Shown here: positions 1-64,000 of the stretch, one piece after another
How positions within the stretch are numbered: the first letter of the stretch is position 1
How the letters are laid out: each line of letters begins with the position of its first letter
Source of the DNA: Candidatus Eiseniibacteriota bacterium
GTDB taxonomy: Bacteria; Eisenbacteria; RBG-16-71-46; CAIMUX01; VGJL01
NCBI GenBank assembly: GCA_963792585.1
Contig: CAWBWI010000003.1
Coordinates: 896,001-960,000 of the forward strand
Direction of reading: 5' to 3'
DNA: 64,000 bases
Notes under the pieces: generated by a model
What the model saw: only the letters and a program-made list of their open reading frames with translations
What the model was told of the DNA's origin: nothing
Database searches by the model: none
Translations under genes and position numbers: made by a program

Positions 1-201
1 GCCGACCGTCTGCGCGAGGATCCCCGTCCGATCATCCGGCGCGATGCGGCAGACCTCGCCCACGGCGATCGGCATCGAAGAGACTTCCACGACGGAACCG
101 ATGACCCGTGTGACCCTGCCGCAGATCGCGAATCGGGGGAGGGCTTCGACGCGGCCGACGGCTTCGTCGACCCATCCGACCGATGGCGCGTCACTCGACA
201 T
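1..201 (-). CDS. fliI: Flagellar export ATPase FliI, N-terminal part (runs off window start)
   Basis: Manual translation from ATG at 201: MSSDAPSVGWVDEAVGRVEALPRFAICGRVTRVIGSVVEVSSMPIAVGEVCRI..., the FliI/F1-beta N-terminal GRV..V.G motif; directly downstream of fliH. Confidence 0.85.
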   Translation of the reverse strand, partial: MSSDAPSVGWVDEAVGRVEALPRFAICGRVTRVIGSVVEVSSMPIAVGEVCRIAPDDRTGILAQTVG

Positions 202-868
202 GAAGACGCTCATAGAGGTTCTGGAGGGCCACGTCGAGGCGGCCGTCCACGATCCTGAGGGGGCTCTCGAGGAGGAAGCTCCCCGGCCCGATCGCCGGGT
301 CCGAGACCCATTCGACCGCCGACTTGCGCCCCTGCCCGTGGAGCCTCTCGAGATCCGCGGCGAAGGAGTCGAAGTCCGCGGGGCTCAGTCGGACTTCGAA
401 CGGGGTATCGAGCGGCATGAGGTTGAGCGCCTGCTCGACGAGGGACCGGGCCACGGAGGGATCGGTCGCCATCTCCTTCTGAACGAGCTTTCGCGCGACG
501 GCGACGGCAATCGCGTAGACGCATCTAGCGTGGTCGGGACCGAGTTCCTTGCGGGCGAGTTCGAGCGCGTCGATCGCTTGCTCGAGCGCCGTCACGAGCG
601 GCTGCAATTGCTCCCGCGCTTTCGCACGGCCGTCCAGAAGGCCGTCCGCGTATCCGTTGCGGTAGCGCTCGTCGGTTTTCGGATCGGGTGGTGGGGGCAG
701 GCCGTAGCGAGCGGGCGCCCCCGGCAGGCCGCCGAGATCAGGCAGGATCAAACCGCCGTCGGCCGCGGCCGATGGGAGGGGCACCCCGCGGGCGGCGCCC
801 GCGGGATCGATCTCTCCCAGGTCGGGCAGGGACCAGGCGTCCGACGACTCAGACAATGATCGCATCAT
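191..868 (-). CDS. fliH: Flagellar assembly protein FliH
   Basis: GxxxG repeat (RNGYADGLLDG), C-terminal DPAIGPGSFLLES...VDGRL; located between fliG and fliI; start uncertain. Confidence 0.9.
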   Translation of the reverse strand: MMRSLSESSDAWSLPDLGEIDPAGAARGVPLPSAAADGGLILPDLGGLPGAPARYGLPPPPDPKTDERYRNGYADGLLDGRAKAREQLQPLVTALEQAIDALELARKELGPDHARCVYAIAVAVARKLVQKEMATDPSVARSLVEQALNLMPLDTPFEVRLSPADFDSFAADLERLHGQGRKSAVEWVSDPAIGPGSFLLESPLRIVDGRLDVALQNLYERLHVE

Positions 869-1880
869 CTCCGCCTTCGCGACGGATCAAGATCTCGCCT
901 GCCTGCTCGAGGAGCCGCGCCGTTTCGGTGATGCGCGCGTGCGCGCCCTCGACATCCTTCACACGCACGGCGCCGAGGAGCTCGATCTCCTCCTCGAGGG
1001 CGGCGGCCGCGCGCTCCGACATGTTCGACTTGATGTGACGCTTCAGCTCCTCGCTGGCCGCCTTCAGCGCCAGGGCGAGTTCCTTCGTCTCGATCTCACG
1101 GAGGATCTGCTGGATTCCCTTACCGTCGATCAGAAGGAGGTCCTCGAAGACGAACATCAAAGCGCGAACCTGCGTGGCCAGCTCGGCACTGCGCCCCGTC
1201 AGCATCTTGAGCAGATGCTCCTGGAGCGTGCTCGTCGTCTGGTTGAGGATCTTCGCGACCGCGAGGGGACCTCCGCTGACGGTCATCTCCTGCGTGAGTT
1301 GAAGCTCCGCGCGGTTGTCCAGCCCGGCCGACACCAGTTCGAGGACGTCGGGGGAGACCTTCTCCATCCGCCCGAGCCTGAAGAGCAGCTCCGCGACCAG
1401 TTCCTGATCCATTTCCCCGAGGATGGCCGAAGCCTGCGCCATATCGAGGTGGGACAGGATCAGCGAACTCGTCTGTGGATGCTCGTTACGCAGAATCCCC
1501 GCGAGAACTTCGGGCGCCGACTTGCGAAGCTTGACCAGCCCGCTGTCGATTCTCTGGAGCTGCACCTTCTCCAGGATCACTCCCCCGCGTGCCGCGCCCA
1601 GGGCTTGCTCGAGAATCTGCTGCGCATAGACCACGCCGCCGGAGGCAACCGAAGCCGAGCTGCGCGCGGTGTCCTGGAATTCGAGGAGCACCGACCGCGC
1701 GACGTCGGGCGGCACGGCGGGCATCGAGACGACCTCGCGCGCGACCAGTTCGACTTCCTCGGGCTGCATGTGCTTCAGGATCTTTCCGGCCTCTTTCGCG
1801 CCGATCGCCATGCAGAGGATCGCGCACTTCTGCGCCCCGGTGAGCGACTCCTTCGTCATCATGGTTCCGGCCGGGGGCAT
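849..1880 (-). CDS. fliG: Flagellar motor switch protein FliG
   Basis: LTGAQKCAIL, EHPQT, MFVFEDL, NMSERAA and GAVRVKDVE motifs. Confidence 0.97.
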   Translation of the reverse strand: MPPAGTMMTKESLTGAQKCAILCMAIGAKEAGKILKHMQPEEVELVAREVVSMPAVPPDVARSVLLEFQDTARSSASVASGGVVYAQQILEQALGAARGGVILEKVQLQRIDSGLVKLRKSAPEVLAGILRNEHPQTSSLILSHLDMAQASAILGEMDQELVAELLFRLGRMEKVSPDVLELVSAGLDNRAELQLTQEMTVSGGPLAVAKILNQTTSTLQEHLLKMLTGRSAELATQVRALMFVFEDLLLIDGKGIQQILREIETKELALALKAASEELKRHIKSNMSERAAAALEEEIELLGAVRVKDVEGAHARITETARLLEQAGEILIRREGGDDAIIV

Positions 1881-3385
1881 CAGGCGGACCTCGTCAGCCA
1901 GTCACGCAGGACCTGCGCGGTCTGTTCAGGGCGCATGTTCGCATCGATCGTGATCGGCGGTGGCGGCGGGGGTGGCGGTGGCGCCTCCACCGGCGCCGGA
2001 CCGGAGACGGCGGTCATCTGCGCGGACCGCGGGGAATCCTGTGAGAACAGGGAAGCGGAAATGGGGGCCGCACCGCCGACGGGGGTTTTCAGCGCCCGCA
2101 GGGCGAGGATCAACAGGGCCACGACGGCGATCACGCCGACCACGATGCGGCCCACCCGCTCGACGATGTACATGATGTCGGGCTTCGGCTTGCCCGCGGT
2201 GGGATTCTCCCCGGTTTCCTCGACCAGTGGTGTCACCGCCTCGAACGGAACGGCGAGCACGCTCAAACGATCACCCCGCGTGCTGTCGGCGCCGATCGCA
2301 TTCCAAACCATCGCGCGGACGCGGGTGAGATCTATCGGCCCGGAGGTTCCTTCGCCTCCGGAGACCGACTTCTCGTCGATCAGAATCGCGGCGGCCAGCC
2401 GCGTGACCCTGCCCACGGAGCCCACGCTCTTCTCGACCCTCCGCGATGTCTGGTAGTTGTTGTTGATGACCACCTGGCCGCCCGTCTCGCCGGCGGCGCC
2501 CGGCTCGGTTTCGCTCCGCTGCTCGGAGGAGAGGACCTGGGTGTCCGGATCGAAGGTCTCGACCGTCCGGTCGATCTGTTCGAAGTCGAGGGTGGCGGAG
2601 ATCTGCGCGCGCGCTCGCCCGAGCCCGACGACCGGCTCGAGCAGGTCGACGACCTTTGCGCCGAGGTTCTGTTCGATAGACCTCTGGATATCCAGTTGCC
2701 AGCTCGTCATTCCCGCCATCGAGCCGCTTCCCGCGGGCACGGAGAGCACGCGTCCGGTGTCGTCCATGACGGCGATGTTGTCGCTCGAGAGCCGCTCGAC
2801 GCTGTTGCTGACGATGAAGGTGATTCCCTGGATCGTCTCCCGCGAGAGGTTTACCCCCGCGCCGAGGGTCAGAACCACGGATGCGCTCGCCGCCCGATCG
2901 AGTTTCCGCAGGGGACTGGCGGTCGGCAGAGCGAGGTGCACCTGCGCCCTCTCGACGCCGTGGATGCCCTGGATCGTTCGCGCCAGTTCACCCTCGAGGG
3001 CGCGCTGGTAAGTGATCCGCTGGGTGAACTCGGTCATGCCCCAGGACGGCTTGTCGAACAGCTCGAGACCGGGCCGCCCGTTGCTCGGCAGTCCGTCCTT
3101 CGCGAGCGCGACGCGCGCGCGCGCGAGCTCTTCCACCGGCACCTGAATCTCGCTGCCGCCCGCGCCGAGGCGGTGAGGGATGCCGGCCTTCGTCAGGCGT
3201 TGATCGACGACACCCGCCTGGCTCAGGTCCATGTCCCGCACGAGGGAGACGTAGTTCGGGGTGGAAGCCCAGCGGCTTACGCCCCAAACGCCGAGCGCGA
3301 CGACGGCCGCCACGGCGATCATGACGAAACGGCGAGAAGCGCCTCCTGGCGCAGCCGGAAACAACGCTAAGGGTGTTCGACTCAT
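1880..3385 (-). CDS. fliF: Flagellar M-ring protein FliF
   Basis: GLELFDKPSWGMTEF, YQRALEGELARTI, ASASVVL; two TM segments; Pro-rich C-terminus. Confidence 0.97.
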   Translation of the reverse strand: MSRTPLALFPAAPGGASRRFVMIAVAAVVALGVWGVSRWASTPNYVSLVRDMDLSQAGVVDQRLTKAGIPHRLGAGGSEIQVPVEELARARVALAKDGLPSNGRPGLELFDKPSWGMTEFTQRITYQRALEGELARTIQGIHGVERAQVHLALPTASPLRKLDRAASASVVLTLGAGVNLSRETIQGITFIVSNSVERLSSDNIAVMDDTGRVLSVPAGSGSMAGMTSWQLDIQRSIEQNLGAKVVDLLEPVVGLGRARAQISATLDFEQIDRTVETFDPDTQVLSSEQRSETEPGAAGETGGQVVINNNYQTSRRVEKSVGSVGRVTRLAAAILIDEKSVSGGEGTSGPIDLTRVRAMVWNAIGADSTRGDRLSVLAVPFEAVTPLVEETGENPTAGKPKPDIMYIVERVGRIVVGVIAVVALLILALRALKTPVGGAAPISASLFSQDSPRSAQMTAVSGPAPVEAPPPPPPPPPITIDANMRPEQTAQVLRDWLTRSA

Positions 3386-3408
3386 GATCCCCTGTCGTCA
3401 GGCGCCGA

Positions 3409-3708
3409 TCACTGGACGTTCATCACGGACCGGTACGCCTCGGTCAGTTTGTTTCGGATTTCCACCAGCAGTTCGAGAGAGATCGAAGCTTCCTCGCTGG
3501 CTGCCATCACCTGGTGCAGTTCTACCGGTTCGCCCCGCAGGAACGCCTGGATCAGATCGCCCGCGTTCTTCTGTAGGTCGGACGCGTCGCCGAGGGCGCT
3601 CTTGAAGAGGTCGCCGAAGGACGGCGCGTCCTGCGAGGGCGCGAAGATCTGCTCGGGCGCCTCATAGGGGCGCAGCGTCGGGCCGTCGATTCGAATCGGT
3701 GAGGTCAT
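3409..3708 (-). CDS. fliE: Flagellar hook-basal body protein FliE
   Basis: VELHQVMAASEEA...VEIRNKLTEAYRSVMNVQ, typical FliE C-terminus. Confidence 0.95.
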   Translation of the reverse strand: MTSPIRIDGPTLRPYEAPEQIFAPSQDAPSFGDLFKSALGDASDLQKNAGDLIQAFLRGEPVELHQVMAASEEASISLELLVEIRNKLTEAYRSVMNVQ

Positions 3709-3712
3709 GGCA

Positions 3713-3988
3713 TCAACCCCGCACGTCGAGTCGCCGGCCGGTCGGCGCGTCCACGGGTTCCCGGTCCGCTCCCCCTTCGCGGTAGGTCAGAGGTCCGAGC
3801 GCCATCTGCTGCTCGAAGAAGGCCCTCTCCTCGGGTGTGAGGATTTCGATGAGGGAGGACTCCGCGCCGGCGGGCTCGCTTGCGACCTCGGAAGCCCCGG
3901 ATATCTTGCGATACTCGGCGGCAGCCTGCGCGGCGGCTTGCGGAATCCGCACGGGCGACGGAGGGAATGCGGAGACGTTCATCGACAC
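3713..3988 (-). CDS. Small hypothetical protein inside the flagellar operon
   Basis: Tightly packed between flgC and fliE; motifs LTPEERAFF and C-terminal GRRLDVRG; start may be ATG 3982. Confidence 0.7.
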   Translation of the reverse strand: MSMNVSAFPPSPVRIPQAAAQAAAEYRKISGASEVASEPAGAESSLIEILTPEERAFFEQQMALGPLTYREGGADREPVDAPTGRRLDVRG

Positions 3989-3997
3989 CGGTTGCTC

Positions 3998-4423
3998 CTA
4001 GATCTCCAGAGCACGTCGCAGCATGCTCTTGGCTGCCTGAAAGACGGTGGCGTTCGCTTCGTGGATCCGGCGGGCGATCATCAGGTCGACGATCTCTGTG
4101 TTGGTGTCCACGTTCGGATACTCGACGAAGCCCTCGGCGTTGGCGTCGGGATGGCCGGGGTCGTAGACGAGGCGCCCGGAGTTCGGATCGGAGACGACGC
4201 GGGTCTCCATGTCGCCGGCGCGCGTGCCGCCCTCTACGACCGCGATCTGACGTCGATACGCGCCGCCCTCGGTCGTGCGGGTCGTCTGTGCGTTCGCGAT
4301 GTTCGCGGCGATGATCTCCAGGAATTTCTGCTGCACGGCCATGCCTTCCGCGCTTGTCGCCAGCGAAGGCATCAACGCGCGGACCCTTCGTCCGACCGCG
4401 GAGGTGACGAGGGGATCAGCCAC
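3998..4423 (-). CDS. flgC: Flagellar basal-body rod protein FlgC
   Basis: IAANIANAQTT, YDPGHPDANAEGFVEYPNV, IHEAN motifs. Confidence 0.96.
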   Translation of the reverse strand: MADPLVTSAVGRRVRALMPSLATSAEGMAVQQKFLEIIAANIANAQTTRTTEGGAYRRQIAVVEGGTRAGDMETRVVSDPNSGRLVYDPGHPDANAEGFVEYPNVDTNTEIVDLMIARRIHEANATVFQAAKSMLRRALEI

Positions 4424-4712
4424 GTTCGCGCAGAGCCGCCCGGAGCCCCGCGTAGGCTCCCTGGAGCAACTTCGCCTCCGCCTCGTAGCGGATCTCGGTG
4501 TCCGCCAGGGCCGTCATGTCACGCTGGAGGTTGGCCTCCTGCGAGGCCTTGGCCTGCTTCGCCTTCAGCGTGTCCTCGAAGCTCATCCGGCTGCTCGAGG
4601 TCGCCGCGCCCGCCACGCGGGCGGCGATCGCGCGATGCGCGGCCATCGCGTCCTCGAGACCACCGCGCAGGGCGCTCGTGATCGACGAGGAACCGAATAG
4701 ACCTTTGATCAT
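4416..4712 (-). CDS. flgB: Flagellar basal-body rod protein FlgB (short, divergent)
   Basis: First gene of the flgBC operon; ATG 4712 after GGAGG; NLQRDMTALADTEIRYEA resembles the FlgB C-terminus; N-terminal ANNIAN motif is degenerate (AARVAGA). Confidence 0.75.
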   Translation of the reverse strand: MIKGLFGSSSITSALRGGLEDAMAAHRAIAARVAGAATSSSRMSFEDTLKAKQAKASQEANLQRDMTALADTEIRYEAEAKLLQGAYAGLRAALRERG

Positions 4713-4749
4713 GCGTCCTCCCTTGGGCCCACGAACCCGCCGCCTTGCA

Positions 4750-4765
4750 AGCAACTTCCATACCA
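4750..4765 (-). promoter_or_regulatory. Sigma54 (-24/-12) promoter of the flgB operon
   Basis: TGGTAT-GGAAG-TTGCT (GG-N10-GC) about 40 nt upstream of flgB. Confidence 0.75.
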
Positions 4766-4948
4766 CACTCTCGTGGACCGCAACGGACCAGCCTCCTGCT
4801 GCCGGAGGACCAAGATTGAAGCCGAGTTACGGGACGCGACGGTGGAGTGGTCGGCGGGACGGCTCCTGCGATGGAGGGGGCGAAGAGGAAGGAACTGCCG
4901 GTCGGCGTCGGTCACACCTGCCGGACCGGGGGCCGTATCGAGAAATGC

Positions 4949-5491
4949 CTAGGCGGCCTTCCGCTCCTCATCGACAGGGGGGGAGGCCTCCGTTTTCGGG
5001 GCGGATTCAGGGGCCGATTGTGCGGGCGCACCGGAAGCCGAGTCGCCAATCATCCGCTCGCCTGGAGTCGGGAGGGCGGAGGCAAGCCGCTCCTCTCGCC
5101 CGGTGACCGCGGCGCCCTCCGGAGAAGCCGCCGCGCGGCTCAGACGTTCGATCTTGATGCGGAGTTGCTCGGCCACGAAGGGCTTCAACATGTACTCCGA
5201 GACCCCCGCCTGACGGGCCGCGATGACGTCGTCCTTCGAGTTGCGGTCCGTCACCATCAGGATCGGGATGTCGGCGGTGTCCGGGTTCGCCCGTAACTGC
5301 TTGGCCAGCTCGACCCCATCGACGCCGTCTGCAGTCCAGGAAGTGATCAGCAGCGACACGCTCGGGTCACAGGCTTCGAGCGCCTGCTTCCCGTCAGGGG
5401 CGTCGACGATGTCTTCGATTCCAAAGCGGTGGAGGGTGTTGCGGAGGATTCGGCGCATCGAGGCGGACGGATCGGCGATGACACAGCGCAT
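4949..5491 (-). CDS. CheY-like receiver protein with low-complexity C-terminal tail; phosphoacceptor Asp appears replaced
   Basis: Receiver motifs (SMRRILRNTL, DGVELAKQLR, IPILMVT, YMLKPF); LITSW where LITDW is expected. Confidence 0.85.
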   Translation of the reverse strand: MRCVIADPSASMRRILRNTLHRFGIEDIVDAPDGKQALEACDPSVSLLITSWTADGVDGVELAKQLRANPDTADIPILMVTDRNSKDDVIAARQAGVSEYMLKPFVAEQLRIKIERLSRAAASPEGAAVTGREERLASALPTPGERMIGDSASGAPAQSAPESAPKTEASPPVDEERKAA

Positions 5492-5497
5492 GGACGG

Positions 5498-5824
5498 CTA
5501 CTCGGAATGCGTTTCCAGATCAACCACCAGGCGGCGGAGAACCTCGCCTCGGACCTCCGGGCGCCGGTAAAATCCCTGTGCGATTCGATCGAGAATCTCT
5601 CGCTGCCGCTCCTGCGTGAGTCCCGGCTCGCCGGCGTCGATCGGCTCGATCGATGCGCTGAACTCCCTCGCCGCCTCTGAGATCTCGACCGCATCCTTCT
5701 GCGCCCCTACCGGTTGCGCGTCTCGACGCTCCGGCGGCCGCGCGATCGGCTCGGGGGCGGTCCGGCGAAGCCGGCCGGCACCGGGCCGCGAGGTCGGATC
5801 GGGCTGGGTCGGGTTTACGTTCAT
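5498..5824 (-). CDS. flgM: Probable anti-sigma28 factor FlgM
   Basis: DAVEISEAAR and ERQREILDRIAQGFY match the FlgM pattern; sigma28-type promoter upstream. Confidence 0.75.
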   Translation of the reverse strand: MNVNPTQPDPTSRPGAGRLRRTAPEPIARPPERRDAQPVGAQKDAVEISEAAREFSASIEPIDAGEPGLTQERQREILDRIAQGFYRRPEVRGEVLRRLVVDLETHSE

Positions 5825-5923
5825 CGGTCCTCTCCCGGCGTCGCCATGCGACGCTCCAGGCGTTTCGTTGAGGCCGCTGCCGATGCCTTCCTGGCCTCGT
5901 GCGCATGGTCGGCCCCACTCGTA

Positions 5924-5950
5924 TTCTCGGTCCCCCGAAGGGAAACTTTA
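5924..5950 (-). promoter_or_regulatory. Sigma28 promoter upstream of flgM
   Basis: TAAA-N15-ACCGAGAA versus consensus TAAA-N15-GCCGATAA. Confidence 0.7.
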
Positions 5951-6033
5951 GGCCCGCGCGCGGATGCGTCGATCGAACCCCGCCCACGGGATCGCCCGGG
6001 AAGGATCGCCGCTCCCGGGCTGGGGAAAAGCGC

Positions 6034-6411
6034 TCATGCCGGCGAGGAGGCCAATCCCGCGGCGATGTGGCGGTTGATGTCGATCAGGGCCTGGATCTTG
6101 GAGGACACCGGCTCCGCCAGCACCTCAAACGTCCGCTGGTCCACGAAGGCGCTCAGTTTCAGAAGGTCCAGGCGAAGATCGGCCGGCAACTCGTGATTCT
6201 CCTGCGCCAGCTCGGACTGAAACAGCGTCCAGAGGTGCAGGTTCGAGCGAAGCGCCGCGACCAGGTGCTCGCTCCGGACGGGGTCGGCCCCGGCGTCCCG
6301 ATACGTCTCCAGCATCCGCGCGATCTTGAATAGCGCGCCAGCTTCGAGCTTGCGATTCGAGTCGGTCGCCTTGCCGTTGGACTCATAGACCTGTTGTGCG
6401 TTCGTGTACAT
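6034..6411 (-). CDS. flaF: Flagellar biosynthesis regulator FlaF
   Basis: ALRSNLHLWTLFQSELAQENHELPADLR and LIDINRHIAAGL, FlaF hallmarks; overlaps flbT. Confidence 0.92.
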   Translation of the reverse strand: MYTNAQQVYESNGKATDSNRKLEAGALFKIARMLETYRDAGADPVRSEHLVAALRSNLHLWTLFQSELAQENHELPADLRLDLLKLSAFVDQRTFEVLAEPVSSKIQALIDINRHIAAGLASSPA

Positions 6412-6790
6412 GCGTCAGCAACTCCCTTTCGTGCGCCAGGAGAGCCCGGGCGACCTTGATGGCGTGGTACAGCTTGCCGGCCACCGCGAGAGAGTCGATT
6501 TCTTCCGCAAGTGGCCGGCAGCTGGGTGCAACCTGGAGCAGTTCCTCGATGAGCCCGCGGCACGTGGTCAGGTGCTGTTGAGCCCGCTCGGGGTCGACGT
6601 ACATGAGTTGTAGAGCCAAGTAGATCCGCTCGGATGGCGTCCGAACCATGCTGGGACTCAAGATGTCGGATTCGCGCAGAACGGGAACTTCGTTTTCGAT
6701 GCGAAGCTCGGTGCGACTGTCCCCGTTCCGAATCACTGCGCCACTGATGATGACGCGCTCGTTCGGTTTCAACGTCAATTGGAGCGCCAT
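6383..6790 (-). CDS. flbT: Flagellin synthesis regulator FlbT
   Basis: MALQLTLKPNERVIISGAVIRNGD, TPSERIYLALQLMY, YHAIK motifs. Confidence 0.95.
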   Translation of the reverse strand: MALQLTLKPNERVIISGAVIRNGDSRTELRIENEVPVLRESDILSPSMVRTPSERIYLALQLMYVDPERAQQHLTTCRGLIEELLQVAPSCRPLAEEIDSLAVAGKLYHAIKVARALLAHERELLTHVHERTTGL

Positions 6791-6925
6791 TGGGATCCTC
6801 CGCGTCTCTACTTCCTCAGGCCCCGGGTGGGGCCACGTCCGTGGGGTCCGCTCCCGCGTCGGCCGCGGACCCGCCCGGGGCCGACAGGCTAGGCGCCTGC
6901 CGGCTCTCCGGTGTGTCCGCTCCGA

Positions 6926-7738
6926 TTAGAAAAGCTTCAGGATGCTTTGCTGGGTCTGCGACGTGAGCGACAGCGCGGTGATACCGAGCTGCTGCCTGGT
7001 CTGGAGCGCCAGCAGGTTTGCGCCCTCCTCATTCTGGTCTGCGGCCGTCAAGAGGTCGGCGCCGCCGGTCAGAGTGTTGATGAGGTTGACGGTGAACTCC
7101 TGGCGCGTGGTCACGACGCTCAGGTTCGCGGCCAAGCTCTTGGCGTTGGTCCGAAGCGTCACGAGGGCCGCGTCCAGGTCGGTCGTGGCCGCGTCGATGT
7201 CGGTGTCCGCAGCCCAGGCGTTCGCGGCGCCGGAGATGGACAGACCGGTCGACGTGCCGTCGAAACCGGTGATAGTCAGGGTCGAGGTGCCGTCCTCGTT
7301 GAACGTCACCGTCAGCGTGTCGCTGTCCAGCAGGTTGCGGCCACGATAGATCGCGTCTCCGGCCAGCTCGTCGATCTGGGTGAGCAATTCGTCGTACTGG
7401 GTCGAGAGAGCGGTCCGCTCGGCCGACGTCCCGCCACGGGCGGACTCGGCGATACCCTTCGCCTGCTGAATCAAACTCGTGATGGCGTCGATACCTTCCG
7501 TCGCCGTCCTCACCGTCTGGATCGCCTCGGCCATCATGTCCTTGCGCGCGGCAAGGTCGCTGGCCCGGCTCATGTGGTTCTGGGCGGCGAAGTAAGCGGA
7601 CGGGTCGTCGACCGCGCTGTTGACGCGCTTGCCGGTCGACAAGCGCTCCGTCGTCCTTGCCTGGAGGGCGGCGAACATCTGCAGGCTCGTGAGAGCCGAA
7701 CGCATCCCGCCGGCCAAGGTGATGTCATTGATCGACAT
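6926..7738 (-). CDS. fliC: Flagellin (short, alphaproteobacterial type)
   Basis: ATG 7738, MSINDITLAGGMRSALTSLQ; RLSTGKRVNSAVDDP; ADQNEEGANLLALQTRQQLG...SILKLF. Confidence 0.95.
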   Translation of the reverse strand: MSINDITLAGGMRSALTSLQMFAALQARTTERLSTGKRVNSAVDDPSAYFAAQNHMSRASDLAARKDMMAEAIQTVRTATEGIDAITSLIQQAKGIAESARGGTSAERTALSTQYDELLTQIDELAGDAIYRGRNLLDSDTLTVTFNEDGTSTLTITGFDGTSTGLSISGAANAWAADTDIDAATTDLDAALVTLRTNAKSLAANLSVVTTRQEFTVNLINTLTGGADLLTAADQNEEGANLLALQTRQQLGITALSLTSQTQQSILKLF

Positions 7739-7819
7739 GGCTTGATACCCCTTTCTGGGTGTCCCGATGTCCATCCCGGGCATTCTGCCCGGGCGCCGAC
7801 CGTGCGCCGGCTTCGGAAA

Positions 7820-7846
7820 GTCTCGGAGGGACCCGACAGGACTTGA
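7820..7846 (-). promoter_or_regulatory. Sigma28-like promoter of flagellin
   Basis: TCAA-N15-TCCGAGAC. Confidence 0.55.
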
Positions 7847-7880
7847 GAGGGGTCCGCCGAGTTTTCGAGGTTCATCCGGC

Positions 7881-7907
7881 TAAAGTGCAGCGGCAAAGAG
7901 TCGATAC
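7881..7907 (+). promoter_or_regulatory. Sigma28 promoter of flgL
   Basis: TAAA-N15-GTCGATAC. Confidence 0.75.
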
Positions 7908-7941
7908 GCTCATAGGAGACCAAGGGATAGGAGGGAGCCGA

Positions 7942-8805
7942 GTGCGGATCACCAACCAGATGATGCTCCAGAACGCGATGCGGGGGTTGAGGTTCAATCT
8001 GGAGGCGATGGCCCGAGCTCAGCAGGAGAGCCTCACGGGCCGCCGCGTCACGCGGGTCTCCGATGACCCCCAGAGCGCGGCGAAGATGCTGCAAGTGGGT
8101 GCGGAACTCAGCGATATCGATCAATATCATCGGAATGGGGTGACGGCGGGGGTGCGGTTGACGACCGAGGACACGGTCCTGACGACGATCAACGACCTGG
8201 TGACCCGTGCCAAGGCCCTGGGGATCGATGCGATGGCGGTCGATCCCGACGGGCCGGTCAACCTCGCGACGCTGGACGAACTGGCCGACATTCGCGAGCA
8301 GATCATCTCGCTCGGCAACACGAAGGTCGGCAACGAGTACATCTTCGGCGGCGGTCAGACGTCGACGCCTCCATTCGACAACGAAGGAAACTACCTCGGC
8401 GATGCCGACACGCGACGCGTGGAGATCGACCAAGGCATCACCACCGAGACGAACCACACGGGCGATCCGCTTTTCACCGACGTTCTGGAAGGCCTCGACG
8501 AGCTGGTCTCGTCCCTGATGACGGGAAGGAGTGAGCCGGTCGAGGCCGCTGTCAGCAAGCTCGACCGCGCGAGAATCCAGATCGGGGTGGCGCAGGCGGA
8601 GGCCGGCAACCGGCAGCAGACGATCAATGACGTCTCGATGCGGATGACGAAACGGACGGCCGACCTGCTCGACCAGATGAGCAGTCTGCGCGACGTCGAT
8701 CCGACCGAGGCGGCCGTCAATGCGGTCGCGGCCCAGGCGGCGCTCGAGCGCGCATATTCCGTTGTCGGAAAGACGCTCTCGACGGATATTTTGAAGTATC
8801 TTTGA
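7942..8805 (+). CDS. flgL: Flagellar hook-associated protein 3 FlgL
   Basis: GTG start after GGAGG giving MRITNQMM; TGRRVTRVSDDP; GNEYIFGG; DVDPTEA. Confidence 0.92.
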   Translation: MRITNQMMLQNAMRGLRFNLEAMARAQQESLTGRRVTRVSDDPQSAAKMLQVGAELSDIDQYHRNGVTAGVRLTTEDTVLTTINDLVTRAKALGIDAMAVDPDGPVNLATLDELADIREQIISLGNTKVGNEYIFGGGQTSTPPFDNEGNYLGDADTRRVEIDQGITTETNHTGDPLFTDVLEGLDELVSSLMTGRSEPVEAAVSKLDRARIQIGVAQAEAGNRQQTINDVSMRMTKRTADLLDQMSSLRDVDPTEAAVNAVAAQAALERAYSVVGKTLSTDILKYL

Positions 8806-8872
8806 TCGGACCTGTGCTTGGCCGTATTGCGGTCCGCCCGCGGATGGCGGGGAAAAGGGGCTAGGAAGACCC

Positions 8873-10240
8873 ATGCCGACGATTCTCTGTATTGACGAAG
8901 AGCCCGCGACCGGTGTGATGCTCGAGGACGCCCTGGGCCGCATCGGCCATCAGGCCATCGTCGCATCCAGCTTCAAGGAGGGGTTGAGCGCTCTCAACCG
9001 GGAGCCGATCGACCTCATCATCTCCGACCACCGCGTGTCGGACGGCTCGGGACGCGACCTGCTCGACCACCTCCGCGAAGAGGGGCACGACATCCCGGTC
9101 ATCATCACGACCGGGTACGCCAGCGTGGAAAGCGCGGTTCTCTCCATGCGCCGCGGGGCGGCCGACTATCTTACGAAGCCCTTCCGCTTCGAGGCGCTTC
9201 GGATCGCGGTCAACAACGCCCTCGAGGTCTGCAAACTGCGCCGCGACAACGAGGGCTTCCAGAAGGAGATCAGCTTCCGGCGGGCGATCGTCGGCCAGAG
9301 CAACCGCGTGCGGTCGCTCATGGAGACGATCGCCGCAGTGGCCCCGACGCGGGCGACGGTCCTCCTCGAAGGCGAGTCGGGGACCGGCAAGGAACTGCTC
9401 GCGCGGGCGATCCACGAGCAGAGCCCTCGATCCGCTCAGCCCTATGTCACGATCAATTGCGCCGCCCTTCCGGAAGGACTGGTCGAGAGCACTCTTTTCG
9501 GCCACGAGCGGGGATCGTTCACCGGCGCCACCACGCGTTCGATCGGCGCCTTCGAGCGGGCCCATCGCGGCACGCTCGTCCTCGACGAAATATCCGAGAT
9601 GCGACTCGACTTGCAGGCGAAGCTGTTGCGGGTCGTGCAGGAACAGGAGTTCGAGCGGGTAGGCGGCGGGCAGCGGGTGAAAGTCGATGTGAGGCTGATC
9701 GCCACGACGAACCGCAACCTCGAGGAAGAGGTCGAGGCGGGACGCTTCCGGCGGGACCTCTACTATCGTCTGAGCGTCGTTCCGATCCGTACCCCCCCGC
9801 TGCGGGAGAGGCTCGAGGACGTGCCGCTGCTCGTGCAACATTTCGTGGATCAGTACGCGAAGGAGTTGGGGCTGAAGAAGCCCGAAATCCTCCCCGAAGC
9901 GATCGGGCAGCTGATGCAACGCTCCTGGCCCGGAAACATCCGGGAGCTGGAGAACGCGATCGGGCGCGCCATGATATTGAGCCGCGACAACCGCCTCACG
10001 TCCGCTTCGTTCGACGGGGCGGGGATCGGATCGGTTCCGGGTTCGGCGGCATCCGGCGAGGCTCCGTTGTCCAGGAGCCCGAAGACCCTCAATCTGAAGG
10101 TGCTCGAGAAGGCCGTGATCGAGATGGCGCTCGCGCAGACCGGGGGACACCGAGTCCGGGCTGCCCAGCTTCTCGGCATCAGCGAGCGAACGCTGCGCAA
10201 CAAACTCAATGGGCGCAACGGCGATGGCGAAGGCGTTTGA
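8873..10240 (+). CDS. Sigma54-dependent NtrC-family response regulator (REC-AAA+-HTH), probable flagellar activator
   Basis: GESGTGKE, LFGHERGSFTGA, WPGNIRELEN, C-terminal Fis-type HTH. Confidence 0.95.
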   Translation: MPTILCIDEEPATGVMLEDALGRIGHQAIVASSFKEGLSALNREPIDLIISDHRVSDGSGRDLLDHLREEGHDIPVIITTGYASVESAVLSMRRGAADYLTKPFRFEALRIAVNNALEVCKLRRDNEGFQKEISFRRAIVGQSNRVRSLMETIAAVAPTRATVLLEGESGTGKELLARAIHEQSPRSAQPYVTINCAALPEGLVESTLFGHERGSFTGATTRSIGAFERAHRGTLVLDEISEMRLDLQAKLLRVVQEQEFERVGGGQRVKVDVRLIATTNRNLEEEVEAGRFRRDLYYRLSVVPIRTPPLRERLEDVPLLVQHFVDQYAKELGLKKPEILPEAIGQLMQRSWPGNIRELENAIGRAMILSRDNRLTSASFDGAGIGSVPGSAASGEAPLSRSPKTLNLKVLEKAVIEMALAQTGGHRVRAAQLLGISERTLRNKLNGRNGDGEGV

Positions 10241-11120
10241 ATTTCGTCTGACCAGGACAGCCCGCCAGGAACCGGGGTTGCTAGCGATCCTCCTGAGGAC
10301 GATCGAGGAGGCCGGCCGGCTTCCGATGTCCGCTTGGCGCCTGGTCCACGCGGTCGAGGATGCTCGAGACTCGGCCGATAGCGTGGCCGAGATCCTGGAA
10401 GACGATCTCCTCGTCTCGAGGCGCGTCATGCGTCTGGCCAACGGAGCGCAGCACGCGCAGCTCGGCCCCGTGGGCAGCCTGAACGAAGCCGTCTACCGGC
10501 TCGGCTCGACCACGATCCTGAACATGGCCTTCACCGACCACCTTCGGAAGCTCCAGGAATCAGCGACGATCTACCGGATCTCCAGTGCCGACATCGGACG
10601 GCACGGGGACGCGACCGGCGTCGTGGCGAGCATGATCGCACGTTACGTGCCCGACGTTGGAATCTCTCGCACCGTGGGCGTGGCCGGAATGATGCACGAC
10701 GTCGGCAAGGTGATGATCGCGCGGTGCATGGAGACCGCCGGCCCGGGCCGGCTGAAGGAGTTGGGGACGCCCGCGCCCCTATTCGCGGACATCGAGCGGG
10801 ACGTCGTCGGCCTCGATCATGCGGAGGCCGGCGCGCTGCTCGCACGCCGCTGGGGATTGCCCGGCGTGATCGCGATCGCGATCCAGGATCATCATCGGCT
10901 CGGCAGCGAGAACCGTGACCCGACCGCCGTCGCCGTGGCGCTCGCGAACGTCATCGCCAAGAGCATCGGTTTCGGCCCGCCGCCGGACGGGCGCGAGGTG
11001 CGACGGTGCCTGGTGTTGCAGAAGCAGATCGGGCTCGACCGCGACGATTTCTACCGGATCCGCGCCGACGCATCCAGACGCCTGCACGTGAGCCGCGGAG
11101 GCGCCGACCGCCCCGCGTAG
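10224..11120 (+). CDS. HDOD domain protein
   Basis: VMRLANGA, EAVYRLG, GMMHDVGK, DHAEAGALLARRWGLP, DHH. Confidence 0.9.
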   Translation: MAKAFEFRLTRTARQEPGLLAILLRTIEEAGRLPMSAWRLVHAVEDARDSADSVAEILEDDLLVSRRVMRLANGAQHAQLGPVGSLNEAVYRLGSTTILNMAFTDHLRKLQESATIYRISSADIGRHGDATGVVASMIARYVPDVGISRTVGVAGMMHDVGKVMIARCMETAGPGRLKELGTPAPLFADIERDVVGLDHAEAGALLARRWGLPGVIAIAIQDHHRLGSENRDPTAVAVALANVIAKSIGFGPPPDGREVRRCLVLQKQIGLDRDDFYRIRADASRRLHVSRGGADRPA

Positions 11121-11188
11121 ATCGCCGGCCCGCCCCGTCCGCGGGTCCCCTCAGTCCGTGAACGACTCGTGAACGACCTATCCGTGGA

Positions 11189-12265
11189 TCAGGACGTCGG
11201 CAGCCGCAGGATCTGTCCGGGCCGCAGGCGATAGTTCTTCGGCAGCGCATTGATCCGGCGCATCTCGCGCTCGGAGACGCCGAACTGCCTGGCGATGCCG
11301 CCGACCGTATCCCCGCGACGCATGCGGACGTGGGTTGGACGCGGGCTCTTGCGCGGGGCCTCGACGCCCCCGGGTTTCGCTCTTGCCGTCGCCGCGCGGG
11401 CGAGCGGCTTGTGGAACGCGAGCCGGCGCAGGGGGGTGGAATCGAGAGGCATCGATGGGGTGGGGGTCTCCTCGAAATCGTAGTGGGACGGATCCTTCGC
11501 GATCAGCGCGGCCGCGATCAACTGGGGGACGTAGTTCGACGTCTCCGGCGCGAGCAGGCTGGCGTCGGATAGCCGGAAGAAGTCGGTATCGAGACCAAGG
11601 GAATCTGCGTCGTCATCGTCCCCATTCGAAAGACCGAGCCCATCCGACCGGCGAAGCTGCTCGAGGCCCCGACTGACGCGGCCCGCACCGGCGTTGTAGG
11701 CCGCGGCCGCGAGGTAGATCGATCCGAACTGGTCCTTCAGGTCGGCCAGGTGGCGCACGGCGGCATCGGTCGCCTTGAAAGGATCCCGCCGCTCGTCCAC
11801 GCGGCCGTCGACCCGCAGGCCGTAGGCGCGCGCGGTCTCGGGCATGAACTGCCACATCCCGACGGCGCCTTTGCGGCTGACGGCAGTGTTCCGGAATCCG
11901 CTCTCGATCAAGGCGAGGTAGCCGAGATCGGACGGAAGTTCCGCCTTCGCCAGGCGATCGCGGATCATGGGGAGATAGGCCGAGCCACGAGTCAACCACC
12001 GCGTCATCGTGGCCCGACCCGGTCCCTGGAAGTAGCGGAGATAGGAAGCGACGCGCGGGTGATCGGCATACCGATCGAGATCCAACGATTCCGCCGGGTG
12101 CTGGGCGTCGATGCGGGCCTCGGCGGCTCGCAACGGCATCGGATCGGACGCTGGGAGCGAGTCCGCGGCGCCGGAGATCGCGATGACGCGGGACGGCGCA
12201 GCGATCGCTGCAGCCGCGATCATGGCCGCAATGAACGCGACGGGAATTGGACGGGACGTGTGCAT
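11189..12265 (-). CDS. Lytic transglycosylase (MltD-like SLT domain) with C-terminal LysM
   Basis: ALIESGF, GAVGMWQFMPETA, AAYNAG, ETSNYVPQ; LysM RRGDTVGGIARQFGVS; start uncertain. Confidence 0.92.
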   Translation of the reverse strand: MHTSRPIPVAFIAAMIAAAAIAAPSRVIAISGAADSLPASDPMPLRAAEARIDAQHPAESLDLDRYADHPRVASYLRYFQGPGRATMTRWLTRGSAYLPMIRDRLAKAELPSDLGYLALIESGFRNTAVSRKGAVGMWQFMPETARAYGLRVDGRVDERRDPFKATDAAVRHLADLKDQFGSIYLAAAAYNAGAGRVSRGLEQLRRSDGLGLSNGDDDDADSLGLDTDFFRLSDASLLAPETSNYVPQLIAAALIAKDPSHYDFEETPTPSMPLDSTPLRRLAFHKPLARAATARAKPGGVEAPRKSPRPTHVRMRRGDTVGGIARQFGVSEREMRRINALPKNYRLRPGQILRLPTS

Positions 12266-12278
12266 CTGCGACTGTGAG

Positions 12279-12295
12279 AGCATGGAACGTGCCAA
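12279..12295 (-). promoter_or_regulatory. Sigma54 promoter upstream of the transglycosylase
   Basis: TTGGCAC-GTTCC-ATGCT (GG-N10-GC). Confidence 0.7.
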
Positions 12296-12408
12296 GCGTG
12301 GAGACCCGTAACTTGAAGGAGTGCGGAGATCGCCCCATGCGCGCGCGACCGGGGGCGGCGGTGCTTGCCGGTCGTCCGGCGGAATCTGCCGACGTTCCCG
12401 AGGCTCCC

Positions 12409-14607
12409 CTAGCTCCCGGTCAGATATCTCCGGAGATCGACCGGGCGCATGATGCGCAGCGGCATTTGCGCCCAGGCCATGCGGCGTGTCGAGAGGTCGG
12501 TCACGATGACACCCAGGGCGTAGAGGCCGGGATCGAGTCCCGCCGTTTCGACGCGGATCGACCCGACACCGCGGCCCGACGGCGCGATCCTCACCTCGGA
12601 GACCGGGAAAAGAACGTCCGCATAGTTCTCGCGCGTCAACGTGACGCCTCCCAAGGAACGGCCGTAGCCGCCGAAGCGCGCCTCCGCTTGAACGCCGCCG
12701 GAGCCGGCCGCAGCTCGCCGCGCAAACTCCACGACGTACTCCCGCGGGAGCAGAACGTAGCGGGTCTGGTAGCGGGCGATATCGGCCGCGCCCGATTCCA
12801 GGTTGTAGATTTCGAAGGAGACGTCGGCGGGATCACCCAGGACGATCGCCCCGGTGGGGTTCGGCGTGAGAACCCCGCCGGGTGCCGGGCCCGCAGACGC
12901 CGGGGCGACTCCACCCATCGAGAGACGGACATCGCTGAGCTGCAGGGAGTCCCGCTGGAATGCTCGGACATCCATCGGCGTCGTGAAGGAGCCCTTTGCC
13001 TTCCTGCTGTCGAAGGCGATCTCGAGGGAATAACGCCCGGGATCGAGTCGGGACGTCGTCGTCAAGACGGCAAGAGAGGTCCCGGCCGCCGACGGTTGCA
13101 CGGCCGCCGGACCGAGCGAATCGGATCGCACGGTGAAACGCCGCGCCCGCGCGTCGACGATGCTGACGGAGTATGTCGCGTCCCGCCACCAGGCCGGGTC
13201 CGAACTCCAGGGCGGGATCGCGAAATCGATCAGCTGCCGCGTTCCCGAGCGATCGCCGTCCCGCACCCCGGCGGTCGCGATGAAGCAACGCTTCACTGCT
13301 CCCGCGTACGCGTCCATCGGGACGAATGGGATCGTCTCGATGGTCGTTCTGTAGGCATCCGGTTCGGCCGGGGTGAAGTGATCGTGCAAATCGGCGTCGA
13401 CGAAATCGAAGCGGAGGTCTGCGCCCCCCAGAGCGTAGTGCCACGTCTGCGTCGGGTAGCTCAAGTCCATCGCCATGGTCACCGGCATCTTCATTTTCCG
13501 CATCTCGAGCTTCACGTCGATCGGCACACTCGCGTTTCCGAGCGTCCACTGCGCAAGATCGGTCGTTGCCACATGGGGAACGCCGTAGCGGACGAGGATC
13601 TCCCCGCGCGGCGTCTGCCATCCGCGCGTTCCCGCCACGAGGTCTCCGTAGAGGACGTCGGCCAGGGTGAGGCGCTTCCAGTATTCCAGAAGGACCTCGT
13701 TGATCGGGGACAGCGGTGTGGGATCCAGGCCGTCCCAGTAGGTCGAGATGGCGCGAACCCTCGCCGTTTCGGGGAGGGACCCGATGCGCGTCATCACGGA
13801 CTCGGGCGCGCTGTAGGTCGGAAGGTAGTAGGCGACCTTCGTCTCATCGGTCGCGTTCAGGATCCCGAGACGAAAGCAGTAGTCCGCCTCCACGACGTCG
13901 CCGAGATCGAGGCACTGAACCCCGTTGAGCAGGCAGGCGGGAACGTCCGACGCATTTCTTGCGAGGATCGTCTCGGTGCATGCGCGGGCGGCCATGCTCT
14001 TCTCCAACCGCCCCGAGGCGACGAGGTTGTGTGAGATGCAGAGAAAGAGCGACTCGAGGTAGAGGATGTCCCGGTTCGAAGCAGCCTCGCCCCGCGCCCC
14101 ACGAAGAATTTCCAACGCCTCTTGCGCAATCGCATCGTCGTTGTATCGCACCGCGCTCGGAAGCAAGAGGCGTGCGCTGAGCACGCGGATGGTCGGGTCG
14201 TCCGGATTTCTGTCGATGGCCCGCTGGAAGCTCCGCCGCGCCATGTCGCGGCTGCCGCCCTCCAGCAGGGTGCGGCCCAGCTCGAGATGGTAGCGGGGCT
14301 CGTTGAAGTACCGGTGGCGGACTTTCTCGAACAGATCCTGGGCTCGCCGGCGCCCATCGACCGTTCCCGTGTTGCGATAGGCGATCGCAAGGAGGAACCG
14401 GACGGAGTCCGGATTGTCCGTGCCCTGAAGATCCTCGCGGAGTTGCCGGACGGTCGGCATCTCATCGAGGCGATCGGCGGCGAGCGATGCGGCTGGAGGG
14501 ATCAATCCGGCCCCGAGGAAGGCGGCGACGAGGAAGGGGGGGCGCAGGGAACGGCGACGGTCCAGGGTCGTCCCCGTGCGAAACGGTGAGTGTCTTCCAG
14601 CATTCAT
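12409..14607 (-). CDS. GWxTD-domain protein with N-terminal TPR repeats, secreted
   Basis: Hydrophobic signal; TPR-like helices; YWDGLDPTP...NE...EYWKR...GWQTPRGEILVRYGVP. Confidence 0.85.
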   Translation of the reverse strand: MNAGRHSPFRTGTTLDRRRSLRPPFLVAAFLGAGLIPPAASLAADRLDEMPTVRQLREDLQGTDNPDSVRFLLAIAYRNTGTVDGRRRAQDLFEKVRHRYFNEPRYHLELGRTLLEGGSRDMARRSFQRAIDRNPDDPTIRVLSARLLLPSAVRYNDDAIAQEALEILRGARGEAASNRDILYLESLFLCISHNLVASGRLEKSMAARACTETILARNASDVPACLLNGVQCLDLGDVVEADYCFRLGILNATDETKVAYYLPTYSAPESVMTRIGSLPETARVRAISTYWDGLDPTPLSPINEVLLEYWKRLTLADVLYGDLVAGTRGWQTPRGEILVRYGVPHVATTDLAQWTLGNASVPIDVKLEMRKMKMPVTMAMDLSYPTQTWHYALGGADLRFDFVDADLHDHFTPAEPDAYRTTIETIPFVPMDAYAGAVKRCFIATAGVRDGDRSGTRQLIDFAIPPWSSDPAWWRDATYSVSIVDARARRFTVRSDSLGPAAVQPSAAGTSLAVLTTTSRLDPGRYSLEIAFDSRKAKGSFTTPMDVRAFQRDSLQLSDVRLSMGGVAPASAGPAPGGVLTPNPTGAIVLGDPADVSFEIYNLESGAADIARYQTRYVLLPREYVVEFARRAAAGSGGVQAEARFGGYGRSLGGVTLTRENYADVLFPVSEVRIAPSGRGVGSIRVETAGLDPGLYALGVIVTDLSTRRMAWAQMPLRIMRPVDLRRYLTGS

Positions 14608-14824
14608 CCGAGCCTCCAGGCCCGCGAGCCTGACATCCCCGGCTGGACGCAATGAGTATCGCCCGGTTGCGCTTCGAATCCAGACTTATCATCAGAAGCG
14701 GTTGGCCTAGTCTTGAATCCGAGCGAGTCATCTCAAGTGAATCTTCGTCCACGGGAGGCGTTGATCGTCTCCCGGCCATCGCGTTTCTGTCGACCTTCGC
14801 CGCCACTTTGCTGCGGCTCGCCCG

Positions 14825-17398
14825 CTATTCCCCGGCACCCTCCCGCGGCGCCGCATCGAACGGCCCCTTCACCAGCCTGTTGCCCTTGTAGATCAACAGA
14901 GGCGGACCCTCCCGCCGCAGTCCCAGCATGAACCGCAGCGCGTAAGGCGCGCGCCCGCCGATCGCCACGTACCCCGCATGGATCCCCCGGTGATGGTGCG
15001 TATGACAGACCACCGAGAGATTCTCCGCATCGTTCGTCCCCCCCTGCGAGCGGGGACGGTTGTGGCTCGTCTCCAGATGACTGCGACTCGTGCAACCGGG
15101 GATCACACAGCGATAGTGGTCCCGCTTCAGGATCTTCGAGCGCACCGGACGCCGCTCCGGGTCCTGCTGCTCCCAGATCTCCGTCACCTGCGCGAACAAC
15201 ACCGTCATCGCAGCCCACATCGGGATCCACGGCCGCTCCTGTTTCCGATATCGGTTCATTACGTTCGATAAATCTCCCGCAACCGTCAGCGGCGCCCAGA
15301 AACGGATCGTCACCTCCCGCCTCGCAGCGGCGGACGTTTGCCGGTCCGCATCTCCCGTCGCCGGCACGTCGTCCCACTGCCGCAACGCCAGCAGATGCAC
15401 CAGCATCTCCAACCGATCCATGAGGATCGGATTCTCGGCAGGATCGCCGGATCCACCCGGAGGCAGCGGCGGGATCCCGTGCTGGAAGAGCGCGATCTCG
15501 ATCGATTCCCGGTCCCCTCCCAGGGCCGCGATCAACGCCTCCTCCACCCGCGCCTGCGGGAACGGTTTATCCGCCACGCGCCCCAGATCGCATTTCCTCA
15601 GCAGCTCCAGCAACCGGGACTCGCGCTGGAACTGCCGCCAGGTCACCTCCCGCGCCCGCGCGACGAACGGCCGGCGGGAGAACGAGGAGGACAGCCGTCG
15701 GATCAGGTGCGCCTGCATGATCGAGATCTCCCCCGCCGCGAATGCTCTGGCAATCTCCTCGTCGCTCTCGAAAAGCAGCGACTCGGCCACCCGGTTACGC
15801 GCCGAGCGCTCGGAGAGGCGCAGGCGATCCTCCACCAGTTCGGCCATCGAGCGGTAGCCGAGCAGGTCCATCGCCTGGGTGCGCCTCAGATCCCGCAGCA
15901 GGCGGGCGAAGAGGACCTTCTGCGGGGCCCGCAGGAGGTGGATCTGCCGGAGCGAAGAGAGCGCATCGTGGGGGGACTTCGGCTCATGAGGCTCGATCAG
16001 ATCGGCCACGTCCTTGATGTAGGCCCGCACCTGGGTGAGCGTCTCCCGGGCATGGGCGATCGCTTCCTCCCGGTGCGGGACGTTGTCCCGGGGAATGATC
16101 GGAATCGACCGCCGCTCGGGATACCGCAGCGGCTCCTGTTGCGGACCGATCCCCAGCCAGTCGGTTTCCAGCAGCATGGCCTCGAAGCATTCGTAGATCG
16201 GGGCATCGCGCCCGAGCACCTTGCGCGCGAGCTCCATCATCTGTTCGAAGACGACCTGGAAGCCCGCGGGTGCCGTGAAGGAGATCGTGCGGCCCTCGGG
16301 CTCATCCGGGTGTTCCTCCCGGTGGCGGGCCCGATCGCGTTCGGACTTCTCCTTCAGGACCTGACGCGCCTGGAAGCGCAGCTCGCGGACGGAGAGGTGG
16401 GAGGTCGCCGATGCCCAGTCGAAGTCGGGGTCGGGGTGGGGGCGTGTCCCCTGCGAGGCAGGGCTCGTGGTCTCGGTCGCGTCCGCGGCCGAAGCCGCCG
16501 ATGCGGCCGCAGACGCTGCCGCGGGCGCGGCAGCTGCCGCTGTTGCAGAAGCCTCGGCCACTGCCGCCGCTGCCACGGCGGCCTCCCATTCCGCCAGGAA
16601 GGGCGCGACGGCGAGCGCCTGGCAGGCCGTCATCTTCCCGGCCAAGAACGCGCGCTCCATCGCCGGATGGCGCAGGAAGATGCGGTGCAGCGCGAGGCGC
16701 TCGCGCACCGTGCGCGGGCGGATTCCCACCACCTCGAGGGCGAGGCTGCTCAGGGATGCGAAGCCGCATTGTTCCACCCGATTGCCTTCGGCGAGCCAGG
16801 CGAGGATGGAGGCCTGGGCGCGCAGGAGTTGCGCTTCGGTCGCCCGCGTGGCGATCGCCAGGGCGAGGGTTTCTTCGGCGAGGAGACCGAGCTCGGTGAT
16901 CGGCGTGCCCAGACGGTCACCGCGCTCGGAGCCGGGCGTCGAGGGCGCGGAGTTCTTGCTGTCCGCGCGTTGGGACTTCTTGCCGTCCGTGCGTTTGGAC
17001 TTCTTGGCGCCGCGCGACCGCTTCTCATCGTGCGATCGCTTCATGTCCGTCGATCTCTTGCCCGCACGCGATCCCTTCGCCGTCGACGACCGCTTCGCGT
17101 CGCCCAATCGTTTGCCGGCCCGGGACTTCCGTTCGTCCCGCGATCTCGTCCCGTCGCCCGATTCCAGCGAGTCGAGCCAGTCCTCCCAGGCACGCACCTC
17201 TGCCGCTTCGAGAGGGTCGACGTCGCCAAGCGACTCCCTCATATCGATCCCGTCCTCCCCACCACGCGCTTCGACCGCATCGCGCGAGTCTTCCTCGCCA
17301 CGCGATTCCACCGGGTCACGCGAGTCCGTCGATCCCCGTGACTCCTCCGCGCCGCGCGACTTCTTCCCGCCCGGCGATGTGCTTCCGTCGATTGACAT
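14825..17398 (-). CDS. HNH endonuclease with duplicated DUF222-like region and charged repetitive N-terminus
   Basis: C-terminal RDHYRCVIPGC...SHNRPRSQGGTND..NLSVVCHTHH; two related segments (GFASLSSLALEVVGI / GYRSMAELVEDRLRL); ATG 17398 downstream of a promoter. Confidence 0.85.
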   Translation of the reverse strand: MSIDGSTSPGGKKSRGAEESRGSTDSRDPVESRGEEDSRDAVEARGGEDGIDMRESLGDVDPLEAAEVRAWEDWLDSLESGDGTRSRDERKSRAGKRLGDAKRSSTAKGSRAGKRSTDMKRSHDEKRSRGAKKSKRTDGKKSQRADSKNSAPSTPGSERGDRLGTPITELGLLAEETLALAIATRATEAQLLRAQASILAWLAEGNRVEQCGFASLSSLALEVVGIRPRTVRERLALHRIFLRHPAMERAFLAGKMTACQALAVAPFLAEWEAAVAAAAVAEASATAAAAAPAAASAAASAASAADATETTSPASQGTRPHPDPDFDWASATSHLSVRELRFQARQVLKEKSERDRARHREEHPDEPEGRTISFTAPAGFQVVFEQMMELARKVLGRDAPIYECFEAMLLETDWLGIGPQQEPLRYPERRSIPIIPRDNVPHREEAIAHARETLTQVRAYIKDVADLIEPHEPKSPHDALSSLRQIHLLRAPQKVLFARLLRDLRRTQAMDLLGYRSMAELVEDRLRLSERSARNRVAESLLFESDEEIARAFAAGEISIMQAHLIRRLSSSFSRRPFVARAREVTWRQFQRESRLLELLRKCDLGRVADKPFPQARVEEALIAALGGDRESIEIALFQHGIPPLPPGGSGDPAENPILMDRLEMLVHLLALRQWDDVPATGDADRQTSAAARREVTIRFWAPLTVAGDLSNVMNRYRKQERPWIPMWAAMTVLFAQVTEIWEQQDPERRPVRSKILKRDHYRCVIPGCTSRSHLETSHNRPRSQGGTNDAENLSVVCHTHHHRGIHAGYVAIGGRAPYALRFMLGLRREGPPLLIYKGNRLVKGPFDAAPREGAGE

Positions 17399-17413
17399 GG
17401 GTTTTTGATAAAT

Positions 17414-17442
17414 ACCATACAAATGTACGTTCATGCAAGCAA
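17414..17442 (-). promoter_or_regulatory. Sigma70-like promoter of the HNH gene
   Basis: TTGCTT-N17-TATGGT within an AT-rich patch. Confidence 0.5.
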
Positions 17443-17457
17443 AAAGTTCCAAAGTAC

Positions 17458-17557
17458 GGCTGAGAAAATGGGTAGCAGATGAGTCTGAGGATATGGGCAA
17501 CGGATCAGTCTGGAGACATGGGTAACAGATCAGTCCGAGGACATGGGTAACAGCCTC
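17458..17557. repeat. Four tandem 25-bp repeats resembling an IS481-family terminal repeat array; no transposase nearby
   Basis: ggctgagaaaatgggtagcagatga / gtctgaggatatgggcaacggatca / gtctggagacatgggtaacagatca / gtccgaggacatgggtaacagcctc; fifth partial copy at about 17626-17644. Confidence 0.8.
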
Positions 17558-17682
17558 ACACTTCGAACGCCTCGATCCCAGACGTCCTGTCTCGGTGGAT
17601 GCTCAGCTTCTTGAAACGGCGGGCGGCCGAGGAGATGGGTAAAGGACTCCTTTAAACGTCGAGGATCGCGGTCGGCGGATGC

Positions 17683-19305
17683 TCACTCAAAGTGCTTCAG
17701 CTCCGGCCACACCGCCCGCAGATCGTGGCGGGGGCTGCGTGCGACGAAGACGGGAACGCGACTCTGGTAGTCCATGCAGTACTCGCACTCATGGAAGCCG
17801 ACCTGTCGGACGTCGTCGAAGGCCTCCTCCAGATCTTCTCTCGACACGAGAACCGCGACGACAACCTGGACCGAATCCTCTCCCGGTCCCCACAGGAAGT
17901 AGTTGTTGTGGGTGCTGATCACACGGCCCAGCCCGTAACGAGGTCCATAGAACTCGAGCGATCCGGCCTGGCCATAGTTGCCGCCCACGACCACGGCGTG
18001 CTCCCGGTCATCGGGCGGGAGGGTCGCCCAGACGCGTCCGACCTCCGCGACCCTCTCCTCCCAACCGAATCGATCCGCGAACCACTGCGGAAGCTTCGCC
18101 GTCTTGCCGCGTTCGATCTCGAAGTGCATCCCCAGGACATTCATGTACTTCACGAGCGTGGCGGGCGGAAGGACCGGCGTCACGATGGGTCCGAGTACGA
18201 TCCCACCCGCCGCGATCGCGGGGATCGCGGCCCTTGCGCTCCACGATCGCCACCCATCGACGCCTTGAGCGACCGCGAGGAGCTCGACCGCACGGGCGCC
18301 GGCGGCGAAGAGGATCGGATACGCCGCGATGATGCGATCGGGACGGCTCGACCGAGACGCGACCATGATCAGGATCAGGACCAAGTACGACCACCCGAAC
18401 GTCCGGTAGGGCCTTCCTTCAGCGCGGACGAGGCAAAACCAAAGCCCCAGGAGCCACAAGAGCAGCGCGATCGGGTTCATCAACAGCACCTGCTCGAGGA
18501 CAACACCGATCGGCGCCGTGGGGGCGTTCTTCAGGAGGATCGCGTTCCGGTAGAACTCGAGGGAGGGAAATCCGTGCTGCGCCTGCCATATCAGATTCGG
18601 GAGCAGGATCGCGAGCGCGACCACCCCCGCCTGGAACAGGTGCTTTGTCCGAAGCGCCTTTCTCGATGGGCTGACGATCCATCCGATGAGGAGCGCCACG
18701 ACGTACAGGATCATCGTGTGTTTGAACTCGAGGCCGACCCCGACGAGGAGCCCCAGGGACAACCAGCGCTTCGCCCGGCCGCGGTTGCCGCGCGGGTCTC
18801 GGCTGCCGTCGCGCAGGATCTGGATCACGAGGCAACCGCAGGTAGTCCAGATCAGCAGCTCGAAGGGGTTCATCGAGTAGAAGCCGCCGATCAGGATGTA
18901 GACCGGAGCGACGAGGACGGCGAGCGCGGCCAACGCCTGGCCACGGACTCCGCACCCGAGCATGCGCGCCATCCGGCCGGTCAGGAAGACCGTGGCGGCG
19001 ACCGTGAGGGCGGGCAGGAACCGCAAGGCGGGGAGAGACTCGCCGATCAGCGCGCGGGAGAGGGCCAGAAGCCAGATCGAGAGTGGAGGGTGATCCACAT
19101 ATCCGAAGGCGAGACGCTTCGAGCAGGCGATGTAATAGAACTCGTCGATGAAATACCCGTAGCCAAGCCGTATCAGGCCGCTCGTCACGAGATGCAGGAT
19201 CGGTGCAAGGAGGGCGATTGCGAGGAGCCACCCGTTCCCGCCCCGCGCGAAACGGACGGCGGCGGAACCGGATCCGTGCTCGCACGCTCCCGCGCGGGCC
19301 GGCAT
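17683..19305 (-). CDS. Polytopic glycosyltransferase, family 39 / ArnT-PMT-like
   Basis: GYFIDEFYY, GYVDHPPL, LPNLIWQ, FGWEE, NYGQAG; multiple TM helices; start uncertain. Confidence 0.88.
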   Translation of the reverse strand: MPARAGACEHGSGSAAVRFARGGNGWLLAIALLAPILHLVTSGLIRLGYGYFIDEFYYIACSKRLAFGYVDHPPLSIWLLALSRALIGESLPALRFLPALTVAATVFLTGRMARMLGCGVRGQALAALAVLVAPVYILIGGFYSMNPFELLIWTTCGCLVIQILRDGSRDPRGNRGRAKRWLSLGLLVGVGLEFKHTMILYVVALLIGWIVSPSRKALRTKHLFQAGVVALAILLPNLIWQAQHGFPSLEFYRNAILLKNAPTAPIGVVLEQVLLMNPIALLLWLLGLWFCLVRAEGRPYRTFGWSYLVLILIMVASRSSRPDRIIAAYPILFAAGARAVELLAVAQGVDGWRSWSARAAIPAIAAGGIVLGPIVTPVLPPATLVKYMNVLGMHFEIERGKTAKLPQWFADRFGWEERVAEVGRVWATLPPDDREHAVVVGGNYGQAGSLEFYGPRYGLGRVISTHNNYFLWGPGEDSVQVVVAVLVSREDLEEAFDDVRQVGFHECEYCMDYQSRVPVFVARSPRHDLRAVWPELKHFE

Positions 19306-19328
19306 CCCATCCGGTGCCGCGAAGTTCG

Positions 19329-20480
19329 TCAGAATGCCTCCATCACCTGGAAGTAGGCCTCGCTCCCGTAACGGGTCACGCCGATATCGGCCCGCATGTG
19401 CAGCCTGTCCTTCGAGTTCAGCAGAAAGCGCAGGCCGAATCCGCCGCCGCACTTCAAGCTCCGGAACCGCAGGCGGTCAAGTCCGCGGGCGACGTCCCCG
19501 ACCGAAGCGAATGCCACGCCGCCGAATCGCCACACGATCGGGAAGCGATCCTCGATCTGCAGGAAGGCCATCGACCGGTCGGTGAGGCGGCCGCGCACGA
19601 GTCCGCGCATCACTTCCCCCAGCTGTGGCAAGTCGTGGAAGGGAACCCGGCCGCTTCGCCCGCCGGCGAGCGCCTGGATCGCGAGGACATTGCGGGCTCC
19701 GATCGGTTCGTAGTGACGGAGATCGACTCCGTAGGTCGAGAATGCGGCATCACTGCCGATCGAAGTTCCGTAGGAAGTGAAGCCGACGCGTCCCCAGCTC
19801 CCGCGTGTCGGGAAGAATGTGTTGTCGCGGTTGTCCAGGTCGATCCTCGGTCCCGTGCCGATGTAGAAGCCGCCGTCGTGACCGGGGAGGAGTCCCCGGT
19901 CGAGAAGTCCGCCCGCTGAAGGTCCCTGGATGCTCCGGTGCTTGAGATCGACGGCCAGCCCCGCGCGGATGAATCCCCGGATGCGGCGCAGGACAGACCC
20001 CTGCAATGCGCCGCCTTCGAGCGTGTAAGTTTCCTCCGCGCTTTCCGGCGTGTCATTCCCGATCCCGAAGATGCCGGTGGGGAACTTCTGGTAGTCGGCG
20101 ATCGCCTCGATCCGCCAGGTCTGGTGGTCGAGGTAGATCTCCGGTGAGATGATCGCCGCCGCCTGTTTCTTCTCGGTGAGGATCCCCCCGACGGCGAGAA
20201 CGCGCGGTCGATCGGTCGCGGAATCCCCGACGCTCCGGTGCGTGAGGATCATCCCGGCGCCGCCCGCCAGTCCGGTCTCAGGCGTGGAGTAGAGGACCGG
20301 GAACGCGGAGACGCTGAGGCCGGCCCGTTTCGATTCGGTCGCCGCGCCGCTCGCGGAGTCGGCGGGAGCCGACGCGGTCGCGGGCGTTGGGGGCGCCGGA
20401 TCGATCGCACGGGCGATCATCGGCGATATGGCCGGGCCGACCGTGAGCGCGAGCGTGAGGACGACGGCGGACGTCCGCAC
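19329..20480 (-). CDS. Omp85/BamA-TamA family outer membrane beta-barrel without POTRA domains
   Basis: Signal peptide from GTG 20480; DNRDNTFFPTRG, MRG..RGR..DR, GFGLRF, C-terminal MEAF. Confidence 0.85.
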   Translation of the reverse strand: MRTSAVVLTLALTVGPAISPMIARAIDPAPPTPATASAPADSASGAATESKRAGLSVSAFPVLYSTPETGLAGGAGMILTHRSVGDSATDRPRVLAVGGILTEKKQAAAIISPEIYLDHQTWRIEAIADYQKFPTGIFGIGNDTPESAEETYTLEGGALQGSVLRRIRGFIRAGLAVDLKHRSIQGPSAGGLLDRGLLPGHDGGFYIGTGPRIDLDNRDNTFFPTRGSWGRVGFTSYGTSIGSDAAFSTYGVDLRHYEPIGARNVLAIQALAGGRSGRVPFHDLPQLGEVMRGLVRGRLTDRSMAFLQIEDRFPIVWRFGGVAFASVGDVARGLDRLRFRSLKCGGGFGLRFLLNSKDRLHMRADIGVTRYGSEAYFQVMEAF

Positions 20481-20725
20481 GGGCCGCCAGCGTCCCTCCC
20501 GGGGAACGGTTCGATTCACGGGACCAACGTTATACCGGATCGAGCGCCTGCAATCCAGCGGAGGGTGAGGCGGACATTGCATCGAATGCTCCGTCCGCGT
20601 AGAATTACGGGCCGTAGATGGAGGCCTCGCGCAGGAAGCCGGGAAACTCCCGGGATTCACGCGCGCACGCGGCCAAATGCGAATTCGACGGCGACCTTCG
20701 TGCGACCTGGAAGGACTTGGCGGCA

Positions 20726-22489
20726 ATGAAACATCTCATTCTCCCGCTTCTGCTCTTGGCGTTTTTCGCAGCCTCCGCGCACGCGGGCCGCAATCAGAAC
20801 GGCGCACTCGTCGTGCATACAAACGACGAGGTCATCTACACGCCGGATTGGAGTTATTGTGACACTCCCTCCGGGCCGACAGACTGCGAAGCGCTGAACC
20901 CAAATGGGACTCACGGGCTCGACACCCCGCAACTGGTGTGGCTTCTGGCCGCCTTCCGACCGGAGGCTTCGCCCGGCGTGACGACGATCCAGTTTGGGAT
21001 CCGGCACAACCTGCCGGCCGGTCAGGGGTACTTCCCAACCTATTCGGCTTGCGGACCATCGCCTGTGGAATTGCGGGACGCCGGCTGGCCCGACTCCGGC
21101 TTCGGGAATCTCGTAGCCTTCGGCTCACCCGTCTACGATCATGTCTTTCGTTTCTACTTCTTCACTGTGTATGTAGACGGCCCCGACAACTACCTCGGCA
21201 CCCGCACCTACCCGAGCACGAACGAGGCGAAGTTCGTCGACGACGGAAGTCCACCCGTGGAGGATCTGTGCATCAACTTCGGCACGATGCGGTGGGATGG
21301 AACGGGGCACAACGATTGCCCGAACCCGGTGCCTCCAGGCGGCGCCTGCTGTTTCTGCGATGGTCACTGCCTCGTTCAGTCGCAGGCGGAGTGTTGGGCC
21401 GCCGGCGGCACCTACTACGGCGACGGCACGACCTGCGATCCCAATCCCTGTCCGGGGGCCGCCGGGGCCTGTTGCTTCCCGGACGGGCATTGCACGATCT
21501 TGGACTGCCTGGCGTGCCCTGAGGCGGGCGGCGTTTGGCAGGGTTCCGGCACGACCTGCACACCAAACCCCTGCCCTCCGCCGGCGGGCGCCTGCTGCTT
21601 CCCGGACCTGCATTGCATCGAGGTGGTGGAAGCGGAATGCCTGGCGCAGGGCGGTGTGTGGGGTGGAGTGGGCTCCACGTGCACGGGGTACCCGTGCGAG
21701 GAAGGCGCCTGTTGCTTCCCCCTGGGTTTCTGCACCATCACGCGGCAAGCTGACTGCGAGCAGCAGGGGGGTATCTTCCAGGGAATCTTCGTGTCGTGCG
21801 AGCCGAATCCCTGCCCGCCGCCGACCGGCGCCTGCTGCTTCCCGAATGGCGACTGCACGACTCTGACCCTTGCGGAGTGCGCGACGCAGGGCGGCGACTG
21901 GCAAGGAGCCGACACCGGTTGCACGCCGAACCCATGCGAGGGGGTGACCGGGGCCTGCTGCCTCCCCAGCGGCGAATGCCTGCCATCGACGCCCAGGTAC
22001 TGCGAGTCCCTGCATGGTGTGTACCAGGGGCCGTTCGTGTCCTGCTTTCCGAACCCGTGCCCGCAGGCTCCCCAGGCCTGCTGCTTCCCGGACGACCACT
22101 GCGAGTTCGTGCTGGTAGAGATCTGCCGGGAACTTGGCGGCATCCCCCTGGGGTACGACACGCTCTGCGATCCGAATCCCTGCCCGACGGCTCCGCAGGC
22201 CTGCTGTCACCCCAGCGGAGATTGCACCCTCGAGTCGGAGCAGGATTGCACGGCCGGTGGCGGCTCGCCGCAGGGTGATGGAACGGATTGTCTCCCGAAT
22301 CCCTGCGTGCCGCTCGGTACGGGCGCATGCTGCCTGCCGGACGCTACCTGCAGCCTCCAGACACGCGACGAGTGCGAGCAGATTTTCGGCTGGTACATGG
22401 GGGACGGTATTCCCTGTGAACCGAACCCCTGCGGCTCGAACCCGATCGAGCGCACGACTTGGGGCAGGCTCAAGGCGATCTACAGATAA
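20726..22489 (+). CDS. Secreted Cys-rich protein: unrecognised N-terminal domain, nine GACC repeats, C-terminal TWG motif
   Basis: Signal MKHLILPLLLLAFFAASAHA; nine repeats of CC-x5-C-x7-C-x13-C-x4-C; ends ERTTWGRLKAIYR. Confidence 0.9.
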   Translation: MKHLILPLLLLAFFAASAHAGRNQNGALVVHTNDEVIYTPDWSYCDTPSGPTDCEALNPNGTHGLDTPQLVWLLAAFRPEASPGVTTIQFGIRHNLPAGQGYFPTYSACGPSPVELRDAGWPDSGFGNLVAFGSPVYDHVFRFYFFTVYVDGPDNYLGTRTYPSTNEAKFVDDGSPPVEDLCINFGTMRWDGTGHNDCPNPVPPGGACCFCDGHCLVQSQAECWAAGGTYYGDGTTCDPNPCPGAAGACCFPDGHCTILDCLACPEAGGVWQGSGTTCTPNPCPPPAGACCFPDLHCIEVVEAECLAQGGVWGGVGSTCTGYPCEEGACCFPLGFCTITRQADCEQQGGIFQGIFVSCEPNPCPPPTGACCFPNGDCTTLTLAECATQGGDWQGADTGCTPNPCEGVTGACCLPSGECLPSTPRYCESLHGVYQGPFVSCFPNPCPQAPQACCFPDDHCEFVLVEICRELGGIPLGYDTLCDPNPCPTAPQACCHPSGDCTLESEQDCTAGGGSPQGDGTDCLPNPCVPLGTGACCLPDATCSLQTRDECEQIFGWYMGDGIPCEPNPCGSNPIERTTWGRLKAIYR

Positions 22490-22516
22490 CCTCAGAACGA
22501 CCGCGCGCAGGAAGGT

Positions 22517-22541
22517 GGCCCGCCCCATCTGGGGGCGGGCC
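22517..22541. terminator. GC hairpin between convergent genes (possible terminator, no U-tract)
   Basis: GGCCCGCCCC-ATCTG-GGGGCGGGCC, perfect 10-bp stem. Confidence 0.5.
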
Positions 22542-22546
22542 CGTCG

Positions 22547-25500
22547 CTAGGCGGTGAAGTACTTCGCCTCGGGATGGTGCACGATGAGGGCCGAGGTCGA
22601 CTGCTCCGGTTCGATCTGCCAGGTGTCGGTGAGCGTGCAGCCAATCCGCTCGGGACGGAGGAGGCGCCAGATCTTCGCCTGCTCGGAAAGATCGGGACAG
22701 GCCGGATACCCAAAGCTGTATCGCGATCCGCGATACCGCTGCTGAAACAGCTCGCGAATCCGTGGGGAATCCTCGCCCGAGATGCCCAGTTCCATCCTCA
22801 TTCGCTTGTGCCACATCTCGGCCAGCGCCTCCGCGCACTCGACCCCGAAGCCATGCAGGAATAGGTACTCCGAGTACGCATCGGCCTCGAAGAGCTGCTT
22901 GGCGCGACGGGACACTTCGGACCCCACGGTCACGCACGCGAGCCCCAGGACGTCGATCTCGCCGCTCTCCTTTGCGCGGAAGAAGTCGGCGATGCACAGC
23001 CTTCGTCCGTCTCGCTGTCGCGGAAAGACGAAGCGCTCGATCTCACGATTTGGATCGTGCGGATCGAGTACGACGAGTGCGTCCCCATCGGCATGCACGG
23101 GGAACCAGCCGTAGGCGACGGAAGGCTCGAGGATTCGCTCGTTCCGGCACTGCTCTTGCAGCCGCGCGAAGATCGGCTCGACCTCATCACGGAGCACCGC
23201 TTCGAGTTTCTCCGGCGAGAGTCCGCGCTTGCGAAACTGCCATTGCCCTCGAAAGAGCGCGATCTTGTTGATGTAAGGGTAGATCTCGTCGAGATCGACC
23301 CGCTCCACCACACGATCGCCCCAGAAGGGAGGGTGGGGCACGATCACGTCGCGCGCGACGTCGCTCCTGGGCAGTGCGCGAAGGCCGCCCGGTCCTTCGG
23401 CGGGCGCCGGCCCACCGACCTCCGTGGCGCATCCGGTGCTCCCTACCACCGCCTCATGGCGCTCGCGACGCCGGGGTCCTGCGAGGCGCTCGACGCGCTC
23501 CGCCACCTCCTTGTCGAGCACTGCGATGCGACCGGTTGAGACCTGATCCATGAAGCGCAGCCCCTCGAACGCATCGTTCCCATAGTGGGTGTGCGGGTAG
23601 ATGCCGCGCAACGTCTCCTCAGCATAGGCCCGGGTGAGGGCCGCGCCACCCAGGATGACCGGCACCTCGAGTCCGAGTGTCTGCATCTCCTCGAGATTCT
23701 CCTGCATGACCGCAACCGACTTCACAAGAAGTCCCGAAAGGCCGATCGCGTCCGCGCGGTGCTCGCGATAGGCCTCCAGGATGGCGGAGATCGGCTGCTT
23801 GATCCCGAGGTTCACGACCGAGTAGCCGTTGTTGGTGAGGATGATATCGACGAGGTTCTTGCCGATGTCGTGCACGTCTCCCTTCACCGTGGCGAGAACC
23901 ATCTTGCCGCGCGCGGCGCCTCCCACCTTCGGCATGTGGGGCTCCAGGTAACCGACGGCCGCCTTCATCACCTCGGCGCTCTGGAGCACGAAGGGGAGCT
24001 GCATTTCACCCGAAGCGAAGAGGCGGCCGACCTCCTTCATGCCGTCGAGCAGATGGTCGTTGACGATGACGAGGGGGTCGTACTTCAGGAGCGCTTCGTC
24101 CAGCGAAGCGGTAAGCCCCTCCCTCTCGCCGTCCACGATGTGCCGTCGAAGCCGCTCTTCGAGCGGGAGGTCCGCGAGGTGGGCGCGCCGCGCCCCCTCG
24201 TCCGGCTCGTCCTCGTCGGCGAAGATCTGAATGAACGCGGTGAGGGGGTCGAAGGCGTCGCGTCTTCGGTCGTAGATCAGGTCGAGCGCCGCGTTCCACC
24301 GTGTGGGGTCGATGCGATTCCGCGGAAGGATCTTCGAGGCATGCACGATGGCCGATGTGAGCCCCGCCGCCACGCACTCGTGCAAGAAGACGCTGTTCAA
24401 GACCACTCGCGCCGACTGCTTCAGCCCGAAGCTCACGTTCGAGATGCCGAGAATGGTCTGGCAATCGGGGAAGCGCTCGGCGATACGGCGCACTCCTTCC
24501 ACAGTCTCGAGCGCGAGACGCCGATCCGCCTCGACCCCCGTCGTGATCGGGAGCACGAGCGCATCAAAGAAGAGATCCTCCGGGCGAAGGCCGTGCGTGT
24601 TCACCGCTAGGTCGTACATCCGCTCCGCGATCGTGAGCTTTCGGTCCGCGGTCTTCGCCATCGCCTCGCCGGGGTCCTCGTCGATCGTGCCCAGGACGAC
24701 GGCGGCGCCATGGAATCTTGCCAGCGCACAGATGCGCGCGAAGCGCTCCTCACCATCCTCGAGGTTCGTCGAGTTCAGGATGCACTTCCCCGGAGCCAGC
24801 TCCAGACCCGCTTCCAGCACGTCGATCTGGGTGGAGTCGAGCATGAGCGGCAGGGGAACCGCCGATCCGAAGCGGCGGATCACCTCGCGCATGTCGCGCG
24901 CGCCGTCCCGTCCCACGCAATCGACCGAGACGTCGATCACATGGCTCCCATCGCGGGCCTGCTCGCGCCCCATGGCCACCAGGCCGTCCCAGTCTTCTTC
25001 CGCCAGGAGTCGCTTGAACTTCCGCGAGCCGTTCGTGTTCGTCCGCTCGCCCACGATGAGGAACGAGGTGTCCTGTCGAAACGCGACGGGCGAGTAGAGC
25101 GAGGCGCACCCCGCCGGAGCCGGCGCCTTGTCGATGCGAACCGGCGCGCGATCGCCGAGGAGCGTTTTCAACCGCTCGATGTGCTCGGGCCGGGTGCCGC
25201 AGCAGCCGCCCACCAGGCGGACGCCGAACTGCTCGACGAAGCGCACCAGGGTCCGCGCGAACTCCTCCGGCTGGAGCGGGAAATCCGCCTTGCCGTCCAC
25301 GAGCGCGGGGATCCCGGCGTTCGGGATCACGCTGATGGGGCGTGCCCAGTGCCGCGACAGCCACTTCACGTGCTCCGTCATCTCGAGCGGCCCGGTGGCG
25401 CAGTTGAGGCCGAGCGAGAAGATAGGGAAGTTCCTCAGGATCTCCGCCGCCGCCGCGATCTCGGTGCCCAGCAGCATCGTGCCGGTCGTTTCGATCGTGA

Positions 25501-26080
25501 TGGAGGCCATCAGCGGGATCTCCTCGGGAGTCTTGCCGCACGTCTCGATGGCACGGATTGCCGCCGTGAGCGCGCACTTCGCCTGCAGGATGTCCTGGCA
25601 GGTCTCCACGATGAGGAGGTCGGCACCCCCTTCGATCAACCCGAGCGCCTGTTCCAGGTAGGATTCGAGCATGTCGCGCCAGGTGGTGTGGCCGAGGGTC
25701 AGCAGCTTTGTCCCGGGGCCCATGGAGCCGGCGACGAATCGCGGGCGATCGGAGGTCGAGTAACGGTCCACCGCCGCGCGGGCCACCTCGGCCGCGCGCC
25801 GGTTGATCTCGCGCGTCCGCTCGACGAGGTCAAACTCGGCGAAGACGAGCTTGTTCGCGCCAAAAGTATCGGTTTCGATCACGTCGGCGCCTGCGGAGAG
25901 AAAACTCTCGTGGATCGCCTGAATCACCTCGGGACGCGTGAGCACCAGGACCTCGGTGCAGTTCTCCCGCCCGAGGTAGTCCGTTTCCAGATCGAGCGGC
26001 AGCGGATGGATCGATGTCCCCATGGCCCCGTCGAAGACGAGGACACGCTTCTCGACTTGCTGTGCGAACCGACTGATCAT
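22547..26080 (-). CDS. metH: Cobalamin-dependent methionine synthase
   Basis: DGAMGT, GLNCATG, GGCCGT, GERTNTNGS, GDVHDIGKN, RYSFGYPACP. Confidence 0.98.
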   Translation of the reverse strand: MISRFAQQVEKRVLVFDGAMGTSIHPLPLDLETDYLGRENCTEVLVLTRPEVIQAIHESFLSAGADVIETDTFGANKLVFAEFDLVERTREINRRAAEVARAAVDRYSTSDRPRFVAGSMGPGTKLLTLGHTTWRDMLESYLEQALGLIEGGADLLIVETCQDILQAKCALTAAIRAIETCGKTPEEIPLMASITIETTGTMLLGTEIAAAAEILRNFPIFSLGLNCATGPLEMTEHVKWLSRHWARPISVIPNAGIPALVDGKADFPLQPEEFARTLVRFVEQFGVRLVGGCCGTRPEHIERLKTLLGDRAPVRIDKAPAPAGCASLYSPVAFRQDTSFLIVGERTNTNGSRKFKRLLAEEDWDGLVAMGREQARDGSHVIDVSVDCVGRDGARDMREVIRRFGSAVPLPLMLDSTQIDVLEAGLELAPGKCILNSTNLEDGEERFARICALARFHGAAVVLGTIDEDPGEAMAKTADRKLTIAERMYDLAVNTHGLRPEDLFFDALVLPITTGVEADRRLALETVEGVRRIAERFPDCQTILGISNVSFGLKQSARVVLNSVFLHECVAAGLTSAIVHASKILPRNRIDPTRWNAALDLIYDRRRDAFDPLTAFIQIFADEDEPDEGARRAHLADLPLEERLRRHIVDGEREGLTASLDEALLKYDPLVIVNDHLLDGMKEVGRLFASGEMQLPFVLQSAEVMKAAVGYLEPHMPKVGGAARGKMVLATVKGDVHDIGKNLVDIILTNNGYSVVNLGIKQPISAILEAYREHRADAIGLSGLLVKSVAVMQENLEEMQTLGLEVPVILGGAALTRAYAEETLRGIYPHTHYGNDAFEGLRFMDQVSTGRIAVLDKEVAERVERLAGPRRRERHEAVVGSTGCATEVGGPAPAEGPGGLRALPRSDVARDVIVPHPPFWGDRVVERVDLDEIYPYINKIALFRGQWQFRKRGLSPEKLEAVLRDEVEPIFARLQEQCRNERILEPSVAYGWFPVHADGDALVVLDPHDPNREIERFVFPRQRDGRRLCIADFFRAKESGEIDVLGLACVTVGSEVSRRAKQLFEADAYSEYLFLHGFGVECAEALAEMWHKRMRMELGISGEDSPRIRELFQQRYRGSRYSFGYPACPDLSEQAKIWRLLRPERIGCTLTDTWQIEPEQSTSALIVHHPEAKYFTA

Positions 26081-26164
26081 TGCCGGGTGTTTCTCCGCGA
26101 TGGTGACCGGACGACGAACCGAGAAGCCCTCGCCGCCGCGGTCGAGGGTTCCATCGTTACGCAG

Positions 26165-26272
26165 AGTCGGGCGTTGCTTGGCCCATCCGTTGAAGAGCCT
26201 GGCATCTCGTTCACCGCGGGAGCTGCTCTCGCCGGGTGTGGATCGCGGCCCACGCCCCTCGCTGAATCTTCC
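26165..26272 (-). ncRNA. Candidate SAH riboswitch in the metH leader
   Basis: Ordered elements GAGGGGCG ... GCCAGGCUC ... CAACGCCC with pseudoknot complementarity GGGCGU/ACGCCC; P1 is weak. Confidence 0.5.
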
Positions 26273-26422
26273 CTTTCACTATGACGGAACCGGCTCCGGC
26301 GAGGCAACCACTCGCCATGACATCGGGCGGCATGGGTGACGAAGGAGGATCCTCCGAGGTCCCGAATCCTCCAATCCGACCGCCGCTTGACCGGCCTGAC
26401 GGCGTTCTCCTAGTCTTTGCGA

Positions 26423-27496
26423 ATGAGCACACCGAGCGATGTATTCTTCTGTCCTGTTCCCGATGCCCATTCCACCGGGTGGACCAAGGCCGTGGGTCGT
26501 CTGCTGGACCACGCCGAGCTGGGCGGCTTCGTCGATTCGAATGACCGGGTCGCGATCAAGGTCCACGTCGGCGAGCCGGGCCTGAAGACGGCGCTCCCCC
26601 CGGAAATCGCCGGCACGGTCGCGCGAAGGCTCCGCGATGTCGGCGCTTCTCCCTTCTTCACCGACACGGCCGTTCTCTATCCGGGCCGCCGGAGCAATGG
26701 CGTCACCCACGCCGAGGTCGCCGTGGAGCACGGATTCACCCTCGAGCGAAACGGAGCGGTCTTCATCCCCGCCGACGGGATCGCCGGCAACCTCGAGGTC
26801 GATGTCGCGGTCGCGGGCAGGCACTTCGAGACGGTGGGCATTGCCGAGGCGATCGCCGGCGCGAATGCGATCGTAGCGGTCTCCCACATGACCGGCCACA
26901 TGCTCTCCGGCTTCGGCGCCACGTTGAAAAACATCGGGATGGGGTGCTCATCCCGGAAAGGGAAGCTCCTGCAGCACAGCGACACGAAGCCTTACATCAA
27001 GGACGGATGCGCGGCATGCGGCGACTGCGTCGACCACTGTCCCACCGGGGCCCTGAGCAGGGACGGCGACGGACGCGCCCATATCGACGAGTCCAGCTGT
27101 TCCGGGTGCGGTGAGTGTCTCGCCCTGTGCCGCTGCGGCGCGATCGGTTTCCGCTGGGATTCCGGCTCCGCCGCGATGCAGGAGAAGATGGTCGAGCACG
27201 CGCTCGGCACGATGCGCGCCATGAAGCGGAAGATCATCTGCCTTCTCGGGATCGTCGACCTCACGCAACACTGTGATTGCTGGGCGCCGGGCTCGCCCCG
27301 GGTCGCGTCCGACGTCGGCTTCGCCCTCTCACGCGATCCCGTGGCCCTCGATCAGGCCGCCCTCGATCTCGTCGCCTCCGTCACGGGCACGCCCCTCGAT
27401 CGTCTCGCGTGGCCCAATCTCGACGGGACGGTGCAGCTCTCCTACGCGGAGAGCTTGGGGCTCGGGAGCCGCAGTTACCGACTCATCGAGATATAG
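26423..27496 (+). CDS. DUF362-family Fe-S protein with 2x[4Fe-4S] ferredoxin domain
   Basis: IKVHVGE, HMTGH...GATLKNIGMG, CAACGDCVDHCP, CSGCGECLALC, CDC, DPVALD. Confidence 0.9.
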   Translation: MSTPSDVFFCPVPDAHSTGWTKAVGRLLDHAELGGFVDSNDRVAIKVHVGEPGLKTALPPEIAGTVARRLRDVGASPFFTDTAVLYPGRRSNGVTHAEVAVEHGFTLERNGAVFIPADGIAGNLEVDVAVAGRHFETVGIAEAIAGANAIVAVSHMTGHMLSGFGATLKNIGMGCSSRKGKLLQHSDTKPYIKDGCAACGDCVDHCPTGALSRDGDGRAHIDESSCSGCGECLALCRCGAIGFRWDSGSAAMQEKMVEHALGTMRAMKRKIICLLGIVDLTQHCDCWAPGSPRVASDVGFALSRDPVALDQAALDLVASVTGTPLDRLAWPNLDGTVQLSYAESLGLGSRSYRLIEI

Positions 27497-27545
27497 ATCC
27501 CGGACGGAGGTCCCTACACGGAAGTCCCGGCGGCGCCGGTGCGGA

Positions 27546-28544
27546 TTAGTCTGCCATCGCCTCCGGGCCGCCATGGATGGCATCCTCGATGCGGCGGCGT
27601 AGGCGCGGGCCCCAAGGATTGCCGTCGAATGGAAGCGCATCGGGGTCAAAGAAGGCGACCTCGAGGCTCTCGACGCCGTCAGGACGCAGCTCGCCGCCTT
27701 CCACCTCGCACAGAAAGCTCGCGACGGCCAGCCACACCTGATCGCCGTTAGGGTAGGTGCTGCGCTGCTCCGGTCCGGTGTAGAAGCCGCCCAGCCGTAC
27801 GGGGCGCACCCGAAGGCCTGTCTCCTCGAAAACCTCACGGGAGCAGGTGAGGTCGATGCGTTCCCCCAACTCCATCCCGCCGGCGGGGAGGCCCCAGAGG
27901 CCGGTGTCGCCGCGGCGATGGAGGAGGATTCGTCCTTCCGCGTCACGCACGACCGCGCAGGCGCACGGCATGAGAAGGGGCTCACTGCCGACGCGCCCAC
28001 GGAGCCAGCGGATCAACCCCTCCGGATGGGGATTCGCATCTTCGAGGCGGCCCGCGTCATGGCGTGTTGGGCCGTCGGTCGCGCGCGCGTCGTGGAGCAT
28101 CTGCTCGTACCAGGGGAAGAGCTTCGGCGCCTCCTCGATCGGGAGGAACTTCTGGCCGAGCGACTCGGTGCCGTCGGGGTGATCGGCGCCCCCCGCGATC
28201 GAACACTCGAAGCAGGCGGTCACCTGCTGGACGACGTCCCCGTTGCGGTAGTGGACATTGTATTCGGGCGATGTGTAGAGGCCGACGAAGCGGCCGGGCC
28301 GCACGTCGAACCCCGTCTCCTCGCGCGCCTCGCGCACGAGCGTCTGTCGGATCGTCTCGCCCGGCTCGAGCAGGCCGCCGGGAAGACCCCAGATCTTGAA
28401 ATCGCCGCGGTGTTGAAAGAGGATGCGGCCCTGCGCGTCGCGGATGAGCGCGGTCGCGTAGACGAGAAGAATCGGCGCATTGCCGACTCGAGAGCGGATC
28501 CACTCCAGATAGGTGGCGGACGGCTGTGGATCAGGATGCTGCAT
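27546..28544 (-). CDS. Tandem double NUDIX hydrolase
   Basis: Two Nudix boxes, GGLLEPGETIRQTLVREAREETG and AGGMELGERIDLTCSREVFEETG; ATG 28544. Confidence 0.9.
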   Translation of the reverse strand: MQHPDPQPSATYLEWIRSRVGNAPILLVYATALIRDAQGRILFQHRGDFKIWGLPGGLLEPGETIRQTLVREAREETGFDVRPGRFVGLYTSPEYNVHYRNGDVVQQVTACFECSIAGGADHPDGTESLGQKFLPIEEAPKLFPWYEQMLHDARATDGPTRHDAGRLEDANPHPEGLIRWLRGRVGSEPLLMPCACAVVRDAEGRILLHRRGDTGLWGLPAGGMELGERIDLTCSREVFEETGLRVRPVRLGGFYTGPEQRSTYPNGDQVWLAVASFLCEVEGGELRPDGVESLEVAFFDPDALPFDGNPWGPRLRRRIEDAIHGGPEAMAD

Positions 28545-28595
28545 GGCTCCACTGTAACCGATCATGGAGGCGCAGGCCCGCGTCGGGCGTCGCGT

Positions 28596-29026
28596 CGCGG
28601 GCTTCGCGTCCGGCGGGCGCCTCCAGTCGGCGCATAGCGCAGCTCCTTCCGGCGTCCGCCTCCCGCTCGCCCGTGGACCGCCGGCGGTCTGCGCGCGGGC
28701 TTCGCGTCCGGCGGGTGCCTCCAGTCGGCGCATAGCGCAGCTCCTTCCAGCGCCCGCCTCCCGCTCGCCCGTGGACCGCCGCTGGCCTGCGTGCGGGCGT
28801 CACGCCGCGCGACGCGGCGCGGGCTTCGCGTCCGGCGGGCGCCTTCAGTCGGCGCATAGCGCAGCTCCTTCCGGCGTCCGCCTCCCGCTCGCCCGTGGGC
28901 CGCCGCTGGCCTGCGTGCGGGCGTCACGCCGCGCGTCGCGCCGCGGGCGTCGCGTCCGGCGGGTGCCTCCAGTCGGCGCATAGCGCAGCTCCTTCCAGCA
29001 CCCGCCTCCCGCTCGCCCGTGGACCG
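28596..29026. repeat. Four-copy array of an ~85-bp structured REP-like element
   Basis: Copies start at 28596, 28694, 28818 and 28942; core cgcgtccggcgggYgccTYcagtcggcgcatagcgcagctccttccRgcRYccgcctcccgctcgcccgtgg. Confidence 0.92.
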
Positions 29027-29040
29027 TCGGGGCGATCCAG

Positions 29041-32000
29041 CTATCTGAGGATGACCAGGCGCCGGCTCTCCCGGTACGGTCCGGCCTCGATCCTGTAGAA
29101 GTAAACACCCGCACCCACCCGCCGGTGCGCGCCGTCCGTGCCGTCCCAGACGAGGGCATGCCCACCGGCGCTTCGCGGCCCGTTCAGGAGCCTGCGCACG
29201 AGGCGACCGCTCACGTCGAATACGCTGAGGCGGACGTCGCTGGGCGTCGCGAGGTGGAATCGAAGTGTCGTCGCATCCAGGAACGGATTCGGCCCCCCGG
29301 GCAGGATTCGCGTCCGGAGTGCCGGCGGGGTGTCCCCGATTCCCGCGGCATAGAGATAGCTCACCTGGGCGGCCTCCGCGCTCTGTCGCAAATCGTCGAG
29401 GGACGAGCCGCCGATGAGAGCGAACGCGAACTCCTGCATCTCGCCCGGAGCGAGATCGAAGGGTCCGGTCGCGGCAAGCACTCCATAGTCGTCCGGGTTG
29501 GGCGCACTCTTCAAGATGTGGGCCGAGTCCGAAGCGGACAAGAATGCGAACTTGTCGGCATCCAGAATGTACTCGTTCGGGTAGACATACGTCGGATTGT
29601 GGATCAGGGTCAGATGACGGTGCACAACCTGGACGCTGTCACCGTCTCCTCCCCGTTCGCCGGCGAGTAGCCGCAGGCCGGCATACGTCGAGCCGTCGGT
29701 CAGGAAGGCGAGGCCCGGGCCCTCTTCGACGGCTCCGGTATTCGTCGTATAGGTCAAGGAGTTGATGTCCAGGTCGAGGAAGAGCCCTGCGTAAAGGCCG
29801 GCGAGCGGCTGTTCCGAGCGATTCCGAACGAGGTAACGGAGAACGACGAAGTTCTCCCTCGGAGCGGACAGGAATCCCCATGACTCCTGCTGGACCGTGA
29901 TTCCGAGCGGTTGCGCCGCTCCTTCATCAGAGAAGAACGCCTGAATGTCCTGGTCCGACTGGTTGTCGGTGCTGTACCAGATGTGCCCGTCTGGATCGCG
30001 CGATACGTCCCACTCCTTGCTCGGGTCGAGATCGTAGTCTCGATTCTCGACAGTGGCCGCATCACTCGCGATCCAGAAACTGCCGACGAAGAGCAGGTTC
30101 TGGACGCCGGCCGGATAGATGAAGCCGTTTCCCTGGGTTCCCGTCGCATCCATGAAACCGACGATCCCGCGATCCGTCACGGTCAGGCTGCAGTTGCCGG
30201 CGATCTGGTCGGCGTAGTCGCGTGACTCGGTGCAGCCAACCGGGTACGCCCCCATCAGTGCGCAGCCGGGCGGAGAGTGTGGAGCACAAGGGGAATTGTC
30301 CTGGAGATGGTAGTCCCCGTCCATGGAGTCACAATAGAAGGGATCCTGGCCGATGTTTCCGTTCAAACCGAGCTGGTCGGCGATTCCCCCCACCCAGTCC
30401 CCACCGGCATTGCCGAAGATGTCGCAGCATGAGAGGTTCGCGCCCTGAGGCTCGTCGCACCAGACGCCCGGGCCGGGCACGTTGAAGCTCACGATCGTGT
30501 TGGCAAAGCTCGCGTGGGAGCCCTCTCCCAGGTAGACGGCCGACCCATTGTCCGGCCGGCCGGACGGCGGGTAGGCGGCGTTGTTCTTGTCGATGGTCGT
30601 CCCGGAGTTGGTTACCGTGGACGAGAGCGCATAGTAGGCCGATCCGTTGGTGCCCGCCGTGTTGCCGGTGAACAGGCAGTTCACGAGGGCCGGCGTCGAG
30701 TTCAGGAAGTAGGCTCCGCCGCCGTAGATCGTCGCCCCGTTCGCGTTGAAGATGCATCGGGAGAAGATCGTCGAGCAGCTCGATCCATAGACGCCCCCTC
30801 CACGCGCGGTCGCCTGGTTGTTGTCGAACGTGCAGATGGAAACGACCGGGCTTAGAACGCCCGTGCTGTAGGTCCAGATCCCGGCGCCGCCGATCGCACT
30901 ATTGTCGATGAATGCGCAATGGCTGATCTCGGGATTGGCGTCCCCCGAGCAAAAGGCCCCGCCGCCGTCATTGGTCGCCTCGTTGTCGGCGAACACGCAC
31001 TGGTCGATCGTGGGCGAAGCGTCGATGCAGTAGATGCCGCCACCGTTGACCCCTCGTCCTCTCTTGACGGTGATGCCGTCCAGAAGGGAGCGATACTCCT
31101 CATACGTCTGGAACTTGACCCCCTGGCCGCCGCTCTGACAATCGATGATGCAGGACTCGGGGAGCCCTGAGACGGAGAAGACCGCGATCTTCTTCCCCAG
31201 GAAGTCGATGCCCCGGTTTCCCTGGCCCGTGTAGGTGCCATCCAGCAACCCGACGGCAAAGCCGTCACCGAGTTGATTGATGGCGGCCTGGACGTTGGCG
31301 TAGTCGCCGGTGCCATCCGCTTCGACGGTGGAGCCACGGACCAGGTCAATGCCGCAGGCAGTTCCATGATCGAAGAGCGCGAATTGTCCGCACTCCGACT
31401 GAAACATGCTCGTCGCGCTGTGTCCGACGCCCGGAACGTCGGCCACTGTCTGGATGCATGGGCGGGAGGTCTCGGCGTAGAAATGAGCCAGGTAGTTCTT
31501 GTAGATGATGCCTCGGTCGTACCGACGCCGACCTTGGAGATTGGCCGCGCACACCATGTCGAGCTGATCGGTGAGCGTGTCGGCGGTGCCGAGGAGGTAC
31601 ATGACGCGACGCAAGCGAAACGACTCGATCAGGGTCAGGTCGCCGACGCGGCCCATGTAGTGGCCCACTGGGATCGCTTCAAAGCCATACTTGTAGTGAT
31701 TGAAGGTCGGACAGTCGGCAATGGTCTGCGCGTCGGGGATCGCGTAGTCGTACTGGGTCCCCTGAATCCATCGCGTTTGGTCGAGATACATGTAGGAAGA
31801 CGGATTGGCGACCGTGTAGCTCACCGTGATGCCGTAGTCGTCGAGCAGGTCTTGTTCGACCTGGTTTCCGATCGAGTAGCGATTCACGAACTGACCGCCT
31901 GCGGAGTGGCCGGCGACGACGATCTTTCGGAGGTTGACGTTGTTCTGCGCCAACCGCGTCAGAATCGAATCGACAACGGAGTATGAGCTAATCGAGGCGG

Positions 32001-32625
32001 GCCGGGGGTGGTTGGTCGTCGAGAGGGAGTTGTCACCTTGTGCCCATCCACCTTCGGACCAGAACAGGACGTTGCTTTCGAGTCCATGCTCGACGATGTC
32101 GTTTTCGATCAGGAATTGGGGGACGATGATGATCGTGTGATCATCGGCGTCCGCATCGTTCGCGGCCGTGACGACGGCATCGTAGTAGCCGTGCGCGTTC
32201 CTCCCGATGCCATGGATGACGACGACGGCTCGAGTGATGTTCGTGTACGCCCCGCCGAGCGCGAGGGATCGATAGTAGGGGACCTTGAGAGTGTTCCCCT
32301 GAAGCGCGAAGGTGATCCGGCTGTCCGCCACGTCGATGCTCGACCGATCCTCGAGATCCCCCTCGAGGGTGGAAGGCTGATCCGGTCCCATCCGGTCGGA
32401 TTCCACTTCGGCTTTCGCATCTTCGAGGTCTATGGGGCAGGGCCTCGCGGGTATCCCTGGGGTGGGGAAATGCGCTCCTGGGGGAGGAGAGGCTGTGGGT
32501 TCGAGCGCTTCCGCAGCGCTACCGGCTCCGGCGGAGGTGCCGGCAAGCGCCATACACACAAACGTTCCTGAGAGGAGGAGAACCGAGGCGAGGCCCCTGC
32601 GAATCGGAAAGATGACCGAGTTCAT
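29041..32625 (-). CDS. Large secreted protein: alpha/beta hydrolase, right-handed beta-helix repeats, C-terminal FlgD-Ig/T9SS-like domain
   Basis: GHSAGG nucleophile elbow; GGG...FxxN repeats; PNPF...VFDVSGRLVR...WDG...GVYF. Confidence 0.85.
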   Translation of the reverse strand: MNSVIFPIRRGLASVLLLSGTFVCMALAGTSAGAGSAAEALEPTASPPPGAHFPTPGIPARPCPIDLEDAKAEVESDRMGPDQPSTLEGDLEDRSSIDVADSRITFALQGNTLKVPYYRSLALGGAYTNITRAVVVIHGIGRNAHGYYDAVVTAANDADADDHTIIIVPQFLIENDIVEHGLESNVLFWSEGGWAQGDNSLSTTNHPRPASISSYSVVDSILTRLAQNNVNLRKIVVAGHSAGGQFVNRYSIGNQVEQDLLDDYGITVSYTVANPSSYMYLDQTRWIQGTQYDYAIPDAQTIADCPTFNHYKYGFEAIPVGHYMGRVGDLTLIESFRLRRVMYLLGTADTLTDQLDMVCAANLQGRRRYDRGIIYKNYLAHFYAETSRPCIQTVADVPGVGHSATSMFQSECGQFALFDHGTACGIDLVRGSTVEADGTGDYANVQAAINQLGDGFAVGLLDGTYTGQGNRGIDFLGKKIAVFSVSGLPESCIIDCQSGGQGVKFQTYEEYRSLLDGITVKRGRGVNGGGIYCIDASPTIDQCVFADNEATNDGGGAFCSGDANPEISHCAFIDNSAIGGAGIWTYSTGVLSPVVSICTFDNNQATARGGGVYGSSCSTIFSRCIFNANGATIYGGGAYFLNSTPALVNCLFTGNTAGTNGSAYYALSSTVTNSGTTIDKNNAAYPPSGRPDNGSAVYLGEGSHASFANTIVSFNVPGPGVWCDEPQGANLSCCDIFGNAGGDWVGGIADQLGLNGNIGQDPFYCDSMDGDYHLQDNSPCAPHSPPGCALMGAYPVGCTESRDYADQIAGNCSLTVTDRGIVGFMDATGTQGNGFIYPAGVQNLLFVGSFWIASDAATVENRDYDLDPSKEWDVSRDPDGHIWYSTDNQSDQDIQAFFSDEGAAQPLGITVQQESWGFLSAPRENFVVLRYLVRNRSEQPLAGLYAGLFLDLDINSLTYTTNTGAVEEGPGLAFLTDGSTYAGLRLLAGERGGDGDSVQVVHRHLTLIHNPTYVYPNEYILDADKFAFLSASDSAHILKSAPNPDDYGVLAATGPFDLAPGEMQEFAFALIGGSSLDDLRQSAEAAQVSYLYAAGIGDTPPALRTRILPGGPNPFLDATTLRFHLATPSDVRLSVFDVSGRLVRRLLNGPRSAGGHALVWDGTDGAHRRVGAGVYFYRIEAGPYRESRRLVILR

Positions 32626-33020
32626 GACGGATCACTCCTTCGCGGTGATGGCCGGGGATCGGGAGAGCCGGTCACAGTCGGTCATCGCCGACGGCCGAAC
32701 GATGAGTGAATTTCCGGACCCGAGACCGGTGATCGCAAGAGGATCGCGTGACTGCCATCACATTGGCTCTCGCGAGGCAGGAGGCACTGCGCCGGTGGGC
32801 CGCGGGCCATGGATGGAATCGTGCCGCTCGGACCAATTGTCGCGATTCAGGTCGGTCGCGTATGGAGCGGCAGGCGGTCAAGCCTTCGATGGGTGAGGCC
32901 GGACCTCGGTGTCCGCGGATGATTCTATCACCGGTCGCACGGGAATCACAGCACCGTTGCGCAGGCCCGGCTGGGCGGGCCCGCGCAGGTGGTCTTGTGG
33001 ATTGCGATCGCGATGCGACC

Positions 33021-35918
33021 CTATCGGATCCGCACGATCGGGCGCGTGGCGATCGTCTTCCCATCCACCTCGAGAGCATAGAAATAGACTCCGGCGGGCA
33101 CGGTCCGTCCGGCAATGTCCTTGCCGTCCCAGCGGACGACCCGCTCTCCGGCGGCCGCCGGTCCCTCGAGCAGGCTCATGACGTTGCGTCCAGCCGCGTC
33201 GATGATTCGCAGGCTCGCGGACGCTGCGGCGACGGGAAGTCGGAAACCGATGAGCGACGCGTCCCGGAACGGGTTCGGCCGCGCGGGCAGGAGCCGTATC
33301 GACGGCTCGGTGGAGACGGATTCATCCGCTCCCGCGGCGCCCGGCCCCATGAGGTAGATCGCGACGTCATCGATGTACCAACCGGGACCGTTCACGCCGC
33401 CGTCGCTGCCGAAACGGAACCGGATGGTCATGTGTGATTGCGCGTAGGCGGACAGATCGAAGGCGATGGGTTGCCATCCACCGGAGTTGCCGCTCCAGCC
33501 GTCCTCGTTTCCGAGACCGGACAGGAACTTCGCCGGGTATCCGCCGATGGGCGTGATCGTGACCCAGCCCGACCCGGTGTTGACCTGCACGTTGCCTCCG
33601 TCGAATCCGGACTCCGTGTCGTAGTAGTGCGTGAAGCTGAGGACGAGCGGGTAGCCGGTCGGGTCGAGAACCGGGCTGGTCAGGGTCGCCGTCGCGTTGT
33701 CGGGGTAGTTGCCCGTTAGATTCGTCCCCCAGCAGCGCGTCCCCGAGAACGCCCCATCCGGACCGACGCCGCTGGGCGTTCCCCATTGCCAGAGCGCATC
33801 TCCCGTGTATCCGCCGCCGCCGGCCTCGAAGGTCTCCGCGTCGAACAGCGTTGCGTTCGCGATCGCCCCTTGGTTCGCCTGGACCGCGAACGTCTTCCAC
33901 GCGGCTCCGTACGTGGGGAGAAGGCCGAAGAGCGCCTGGTAGCCCCCGCCGACGGGGATGCCGGGGATCCGATACGCGCCGGATGCATCCGTCTGCGTCG
34001 TCGGGAGCGGCGTATCGAGGACTCTCACCGTTACCCCCGCCAGGGGCGCGCCGGAATCATCGAGCACATTCCCCGCGACGTCATTGGACGGCGCCGGAGA
34101 AAGGGAGAAGTCCACGACCTCCTGCTGGCCCGCGCCGACCGTGACCACCTGCTCCGTCGTCAGATGGAAGAAGTCGGAAACGCGCAATGTGTAGATCCCG
34201 CTTCGCAGCGGGATCCGATAGGCTCCGGTCCCATCCGCCAGCGTGAGAATGTTGCGCTCCACGAGGAGGATCTTCGCGCCCGGGATCGGTTGGTTCGTCA
34301 CCGCATCGCGAACCGTTCCCGAGACCGTGCCGATTCCTTGCAGGAGCATCGCCCGGGCTGCGAGGAGGTTCGGGCGGTTGCCGATCCGCCTGGCACCGAC
34401 CCACGGGGTGCCCGTATCGAAGAGGATCTGCGCGGCGAGCGGCCCGCTCAAGGGGATCCCCCACAGGGCTTTGCTCATCCCCTGGAGAGACGCGACCGAC
34501 CCCGACACGATCGGGCTCGCGCTCGATGTTCCGTTGAACGCGGCGGTGTACCACTGCGTCTCCGCACCGCCTTGAAGATCTCCGTAGCCCGTCGTGGTGA
34601 CCGAATCACCCCAGCCGTTCAGATCGAGACGGCTCCCATAGTTCGAGAACCATTCGGCGTCGAGACCGGTGGGCGTGCCGGCGCCCACGATGATGGCGCC
34701 CGAGTTGCGGACGGTGCGGTCGAAGAGCCCCTGATAGATCGGATCGTCGTAGTTCTCCTCCCCGTTACCGGCGGCCTCGATGCAGATCCGCCCGTTCGCG
34801 ACGGCGGTCTGGATCGCGTCGAAGTTGTCCTGCCAGAATTCCATGGCGACATAGCCGTGCTGGCCGACGCCGTTCGCATTGGGACCCGGGGCGTGGAGTT
34901 CGATCAGGAAGAGATCGCCGATCGATTCGTTCGCGGCGGCCATGTCGATCGCGTCCGCGACCCCGACGTCGCCGATCGAAATGCCGCCGATCGCGAGATC
35001 GCTGGCAATGCCGGTGACGCCGGATCCGTTCGGGCGCCCGGCCATCTCGCCCATGACGGCCGTGCCGTGATTGCGCCATCCGGCATCGTTGATCGGCGTG
35101 CCCCCGGTGAAGAAGGGGGGCTTCAGGTCCTCGTGGTTCCAGAGCCACGCGCCCTCGATGTCGATGATGCGGACGAGGGCTCCGCGTCCTCCGGGAAAGC
35201 CCCAGACCGCCTGCGCGTTGACGCCGGATGGCGACGGGCCGAGGTATCCTTGCATGCCGGTGAAATCAGGCGTCGCTGGGGCAGGGGGACTCTGCGGGGT
35301 CCCGCCTTGAAGGGATGAGATCTGCCTCGACACGTCCAGTGTCGATCTGCCTTGCGCACGCGCCACCGCTCTCGCCGGCTGCGGAATCGGCTCGGCGAAT
35401 GCGCACTCGACGGGGGGGAGCGCCCGCACCTCCGCCAGCATCGAGGTGAGCGAGGCGGCGCTCTGCGCGCCGGTGGGCAGGCGGAACTCGAAGTAGAGGT
35501 TCAGGTCTGCAAGTTCCCAGCCGCTTTCCCGCTGCCCGCTCTCGCGGACGATGTCGAGCTCCTCCTCGGATCTGGAGAAGTGCCGCACGACCTGAACGCC
35601 CGGATGCGCGGCGAGCCATGCATCAACCGAACTCAAGTCCGCAGACGCATCGAGGCTCGTCAATCGCGCGCCGCGGAGTCGAATAAGAGTTCCCTCGTGG
35701 AACTTGACCACCAAACGATCGAGGCGATCGAATTCCGCTCGCGCAGCCGGCAATGTCGCCTTGGACAGGACGTGGCGGGGGAGGAGTCCCGGCTCCGTCG
35801 CAGGGGCGCTCGCCGCGGGCGCGGCGCCCATGGGCCCCATCAACACGGCCATCCAGGTGAGGAGAACGGCGGTCACGGCGAAGTCGCGGCCCGATGGGAG
35901 TGCGAATCTACGGTGCAT
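33021..35918 (-). CDS. Secreted S8 (subtilisin-like) peptidase with carboxypeptidase-regulatory-like repeats, beta-sandwich and FlgD-Ig C-terminus
   Basis: Catalytic triad IIDIEG / NHGTAV / FNGTSSASP; GWYIDDV; PNPF...WDG...GVYF. Confidence 0.92.
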   Translation of the reverse strand: MHRRFALPSGRDFAVTAVLLTWMAVLMGPMGAAPAASAPATEPGLLPRHVLSKATLPAARAEFDRLDRLVVKFHEGTLIRLRGARLTSLDASADLSSVDAWLAAHPGVQVVRHFSRSEEELDIVRESGQRESGWELADLNLYFEFRLPTGAQSAASLTSMLAEVRALPPVECAFAEPIPQPARAVARAQGRSTLDVSRQISSLQGGTPQSPPAPATPDFTGMQGYLGPSPSGVNAQAVWGFPGGRGALVRIIDIEGAWLWNHEDLKPPFFTGGTPINDAGWRNHGTAVMGEMAGRPNGSGVTGIASDLAIGGISIGDVGVADAIDMAAANESIGDLFLIELHAPGPNANGVGQHGYVAMEFWQDNFDAIQTAVANGRICIEAAGNGEENYDDPIYQGLFDRTVRNSGAIIVGAGTPTGLDAEWFSNYGSRLDLNGWGDSVTTTGYGDLQGGAETQWYTAAFNGTSSASPIVSGSVASLQGMSKALWGIPLSGPLAAQILFDTGTPWVGARRIGNRPNLLAARAMLLQGIGTVSGTVRDAVTNQPIPGAKILLVERNILTLADGTGAYRIPLRSGIYTLRVSDFFHLTTEQVVTVGAGQQEVVDFSLSPAPSNDVAGNVLDDSGAPLAGVTVRVLDTPLPTTQTDASGAYRIPGIPVGGGYQALFGLLPTYGAAWKTFAVQANQGAIANATLFDAETFEAGGGGYTGDALWQWGTPSGVGPDGAFSGTRCWGTNLTGNYPDNATATLTSPVLDPTGYPLVLSFTHYYDTESGFDGGNVQVNTGSGWVTITPIGGYPAKFLSGLGNEDGWSGNSGGWQPIAFDLSAYAQSHMTIRFRFGSDGGVNGPGWYIDDVAIYLMGPGAAGADESVSTEPSIRLLPARPNPFRDASLIGFRLPVAAASASLRIIDAAGRNVMSLLEGPAAAGERVVRWDGKDIAGRTVPAGVYFYALEVDGKTIATRPIVRIR

Positions 35919-35978
35919 GGTGATCCTCGCGCAGGTTGTGGTTCCAGTGCGGCGGGAGAGACCCGAAACTGTCCCTCT

Positions 35979-36008
35979 ATTTTACGCCCGCTGCCTCCCG
36001 AGCGGCAA
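35979..36008 (-). promoter_or_regulatory. Sigma70-like promoter of the S8 peptidase
   Basis: TTGCCG-N18-TAAAAT. Confidence 0.55.
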
Positions 36009-36099
36009 GGCGATCGGACCCATGAGGGGACTTGGTGATCGCCCGGCGGGGCGATTTCGCATTCGAGAGAGGAGAGGAGAAGAAGGTGCGGCAAGCGGA

Positions 36100-36287
36100 C
36101 GTCGGCTGCGCCAAATCAAAAAGCGAGGGAAATGCGGCCAGTTAGCCCCTCTGTCGCATCGCCCTCGCCCAGGCTTCTCTATGAGAGCTTGTGCCCCCGG
36201 AGCTAACTGGTACCGAGGTCGCTCCCCGTTTGACCGGCGCGCGTTCGGATCCCACCAGGAGCACTACTACGTTCCTGACAACCAACG
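36100..36287 (-). ncRNA. Unassigned structured RNA (sRNA or riboswitch-like leader) with alternative terminator/antiterminator folds
   Basis: Dedicated promoter; 5' hairpin UCAGGA..GUAGUAG..UCCUGG; terminator GCGAGGGCGAUGCG/CGCAUUUCCCUCGC followed by UUUUU; competing helix CCAGUUAGCUCC/GGGGCUAACUGG. Confidence 0.7.
36118..36168 (-). terminator. Intrinsic terminator
   Basis: 13 of 14 positions paired (36155-36168 with 36123-36136), followed by UUUUUGAUUU. Confidence 0.75.
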
Positions 36288-36317
36288 ATCATAGCAGGTT
36301 CGCGGTTCTGAAGTCAA
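36288..36317 (-). promoter_or_regulatory. Strong sigma70 promoter driving the candidate RNA
   Basis: TTGACT-N18-TATGAT with extended -10 TG. Confidence 0.75.
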
Positions 36318-36392
36318 GCTGATTCCCGGCTCGCCGCGCATCTTTGCACAGGAACCGCGGGCGCCGAATCGGATCGACCCCGCGCTCATGTC

Positions 36393-37019
36393 CTACCGGA
36401 AGCGACTCCTCAACCGTCCCCAGGTCGTCGGCACCATCGAACCTTCGGGTGCTGAGGCCGTTGTTCCGAATCCGAATTGCACATTATCGAACCAGACCGC
36501 ATCGCTAGAGTCGATCGTGATCTCGACCCGAGCAATGTTGGGAGAGTCAGAAGTGTATGCGTTGAAGCCATAGACCGCCGGACCGTTTCCGGTGCCGGAT
36601 TCCATGAGATCGAATGTGGCGAGAAGCTCATGCGCGGTGTCGTAGAAGGAAATGGTCGTCCCGAGAAACTGCAGGTCACCGACCCACACGGCCAGGCCAT
36701 TGGTGGGAGTGTCAAAGTCGACCGCCCAGCCACCTCCTCCTCCGCCGTTGTCGAGCGAGCTGAACAACGTGTTGTCGCCTTCGTATGGGTACTGTGCAAT
36801 CGAATACGGCGAGCCTTCGCCGAAGGGTGAGAACACCAGTCCTGGATACTCGGAGGAGAGCGGTCCGGTGAACGCCTCGAAGTCGATCTGGAGACTTGCA
36901 CCAACATCGTTTCTCCACGTCTGCTCATCCGCAACCGCGACCACGGCCGCGCCAACCTTGGGAACTGCGATCGCCAGAAGGAACAGGACGGCAATGGATC
37001 GAGAGCATATCTTGGTCAT
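36393..37019 (-). CDS. Secreted protein with C-terminal TWG motif
   Basis: ATG 37019, signal MTKICSRSIAVLFLLAIAVPKVGA; ends VPTTWGRLRSRFR. Confidence 0.8.
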   Translation of the reverse strand: MTKICSRSIAVLFLLAIAVPKVGAAVVAVADEQTWRNDVGASLQIDFEAFTGPLSSEYPGLVFSPFGEGSPYSIAQYPYEGDNTLFSSLDNGGGGGGWAVDFDTPTNGLAVWVGDLQFLGTTISFYDTAHELLATFDLMESGTGNGPAVYGFNAYTSDSPNIARVEITIDSSDAVWFDNVQFGFGTTASAPEGSMVPTTWGRLRSRFR

Positions 37020-37193
37020 TTGATTCCCATCTTTGTGAGGACGCTCAAGAGCGGATTCGCACTCACCCTCGGAGAACGCGGTGGAGATTCGGTTCTCCCG
37101 CATGCTTGTGAAAGGAGAGAGGATGAAAGCGCGAGTTTGGACCGCGGAGTGTCGCACGGACGCTGCGGTGTGTCAATTACGTAGGAGGTGTAC

Positions 37194-37601
37194 ATGAACT
37201 CGACAAGAGCGGCGATGTGGCTCGTCGCGATCTCCACGTTGGCTCTTGGTTGTTCCGACCCTCGATCCAAGGAGGAACGGAGTCTCCCCCATCCGACGGT
37301 GGCGCAGGCGACGTTCATCAACCGCGTCTGGAAAGTGGCGGAATCGACCGGCATGAGTCCGGATCAGTTGGTGGTGTTCTTGTCGGAGGGCACGCTGGTC
37401 TTTGCATCCCCGAACGAGACCCCGGCGCTGGGCACATGGAGCAACGATGATGGAGGTCTGACGATGGTCGAGGAAGGGATCGCATACAAGGTCGACATTC
37501 TCGGGATCAGCGGCACCGAGTTCCGCATCCGAAGCCACAATCCAGGCGGGTTCGTCGACACGCGGTTCGTGCCCGCGGACGGACCGGCCCCACCGCGTTG
37601 A
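37194..37601 (+). CDS. Putative lipoprotein
   Basis: AGGAGGTG RBS; lipobox ALGC. Confidence 0.75.
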   Translation: MNSTRAAMWLVAISTLALGCSDPRSKEERSLPHPTVAQATFINRVWKVAESTGMSPDQLVVFLSEGTLVFASPNETPALGTWSNDDGGLTMVEEGIAYKVDILGISGTEFRIRSHNPGGFVDTRFVPADGPAPPR

Positions 37602-37651
37602 TCGTGATCCGACACACATTACCGCGGCCCGAAGGCGGAAGCCCCGGCGAA

Positions 37652-37770
37652 GGCCAAGCTCTCATTTACCGAAGGTCTCCGTGCTGGGCAATCTCGCAGG
37701 TCATTGAGGCCTCGCCGTCACACACAGGGACGAGCTGAACGCCGACCTGCTCGCCTTTCTCAGAGGCTGA
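37652..37770 (+). pseudogene. C-terminal remnant of a non-heme chloroperoxidase/arylesterase-type alpha/beta hydrolase
   Basis: 37708-37770 reads GLAVTHRDELNADLLAFLRG*; broken AKL.IY..SP upstream; no start codon or N-terminal part. Confidence 0.7.
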
Positions 37771-37811
37771 AGCGTCCCCACGTTACGTGAAAGGAACTAG
37801 CCACGGGGGTC

Positions 37812-38204
37812 ATGCTCAGGAAGCTAGCGGATACGGCAGAGGTTCTACGGGCGTCAAGCCTCATTGGCGAAGTAGTTCACAATCGAGAGGATGAGAAGTT
37901 GGGCCGAATCCAGGACCTCGCGATCGACCCCGGGAGCGGGCAGCCGGCCTATGCGTTTCTCGCACGGGGCGGGCTCATGAGCCCGGGAAGGAGGTTTCTC
38001 GCCAGTCCCTTGAAGGCTTTCGAGCTCTCCACCCTCAATGGAGAACTCGTCCTCGTCGTCGACAAGAGACAGCTCGAGACAATCTTGATCGGGACGCCTC
38101 GCGGCAGGATCTTGCGGACCGCGAGTGGTGTATTCACACCACCGGGTCGTGCGACTGCGAGCCCGGTCGGCAACTCGGGAATGGTCGAAGAGGGAGCTCG
38201 ATGA
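37812..38204 (+). pseudogene. PRC-barrel protein, probably frameshifted or degenerate
   Basis: VLRASSLIGEVVHNREDEKLGRIQDLAID; the family-like tail DLADREW is in another frame (from 38081). Confidence 0.6.
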
Positions 38205-38297
38205 CTATTCACCGCATGCATCGACAGCCGCCCTGCCGCATCGACGGCGATCGCTGCGCATTCCATGGAGCGTGGGGCTCAGGGAAGGACGGAACCT

Positions 38298-38711
38298 ATG
38301 ATAGGGAACATCGGCCACAAGTATGATTCGCTAGCGCTCACGCTGCTGCGCGTGATCGCCGGATTCCTGTTCGTCCCGCATGGTGCGCAGAAACTCTTCG
38401 GCATGTTCGGCGGAATGGGCGGGACGGGGGCGGTAGCGGCGTTTCCGGCACTCACGTGGTTCGCGGGGGTCTGCGAGTTCTACGGCGGGCTGCTGCTGCT
38501 GCTGGGGATCTTCACGCGGCCGGTCGCATTTCTGCTGTGCGGGCAGATGGCCGTCGCCTACTTCAAGGCCCACGCACCGAATGGGTTCTGGCCGTTGGTC
38601 AACCGCGGGGAGCTGGCCGTCCTCTACTGCTTTGTCTTCCTCTATCTGGCGGTCGCAGGGGGAGGGCGCTACAGGCTTGAGTCCCTTTGGCATCGCCGGG
38701 CAAAGGAGTGA
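38298..38711 (+). CDS. DoxX family membrane protein
   Basis: LLRVIAGFLFVPHGAQKLFG, GQMAVAYF, NRGELAVLYCF. Confidence 0.92.
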   Translation: MIGNIGHKYDSLALTLLRVIAGFLFVPHGAQKLFGMFGGMGGTGAVAAFPALTWFAGVCEFYGGLLLLLGIFTRPVAFLLCGQMAVAYFKAHAPNGFWPLVNRGELAVLYCFVFLYLAVAGGGRYRLESLWHRRAKE

Positions 38712-38785
38712 TAGCGGGCGCCTGAGCCGGTCGCACGTGATGTCCGCGAGCGTCTCCGATCTTTGGCCTTGACTTTCATCCATAC

Positions 38786-38801
38786 TCGAATAATTATTCG
38801 A
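38786..38801. promoter_or_regulatory. Perfect 16-bp palindrome (operator candidate) 2 nt before the ATPase ATG
   Basis: TCGAATAATTATTCGA; TTGACT at 38769-38774. Confidence 0.6.
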
Positions 38802-38803
38802 CT

Positions 38804-40048
38804 ATGACAATGGATGAATACCATCTCAGCTATCACAAGTGCCGCGACATGCTTGCGAAACGCCTTCGGGAACCCGCCCCGGGGCGCATCCAGTTGCTTT
38901 CAGGCCCACGCCAGGTCGGCAAGACCACGCTTCTCCTGGAGTTGTCCGGCAAGCTCGGCAAGCAGGCGATCTATGCCGCCGCGGACGCGCCGGAGGCGGC
39001 TCTGCCGGGATTCTGGGAACGGCTGTTCATCCTTGCCGAGGAGAGGGCCGGAAGTCAGGGACGCGCCGTCGTTCTGCTCGACGAAGTACACATGCTTCAT
39101 GATTGGGCCGCGCGGCTCAAGGGAGTCACGGATCGCTTCAAACGCGAGAAGATCCCGATTCACGTCGTGGCTACGGGTTCGTCGGCGCTCCATCTTGTCG
39201 CGGGTTCTCGGGAGACTCTTGCGGGTCGGTTCGAACGGCTGACGCTCACCCACTGGTCCGCGGCCGCCTTGGCGCGAGGTTTCGATCTTGGAGCGGAGGA
39301 AGCAACCGGGCTCATCGTTCGGATGGGTTCGTATCCCGGCGCCTTCCCGTTGCGAAAGGACCTGGGTCGCTGGTCTGCATATGTGCGGGATGCGATCCTT
39401 GATCCGGCGATCGGTCGGGACATCCTCGCCCTGTCAGCGGTAAGAAGGCCGGCGCTGCTCCGTCAGGTATTCGGCGTCGCCGCATCATCACCAGCCCGAA
39501 TCGTCTCGCTGCAGAAGATTCAGGGACAGCTTCAGGACGCCGGGGCCCTCGAGACCATCGCGCACTACCTGGTATTGCTCGAGGAGGCGTTCCTTGTCGC
39601 CGCTGCGCCGAAGTACTCGAAACAGGACGCGCGACGACGAGCGTCCCCTCCCAAGCTGATCGTACTGAGCAATGCCTTCCTGGCCGTGATGGATCCACGC
39701 GGGATTCCGGCGGATCGCTCCGATCCGGAGAGATTCGGGGCGTGGGTCGAGAATGCCTGTCTGGCGCACGCGTGGAACTCCGGCCAGGACGTTTCATATT
39801 GGCGTGAGGAACCGCTCGAAATTGATGGCGTCTGCGAAGGAAGCTGGGGTTCGTGGGCGATCGAGGTCAAGACGGGCAAGTTCGTCATGACCGACCTGAA
39901 GGGGCTCTTCGAATTCGTCCGAAGGTACCCCAGATTCCGGCCGCTCGTCGTCTGCGGAAGTGCAGGTCGCGCGACGGCGGAACGCGCAGGAGTTCAAAGT
40001 GTGACATGGCAGGAATTCCTTCTTGATGGACCGCCCCGGTCTGGGTGA
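38804..40048 (+). CDS. AAA_14 / DUF4143 ATPase with C-terminal PD-(D/E)XK-like motif
   Basis: GPRQVGKTT, LLDEVH, TGSS, ETLAGR, EID...AIEVK. Confidence 0.9.
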   Translation: MTMDEYHLSYHKCRDMLAKRLREPAPGRIQLLSGPRQVGKTTLLLELSGKLGKQAIYAAADAPEAALPGFWERLFILAEERAGSQGRAVVLLDEVHMLHDWAARLKGVTDRFKREKIPIHVVATGSSALHLVAGSRETLAGRFERLTLTHWSAAALARGFDLGAEEATGLIVRMGSYPGAFPLRKDLGRWSAYVRDAILDPAIGRDILALSAVRRPALLRQVFGVAASSPARIVSLQKIQGQLQDAGALETIAHYLVLLEEAFLVAAAPKYSKQDARRRASPPKLIVLSNAFLAVMDPRGIPADRSDPERFGAWVENACLAHAWNSGQDVSYWREEPLEIDGVCEGSWGSWAIEVKTGKFVMTDLKGLFEFVRRYPRFRPLVVCGSAGRATAERAGVQSVTWQEFLLDGPPRSG

Positions 40049-40176
40049 TCCGGTCGAAGGGGCGCCGGATATGCTTCGTCACTCCGGGCTCCGGGCCATC
40101 GCATCAAGTGCGCGTCGATCGGCGAGCCCCTACCACCGAATTGACCTGAGCGTCCCTGGGCCCTAGCATCATCCGG

Positions 40177-43100
40177 ATGTCAACCCGACACCTCCTTGCC
40201 ATGCACGGGCGGGACCGTGGCTTCCGGCGCGCCAACGCCGATTTCGCCGTTGGCCGAGGTTGCCTGTTGATGCTTGCTGGACTGGTCGCGTTTTCGTCTG
40301 CGAGAGCCAATGCAGGGGAGCTTGCAACCAAGCGCGATCGCCCTCGCGTCGGTTTCTCCGTTGTCGGACTGCTTCCCCATGATGACCGGGCCATCCTCTT
40401 CGGAGGAGTGGACAAGTTTGCGCGGATGCTTGCCGTCACACCGGCGACCTATGAAGAAGTCTCGATTCGGCTGGGGGGGCCGTTCGATCCGACGGCACTT
40501 GCCCTCCACAATCGCGGCGATATGAGGACCGCTTACGGCTTCATCGGTTCGGTCGCCTGGGAACCCGTGGAGCGCTGGGACCTGAATGCTCTCCTCGGGA
40601 TGACAGCCGGGGAGGCTCGGGTCGGTTTCCGCATCGATGTGGCGGAAGGTGAGCGGCAGGAGAAAGGCCGCGTGACGACGCCGGTGACCACGTTTCACGC
40701 GGGGGTCGAGGCGCGGCGCCTGTTCGGCGGCGCGCTGGTCCGCCCGCTCCTCGGCATCGGTTTCCGGAGCGCATGGCTCTTCGGTGGAGAGGTGGAGGCG
40801 GAGGTGGCCGGCCTCAAGGTCAAGGCGGGCGATGCGCGGGACCGAGCGTCCATCGGGCCGGCACTGGGTGGCGGCGCCGAGTGGCGTCCAAGCGCGGGAT
40901 CGCTCCGCGTGCGTGCCGAAGTCTGGTGTGTCGGCTCGCTGCTCGATCGTGACCCGGACGCGGCAGGGGGTTCGCATCTGCGGATCGAGCCCGAAGCGCG
41001 CTTGGGCATCGCGACGGGGATCGGCCGGTCCGATCGACTGCGTTCGGGGCGCGCAACGCGACCGAATACCGCATCGGCGGAATGGATTCATGCGGGCGAT
41101 CGTGTCCGCTTCGAGATCTCCCTCGAGAATCGGACGCCGCAGCCGCAGCCGGCGGTCGTCGAGGATCCGATTCCTGCAGGGGCCAGCCGGTTGGACGTCG
41201 GTTCGATCCAGGTGATCGGTTCGACCACGCCGGTCACGGATGCGTCCTCGCCGCACGGCGGCGTGTCGATTCGCGGCATCATGGTGCCGCCGGATGGACG
41301 GGCGACGGTGCGCTATGTCGTCTACATCTCCGAAGACCTTGTGGACGGCGCCGTTCTGGAAAACAGAGCCACGGTCAACGGGCGTCCGACGAATCGGGCG
41401 ACGACGCCGCCGGTGGTTGGTCATGCCGAGGAGGAAGGGGCGATCGACGCGGCAAAGCGATACGTGGGTCGCGAACCATCGGGCGCGCCCGGCGGCTCGC
41501 CCGAGGAGATCCCGCGCGGCATCACCACCGCGCCGCCCGACACGGTGCCCGTTCCACCGGTTCCCCCGGTCCCTCCGGGGCAACCGCCGCGCGTCCCGCC
41601 GGCGGAAGGATGCGACTGCTGCTGCCACCTGGTCCCGGTCTGGTCGAGGGGTCCCTCGATCGAGGTGCAGATCGTCACCCCCGTGGGGGACAGCCTGCAG
41701 GTTCCGATCGGCGGCATGCTGCCGTTCGCCGTCGACGGATCGGATCGCGATCTGCTGACGCTGCGGTGCATCAAGGAAGGGTGCGGCGAGAAACCCTGTG
41801 CGGGCTGTTCCGGTGCAGGGGAGATCGATCTGCCGGGCACGTTGCGGTACCGGTGGGAGGTCGTCGATGGTCCGGGGGCGCTGGTGACGTCGCCTCCCTT
41901 TCCGCACCCGCACTCGGCGCTGGTTGAAGGACCGGCAACGATCTACGTGGCCCCGGACACGCTGGTGGATGGAGCGAAGGTGACCCTCCGTCTGACGGTG
42001 GATGATGGCCCCGAGTACATCGCGGACATTGACGATGCGCCCGTCGAGCGGATCTTTCACATAATCCTCAGGGCCCAAGTCGACCACGAGCCTCCGACGG
42101 TAGCGCCGAGGTCGGGGCCTGCGAGATCTTCCGCCCACACCTCCGAGGGTGGCTGCTCCTGTCGTCCGGTGCCGGCATGGGCGGCTGCGTCGCCCCCATC
42201 GCCGCGCGCGACGCCGCCCGATACGGTCGTCGTCTGCGCGCGGGGGTACGTCGTCCTGGCAGCCGCCGGGAGCGATGTCGATCGCCTGTCCGCGCGGTGC
42301 GTGGATCCGAAGTGCGCCTCTCCGGAGCAAGCCTGGATGCTGAACGATGCGCCGCGATATCTATGGAAGACGGGCCGTGGCCGGATCTTCGGAACGTCGG
42401 AGAAGGTCGTCTACGAAGCGCCCGATGCGCCGGGCCGGGACACCGTGTCGCGAACCCTCGACGACAGCGGGGTTCATCCCGGCCCTGCAGACGAGGCCCC
42501 GGTCCCTGCGAAGCCGGTCACCATCTTTGTCTTCAAGTCCGCGCTGCTCGCCGTGAAGCCGATCCGGACCGGCCTCGGAAAGGGGTACGAAATCCAGTAT
42601 GCGGTGGATCCTCCTCCGGCCGACGCCGCGCGGATCGAGATCTTCGATGCGAAAAACCGGCGCATTCGGACGCTCGATGATCTGCCTGTCGGGCCCGATT
42701 ACGTGCCGGGTGTGATGAGAGCGCGGTGGGACGGGCTCGACGATGCGGGACGGCCCGTCGTCGAAAGGGGAGGCCGATTCCGGGCGGTGCTGGTGACGCG
42801 CCGCGGGACGGCGGAATGTAGATCGGAAAAGGACGTTCCGCCTTGGGAGAGGGTCAGGCAGGACAAGGCTTTGTGCGGCGGCATAGAGGGAACGATTGAT
42901 TTTCCGGCGTCGGCGCGCAAGAAACCTCGATTGGTGGTCGTCTATGTCGAGGGTGAGTGCGAGGCTTGCGCCCGCGTTCCGCATTCCGACAGCCTTGTCA
43001 TCCATTACTATGGGATGCGCGAAACCCTCAATGGTATTCAACCGCATCTCGGTGCCGTGCCTGCGGGAACCCCAATCGTTCTCGTCAACGGTGAGGAAAA

Positions 43101-43482
43101 GGAGATCGACCATGCGCCGCGCGTCATTCCCGAGGCGCACATCGACTGGCAAGGCGATCGTCGCAGGATGCTCGGCGACGTGGGGGTTCTCCGCCGGGGG
43201 GAACGCGCGACCATCGGATACTCGCGCCCGGGACGCATCACCCTTCATTGCGAACTCCACAAGTTCGAGGACGCAACGTTCTTCGTCACGCCCAACGAAT
43301 GCTATAGCGCGATCGTGGTGCCTGAAGGGGTCAGCTCCGTGGATTACAGTCTCGAGAACCTGCTTGCAGGGACATACACGATCCGTGTCTTCGCCCTTGC
43401 GCCGCACCGTGATGTCGGCCCCATCGCCGTGACCGTCGAGAAGGGCAACATCACGAGGCGAGACATAAAGATCACGCGGTGA
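40177..43482 (+). CDS. Large multidomain surface protein (beta-barrel-like N-terminus, DUF11-like domain, Cys-rich duplicated domains, FlgD-like and cupredoxin-like domains)
   Basis: Single 1101-aa ORF with signal-like segment; GDRVRFEISLEN..VEDPIPAG; WDGLDDAGRPV; LHCELH; start uncertain (possibly 40270). Confidence 0.7.
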   Translation: MSTRHLLAMHGRDRGFRRANADFAVGRGCLLMLAGLVAFSSARANAGELATKRDRPRVGFSVVGLLPHDDRAILFGGVDKFARMLAVTPATYEEVSIRLGGPFDPTALALHNRGDMRTAYGFIGSVAWEPVERWDLNALLGMTAGEARVGFRIDVAEGERQEKGRVTTPVTTFHAGVEARRLFGGALVRPLLGIGFRSAWLFGGEVEAEVAGLKVKAGDARDRASIGPALGGGAEWRPSAGSLRVRAEVWCVGSLLDRDPDAAGGSHLRIEPEARLGIATGIGRSDRLRSGRATRPNTASAEWIHAGDRVRFEISLENRTPQPQPAVVEDPIPAGASRLDVGSIQVIGSTTPVTDASSPHGGVSIRGIMVPPDGRATVRYVVYISEDLVDGAVLENRATVNGRPTNRATTPPVVGHAEEEGAIDAAKRYVGREPSGAPGGSPEEIPRGITTAPPDTVPVPPVPPVPPGQPPRVPPAEGCDCCCHLVPVWSRGPSIEVQIVTPVGDSLQVPIGGMLPFAVDGSDRDLLTLRCIKEGCGEKPCAGCSGAGEIDLPGTLRYRWEVVDGPGALVTSPPFPHPHSALVEGPATIYVAPDTLVDGAKVTLRLTVDDGPEYIADIDDAPVERIFHIILRAQVDHEPPTVAPRSGPARSSAHTSEGGCSCRPVPAWAAASPPSPRATPPDTVVVCARGYVVLAAAGSDVDRLSARCVDPKCASPEQAWMLNDAPRYLWKTGRGRIFGTSEKVVYEAPDAPGRDTVSRTLDDSGVHPGPADEAPVPAKPVTIFVFKSALLAVKPIRTGLGKGYEIQYAVDPPPADAARIEIFDAKNRRIRTLDDLPVGPDYVPGVMRARWDGLDDAGRPVVERGGRFRAVLVTRRGTAECRSEKDVPPWERVRQDKALCGGIEGTIDFPASARKKPRLVVVYVEGECEACARVPHSDSLVIHYYGMRETLNGIQPHLGAVPAGTPIVLVNGEEKEIDHAPRVIPEAHIDWQGDRRRMLGDVGVLRRGERATIGYSRPGRITLHCELHKFEDATFFVTPNECYSAIVVPEGVSSVDYSLENLLAGTYTIRVFALAPHRDVGPIAVTVEKGNITRRDIKITR

Positions 43483-43536
43483 CGTGGAGGGCGCTTCATC
43501 GGATGCGATCCCCGTCCCCTGCCGTTGGGGCCTTTC

Positions 43537-44637
43537 TCAATGTCGATGCCGATGATGAACGTCGTGGACGTGCCCGTGCCCGTGTTTGATCGGCAGGTGA
43601 CGATGCGCATGCGCGTGCGGCGCTTCCGTGAGTTCCTCAGGGGTATGCTCGTGCTCGTGGTGTTCATCGTGCGCGTGCTCGTGCGCATGCTCCGTCGCCC
43701 CGTGTTCGTGCAGGTGCTCGTGCCGGTCGAACACGAGAAGGAGGGCGCCGGCGGTCATCACGCCGAGGGCGAGTAGACTTTCCGCGGCGGCCCGCTCGCG
43801 CAATAGGCTCCAGGAGAGAATAGCGGCAAAGCCCGGGGCGAGCGCGAACAACATCCCGGTCTGCAGGACCCCGAGTCTGCGCAACCCGCGCACGAAGAGG
43901 ACGATCGAGAGGCCGTAGGAAACCGCCCCCACCGCGATCGCGGCAAGGAGGCGCGGCGTGTTCCACTCTCCGAACCCGCCGAATGCGGCGGCGAGGGCGA
44001 GGCTCGTGAGCCCCCCGACGATCCCCTTCACGGCGACGATCTGCCGCGCGTCGCGCACGCTCACACGCTGGGTCAGGTTAGTGTCGAGGCCCCACAGCGC
44101 GCAGGCGCCGACGACGCAGGCGGCGCCCGCCCAGCGCGTCGGCGCGGATGTCGCCGCCTCGCCCGGGAGCGATAGAATGACCGCGCCGCCGAGGATCGCC
44201 AGCGCCCCGATCCATCCCCGACGGCCGAGGTGTTCGCCCGAGAGCAGAACCCCGAGTCCGATCGTGAAGACGGCTTCGAAGTTGAGGAAGAGACCCGTCA
44301 CGTGCCCGCTGACCTGTCGGACGCCGATGAGGAACAATAGCGGCGCGAGGACGGCCCCGGAAAGGATGGCGCCTCCCATCCAGACCCATTCTCCAGGGCG
44401 GATGAAGTTCCGTGCGGGGTTGCCGCGCGGGTGGGGCGAGAGGCCGACCAGAAGCGCGCCCAGCGTCCCGGCGGATAGGTAGAGGACGGCGGAGAGCGCC
44501 AACGGTTGCACTCCCGCGAGCAGAAGCTTGATCGCGGGGACACTTGCGGCGAAGGCGAGAGCCGCGGCAATGACCTCGATCTGCCCGCGTAGGTTCCGCC
44601 GGTGAACCGGCGTGGCTACCCGATCGCTGATGTCCAG
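43537..44637 (-). CDS. EamA/DMT transporter with His-rich C-terminal tail
   Basis: LNFEAVFT, WGLDTNLT, SYGLSI; frame is open upstream of 44511 with TM1 (IEVIAAALAFAASVPAIKLLL); CTG at 44637 after GGAGG is a possible start. Confidence 0.88.
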   Translation of the reverse strand: MDISDRVATPVHRRNLRGQIEVIAAALAFAASVPAIKLLLAGVQPLALSAVLYLSAGTLGALLVGLSPHPRGNPARNFIRPGEWVWMGGAILSGAVLAPLLFLIGVRQVSGHVTGLFLNFEAVFTIGLGVLLSGEHLGRRGWIGALAILGGAVILSLPGEAATSAPTRWAGAACVVGACALWGLDTNLTQRVSVRDARQIVAVKGIVGGLTSLALAAAFGGFGEWNTPRLLAAIAVGAVSYGLSIVLFVRGLRRLGVLQTGMLFALAPGFAAILSWSLLRERAAAESLLALGVMTAGALLLVFDRHEHLHEHGATEHAHEHAHDEHHEHEHTPEELTEAPHAHAHRHLPIKHGHGHVHDVHHRHRH

Positions 44638-44699
44638 GCTTCCTCCGCCGCGTCGATCCGGTCGGCTTCCCGCTCGGATCGCGCAGAACGCAGCCTCAC

Positions 44700-45185
44700 T
44701 CAGTCCAAGGGGAAGTCCAGATTCCCCGGCCCGGGCCTACCCAGGAGGCGGCACATCGCAAGCACCTGACCCTGGTGCTGGTAGATGTGCGTCGTCGTGC
44801 GTACGAAGACCAAGGCCGGCACGAGCGGACGCATCTTGCCGGGCCACGTCCACATTTCCCGGGACGTGTTCAACTCCACTTCCGAAGCCTGACGCACGTA
44901 GGCGCCCGTCGATTCCGCAACCTGCGCACGGTACGCCTCGAGCGCGGCCACGGAGGCGTGGTTGGGATCGTCCACCTCGTCCTTGTAGAGACCGCGGATC
45001 ACGTTCATCCAGTACTCCTGCGCGCCGATGACGTGATTGAGCTGTTGGAGGAGATTCGGGTAGCCGAACCCCTCGAGTTCACGGGAGAGGTCCTCGTCGC
45101 CGAACGGCGCGCAGTGCTGGAGCAGCCTCTGCAGGCTGCGGTGTGCGCGTTCGTGCATGTCTAACAGTGCCGGTGCGGTATACAT
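44700..45185 (-). CDS. DinB-family protein
   Basis: LNHVIGAQEYW and THIYQHQGQ His motifs; AGGAGGAG RBS. Confidence 0.85.
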   Translation of the reverse strand: MYTAPALLDMHERAHRSLQRLLQHCAPFGDEDLSRELEGFGYPNLLQQLNHVIGAQEYWMNVIRGLYKDEVDDPNHASVAALEAYRAQVAESTGAYVRQASEVELNTSREMWTWPGKMRPLVPALVFVRTTTHIYQHQGQVLAMCRLLGRPGPGNLDFPLD

Positions 45186-45237
45186 CAATTCTCCTCCTAT
45201 GCGACATCCGGCCGAACGCAACCCGCCGGCGTCCCGA

Positions 45238-48200
45238 TCAAACCTCCCGGAGAATCCCGGGGCGCAGGAAGTAGAGCTGCGCGCTCACGGGCGAGCCGAA
45301 GAGGCTCCGTACGGCGCGACGATAGATCTCCATCTGGCCCTTGTACAATGCAACACGTCGCTCGAGGGTCTCGCCTTCGGAGACCCGGTCCGATTTCCAG
45401 TCGACCACGATCCAGCCGTCGTCGGCCGCGAGGATCAGATCGATCCTTCCCTGGACGAGGACCCAGGGATCGGCCGCCCTGGAATCGTCCTCGCGGGCGA
45501 TGCGGAGCCCGCCGTCTTCTCCCCCCACGATCCAATCCTGCCAGTCCGGGGACGCGAGAATCTCCGCCCGAAGATCCGGCAGCCATCGCGCCACCTCCAG
45601 GAGCGGCAGGCGCAGGCTGAACGCGACCTCCCGGTGCACCGTCGGGTTCGTCGCGAGCGCTCCGCCGATCGGCATCGCGAGCAGGCGGGCGAGCGACTCT
45701 CGCAGCATCCGCGCCACCTCATTGGAGACCCCGCCGACGCGCGCGGCGGCAGCGGCGATCCGTGCCTCCAGATTGTCGGGATGCAGGTCGGTGAGATCGA
45801 TCCTCTCGAGGAGCGCGTGAATCAGCGTTCCCTCGCTCGCGGCGGCCTCCGGCGCAATGAGCGGCGTCGCGGGTTCGTCGGGGGAGTCCTCGCCCGCGCC
45901 TGCCCCTTCGATGACCGCCTCGACGTCGCGGCCGCTCTTGAACTCCGTCGCCCAGATCTTCCCGCGCGCGGATGCGAGCAGACCGGGGGAGGGAAGGGGG
46001 GACTTCGTCGCGGCGAGGTCTACGGCTTCCGTCGCCTCGGGGTCCTCCCCGCCGGGAACCTCGACGGCCACGCCCCGGCGCAGCGCTTCCTCGATCGCGC
46101 GAATCCTGTTCGGCGGCGGCGGGAGTTCCTCGCGCTTCCGCGGCGAGATCCAGCGCACGCGGAGCGGGTGCCCCTCGACCGGTCCATCCGTCGCGGGCAA
46201 GCTCGGGAGCGCATAGATCATCCACGAGACGGGGTGGGGCTTCTTTCCGAGCAGACAGCGGATCGTCGCCCGCTCGACTTCGTCCCGCTGCCCCATCGAG
46301 GCCGCATACGTGCGGAAGAGAGGATCGGGGACCGACGAGCGCGGCTCGAGGATGCCTGCGAGGATCAGGCGGTCCCGCGCGCGTGTGAGGGCGACGTAGA
46401 GGACGCGCTTTTCCTCGGCAAGGTCGTCGTCCTTGGCGGTGTCGATCAACAGACGCAACGGGATCGGTTGGCGCAGAACGTAGGTCGCGCGATCCAGGAG
46501 GCGCACGCCGAGATACTCGCGTCCCGGGACGAGGGCGCTCGCGCGCGCGCCGAGCTGATAGCGTCGTCCCATCTCGGCCATGATGACGACGGGGAACTCG
46601 AGCCCCTTCGCCTTGTGCACCGTGAGGATCCGAACTGCGGGAACCGACTCGGACGAGACGGGCGCCTCGAAGATCTTCGCCTTCCCCGCGCGCAAGAGAT
46701 CGATCCAGCGGATGAACCGGGTGAGGCTCGGGCCGGCGTCCTGCGCGTAGCGGCGCGCGATGCCGTGGAACTTGCGGAGGTTCGCGCGCCGTCTGAGGCC
46801 GCCCGGGAGCGATGCGACGCTGCGCGGCAGGCCCGTCTCCGACAGGATCCTGCCCACGAGGTCGGGCAGCTCGCTCCAGCCTGCCGCTTCCCTCCAGCGG
46901 AGGAAAGCGCCGAGCGCCTCCGCGGCTCGTGCGGGGAGGGTCGAGAAGGGAGGCTCCTCGGGAAGATCGGCCGCATCACCAAGCAGCGTCCCGCGGGCGT
47001 CCTCATCCTCGGGGAAGAGGGCGCGGGCGTGTCGATCGTCGCCGGTCGCGCGGTCCGCGAGGCCCGCGAGGGCGAAGGCGAGGTGCATCGCGCGCGGGTA
47101 GGCCAGGCGCGCGGCGAGCAACTCGGCGTCCGCCCACTGAAATGCGGGGGACCGAAGGGCTGCGGCGAGCGTGATGTCATCGAGCAGATTGTCGACGCCG
47201 CGCAAGAGGTTGGTGATGTCCCGCACCTCCTGCGCCTCGAAGAACGACTCCCCGGTCGCGACGGAACAGGGGATCCCTTCCTCCTCGAGGCGTCGCGCGA
47301 GCGCAGGAGCGCTGGCGTGCGCGCGCATCAGGATCGCGATATCCGAAAAGCCGATGGAGCGCGTCTTTCCGCTGTCCTCGTCGCGCACCGTTCCCGAAGC
47401 GACGAGATCCCGGATCCGCGCGGCGATCGCCCCCCACTCCGCGTCGTGCAGGTCGGGCTTCTCCCCGGCAGCGCCCTCCTCCGTGAGTTCATCACCCTCC
47501 GCATCGCCGGAAGCTGGCGCGGCGGCGTCGCGGACGAGCATGACCTCCACGTCGGGATCGTCCGGCGTCGGCTTTCGTCCCGGGACGAGCGCCTGCCGGT
47601 CGTAGGGGGTGCCGATCTCCTCCTCGAAGAAGAGGCCCCGCGCGATCTCGTTGGCCACGCGAATCACCGGCGGGAGGCTGCGGTAGTTCTTCGGCAGCAG
47701 GACGTTCCATTCCGCGATGGCATCGGGCGCTTCCCCGCGCTCGCGCACGAGCGGTCGGCTGCGGCCGAGTTCGCGAATGATCGTCGGGTCGGCCAGGCGG
47801 AACTGGTAGATCGACTGCTTCACGTCGCCCACACGAAAGATCCGCGTTGGGTCGCAGAGCTGCTCGAGGAGCCGGTGCTGGAGACCGTTGACGTCTTGGA
47901 ATTCGTCGATGAAGACCCTCTCGAACCGGATCGCCTGATCGGTCCCGGCGAGTCGCTCCACGAGGCGGAGCGCCTGGATCTGGAGATCCTCGAAATCGAG
48001 CCTGCCCGTGCGCCCCTTGGCGACCTCGTAGGCGGCGCCGACCTCGCGGGCGAGATCGATCAGGCCGAAGGCATAGCGCGACGCCTCGGATTCCTCACGC
48101 AGAACGCGCCCTTCATCGATCGGCATCTCGACGATCCACGGCGACGTGAAGGCCTCGGAGACGAGCTTGCGCAGCGGCCCCACCCGGCCGCCTTCGCCGG

Positions 48201-49071
48201 CCGGCACGGCCGGCACAGCGATCTTCAGAGGATCGGTCCCCTTGATGAACTTCGCAGCCTCGAGCCGCGCGATCGCGGCCCGCTGGCCGTCCGGCGCGCC
48301 GAGGGAGTCCGGGTCGATCCCCTCCACTGCTTCCAGGAAGGCGGTCCAGCGGGCCGTCGCGGGAATCGCCTCGACGAGTGCCCGAAGGAGCCCGGTCGCC
48401 TCACGCCAGACGCGCGCCATGCGCGCCGCGTAGTCGAGGCGCCAGACGAGGTCTTGCCAGCCCGTGGGCTTGTGGGCGAGGCGCGCGGCATGCTGATCCA
48501 GATAGCGCTCGGGGGCCTCGGAGGCGCGGGCGCGTTCGAGCAGGTCCCGCACGACGCCGCGGAGCTTCTCGCCGTCGGTGTCGAAACCGCACATCTCGAC
48601 GAGCTGCTCGAAGATCTCCTCGCTCTGCTTTTGCAGCCCCCGCTCATAGCGGGCGTGGAACACGCGTGTCGTGGCGTCGGTGAGCAACAGCTGGGCGTCC
48701 TCGGCCGAGAGGACGCGGAAGCGCGGATCGACACCAGCGTGATCGAAGTGTTCACGCAGGAGTCGCTGGCAGAAGGAGTGGATCGTGGAGATCCGCGCCT
48801 GGGGAAGGCGCAGGCGGTGGTGCGCGAGATCGTCGCGCTTACCCAGGGCGCGGTAGATCTTGTTCTTCATCTCCGTGGCGGCCTTGTCGGTGAAGGTCAC
48901 CACGAGGATCTGATCGAGGGAGACGCCCTCCTGGAGGGCGGCGAGAACGCTCTCCACGAGGATCGTCGTCTTGCCAGAACCCGCGCCCGCGGAGACGAGA
49001 AGGTCCCGCTCGCGGTTGCCTGCAAGCTGCTCGACGACGAGCTTCTGGATGTCGGAAAGTGGAAAGCTCAC
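45238..49071 (-). CDS. addA: ATP-dependent helicase/nuclease subunit A
   Basis: AGAGSGKT, IDEFQD, VGDVKQSIYQFR, TVHKAKGLEF, YVALTRA, GRIDL...VDWK. Confidence 0.93.
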   Translation of the reverse strand: MSFPLSDIQKLVVEQLAGNRERDLLVSAGAGSGKTTILVESVLAALQEGVSLDQILVVTFTDKAATEMKNKIYRALGKRDDLAHHRLRLPQARISTIHSFCQRLLREHFDHAGVDPRFRVLSAEDAQLLLTDATTRVFHARYERGLQKQSEEIFEQLVEMCGFDTDGEKLRGVVRDLLERARASEAPERYLDQHAARLAHKPTGWQDLVWRLDYAARMARVWREATGLLRALVEAIPATARWTAFLEAVEGIDPDSLGAPDGQRAAIARLEAAKFIKGTDPLKIAVPAVPAGEGGRVGPLRKLVSEAFTSPWIVEMPIDEGRVLREESEASRYAFGLIDLAREVGAAYEVAKGRTGRLDFEDLQIQALRLVERLAGTDQAIRFERVFIDEFQDVNGLQHRLLEQLCDPTRIFRVGDVKQSIYQFRLADPTIIRELGRSRPLVRERGEAPDAIAEWNVLLPKNYRSLPPVIRVANEIARGLFFEEEIGTPYDRQALVPGRKPTPDDPDVEVMLVRDAAAPASGDAEGDELTEEGAAGEKPDLHDAEWGAIAARIRDLVASGTVRDEDSGKTRSIGFSDIAILMRAHASAPALARRLEEEGIPCSVATGESFFEAQEVRDITNLLRGVDNLLDDITLAAALRSPAFQWADAELLAARLAYPRAMHLAFALAGLADRATGDDRHARALFPEDEDARGTLLGDAADLPEEPPFSTLPARAAEALGAFLRWREAAGWSELPDLVGRILSETGLPRSVASLPGGLRRRANLRKFHGIARRYAQDAGPSLTRFIRWIDLLRAGKAKIFEAPVSSESVPAVRILTVHKAKGLEFPVVIMAEMGRRYQLGARASALVPGREYLGVRLLDRATYVLRQPIPLRLLIDTAKDDDLAEEKRVLYVALTRARDRLILAGILEPRSSVPDPLFRTYAASMGQRDEVERATIRCLLGKKPHPVSWMIYALPSLPATDGPVEGHPLRVRWISPRKREELPPPPNRIRAIEEALRRGVAVEVPGGEDPEATEAVDLAATKSPLPSPGLLASARGKIWATEFKSGRDVEAVIEGAGAGEDSPDEPATPLIAPEAAASEGTLIHALLERIDLTDLHPDNLEARIAAAAARVGGVSNEVARMLRESLARLLAMPIGGALATNPTVHREVAFSLRLPLLEVARWLPDLRAEILASPDWQDWIVGGEDGGLRIAREDDSRAADPWVLVQGRIDLILAADDGWIVVDWKSDRVSEGETLERRVALYKGQMEIYRRAVRSLFGSPVSAQLYFLRPGILREV

Positions 49072-52000
49072 GGCGCTCGCCTTTCCGTTTCGAGCCCCTC
49101 CTTGGGCGTCCTGCGCGTCGGGTTGTACATTTCGTCCACGCGGCAGAGGGCGCGAAATTCACAGCTATCGCACGGCGTTCTCCCCGCCGTCTCCGAGGGG
49201 GCGACGTCGATCCGTCCCGCGAGGATCGCGCGAGCGTAGAGAGCGAGCGTGTCGCGGGCCCCGTCGAGCAGAACGCGGAGTTCCCCGCGCGTCGCGAGCG
49301 GCGGGCGGGAGCCGCGGATCAGTTTCAGCTCGCCGGCGATCCGACCCCAGTCCTCCGTCGGGACGAGACCCGCGAGCCGGATGTCGAGCGGATTGCTCGC
49401 GTCGGCGGATGCCTTGGTTGCCGGCCGCGGTAGGACGGGCGCGTAGAGGGCGCCGAAGGGGCGCATCCCGAAGATCTCCTCGACGACGAGAAGATAGACG
49501 GCGAGCTGCAGATCGGATCCGCGCGCCACGTCCACGGGGCGCCCCTTCTGGGCGACCGAGCCCGACTTGTAGTCGATCACGAGCGCTTCGAGGTGGGGCT
49601 CCTTGCCGAATACGTCGATCCGGTCGATCCGGCCCCGCAAGAGCAGTTCGGCGCCGTCCCCGAGCGAGATTCGCAACGGCGGCGTCTCGGCTGTGCCGAA
49701 GGCCTTCTCGAACGAGTCCGGGCGAAACTCGGAGGCGCCAAGACGCCGGGCCTCGATCTCGACGAAGCGGGCGAGCTGTCCGCGCGCGGCATCCCAGCGC
49801 AGGCGTCCTCCCGGAGTCACGCTGAAGACCCGCAGATTCGGATCGTCCTCGATCGACTCGAAGACCTTCTTGAGGCGCCGGGCGATCTCCTTGCGATCGT
49901 CCGGGGGAGGTCCCTGTTCCAGGAGGACCTCGAGGGCCCTGTGCGTCAGAAGCCCGCCCTCGAGCGGCGTGACTTCCGCCTCGGGGCGGCGCTGGAGTCG
50001 CAGCATGGAACGTGCAAAGTGCTGGTATGGGCAGCGCGCGAAGGACTCGAGGCGGCTAACGCTCGCCTCCAGCCGCCGATCGCGAATTGCCAGTCGCACG
50101 ATCTCCGGCGGCAGGGTTGGGTGGTTGTCGTATCCCCAAAGCCGACTCGTCTCGCGCAGAAACCTCGGCGCCGCTTCGGTCAGGCCGGGTGGGGGTAGGA
50201 CGAGTCGGTTGTACACCGTGAGGATGCGCCGATCGTCCGGGGTGGCGCGCTCCGGGTCCGGCTCGCGGCCGCGTCCCGACGTGCGGCGATCGAGGCGGGA
50301 GGCGATGTAGGCGCCCACGCGGGCCGCCAGTTCCTCCGCGGTTTGCGCTTCGCGCAGGTCGGCCGGATCCTCCTCGATTGGCGGCGGCTGCTCTTCGAGT
50401 CCGGGGAGGGCGGCGCGGATTTCTTCGAGGAAGGGCGAGGGGTCGAGCGAAGACCCTTCGAGGTCGGTTGTGGGACGCGTGAGGACGAGTCGCTCGGAGG
50501 CGCGCGTGATCGCGATGTAGAGGAAGTACCCTTCCGCCTCCTGGCGCAACGGATCGGAAGGCCCCAGGTCGAGGCCGAGCCGCGTGAGTTCCGCGCGCTC
50601 GCGGTCGTTGAAGAAGCGCTCGGAGGCGACCGGACGGGGGAAATCGCGGGCGGAGAGTCCGCCCACGATCGCGCGGCGCACTTCCCCGAGTCGGGAGCGC
50701 TGCACCTCCGCCAGCGTGACGGTGTCCAGGCGTGTGGGCGTGCGACCGAGCTGGAGCGAGCCGAGCCCCGCGGCGAGCATGCGCGCGAACTCCTCGGGTG
50801 GGAGAGGGCCCGCCGCGATCTCCGCGGCGATCTGATCCAGGACATGCTCCACGGCCTCGACCTCGCGCCGGTGATCCGTGTCTTCGGACCGTGTTTCGAT
50901 CCCGGTCGAGGCGATCCAGGCGCGCAAATCACCCACGGCCGCGAGGCCGCTCAGGCCCGTCCTTCGGAGACGCCCCTCGAGACGCCGGAGCGGTTCGAGG
51001 TACTCACGGCGCAGGCGGTTGCTGATCGACGTGCGGATTTCTTCGCGCGCATCGACGTCGAGGCCGGAGGCGCCTTCGGACTCCTCTTCCTCGGCCGCTT
51101 CCGCCTCGGGGAAATCGGTCGTCGACGTTTCCTCGGGTCGGTCTCCGCTGCTGCGGGTGAATCGCGCGCGCGGGGGGCGGCGCAGCGGCCGCCATTCCGC
51201 GCCGGTCCACTGCTCGAAGTCGTAGCCGGTCTCGAGGGAGAGGTTCTCGAGGATGTCGACTTCGCCGCCACGCGCTCCCAGCAGCGGCGAGCGAAGGAGT
51301 GCGATCACGGATTCCCGTTGCCATCCGCTATTGATGACGTCGAGCGCATCCAGAATCGTCCGAACCATCGGCCGTGAGGAGATGTCCCAATGGCGGTCGA
51401 CGAAGACGGGAATGTGAAAGCGCGCGAATGTCTCTTCGACGATAGGCCGATAGGTCTCGAGGTCGCGAACGATGATCACGATCTCGCCGGGACGGATGGA
51501 ATCTTTGTCGAGTCGGATCCACCGATCGATCCGGCGCGCCCAGATTTCGACCTCGTGGGACGGATCGCGGGCAGCGAGCATCTCGACATCGGGGGAAGGG
51601 GGGAGCCCCGGAGATCCGTCGCCGGCCGCCGCCGTCGTCTTGGGGGTCTTCGGCGCACTCGCTGCGGATTCCCTCCCGGGGCGCTTCAACAGGCCCGCCT
51701 CGATCCGCAGCAAGTCGTCCGACCGGAAGCGTGGGGGCGGGCCCTCGAGCGCCTCGATCCGCGTGGAGAGCCCGGCGGCGTGAATGCGCGCGCGCACTTC
51801 CGCCAGCGTCCGTAGGGGCGCCAGGAAGGCCGGTCGATCGACCCGGCCGGCGAATCCGGTGGGCCACTCGTCGATGCGGCAACGGGGCGGCATGGGGGAG
51901 AGACTCGGGAGCAGGTCGGCCAACTTCGGGTCGACGCATATGGCGATCGTCAGAAAGGCGCCGGCCTGGCCGATCGCCGCGAGGATCTCGGTTTCCATGC

Positions 52001-52664
52001 GGGTGAAGCTCAGAAAGCCGTCGACGATGATCGGTCGATCGCGGAAGAGCTCCGGACGCGCGGCGATTCGCGCGGGCGCGTCGAGAAGGAGCAACTCGGG
52101 ATCGCGCAGCCCGCGGGCGGCGAGCGCTTCGTCGTAGGCCCGCCGAAGGCCCGCCAGCGTCGCGAGCTTTGCGCGCAGATCCTTCGAGACGTCGGTTCGG
52201 GTCCCCAGGCTGGCGAACCAATCGCCCGCCTTAGGCCCCGATTCGGCCCGGATCTCCTGCAGGACGCGCACCAGACTCTCGATGAACCCCGGTCGGTCGG
52301 CCACCGCCTCGAAGGGCCGGCGCAGCGAGGGGTCGAGGCGCCCGAAGAGTGCCCGCAGGAGGATCCGTCGCCCCGATCGATCGAGGGTGTGGGAGCGGGC
52401 CGCCGAGACGGGATCCTCGAGGAGGAGGGCCAGCCGTCGGAAGGAGACCACGCGGACGTGCCGGATGGCCTCGGGTCCCGGCGGCTCGAGGAGTTGGCGG
52501 TCCGCGAGATAGGTCGACTGCTCGGGGACGAGGTAGAAGGCGCTCTCCCCGACCGCTTCGGAAACGCGAAGTCGATCGATCGAGATGGCCGTCTTCCCCG
52601 ACCCGGCGGGGCCGAGCAGAAAGACGACCTCGCGGGTGCGTTCGTCCTGCGCGTCCGGGATCAT
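49068..52664 (-). CDS. addB: ATP-dependent helicase/nuclease subunit B with Fe-S staple
   Basis: GPAGSGKT, LVPEQ, VSRLESFARCPY, GRIDRID...IDYK, CDSCEFRALC; overlaps addA by 4 nt. Confidence 0.92.
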   Translation of the reverse strand: MIPDAQDERTREVVFLLGPAGSGKTAISIDRLRVSEAVGESAFYLVPEQSTYLADRQLLEPPGPEAIRHVRVVSFRRLALLLEDPVSAARSHTLDRSGRRILLRALFGRLDPSLRRPFEAVADRPGFIESLVRVLQEIRAESGPKAGDWFASLGTRTDVSKDLRAKLATLAGLRRAYDEALAARGLRDPELLLLDAPARIAARPELFRDRPIIVDGFLSFTRMETEILAAIGQAGAFLTIAICVDPKLADLLPSLSPMPPRCRIDEWPTGFAGRVDRPAFLAPLRTLAEVRARIHAAGLSTRIEALEGPPPRFRSDDLLRIEAGLLKRPGRESAASAPKTPKTTAAAGDGSPGLPPSPDVEMLAARDPSHEVEIWARRIDRWIRLDKDSIRPGEIVIIVRDLETYRPIVEETFARFHIPVFVDRHWDISSRPMVRTILDALDVINSGWQRESVIALLRSPLLGARGGEVDILENLSLETGYDFEQWTGAEWRPLRRPPRARFTRSSGDRPEETSTTDFPEAEAAEEEESEGASGLDVDAREEIRTSISNRLRREYLEPLRRLEGRLRRTGLSGLAAVGDLRAWIASTGIETRSEDTDHRREVEAVEHVLDQIAAEIAAGPLPPEEFARMLAAGLGSLQLGRTPTRLDTVTLAEVQRSRLGEVRRAIVGGLSARDFPRPVASERFFNDRERAELTRLGLDLGPSDPLRQEAEGYFLYIAITRASERLVLTRPTTDLEGSSLDPSPFLEEIRAALPGLEEQPPPIEEDPADLREAQTAEELAARVGAYIASRLDRRTSGRGREPDPERATPDDRRILTVYNRLVLPPPGLTEAAPRFLRETSRLWGYDNHPTLPPEIVRLAIRDRRLEASVSRLESFARCPYQHFARSMLRLQRRPEAEVTPLEGGLLTHRALEVLLEQGPPPDDRKEIARRLKKVFESIEDDPNLRVFSVTPGGRLRWDAARGQLARFVEIEARRLGASEFRPDSFEKAFGTAETPPLRISLGDGAELLLRGRIDRIDVFGKEPHLEALVIDYKSGSVAQKGRPVDVARGSDLQLAVYLLVVEEIFGMRPFGALYAPVLPRPATKASADASNPLDIRLAGLVPTEDWGRIAGELKLIRGSRPPLATRGELRVLLDGARDTLALYARAILAGRIDVAPSETAGRTPCDSCEFRALCRVDEMYNPTRRTPKEGLETERRAP

Positions 52665-52767
52665 CGGGTATTCGCCCTCATGACGCGCGGAGTCTACGCG
52701 GCGCGTGCCCCTGAGGAAAGGCGCCTGCGGGGATCGCGCCGTGGGCCGGCCGGACTCGCCGGCGGCT

Positions 52768-52803
52768 CGCAGATCCACCCGCAGATCCACCCGCAGATCC
52801 ACG
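52768..52803. repeat. Three 12-bp direct repeats in the addB/fpr divergent intergenic region
   Basis: CGCAGATCCACC twice plus CGCAGATCCACG. Confidence 0.85.
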
Positions 52804-52906
52804 ACGGTCGCCCTCGATTCCCTCTGCGCGACGGCCCGGGTCCGCTTGACGCCTCAGCCACGGCACGCCAGGATCAGGCCGTTCGCGCCCGGCCGGGAGG
52901 GAATCG

Positions 52907-53716
52907 ATGGCGGTCCTGGAGTACAACGCGACCTTGATCCAGCGCGTCGAAATCGCGCCGGGCCTCGTGATCCTTCGAATCGTCCCCGATCTCCTGCCGT
53001 TTCACTTCGAGGCGGGGCAGTACACGGTCCTCGGCATGAAGCAGGGCGAACCCCGGATCGCCAACGCCGAGATCGAGGATACGCCCCTCGAGCCAGAGAG
53101 GATGATCCGGCGAGCCTACTCGATCGCCTCCTCGAGCAAAGCGGACGAGTACGTCGAGTTTTATATCACCATGATGGCCAGCGGAGAGCTCACGCCGCGT
53201 CTCCTCAATCTGGCTGTGCGGGACCGGCTCTGGATGGGACCGAAGGCGACGGGGCTCTTCACCCTCGATCGCGTTCCGCCGGACAGACACGTCCTGTTGG
53301 TGGGAACCGGGACGGGGCTCGCGCCCTACATGAGCATGCTCCGCTCCGAGTTGGTATGCGGGGGGCCGCGCCGGTTCATCGTTCTGCACGGGGCGCGCTT
53401 TTCGTGGGACCTCGGGTACCGGACGGAGCTGACGACCCTATCGCGCCTCTGTTCGAACATGACCTATCTTCCCGTGATCTCCCGGCCGCAGGAGGACCCG
53501 ACGTGGAGAGGTCTGGGAGGCTATTTGCAGGACGTCCTCGTTTCGGACGTGATCCCGGAGAGGACGGGACTCGCGGTCACTCCGGGGAATTTCCACGTCT
53601 TTCTCTGCGGGAATCCGGCGATGATCGATGAAGCGACCGCGAGGATGAGCGCCCGCGGCTTCGTCCCCGACAAAGGGCGCGTGAGCGGAAGTCTCCACAC
53701 GGAAGTCTACTGGTAG
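52907..53716 (+). CDS. fpr: Ferredoxin--NADP+ reductase
   Basis: RAYSIASS, GELTPRL, GTGTGLAPY, LCGNPAMI, terminal EVYW. Confidence 0.9.
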   Translation: MAVLEYNATLIQRVEIAPGLVILRIVPDLLPFHFEAGQYTVLGMKQGEPRIANAEIEDTPLEPERMIRRAYSIASSSKADEYVEFYITMMASGELTPRLLNLAVRDRLWMGPKATGLFTLDRVPPDRHVLLVGTGTGLAPYMSMLRSELVCGGPRRFIVLHGARFSWDLGYRTELTTLSRLCSNMTYLPVISRPQEDPTWRGLGGYLQDVLVSDVIPERTGLAVTPGNFHVFLCGNPAMIDEATARMSARGFVPDKGRVSGSLHTEVYW

Positions 53717-53726
53717 GAGGGGCCGC

Positions 53727-54782
53727 ATGCGGATGAGGGTGATTCTGATCTTGTTGACGGGCCTTGTTCTGTCGACGCGGGCGGGCGCCGACGCAGTTGT
53801 CTTCAGGCCGGCGGCGGAACCGCGCGAGAACGCCTTCACCGTGCTGGTTCCCGACGGCTGGCGCAGCGAAGGAGGCATCTTCCGTGTCGATCCGAACGCC
53901 GCGGGCGGGGCGCTCCAATCGATCGCTGCGAAGTGCGATTTCGCGATCAAGAGCGACGATGCCGGGACCGTCATGCTGCGCTGGTTGCCCGACATGCTCT
54001 ACTTCGACTCCCGCGGGACGCCGATCGGACAGACCGGGCTCTTCCCGCCGGGGAGCAACTACAACGGCGCGACCGTCATGCCGCTCGTCTTGCCCGCGCA
54101 ATTCCTGGCCGGGGTCGCCTTTCCGTACGCTCACCCGTGCGCCGGCGAGGTCCAGATCGTCGATCAAAAGTCCCTCCCGAGTCTGGCGGGGAAGTACCGG
54201 CAGTGGGCCTCGATCGCCATGGCCGGGATGACTTTCGGCTACGAGGCGGCCATGGCAACGGTCACGTATACCGAGGGAGGGACCGCGTACAAGGAGCGGA
54301 TGCTCTGCGTCATCGAGAACTGGGGGCAGATGGGCGCCGGACTCTGGGGGAACAAGGAGACGCTCTTCTTCCGCGCCCCCGCGGCCGAGTTCGACCGGTG
54401 GGTTCCGTACTTGCACGTCATCCAGAACTCCGTGCGGATCAGCCCGGAATGGATGGAGGGGGAGATTCGGGGACAGATCCAGCGTGGCGAGATCGCGCGC
54501 CAGACGCAGCAGGAGATCGCGCGCATCGATCGGGAGATCGTGGAGCACCGCAGAAGCACCAACGCCGAAATCAACAACGACATGTTTCTCACCCTCACGG
54601 GGCAAGAGGATTTCGTCAACCCGTTCACCAACGAAGTCGAGAGAGACACCGGCGAGTGGAAGTACCGGTGGACCGACGCGAGTGGCGTGCGGATCTTCTC
54701 GAACGAGGAGCGTTACGACCCGAACCACGATATCGAGCTCAACAAGACGGGATTCAAGCGGACCCCCGTCCGGGAACGGTAG
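53727..54782 (+). CDS. Secreted hypothetical protein
   Basis: AGGAGG RBS; signal peptide; motifs EPRENAF..LVPDGW and VNPFT. Confidence 0.8.
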   Translation: MRMRVILILLTGLVLSTRAGADAVVFRPAAEPRENAFTVLVPDGWRSEGGIFRVDPNAAGGALQSIAAKCDFAIKSDDAGTVMLRWLPDMLYFDSRGTPIGQTGLFPPGSNYNGATVMPLVLPAQFLAGVAFPYAHPCAGEVQIVDQKSLPSLAGKYRQWASIAMAGMTFGYEAAMATVTYTEGGTAYKERMLCVIENWGQMGAGLWGNKETLFFRAPAAEFDRWVPYLHVIQNSVRISPEWMEGEIRGQIQRGEIARQTQQEIARIDREIVEHRRSTNAEINNDMFLTLTGQEDFVNPFTNEVERDTGEWKYRWTDASGVRIFSNEERYDPNHDIELNKTGFKRTPVRER

Positions 54783-54790
54783 AGAAGGCG

Positions 54791-55570
54791 ATGACACAGT
54801 CCTGGATTCTCGCGACCTGGAACGTCAACTCGGTCAAGATGAGGGCCGATGCGGTCACGGCATGGCTCGAGGAACGAAAGCCCGGCATGCTCGCGTTGCA
54901 GGAAATCAAGCTGACCGAGGAGACATTCCCCGCGGCGGCCTTCGCTGGAGCCGGCTACGGCGCCGCGGTCCACGGGCAGAAGACCTACAACGGTGTGGCG
55001 CTCCTCTCTCCCGACGCGGTCGAGGAGGTCTCGAAGGGCCTGCCCGAGATGGAGGAGGATCCGCAGGCGCGGCTGATCAAGGCGCGCCGCGGGGATGTCA
55101 CCGTCATCAATGTGTACGTTCCGAACGGTTCGGAGGTGGGCTCCGACAAGTACGCATACAAGCTGCGGTGGCTCGATGCGCTCGCGCGCCATCTGGAGGC
55201 GCGGCATCGCCCGGACGAGCCGCTCGCTGTCGTCGGCGATTTCAACGTGGCCCCGGAGGCGCGTGACATCTACGACCCCGTGGCGTTCAAGGACCAGGTC
55301 CTCTTCAGCGAGCCCGAGCGGGCCGCCCTCGGGCGCCTGACGGACTGGGGGCTCGTCGACCTGTTTCGTCGCTTCCACGAAGAGGCGGGACTCTATTCCT
55401 GGTGGGACTACCGCGCCGCGGCCTTCCGCAGGAAGATGGGAGCGCGGATCGATCTGATCCTCGCCACCCGGCCCCTCGCGGACCGTGCTCTGCGTTGCGA
55501 GATCGACATCGAGCCCCGCCGTCGCGAGAAACCCTCCGACCATACCCCCGTCTGGGCCGAGTTCTCCTAG
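54791..55570 (+). CDS. xth: Exodeoxyribonuclease III
   Basis: ATWNVNS, LQEIK, YNGVA, YVPNG, GDFNVAP, WWDYR, RIDL, PSDH. Confidence 0.96.
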   Translation: MTQSWILATWNVNSVKMRADAVTAWLEERKPGMLALQEIKLTEETFPAAAFAGAGYGAAVHGQKTYNGVALLSPDAVEEVSKGLPEMEEDPQARLIKARRGDVTVINVYVPNGSEVGSDKYAYKLRWLDALARHLEARHRPDEPLAVVGDFNVAPEARDIYDPVAFKDQVLFSEPERAALGRLTDWGLVDLFRRFHEEAGLYSWWDYRAAAFRRKMGARIDLILATRPLADRALRCEIDIEPRRREKPSDHTPVWAEFS

Positions 55571-55642
55571 CCGGGTTCCCCCAGGTTGCGACCTTCCCGC
55601 CGGCCCGCTACAGTCAGTGCGGGTTCGGTAAAGGAGGTTGTG

Positions 55643-56299
55643 ATGCCAAGAGCCGTCCCGCTCGTCGCGTCCGTTCTCGCGGGTTGCCTCGCCATCGGAA
55701 CCGCGTGGGCGGGCTCCAATCGCGACGGGGCGTTGATCGTCCACGCAGATCCTCTGATCGTCTACTCTTCCGGGCGCGATTTCTGCGTGAGCGAGTACCG
55801 CGGGCCGAGCACCTGCGGAAACGCTCGGACCGAAGTCGACGGGTTTCTCACGGATGCGATCCTCGTCTGGTTCATCGCGGCCTTCCCGAGGAATGCGCAT
55901 CCGGCCATCAATGCCGTTCAATTCGGGATCAGCTCGACCCTGCCGAACGGGGCGGTCGTCGCGCACGGGCCGTGCGGCTCGAGCCTCCTCGAGCTGGCCA
56001 CGGGGGATTCCCCAGACTACGGCTGGGGGACGCTGGTCAGCTTCTCGACCATCAACGACACCTTTTCACCGATCTACTGGTTTGCGATCGAGGGGACCGG
56101 CGGGAGCACATTCGGATCGGCGAAATATCCCGGGGATGATCGCGCGGTCTTCGTCGACGACGGCAACCCGCCTGCGGAAGACGATATCACCCGCTTCGGC
56201 AGCGTCGGGTGGGGAACGAGCGGCGGCAATGACTGCCCGCCCGACGCATATGAGATCCGTCCATCGACCTGGGGAAAGGTCAAGGGCGGGTACCGATAG
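55643..56299 (+). CDS. Secreted protein, paralog of the N-terminal domain of 20726-22489, with C-terminal TWG motif
   Basis: AAGGAGG RBS; AGSNRDGALIVH...FVDDGNPPAED...FG...W...G.NDCP; ends RPSTWGKVKGGYR. Confidence 0.85.
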   Translation: MPRAVPLVASVLAGCLAIGTAWAGSNRDGALIVHADPLIVYSSGRDFCVSEYRGPSTCGNARTEVDGFLTDAILVWFIAAFPRNAHPAINAVQFGISSTLPNGAVVAHGPCGSSLLELATGDSPDYGWGTLVSFSTINDTFSPIYWFAIEGTGGSTFGSAKYPGDDRAVFVDDGNPPAEDDITRFGSVGWGTSGGNDCPPDAYEIRPSTWGKVKGGYR

Positions 56300-56351
56300 G
56301 ATCGAGGTCCTTCGACCGGGGCGCGGCGCGTAACGGGCGCCGCAAGGGGAG

Positions 56352-57824
56352 GTGTGGATGAAGGCGCTGTTCGATCTCGTTTCCTGGTTGCCCGCGGTCA
56401 TGATCCTGGTCTACGTCATGATGGACGTGTTCCGGGAGAACCCGGATGTGAGCCACTCCCGCGGGTTCAAGCTCCGCCGCATCGTCAACTGGGTCCCGCT
56501 GGGACTCGCCTACGCCTTCCTCTACATGGGCCGCTACAATCTCACGGTCTCGAAGAATGCCCTCGGCAATCTCATGACGAAAGAGGACTTCGGGATCATC
56601 TTCGCCGTCGGGACGGTCACCTACGCCCTGGCCTTCCTGCTGAACGGCCCGTTGACGGATCGGATCGGGGGAAAACGCGCGATCCTGATCTCCGCGTTCG
56701 GCGCGGCGATCGCGAACCTCGCGATGGGGTTGGTCCTGCGCGGCATTCTCGTCTCCCACTGGTCGGTCGGGCTGACCTTCATCTTCTGCGTCCTCTACGC
56801 GCTCAACATGTACTTCCAGAGCTTTGGCGCGGTGGCGATCGTGAAGGTCAACGCCGGGTGGTTCCACGTCCGCGAACGCGGGGTCTTCGGGGGGATCTTC
56901 GGAATCCTGATCTCGTTGGGGATCTTCTTTGCATTCGACTGGGGCGTGGCCATCATCAACGCGACCAAGACGGTCGCCGACGTCAAGCTCAACTGGGTCC
57001 AGTCGATGATCCGCTCCGCGACCGGCGTCGAGGGATCACCGATCGACCAGACCTGGTGGGTCTTCATCGTACCCGCGGTCATTCTGGTCTTGATCGGACT
57101 CGTGAACCTCGTTCTGCTCAAAGACAACCCGAAGGATGCGGGCTTCAAGGACTTCTATACGGCCGATGCCTCGGCCGGCGAGGACGACAGGCCGTTCACC
57201 CTCGGCGAGATTCTGAGCCGGATCCTGAAGAACCCGATCCTGCTTACGATCGCCTTCATCGAGTTCTGCACCGGCGTCCTGCGCAACGGCGTCATGCACT
57301 GGTACCCGATCTTCCTGAAGGACTACATGAAGTTGCCGAGCGACGCGTTCATGCGCCTGCACTGGGGTCTCATCCTGATGCTGGCGGGCGTCTTCGGTGG
57401 GATGGTCGCGGGGGTCATGTCGGACAAAGTCTTCGGATCGCGTCGGGGGCCGGTCGCTGCGGTTCTCTATGGATTGATGTTCTTCGCGACCCTTCTGATG
57501 ATCTTCACGGTCAAGGGAGACCAGACGCTCCTCGCCATCGCGGTCGTCGCGATGTCCTTCTGCGTGATCGGGACGCACGGAATGCTCTCGGGCACATCCA
57601 CGATGGACTTCGGCGGCAAGCGCGCGGCGGGCACGGCGGTGGGGTTGATCGACGGATTCGTCTATCTCGGCACCGGATTCCAGTCGCTCTCATTGGGCTT
57701 CATCACGACGCGCAACTGGAGCTGGTGGCCGATCTTCCTGATCCCGTTCTCGGTGATCGGATTCTACCTGGCCACGCGGATCTGGAAGGCGATGCCGAAG
57801 CCTCGGGGAGCGGCGGGGCACTGA
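56352..57824 (+). CDS. MFS transporter, organophosphate:Pi antiporter (GlpT/UhpT-like)
   Basis: YMGRYN, GPLTDRIGGK, WFHVRERG, SDKVFGSRRGP, AGTAVGLIDGFVYLG. Confidence 0.88.
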   Translation: MWMKALFDLVSWLPAVMILVYVMMDVFRENPDVSHSRGFKLRRIVNWVPLGLAYAFLYMGRYNLTVSKNALGNLMTKEDFGIIFAVGTVTYALAFLLNGPLTDRIGGKRAILISAFGAAIANLAMGLVLRGILVSHWSVGLTFIFCVLYALNMYFQSFGAVAIVKVNAGWFHVRERGVFGGIFGILISLGIFFAFDWGVAIINATKTVADVKLNWVQSMIRSATGVEGSPIDQTWWVFIVPAVILVLIGLVNLVLLKDNPKDAGFKDFYTADASAGEDDRPFTLGEILSRILKNPILLTIAFIEFCTGVLRNGVMHWYPIFLKDYMKLPSDAFMRLHWGLILMLAGVFGGMVAGVMSDKVFGSRRGPVAAVLYGLMFFATLLMIFTVKGDQTLLAIAVVAMSFCVIGTHGMLSGTSTMDFGGKRAAGTAVGLIDGFVYLGTGFQSLSLGFITTRNWSWWPIFLIPFSVIGFYLATRIWKAMPKPRGAAGH

Positions 57825-57896
57825 GGGGTCGCTCGATCGAAGGGCCGCAGCTTGGATCAAGGGTGAGGAGTCACCCCGTCGACGCGATCGGGAAGG

Positions 57897-58751
57897 CTAT
57901 CCGAGCAGAATCTTGGCCCGGGCGATCTGATCCGTGCAGACCTCGAGGATGGCGTCGGCGCTTTCCGCGGTGAGCGCGAGGCGCTTCCATGCCGGGTGCT
58001 CGGCGATGCTCAATCCTCTGGCCGGTTCCCGACGCCCGACCCCTTCGTGGGTCAGACAGGCCGTCGCAAGCGCGACCGTCAGCGTCAAGTATCCCACCTC
58101 GTCGGTCGGGTCTCCGGCGCCGTCGGGATTGTGGTGGTTCCGGATCACGCCGATCAGATTCGGCGGGAGATTCCACTTCGTCGCGATCAGGGCGCCCAAC
58201 TCCGCATGGTCGAACCCGAACTGATCCCGCTCCGCCTCGATGAAAGAGACCTTCTCGTTGTACACGCGCGCGACGACCTGCTCGTACTCATCCCGGTGGC
58301 TGTTCGCGAGAGCGCTCTTGCCGATGTCGTGCAAGAGGCCCGCGGTGAAAGCCCCGTCCGTGTCGACACGCCGTCCCATGGAGCGGGCGAGGGCCTCGGT
58401 CACCGGACCTGCCAGGGTAGAGTGCGTCCAGAGGAGCTTCTCCATCAGATCGAAGCGGCGGAAGACGCTCTTCAGCGAGATGCCGAGGACGAGATTCCGG
58501 ACGGTTCGGCTTCCGACGAGACCGATCGCCTGGTGCAGGTTCTCGATCCTGCCGGAAAAGCCGTACATGACGGAGTTGGAGACCGTCAGGACCCGTGAGG
58601 CCAGGGACGCGTCCTGCTCGATCAGGGCCCGGAGATCATCGCGAGACGTGTTCGGGTTGTCGACCGCCGACATGACCTGCGCGGCGACCGCTGGAATCGC
58701 CGGGATGTCCTGGCTGGTGGACTCGAGATAGTCTTCGAGACGGGTCTGCAT
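57897..58751 (-). CDS. HDOD domain protein
   Basis: IPAIPAVA, DASLASRVLTVSNS, AGLLHDIGK, DHAELGALIATKWNLP. Confidence 0.92.
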   Translation of the reverse strand: MQTRLEDYLESTSQDIPAIPAVAAQVMSAVDNPNTSRDDLRALIEQDASLASRVLTVSNSVMYGFSGRIENLHQAIGLVGSRTVRNLVLGISLKSVFRRFDLMEKLLWTHSTLAGPVTEALARSMGRRVDTDGAFTAGLLHDIGKSALANSHRDEYEQVVARVYNEKVSFIEAERDQFGFDHAELGALIATKWNLPPNLIGVIRNHHNPDGAGDPTDEVGYLTLTVALATACLTHEGVGRREPARGLSIAEHPAWKRLALTAESADAILEVCTDQIARAKILLG

Positions 58752-59137
58752 GGACCGCGTCCTCCCATGATCTTCACGAGCTCAAGGTCGACAGCTGGGG
58801 TGGCCGGATGTACCGAAACCAACGCACGGGCACCGCGGCCGGCGACCCCTCTGTCCCCGATCATCCATCGTCCATTCGGCGCCCGATCCAAAGGGGAATG
58901 TTCCTCGCTGCCCGATGCTATTGGCCGCCCTTCCGCGGTGATGAACCCGGCGCCGTGAACCGAGACCGATGCGGATCGTGCGGCCGCCGCGACAGGCGCG
59001 ACGATCCGGCGATGGCTCTCCCCCCGAATCTGCTATCATCCGTTGTTTCTTTAGAGAATGGCCGCCACAACCCGGCGCCCGATCTTGCGGCGCCGTGACT
59101 GCAGCGATGAACTGCAGCAGGTACGGGAGGTGGGCCA

Positions 59138-59860
59138 ATGAGAGCGCATGCCAACATCGTGTGCCTTTGCATCGCAGTCGGGTGCCTGGCGGGGTGCGGG
59201 AAGTCGAGCAACTCCCCTGAAGAGGATTGCACTCCGGATACTCAATACAACCCCTCGATCAACCCCGCCGCGTTCGTCCTGACCGTCGACAACCCGCTGT
59301 TTCCGTTGGTGCCGGGAACGGAGTACGTCTACCAGGGCGGCCAGGAGACGATTCGCGTCACCGTGACCTCCGACTCGAAGGTCATCCTCGGCGTGACCGC
59401 CACCGTGGTTCACGATGTCGTGTCCGTGGGCGACGAGACCATCGAGGACACGTACGATTGGTACGCGCAAGACACTGCGGGCAACGTCTGGTACCTCGGC
59501 GAAGACACCAAGGAGTACGAGGGTGGCGTGGTCGTCAGCACCGAAGGCTCATGGGAGGCCGGGGTGGACGGCGCCAAACCCGGAATTGTGATGTATGCGA
59601 CACAGCCGGCTATCGGAGCGCCCTACCGCCAGGAATACTACGCCTGCGAGGCTGAGGACATGGCGGAGGTGGCTGGTGTGAACAGATCGGTCACGGTTCC
59701 CAGCGGCGCCTTCACCGGCTGTCTGCAAACGCGCGAGTTCACGCCCCTGGAAACCGACGTCAATGAGTACAAGTACTACGCCCCCGGCGTCGGTCTGGTG
59801 CTCGAAGTCGATGTCGAATCCGGTGCGCGCATGGAGCTCGTGACCGTGACGACTCCCTAG
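59138..59860 (+). CDS. Putative lipoprotein
   Basis: GGGAGG RBS; lipobox LAGC; DWYAQD..GNVWYLGE, GSWEAGVDGAKPG, KYYAPGVG. Confidence 0.85.
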   Translation: MRAHANIVCLCIAVGCLAGCGKSSNSPEEDCTPDTQYNPSINPAAFVLTVDNPLFPLVPGTEYVYQGGQETIRVTVTSDSKVILGVTATVVHDVVSVGDETIEDTYDWYAQDTAGNVWYLGEDTKEYEGGVVVSTEGSWEAGVDGAKPGIVMYATQPAIGAPYRQEYYACEAEDMAEVAGVNRSVTVPSGAFTGCLQTREFTPLETDVNEYKYYAPGVGLVLEVDVESGARMELVTVTTP

Positions 59861-60033
59861 CGGGGTCCGCCCGGGACGAACCGGTCCGGAAGATCATCGT
59901 GGCCGTGCCGTTGCTCCCCGGCAACGGCCGCGCAGCCCCGCCAGGGATCACGAGATGAGAATCCCCGGCGTGAGCACGCGCGCCCCCATCGAGTGGATGA
60001 GGGCGCGCGTTTGTCGGTCGCGATTCTCGGTCG

Positions 60034-63000
60034 CTATGCCGTGCTGGGAGCGAGATCGGGCACGTCCGGCCCTGCGCCCATTCCCTCCTCGTTGGGAACA
60101 CTTGCCGCGACCGGCACGCGCGTCCGCGCAACCAGCATGTAGACCGCCGGGACGATGAAGAGCGTGAAGAAGGTGCCGATGATCATGCCGCTCACGAGCA
60201 TGATCCCGATGCTGTTCCGCGCTCCGGCGCCCGGGCCGTGCGCGAAGACGAGCGGGAGGTGGCCGAACACCGTGGCCGCGGTCGTCATCAGGATAGGTCG
60301 CGAGCGCGTCCCCGCGGCCTCCATGACGGCCCGCAGCTTCTCCGCCCCCGTCTCCTGGAGGTGGTTCGCGAACTGGACGATCAGGATGCCGTTCTTTGCC
60401 ACGAGCCCCACCAGAGTGATCAGGCCCACCTGGCTGTAGATGTTCAGCGTCGTGAGGCCCAGGAACGAGAAGAGGAGCGCGCCCGAGAGCGCCAGCGGGA
60501 CCGAACCCGCCAGGATCACGAACGGATCTCGGAAGCTCTCGAACTGCGCCGCGAGCACCAGGTAGATCAGGATCGCCGAGAGGAGGAACACGGCAAGGAA
60601 CTTACTTCCCTCCGTGCGGAGCTGGCGCGACTCGCCCGCGTAGTCGACCGTGAAGCCGGGCGGGAGCATCGTTCTGGCTTCGTTCTCGAGGAACTTCAAC
60701 GCCCGGTCCAGAGAAACCGACGGGGGAACCACACCCTGGATACGCACGGCGTTGAGCTGCTGGAACCGCTTCAGCTCACGCGGTTCGGTCGTGGTCCGAA
60801 GCGTCGCAAACGTGGAAAGCGGCACCAAGGCGCCGTCCTTACCGCTGACGTAGATTTGCTCCAGCTGGTCCGGCGTCAGGCGCTCGCTACGCTTGACCTG
60901 GGGGATCACCTTGTAGCTTCGTCCCTGGATGCTGAAACGGTTCACGTAGTCCCCCCCCAGAAGGGTGGACAGATCCTCCCCGGCCTGGCTCATGTTGACG
61001 CCCTGCGAGCGCACCCTGTCGCGATTGAAGACAACCTCCGCCTGGGGCTGATCGAACTTGAGATCCGCGTCGGCGTACATGAAGAGCCCGCTCGCGAACG
61101 CCTTCTGCACGAGCTGATTCGCGAACTCCCCGAGTTGCTCCGGCTCCGCCGTAGAGCAGATCACGAAGTCCACGGGGAAATCGCCGCCGCCGGGTAGCGC
61201 GGGCGGAATCAGGGGTATCACCCGCACGCCCGGAATCTGCGAGAGTCCTCCCGCGGATTCCATCTGGAGCTGGGCCGTGCTCTTGCTTCGCTCGCCCCAG
61301 GGCTTCGTCACCATGCCCCCGAAACCCCCAGTCGGGTAGGTGATCTGGAAGGTATTCTGTGTCTCCGGGAACGACTGGTAGACCTGATTGACCTTCGCGG
61401 CGAAGAGCTTCGTCTGATCGATGGTCGAGTTCGCCGAGGCCTGGACGATCCCGAAGACGATGCTCTGGTCCTCGCTCGGCGCCAGCTCACGCTGCGAGAA
61501 CATGTAGAAGGGGACCATCATGACCACGACGATCGCCCACAGCACGAGCACGACCGGGCGATACTGCAGGGTCCAGGAGAGCGCGCGCCCGTACGCCCGA
61601 CGGACGGCGTCGAAGTGCCGGTTGATCATGCCCGCAAAGCCATGCCCGGTGTGCTCGGCACGCAGGAGCTTCGATCCCATCATCGGCGACAACGTCAGGG
61701 CGACCACTCCCGATACCATCACGGCGCCGGCGAGCGCGAACGCGAACTCACGGAACAGAGATCCGGTCAGACCGCCCTGGATCGCTACGGGGGTGTAGAC
61801 CGCAGCCAGGGTGATCGTCATGGCGATGATCGGACCGACCAGTTCCCGCGCCGCATCGATCGCCGCCTGGACGGGTCGTTTCCCGTTTCGCAGGTGTCGC
61901 TCCATGTTCTCGACCATCACGATCGCGTCGTCCACCACGAGACCCACCGAGAGCACGATCGCCAGCAAGGTCAGCAGGTTGATGGTGAATCCGGCCACCG
62001 CCATGATGAAGACGGCCCCGATGAGCGAGATGGGAATCGCCACGACGGGGATGACCACCGAGCGCATCGACCCCAAGAAGAGGAAGATGATCACGATCAC
62101 GATTAGGAGGGTCTCCGTGAGGGTCTTGAGCACTTCGTGGATCGCGTCCTGGATGTAGACGGTGGAGTCGTACGGGATGCCCGCCTTCATTCCCACCGGC
62201 AGTTGGGCCTGGATCTGCGGCATCGCCTCACGCACCCTGGCGATCACATCGAGCGAGTTCGCCGTCGGCAGGACCCAGACCCCCATGAAGGTGGCGGTCT
62301 CCCCGTTGAAGCGGACGTCCTCTTCATAGTTCTCGGCACCGAGCACGACATCCGCGATGTCGCCGAGGCGGACGACCGCGCCGTTGTCTTCCTTCACGAC
62401 CAACTGCCGGAACTCCTCGGGCGTCTGGAGTGCGGTGTTGGCGATCATGTTCACCGAGACCATGGACCCCTTCGTCCTGCCGAGGGCGGAGAGATAGTTG
62501 TTACGCGCGAGGGCGTCCCGAACCTGGGAGGGGGAGATCCCCAGCGACGCCATCCTGTCGGGTTTCAGCCAGACCCGCATGGCGAACGTGCGGTCGCCGA
62601 GGATATCGGCCCGCTGCACGCCTTCGATCGCCGACAGCTTCGGTTGCACGACGCGCGTGAGGTAGTCGGTGATCTGGTTCTGATCCAGGTCCTCCGACGC
62701 GAAGCCGATGTACATCGCCGCGAACTGGTTGTCGGCAGTCTCCAGCTCGATGATCGGCGCCTCCGCCTCCGGAGGAAGGTCGTTACGCACCTGCGCCACC
62801 TTCGCCTGGATCTGGGTCAGGGCGGCGTTGGTGTCGTAGTTGAGCTTCAGGTGCACGGTGATCGTGCTCACGCTCTGGGCGCTGGAGGACTCGAGATAGT
62901 CGATGCCGTCCGCGCTGGCGATCACACGCTCGAGCGGGCTCGTGATGAACCCGCGCACGAGATCGGCATTCGCGCCGATGTATGCGGTCGTGACACGGAT

Positions 63001-63132
63001 GACCGCGATGTCGCTACGCGGGAACTGGCGCACGCTGAGCGACCGGATCGACTGCAGCCCGGCGATCAGGATGATCAGGTTGACGACGATCGCGAGGACG
63101 GGCCGTCGTACGAAGAGATCTGTGAATTTCAT
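60034..63132 (-). CDS. RND efflux permease (AcrB/MdtC family)
   Basis: FVRRPVLA, GLVVDDAIVMVEN, LAAQFESF, KNGILIV, RPILMT. Confidence 0.96.
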   Translation of the reverse strand: MKFTDLFVRRPVLAIVVNLIILIAGLQSIRSLSVRQFPRSDIAVIRVTTAYIGANADLVRGFITSPLERVIASADGIDYLESSSAQSVSTITVHLKLNYDTNAALTQIQAKVAQVRNDLPPEAEAPIIELETADNQFAAMYIGFASEDLDQNQITDYLTRVVQPKLSAIEGVQRADILGDRTFAMRVWLKPDRMASLGISPSQVRDALARNNYLSALGRTKGSMVSVNMIANTALQTPEEFRQLVVKEDNGAVVRLGDIADVVLGAENYEEDVRFNGETATFMGVWVLPTANSLDVIARVREAMPQIQAQLPVGMKAGIPYDSTVYIQDAIHEVLKTLTETLLIVIVIIFLFLGSMRSVVIPVVAIPISLIGAVFIMAVAGFTINLLTLLAIVLSVGLVVDDAIVMVENMERHLRNGKRPVQAAIDAARELVGPIIAMTITLAAVYTPVAIQGGLTGSLFREFAFALAGAVMVSGVVALTLSPMMGSKLLRAEHTGHGFAGMINRHFDAVRRAYGRALSWTLQYRPVVLVLWAIVVVMMVPFYMFSQRELAPSEDQSIVFGIVQASANSTIDQTKLFAAKVNQVYQSFPETQNTFQITYPTGGFGGMVTKPWGERSKSTAQLQMESAGGLSQIPGVRVIPLIPPALPGGGDFPVDFVICSTAEPEQLGEFANQLVQKAFASGLFMYADADLKFDQPQAEVVFNRDRVRSQGVNMSQAGEDLSTLLGGDYVNRFSIQGRSYKVIPQVKRSERLTPDQLEQIYVSGKDGALVPLSTFATLRTTTEPRELKRFQQLNAVRIQGVVPPSVSLDRALKFLENEARTMLPPGFTVDYAGESRQLRTEGSKFLAVFLLSAILIYLVLAAQFESFRDPFVILAGSVPLALSGALLFSFLGLTTLNIYSQVGLITLVGLVAKNGILIVQFANHLQETGAEKLRAVMEAAGTRSRPILMTTAATVFGHLPLVFAHGPGAGARNSIGIMLVSGMIIGTFFTLFIVPAVYMLVARTRVPVAASVPNEEGMGAGPDVPDLAPSTA

Positions 63133-64000
63133 CAGCTGTCCTCCGGCCGCGGCGCGGGGCTGTTCGAGGGCTGGATTTCATTGTTCACGAGGATGGCCGC
63201 GCCGTTGCGCAGCTTGAATACGCCCGAGGTCGCGACCTCCTGGCCCGGCGTGAGACCCGAGAGAACGGCGATCTGATCGCCGCGCGAACCGCCGAGTTTC
63301 ACGAACTGCTGGCGGACGCCTTTGTAGTTCTGACCGTTGGGACCCTTCAGATCCTCCACGATGAATACGGAATCACCGTAGGGCGCGTAGCTGATCGCTG
63401 AGGCCGGAAGGGCGACCATGGGGCTTCCCGGCCCCATCACGACCTGGGTTTCGACGAACATTCCGGGGCGGAGCCTCCCGCCGGGGTTCTGGAAGGTCGC
63501 CTGAACCTGGACGTTGCGTGTCGACTCATCGACGCGCGCGTTGATCGCCGTGATCCTGCCGTGCGGCCCGGGGCCGTCCGTGCCATCCGCGATGAGCTCC
63601 ACATCGCCGCCGACACGCAGATCCCCGACCTGCTGCTGGGGCACGGAAAAGTTGACGTAGATCGGGTCCAGCGACTCCAGGGGAACGACCGGATTCCCGC
63701 CCGTCAGGTACTGGCCCAGATTGACCTGGCGGATCCCCAGGATCCCCGAGAAGGGAGCTCGGATGGTCTTGCGCTCGATGGTGGCCTGGATCTCGTCCAC
63801 CCGGGCTTCCGCCTGTTTCAGCTCAGCAGAGCTGCGGTCGTACTCCGATTGCGAGGTGACTCCCTTCTCACGAAGTGCGCTGATCCGATCGAAGTTCAGT
63901 CGCGCTAGGTCACGCTGGGCCTCGGCGGCGGCCAGCTGCGCCTTCTCCTGGCGCGTATCGAGCGAGACGAGGAGATCGCCCTCCTTCACGGCCCGACCCG
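63132..64000 (-). CDS. RND periplasmic adaptor (MFP), N-terminus outside the window
   Basis: IRAPFSGILG, V..GQYL, LRPGMF, SGVFKLRNG; directly upstream of the RND permease. Confidence 0.93.
   Translation of the reverse strand, partial: GRAVKEGDLLVSLDTRQEKAQLAAAEAQRDLARLNFDRISALREKGVTSQSEYDRSSAELKQAEARVDEIQATIERKTIRAPFSGILGIRQVNLGQYLTGGNPVVPLESLDPIYVNFSVPQQQVGDLRVGGDVELIADGTDGPGPHGRITAINARVDESTRNVQVQATFQNPGGRLRPGMFVETQVVMGPGSPMVALPASAISYAPYGDSVFIVEDLKGPNGQNYKGVRQQFVKLGGSRGDQIAVLSGLTPGQEVATSGVFKLRNGAAILVNNEIQPSNSPAPRPEDS

Follow-up and report, generated by a model that had tools for sequence, protein, structure and literature searches.

What is a near-consensus promoter doing in front of a short DNA stretch that holds a terminator and a second, competing RNA fold in place of a gene? 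This question is raised by a locus on the minus strand of the 64,000-nt stretch of a Candidatus Eiseniibacteriota genome analysed here (the window). A preliminary description had suggested a riboswitch or attenuator, or a bistable small RNA. Our analysis bears out the non-coding RNA, the promoter, the terminator and a competing fold, and disfavours a small-molecule riboswitch because the 5' half, where the aptamer would lie, varies about as much as synonymous sites. The promoter-to-terminator element is real, conserved in very close relatives and uncatalogued, and its switch architecture is credible. Our best reading, held tentatively and at somewhat less than even chances, is a lineage-restricted transcription attenuator ahead of an S8 peptidase gene. 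From sequence and folding models we infer that the element would be transcribed and terminated and would control the peptidase. The features discussed are collected in Table 1.

Table 1 Features of the element and its surroundings (window coordinates).
Feature	Position	Strand	Remarks
-35 hexamer TTGACT	36317-36312	minus	read in sequence and promoter scan
Extended -10, TG and TATGAT	36296-36295 and 36293-36288	minus	promoter scan and genome pattern count
RNA body, ~180 nt	36283..36104	minus	5' end probably 36283-36279, from promoter geometry
5' hairpin	36277-36256	minus	5 Watson-Crick pairs, G-U extendable; predicted
Fold-A 5' domain	36264-36191	minus	closed by 10-bp helix 36264-36255 / 36200-36191
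Zipper 5' strands	36240-36220	minus	36240-36229 with 36120-36108 (U-tract and beyond); 36227-36220 with terminator 3' arm; predicted
Variable segment, 9 nt	36219-36211	minus	mostly unpaired in fold B, differs between relatives
Antiterminator core, 5' strand	36210-36199	minus	12 bp with 36149-36138, 9 contiguous Watson-Crick pairs
Small hairpin stacked on core (fold B)	36198-36183	minus	computed helix list
Purine-rich linker, 14 nt	36182-36169	minus	weak pairing in either fold, same in X1-X3
Intrinsic terminator hairpin	36168-36123	minus	arms 36168-36155 / 36136-36123; loop holds antiterminator 3' strand 36149-36138
U-tract U5-GA-U3	36122-36113	minus	read in sequence
C-rich, G-poor tract	36100-36060	minus	18 C and 6 G in 41 nt, 3' of terminator
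Second promoter-like site TTGCCG-N18-TAAAAT	36008-35979	minus	9/12 consensus, 60 nt before S8 start codon
S8 peptidase, 965 aa	35918-33021	minus	carboxypeptidase-regulatory, MAM-like and FlgD-Ig domains; candidate regulated gene
Upstream gene, 254 aa	37157-36393	minus	no Pfam family, outside element

Promoter, terminator and the predicted RNA

The sigma-70 promoter reported by the preliminary description, TTGACT-N18-TATGAT (36317-36288), is present, scores 10/12 against the consensus and carries the TG extension. A promoter scan of 1.8 kb returned two sites, compared with 0.3 in shuffled sequence. Within the 5.4-Mb genome, the pattern TTGAC-N16-19-TGnTAnnAT occurs at four sites, this promoter being one of them, and the looser pattern without TG at 46. 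Transcription from it would start near 36283, and the terminated form would end at about 36118-36114, some 165-172 nt from the start.

The terminator (fold A) likewise proved to be as described, with 13 of 14 arm positions paired and U5 behind them; the hairpin has a free energy of -26.4 kcal/mol. It did not appear in the output of a consensus terminator scan, the scope of which was loops of 3-8 nt and uninterrupted stems. Genome-wide, 54 of 575 T5 runs lie 3' of a hairpin of -15 kcal/mol or below, versus 35 of 575 A5 runs taken as control, and the element's terminator ranks 14th among the 54. By eye, 11 of the 18 such sites examined come after a tRNA or the end of a gene, so terminators built in this way seem to be in use in the organism. 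A would-be paralogue at C1:893438 turned out to be an ordinary gene-end terminator with 13 nt in common. Elsewhere, at C1 ~317430-317550 (plus strand), a TTGACA promoter-like site stands ~110 nt ahead of a hairpin and T5 with no gene between, a candidate second small RNA or attenuator.

The C-rich tract behind the terminator is a possible Rho loading site; a Rho gene was found in the genome, and the tract region (36060-36100) has diverged in two related contigs, X1 and X3, described below. Besides the full-length Rho on C3, a second, shorter Rho-like gene lies at C6:215564-216400 (minus strand; 356 bits, model positions 135-413).

The region had been described as lacking a credible open reading frame, and there is indeed no conserved one, because a net 2-nt deletion at 36184-36188, found in four of four related sequencing runs, shifts the frame of the 40-codon leader ORF that begins at GTG 36264. 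A ribosome-dependent (leader-peptide) attenuator was rejected on these grounds. The element is present as a single copy, without transposase or repeat family, and no long complementary target was found in the genome, where the longest other exact match, 16 nt, is at chance level.

Two mutually exclusive folds

Folding of a 181-nt RNA gave a minimum free energy of -76.1 kcal/mol, in a structure that includes the terminator, and a best pair-disjoint alternative of -72.7 kcal/mol. The former was reached by 9 of 200 shuffles and 9 of 150 GC-matched genomic windows, the latter by 1 of 200 and 0 of 150, and overall folding had a z of -2.06 (4 of 200 shuffles); these shuffle statistics are inflated, as the locus was picked by the preliminary description for having two folds. 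An energy gap this small is in itself nothing unusual, occurring in 40 of 200 shuffles and 37 of 150 windows.

The second fold (fold B) had been drawn as a long rod. Its 12-bp core (36210-36199/36149-36138) and the zipper extending outward from it were recovered by computation; two of the minor helices went unsupported. The core's 3' strand is the terminator loop itself, and a Watson-Crick run of at least nine pairs was reached in 6 of 200 shuffles. Among the minor helices, the CGGU/CCG sub-helix loses one pair through the change at 36213 in relatives. The 8-bp 5'/3' helix said to close the rod is reduced to about 5 bp at most, its first three bases lying upstream of the likely start and its partners differing in X2. 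The GCUCUC-AUA-GAGAAGC hairpin is disrupted by changes at 36188-36184 in X1-X3, and an overlapping hairpin at 36198-36183 is, by eye, still pairable in all haplotypes. The predicted 5' hairpin (36277-36256) is part of fold B and competes with a 10-bp helix, 36264-36255/36200-36191, which was absent from the preliminary description. This helix belongs to fold A, has a pair probability of ~0.9 and appears early in prefix folding. It is a candidate anti-antiterminator that would trap the antiterminator 5' strand.

In prefix folding the antiterminator core is the minimum-energy structure for 3' ends 36136-36126, before the terminator 3' arm is complete. The terminator is ahead by 4.7-6.7 kcal/mol at 3' ends 36123-36110, and from 36104 onward the two folds lie within 0.1-1.7 kcal/mol of each other. 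At equilibrium fold B has a weight of only ~4% in the 181-nt RNA, and therefore any ON state would be kinetic.

Conservation in very close relatives

Related DNA was found in four public runs (X1-X4), as contigs only, with shares of 0.04-0.09. X1 and X3 carry 36110-36336 beside the same peptidase gene, with 17-18 differing letters and 6 gaps. Upstream of 36336 their sequence is unlike that of the window, and 36020-36109 does not align at 80% while both flanks do. Their four indels all fall in the promoter spacer (36309-36297) and leave its length unchanged. X2 differs at 8 letters in 36110-36242; 36213, 36211, 36199 and 36188 are among those listed, and the four further changes probably lie in 36214-36242, their kinds fitting 36219-36216. 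Changes at 36213 and 36211 were listed in four of four runs. X4 is a freshwater contig that covers only 36127-36269, comes from a run marked 'probably DNA' and shows at most 2 further differences. The differences are common to X1-X3, which look like a single strain, and only about two independent haplotypes are therefore represented.

No substitution was among those listed for X1-X3 in the 74 nt of 36110-36183, which hold both terminator arms and the loop strand, a zero that derives from the differences listed, with 11 further rows of differences outside them. The neighbouring gene has 32 listed differences in 466 nt, with 16 of 155 third-codon positions affected, and against it the 0 of 74 has a P of ~0.0003-0.005. 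The fixed stretch includes the 18-19-nt terminator loop and the 14-nt linker.

With regard to pairing, no two-sided compensatory change was seen among the listed differences of these ~2 haplotypes, which are ~92% identical. One-sided changes that keep pairing were seen in the same small set. By eye, the change at 36199 pairs in both alternative helices, as G-U in 36264-36255/36200-36191 and as U-G in the core, and the G-run of hairpin 36198-36183 can still pair in X1-X3 and X4, where the pyrimidine run opposite is altered. Base 36109 differs in X2 with no visible change at its partner.

Comparison with known RNA families

The preliminary description had recognised no family, and the search it proposed, cmscan against Rfam, agrees: with Rfam 15 no family reached its gathering threshold in the window, and the best local scores of a 201-nt stretch were 8.7-15 bits versus thresholds of 44-60. 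Abundant structural RNAs were considered individually. In its size near 180 nt, rod-like fold B and strong promoter the element resembles 6S and large SRP RNA. It differs from both in that canonical copies lie elsewhere and in having neither the central bubble geometry of 6S nor SRP helix 8. The genome's only match to 6S RNA (RF00013) is at C1:527187-527362, and alignment of the element to 6S was no better than that of shuffles. Large bacterial SRP RNA (RF01854) or an Alu-only derivative was also rejected, with no model match at the element and helix 8 absent; the canonical large, Alu-containing SRP RNA is at C1:1236950-1237215 (161 bits), directly behind a tRNA-Ala gene. The SRP-Alu likeness once seen in the 5' hairpin did not withstand comparison, since 153-283 of 300 shuffles aligned equally well to the genome's own SRP RNA. 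The genome's RNase P and tmRNA are likewise at other loci. None of 24 comparisons with its RNase P, SRP, 6S and tmRNA was reliable, and the best (RNase P, 2 of 300 shuffles with lax gaps) was lost under other gap costs.

Bacterial Y RNAs usually have a Ro60 (TROVE) gene nearby; PF05731 was not found in this genome, which is 84% complete, and there was no YrlA model match. sRNA-Xcc1 (RF02221) and related phage leaders were not listed up to E 10, and the element is single copy. Searches of the genome with the ZMP/ZTP (RF01750), c-di-GMP-I (RF01051) and c-di-GMP-II (RF01786) riboswitch models (E 10, 1 and 10; best 150 first-look candidates each) did not include the locus among their matches; RF01750 gave nine sub-threshold matches, none at the element.

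Phylogenetic range

A BLAST-type search found the element in none of 60 relatives. Matches of 18-42 nt (E up to 0.05) were present in 26 of 205 genomes of the phylum, and none extended under nhmmer. We then used a covariance model, R1, which is weak, being built from a single sequence. It gave one match in 149 relatives (E 0.033), at a locus that shows no likeness, and four in 34 genomes of the order (E 0.07-0.54), none credible. Against its own genome at E 10 it returned the element only, and against 29 S8 homologue loci nothing. The collections may omit records very near the window's genome and the model is weak; the result must therefore be read as 'not found' rather than 'absent'. The homologue collection advised by the preliminary description, nhmmer included, has yielded contigs from very close relatives and no credible distant homologue. 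That sister genomes exist is evident from seven JGI proteins with 94-96% identity to the peptidase.

Exact-pattern matches in viral loci (8, 7, 1 and 13), in 99 metagenome loci (80 of 99 scored with R1, all 99 with nhmmer) and in genome collections (0 and 23 loci) were chance palindromes or coding sequence, and locus L131, similar by eye, was dropped on checking. Plasmids gave no match and phages only five short ones, and no insertion-sequence or prophage origin was found. The strong-promoter pattern occurs at three sites in five family genomes, none resembling the element. A literature search found no description of it; motif lists in the supplements of non-coding RNA surveys could hold one.

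The S8 peptidase and flanking genes

The peptidase had been thought to have its own promoter, and the promoter-like site at 36008-35979 fits this claim; its region aligns in X1 and X3. The RNA and the peptidase are adjacent in these contigs too, while the DNA upstream of 36336 differs. Homologues of the peptidase occur in 37 of 205 other genomes. No such leader is seen in their upstream regions, the orthologues inspected having short 5' regions, and in several a -10-like hexamer lies a short distance ahead of the start codon, as it does here. Near 32910 lies a 9-nt complement of the variable bulge; this 9-mer has 145 copies in the genome and was discarded.

Some features of the flanking DNA deserve separate mention. 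The 254-aa protein encoded upstream has PEP-CTERM and VPDSG-CTERM clusters among its Atlas neighbours, at scores below 0.9. It ends in a TWG-x-x-basic motif, and by eye a similar tail closes the proteins of the genes directly upstream of four S8 homologues (L036, L037, L039 and L052); the tail is perhaps a sorting signal. A second long untranslated gap, of ~400 nt (32625-33021, minus strand), with a TAGAAT hexamer near 32927, separates the peptidase from a 1194-aa FlgD-Ig protein. Behind the gene for the latter, overlapping ORFs with repeated peptide blocks at 75% GC (28531-29165) suggest that the DNA there is a repeat array, palindromic or tandem. At 37720-37770 (plus strand), a 16-codon stretch that ends in a stop and has no open frame before it resembles an alpha/beta hydrolase C-terminus, and is possibly a gene remnant.

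A possible transcription attenuator and its alternatives

How could such an element act as an attenuator? In the ON route, 36149-36138 would pair with 36210-36199 (12 bp) as soon as it emerges, and this core would enclose the terminator 5' arm before the 3' arm exists. Outward zipping of the rod would then take in the 3' arm and the U-tract and let polymerase read through. In the OFF route, the early domain closed by 36264-36255/36200-36191 would persist and keep the antiterminator strand trapped, and the 13/14-bp hairpin would form and stop polymerase at ~36118-36114. The trigger is likelier to be a protein, an antisense RNA or elongation kinetics than a small-molecule aptamer.

Several findings argue for this attenuator. 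Its promoter is one of four of its class in 5.4 Mb and keeps its spacer length despite four indels, the terminator is of the genome's usual type, a disjoint second fold of this stability is rare, and the core is the most stable fold until the terminator 3' arm is complete. The absence of listed substitutions extends into the loop, which need not stay fixed in an ordinary terminator, and the change at 36199 retains pairing in both alternative helices. The adjacency of RNA and peptidase is kept where upstream DNA is not, Hfq was not found in six of six family genomes, and a default-ON zipper antiterminator has a tested precedent (PMC13401043). Other findings count against it. The peptidase has its own promoter-like site, and the regions upstream of its orthologues are without the leader (R1, 0 of 29 loci). 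Compensatory changes were not observed, X2 has a different base at 36109 with no matching change visible at its partner, fold B is scarce at equilibrium, and near-equal energies are common in random sequence. The 5' half varies about as much as synonymous sites do, there are only ~2 independent haplotypes, the C-rich tract behind the terminator could halt read-through, and the evidence from relatives comes from contigs, which in X1 and X3 continue beyond the promoter into upstream DNA, and not from transcripts.

The main rival, because the peptidase has a promoter-like site of its own, is a stand-alone small RNA gene of ~165-172 nt, running from promoter to terminator and independent of the peptidase; we regard it as a serious possibility, with perhaps one chance in three. 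Here the fixed terminator loop and purine-rich linker would be the working parts, which bind a protein or pair in trans. Fold B would be a second or post-release conformation. Such an RNA would fit a promoter far stronger than is typical for the genome, a terminator favoured at the U-tract by ~6.5 kcal/mol, and a proximal promoter-like site at the peptidase as at its orthologues. It would also fit an RNA-peptidase spacer that fails 80% alignment while both flanks align. That the freshwater contig X4 covers only 36127-36269 is at most a weak hint, its run being 'probably DNA'. However, neither Hfq (six of six family genomes) nor Ro60 (in a genome 84% complete) was found, there is no long complementary target in the genome, and a fold that removes the whole terminator is obviously useful only with something downstream.

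It is unlikely that the element is a recently acquired or orphaned promoter-terminator cassette, a mobile attenuator or its relic, with fold B functionless at present and conservation reflecting the terminator and a short divergence time. Consistent with a cassette, searches of other genera did not turn up the element (0 of 60; nothing credible among 149 and 34 genomes with the covariance model), attenuators are said to evolve rapidly and sometimes to be mobile (PMC2965389), choice of the locus for its two folds inflates the shuffle statistics, and the alignment ends at 36110, a few bases beyond what the terminator needs. The 74 nt free of listed substitutions include an 18-19-nt loop and a 14-nt linker, however, and the promoter geometry is intact in a single-copy element with no transposase or repeat family.

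A strongly diverged ZTP or c-di-GMP riboswitch below Rfam thresholds is very improbable. In its favour is a resemblance only: a 6-bp helix in the computed list (36283-36278/36222-36217) and two short motifs are reminiscent of the ZTP aptamer, and c-di-GMP switches often precede secreted proteins. Against it, none of the three models nor cmscan lists the locus, the downstream gene is unconnected with purine or folate metabolism, and neither a P3 hairpin nor a J1/2:P3 pseudoknot partner, both features of ZTP riboswitches (10.1101/521930), is visible by eye in the sequence or helix list.

Returning to the proposed transcription attenuator, its closest architectural likeness is cATT of pLS20, a zipper-type attenuator in the long leader of a strong promoter that is antiterminated by default and has no known ligand, a protein or an antisense RNA having been proposed (PMC13401043). 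As there described, cATT shares with the fold predicted here a start from an inner stem, outward extension into terminator sequence and near-equal energies of the two states. In computed fold B, too, an inner long stem is extended by pairing between upstream and terminator sequence. In pLS20, however, both states contain the inner stem (ext-SL-3), the whole terminator is located downstream of it, and zipping takes up that terminator's 5' stem and loop. In the element, the inner stem itself is predicted to switch, because core and terminator exclude each other. The core pairs with the terminator loop, the 5' arm comes to lie inside it, and it is the 3' arm and U-tract that are zipped. The element is therefore not a member of the pLS20 zipper type. 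It is, moreover, chromosomal, with no conjugation operon or conAn system, and is likened to cATT by architecture.

S-box, TRAP and PyrR systems are terminator-type riboswitches or protein-dependent attenuators with anti-antiterminator logic. The element resembles them in its chain of mutually exclusive helices, that is, an early 5' helix, an antiterminator, and a terminator with its U-tract. Unlike them, it matches no aptamer family, its would-be sensor half is its variable half, and the presumed regulated gene gives no clue to a ligand. Mobile and lineage-specific attenuators are expected to be narrowly distributed and to evolve fast (PMC2965389). With these, as there portrayed, the element shares being an uncatalogued 5' terminator element of narrow distribution before an ordinary gene whose orthologues lack it; it differs in being single copy and in that no insertion-sequence or prophage origin was found.

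A bolder proposal, to which we give little credence, is a new class of regulated switch from an unstudied lineage. Its antiterminator would nucleate on the loop of the terminator itself, and a short, fast-changing bulge (36219-36211) in a fixed scaffold would set the trigger, an antisense RNA or a protein. Alternatively, the released product would be an abundant two-state RNA that works without Hfq.

Implications

The narrow range of the element limits its general weight. RNA-level regulation has nonetheless hardly been studied in lineages that are known chiefly through assembled genomes, and the element is compact, with a consensus sigma-70 promoter and two sharp folds, which makes it directly testable with E. 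coli RNA polymerase. Should it prove to be a stand-alone RNA, few loci in this genome, where no Hfq was found, would have a promoter as strong. If switching is true, it would add a second topology to the recently described zipper-type attenuators, nucleation on the terminator loop, and place a chromosomal secreted protease under such control.
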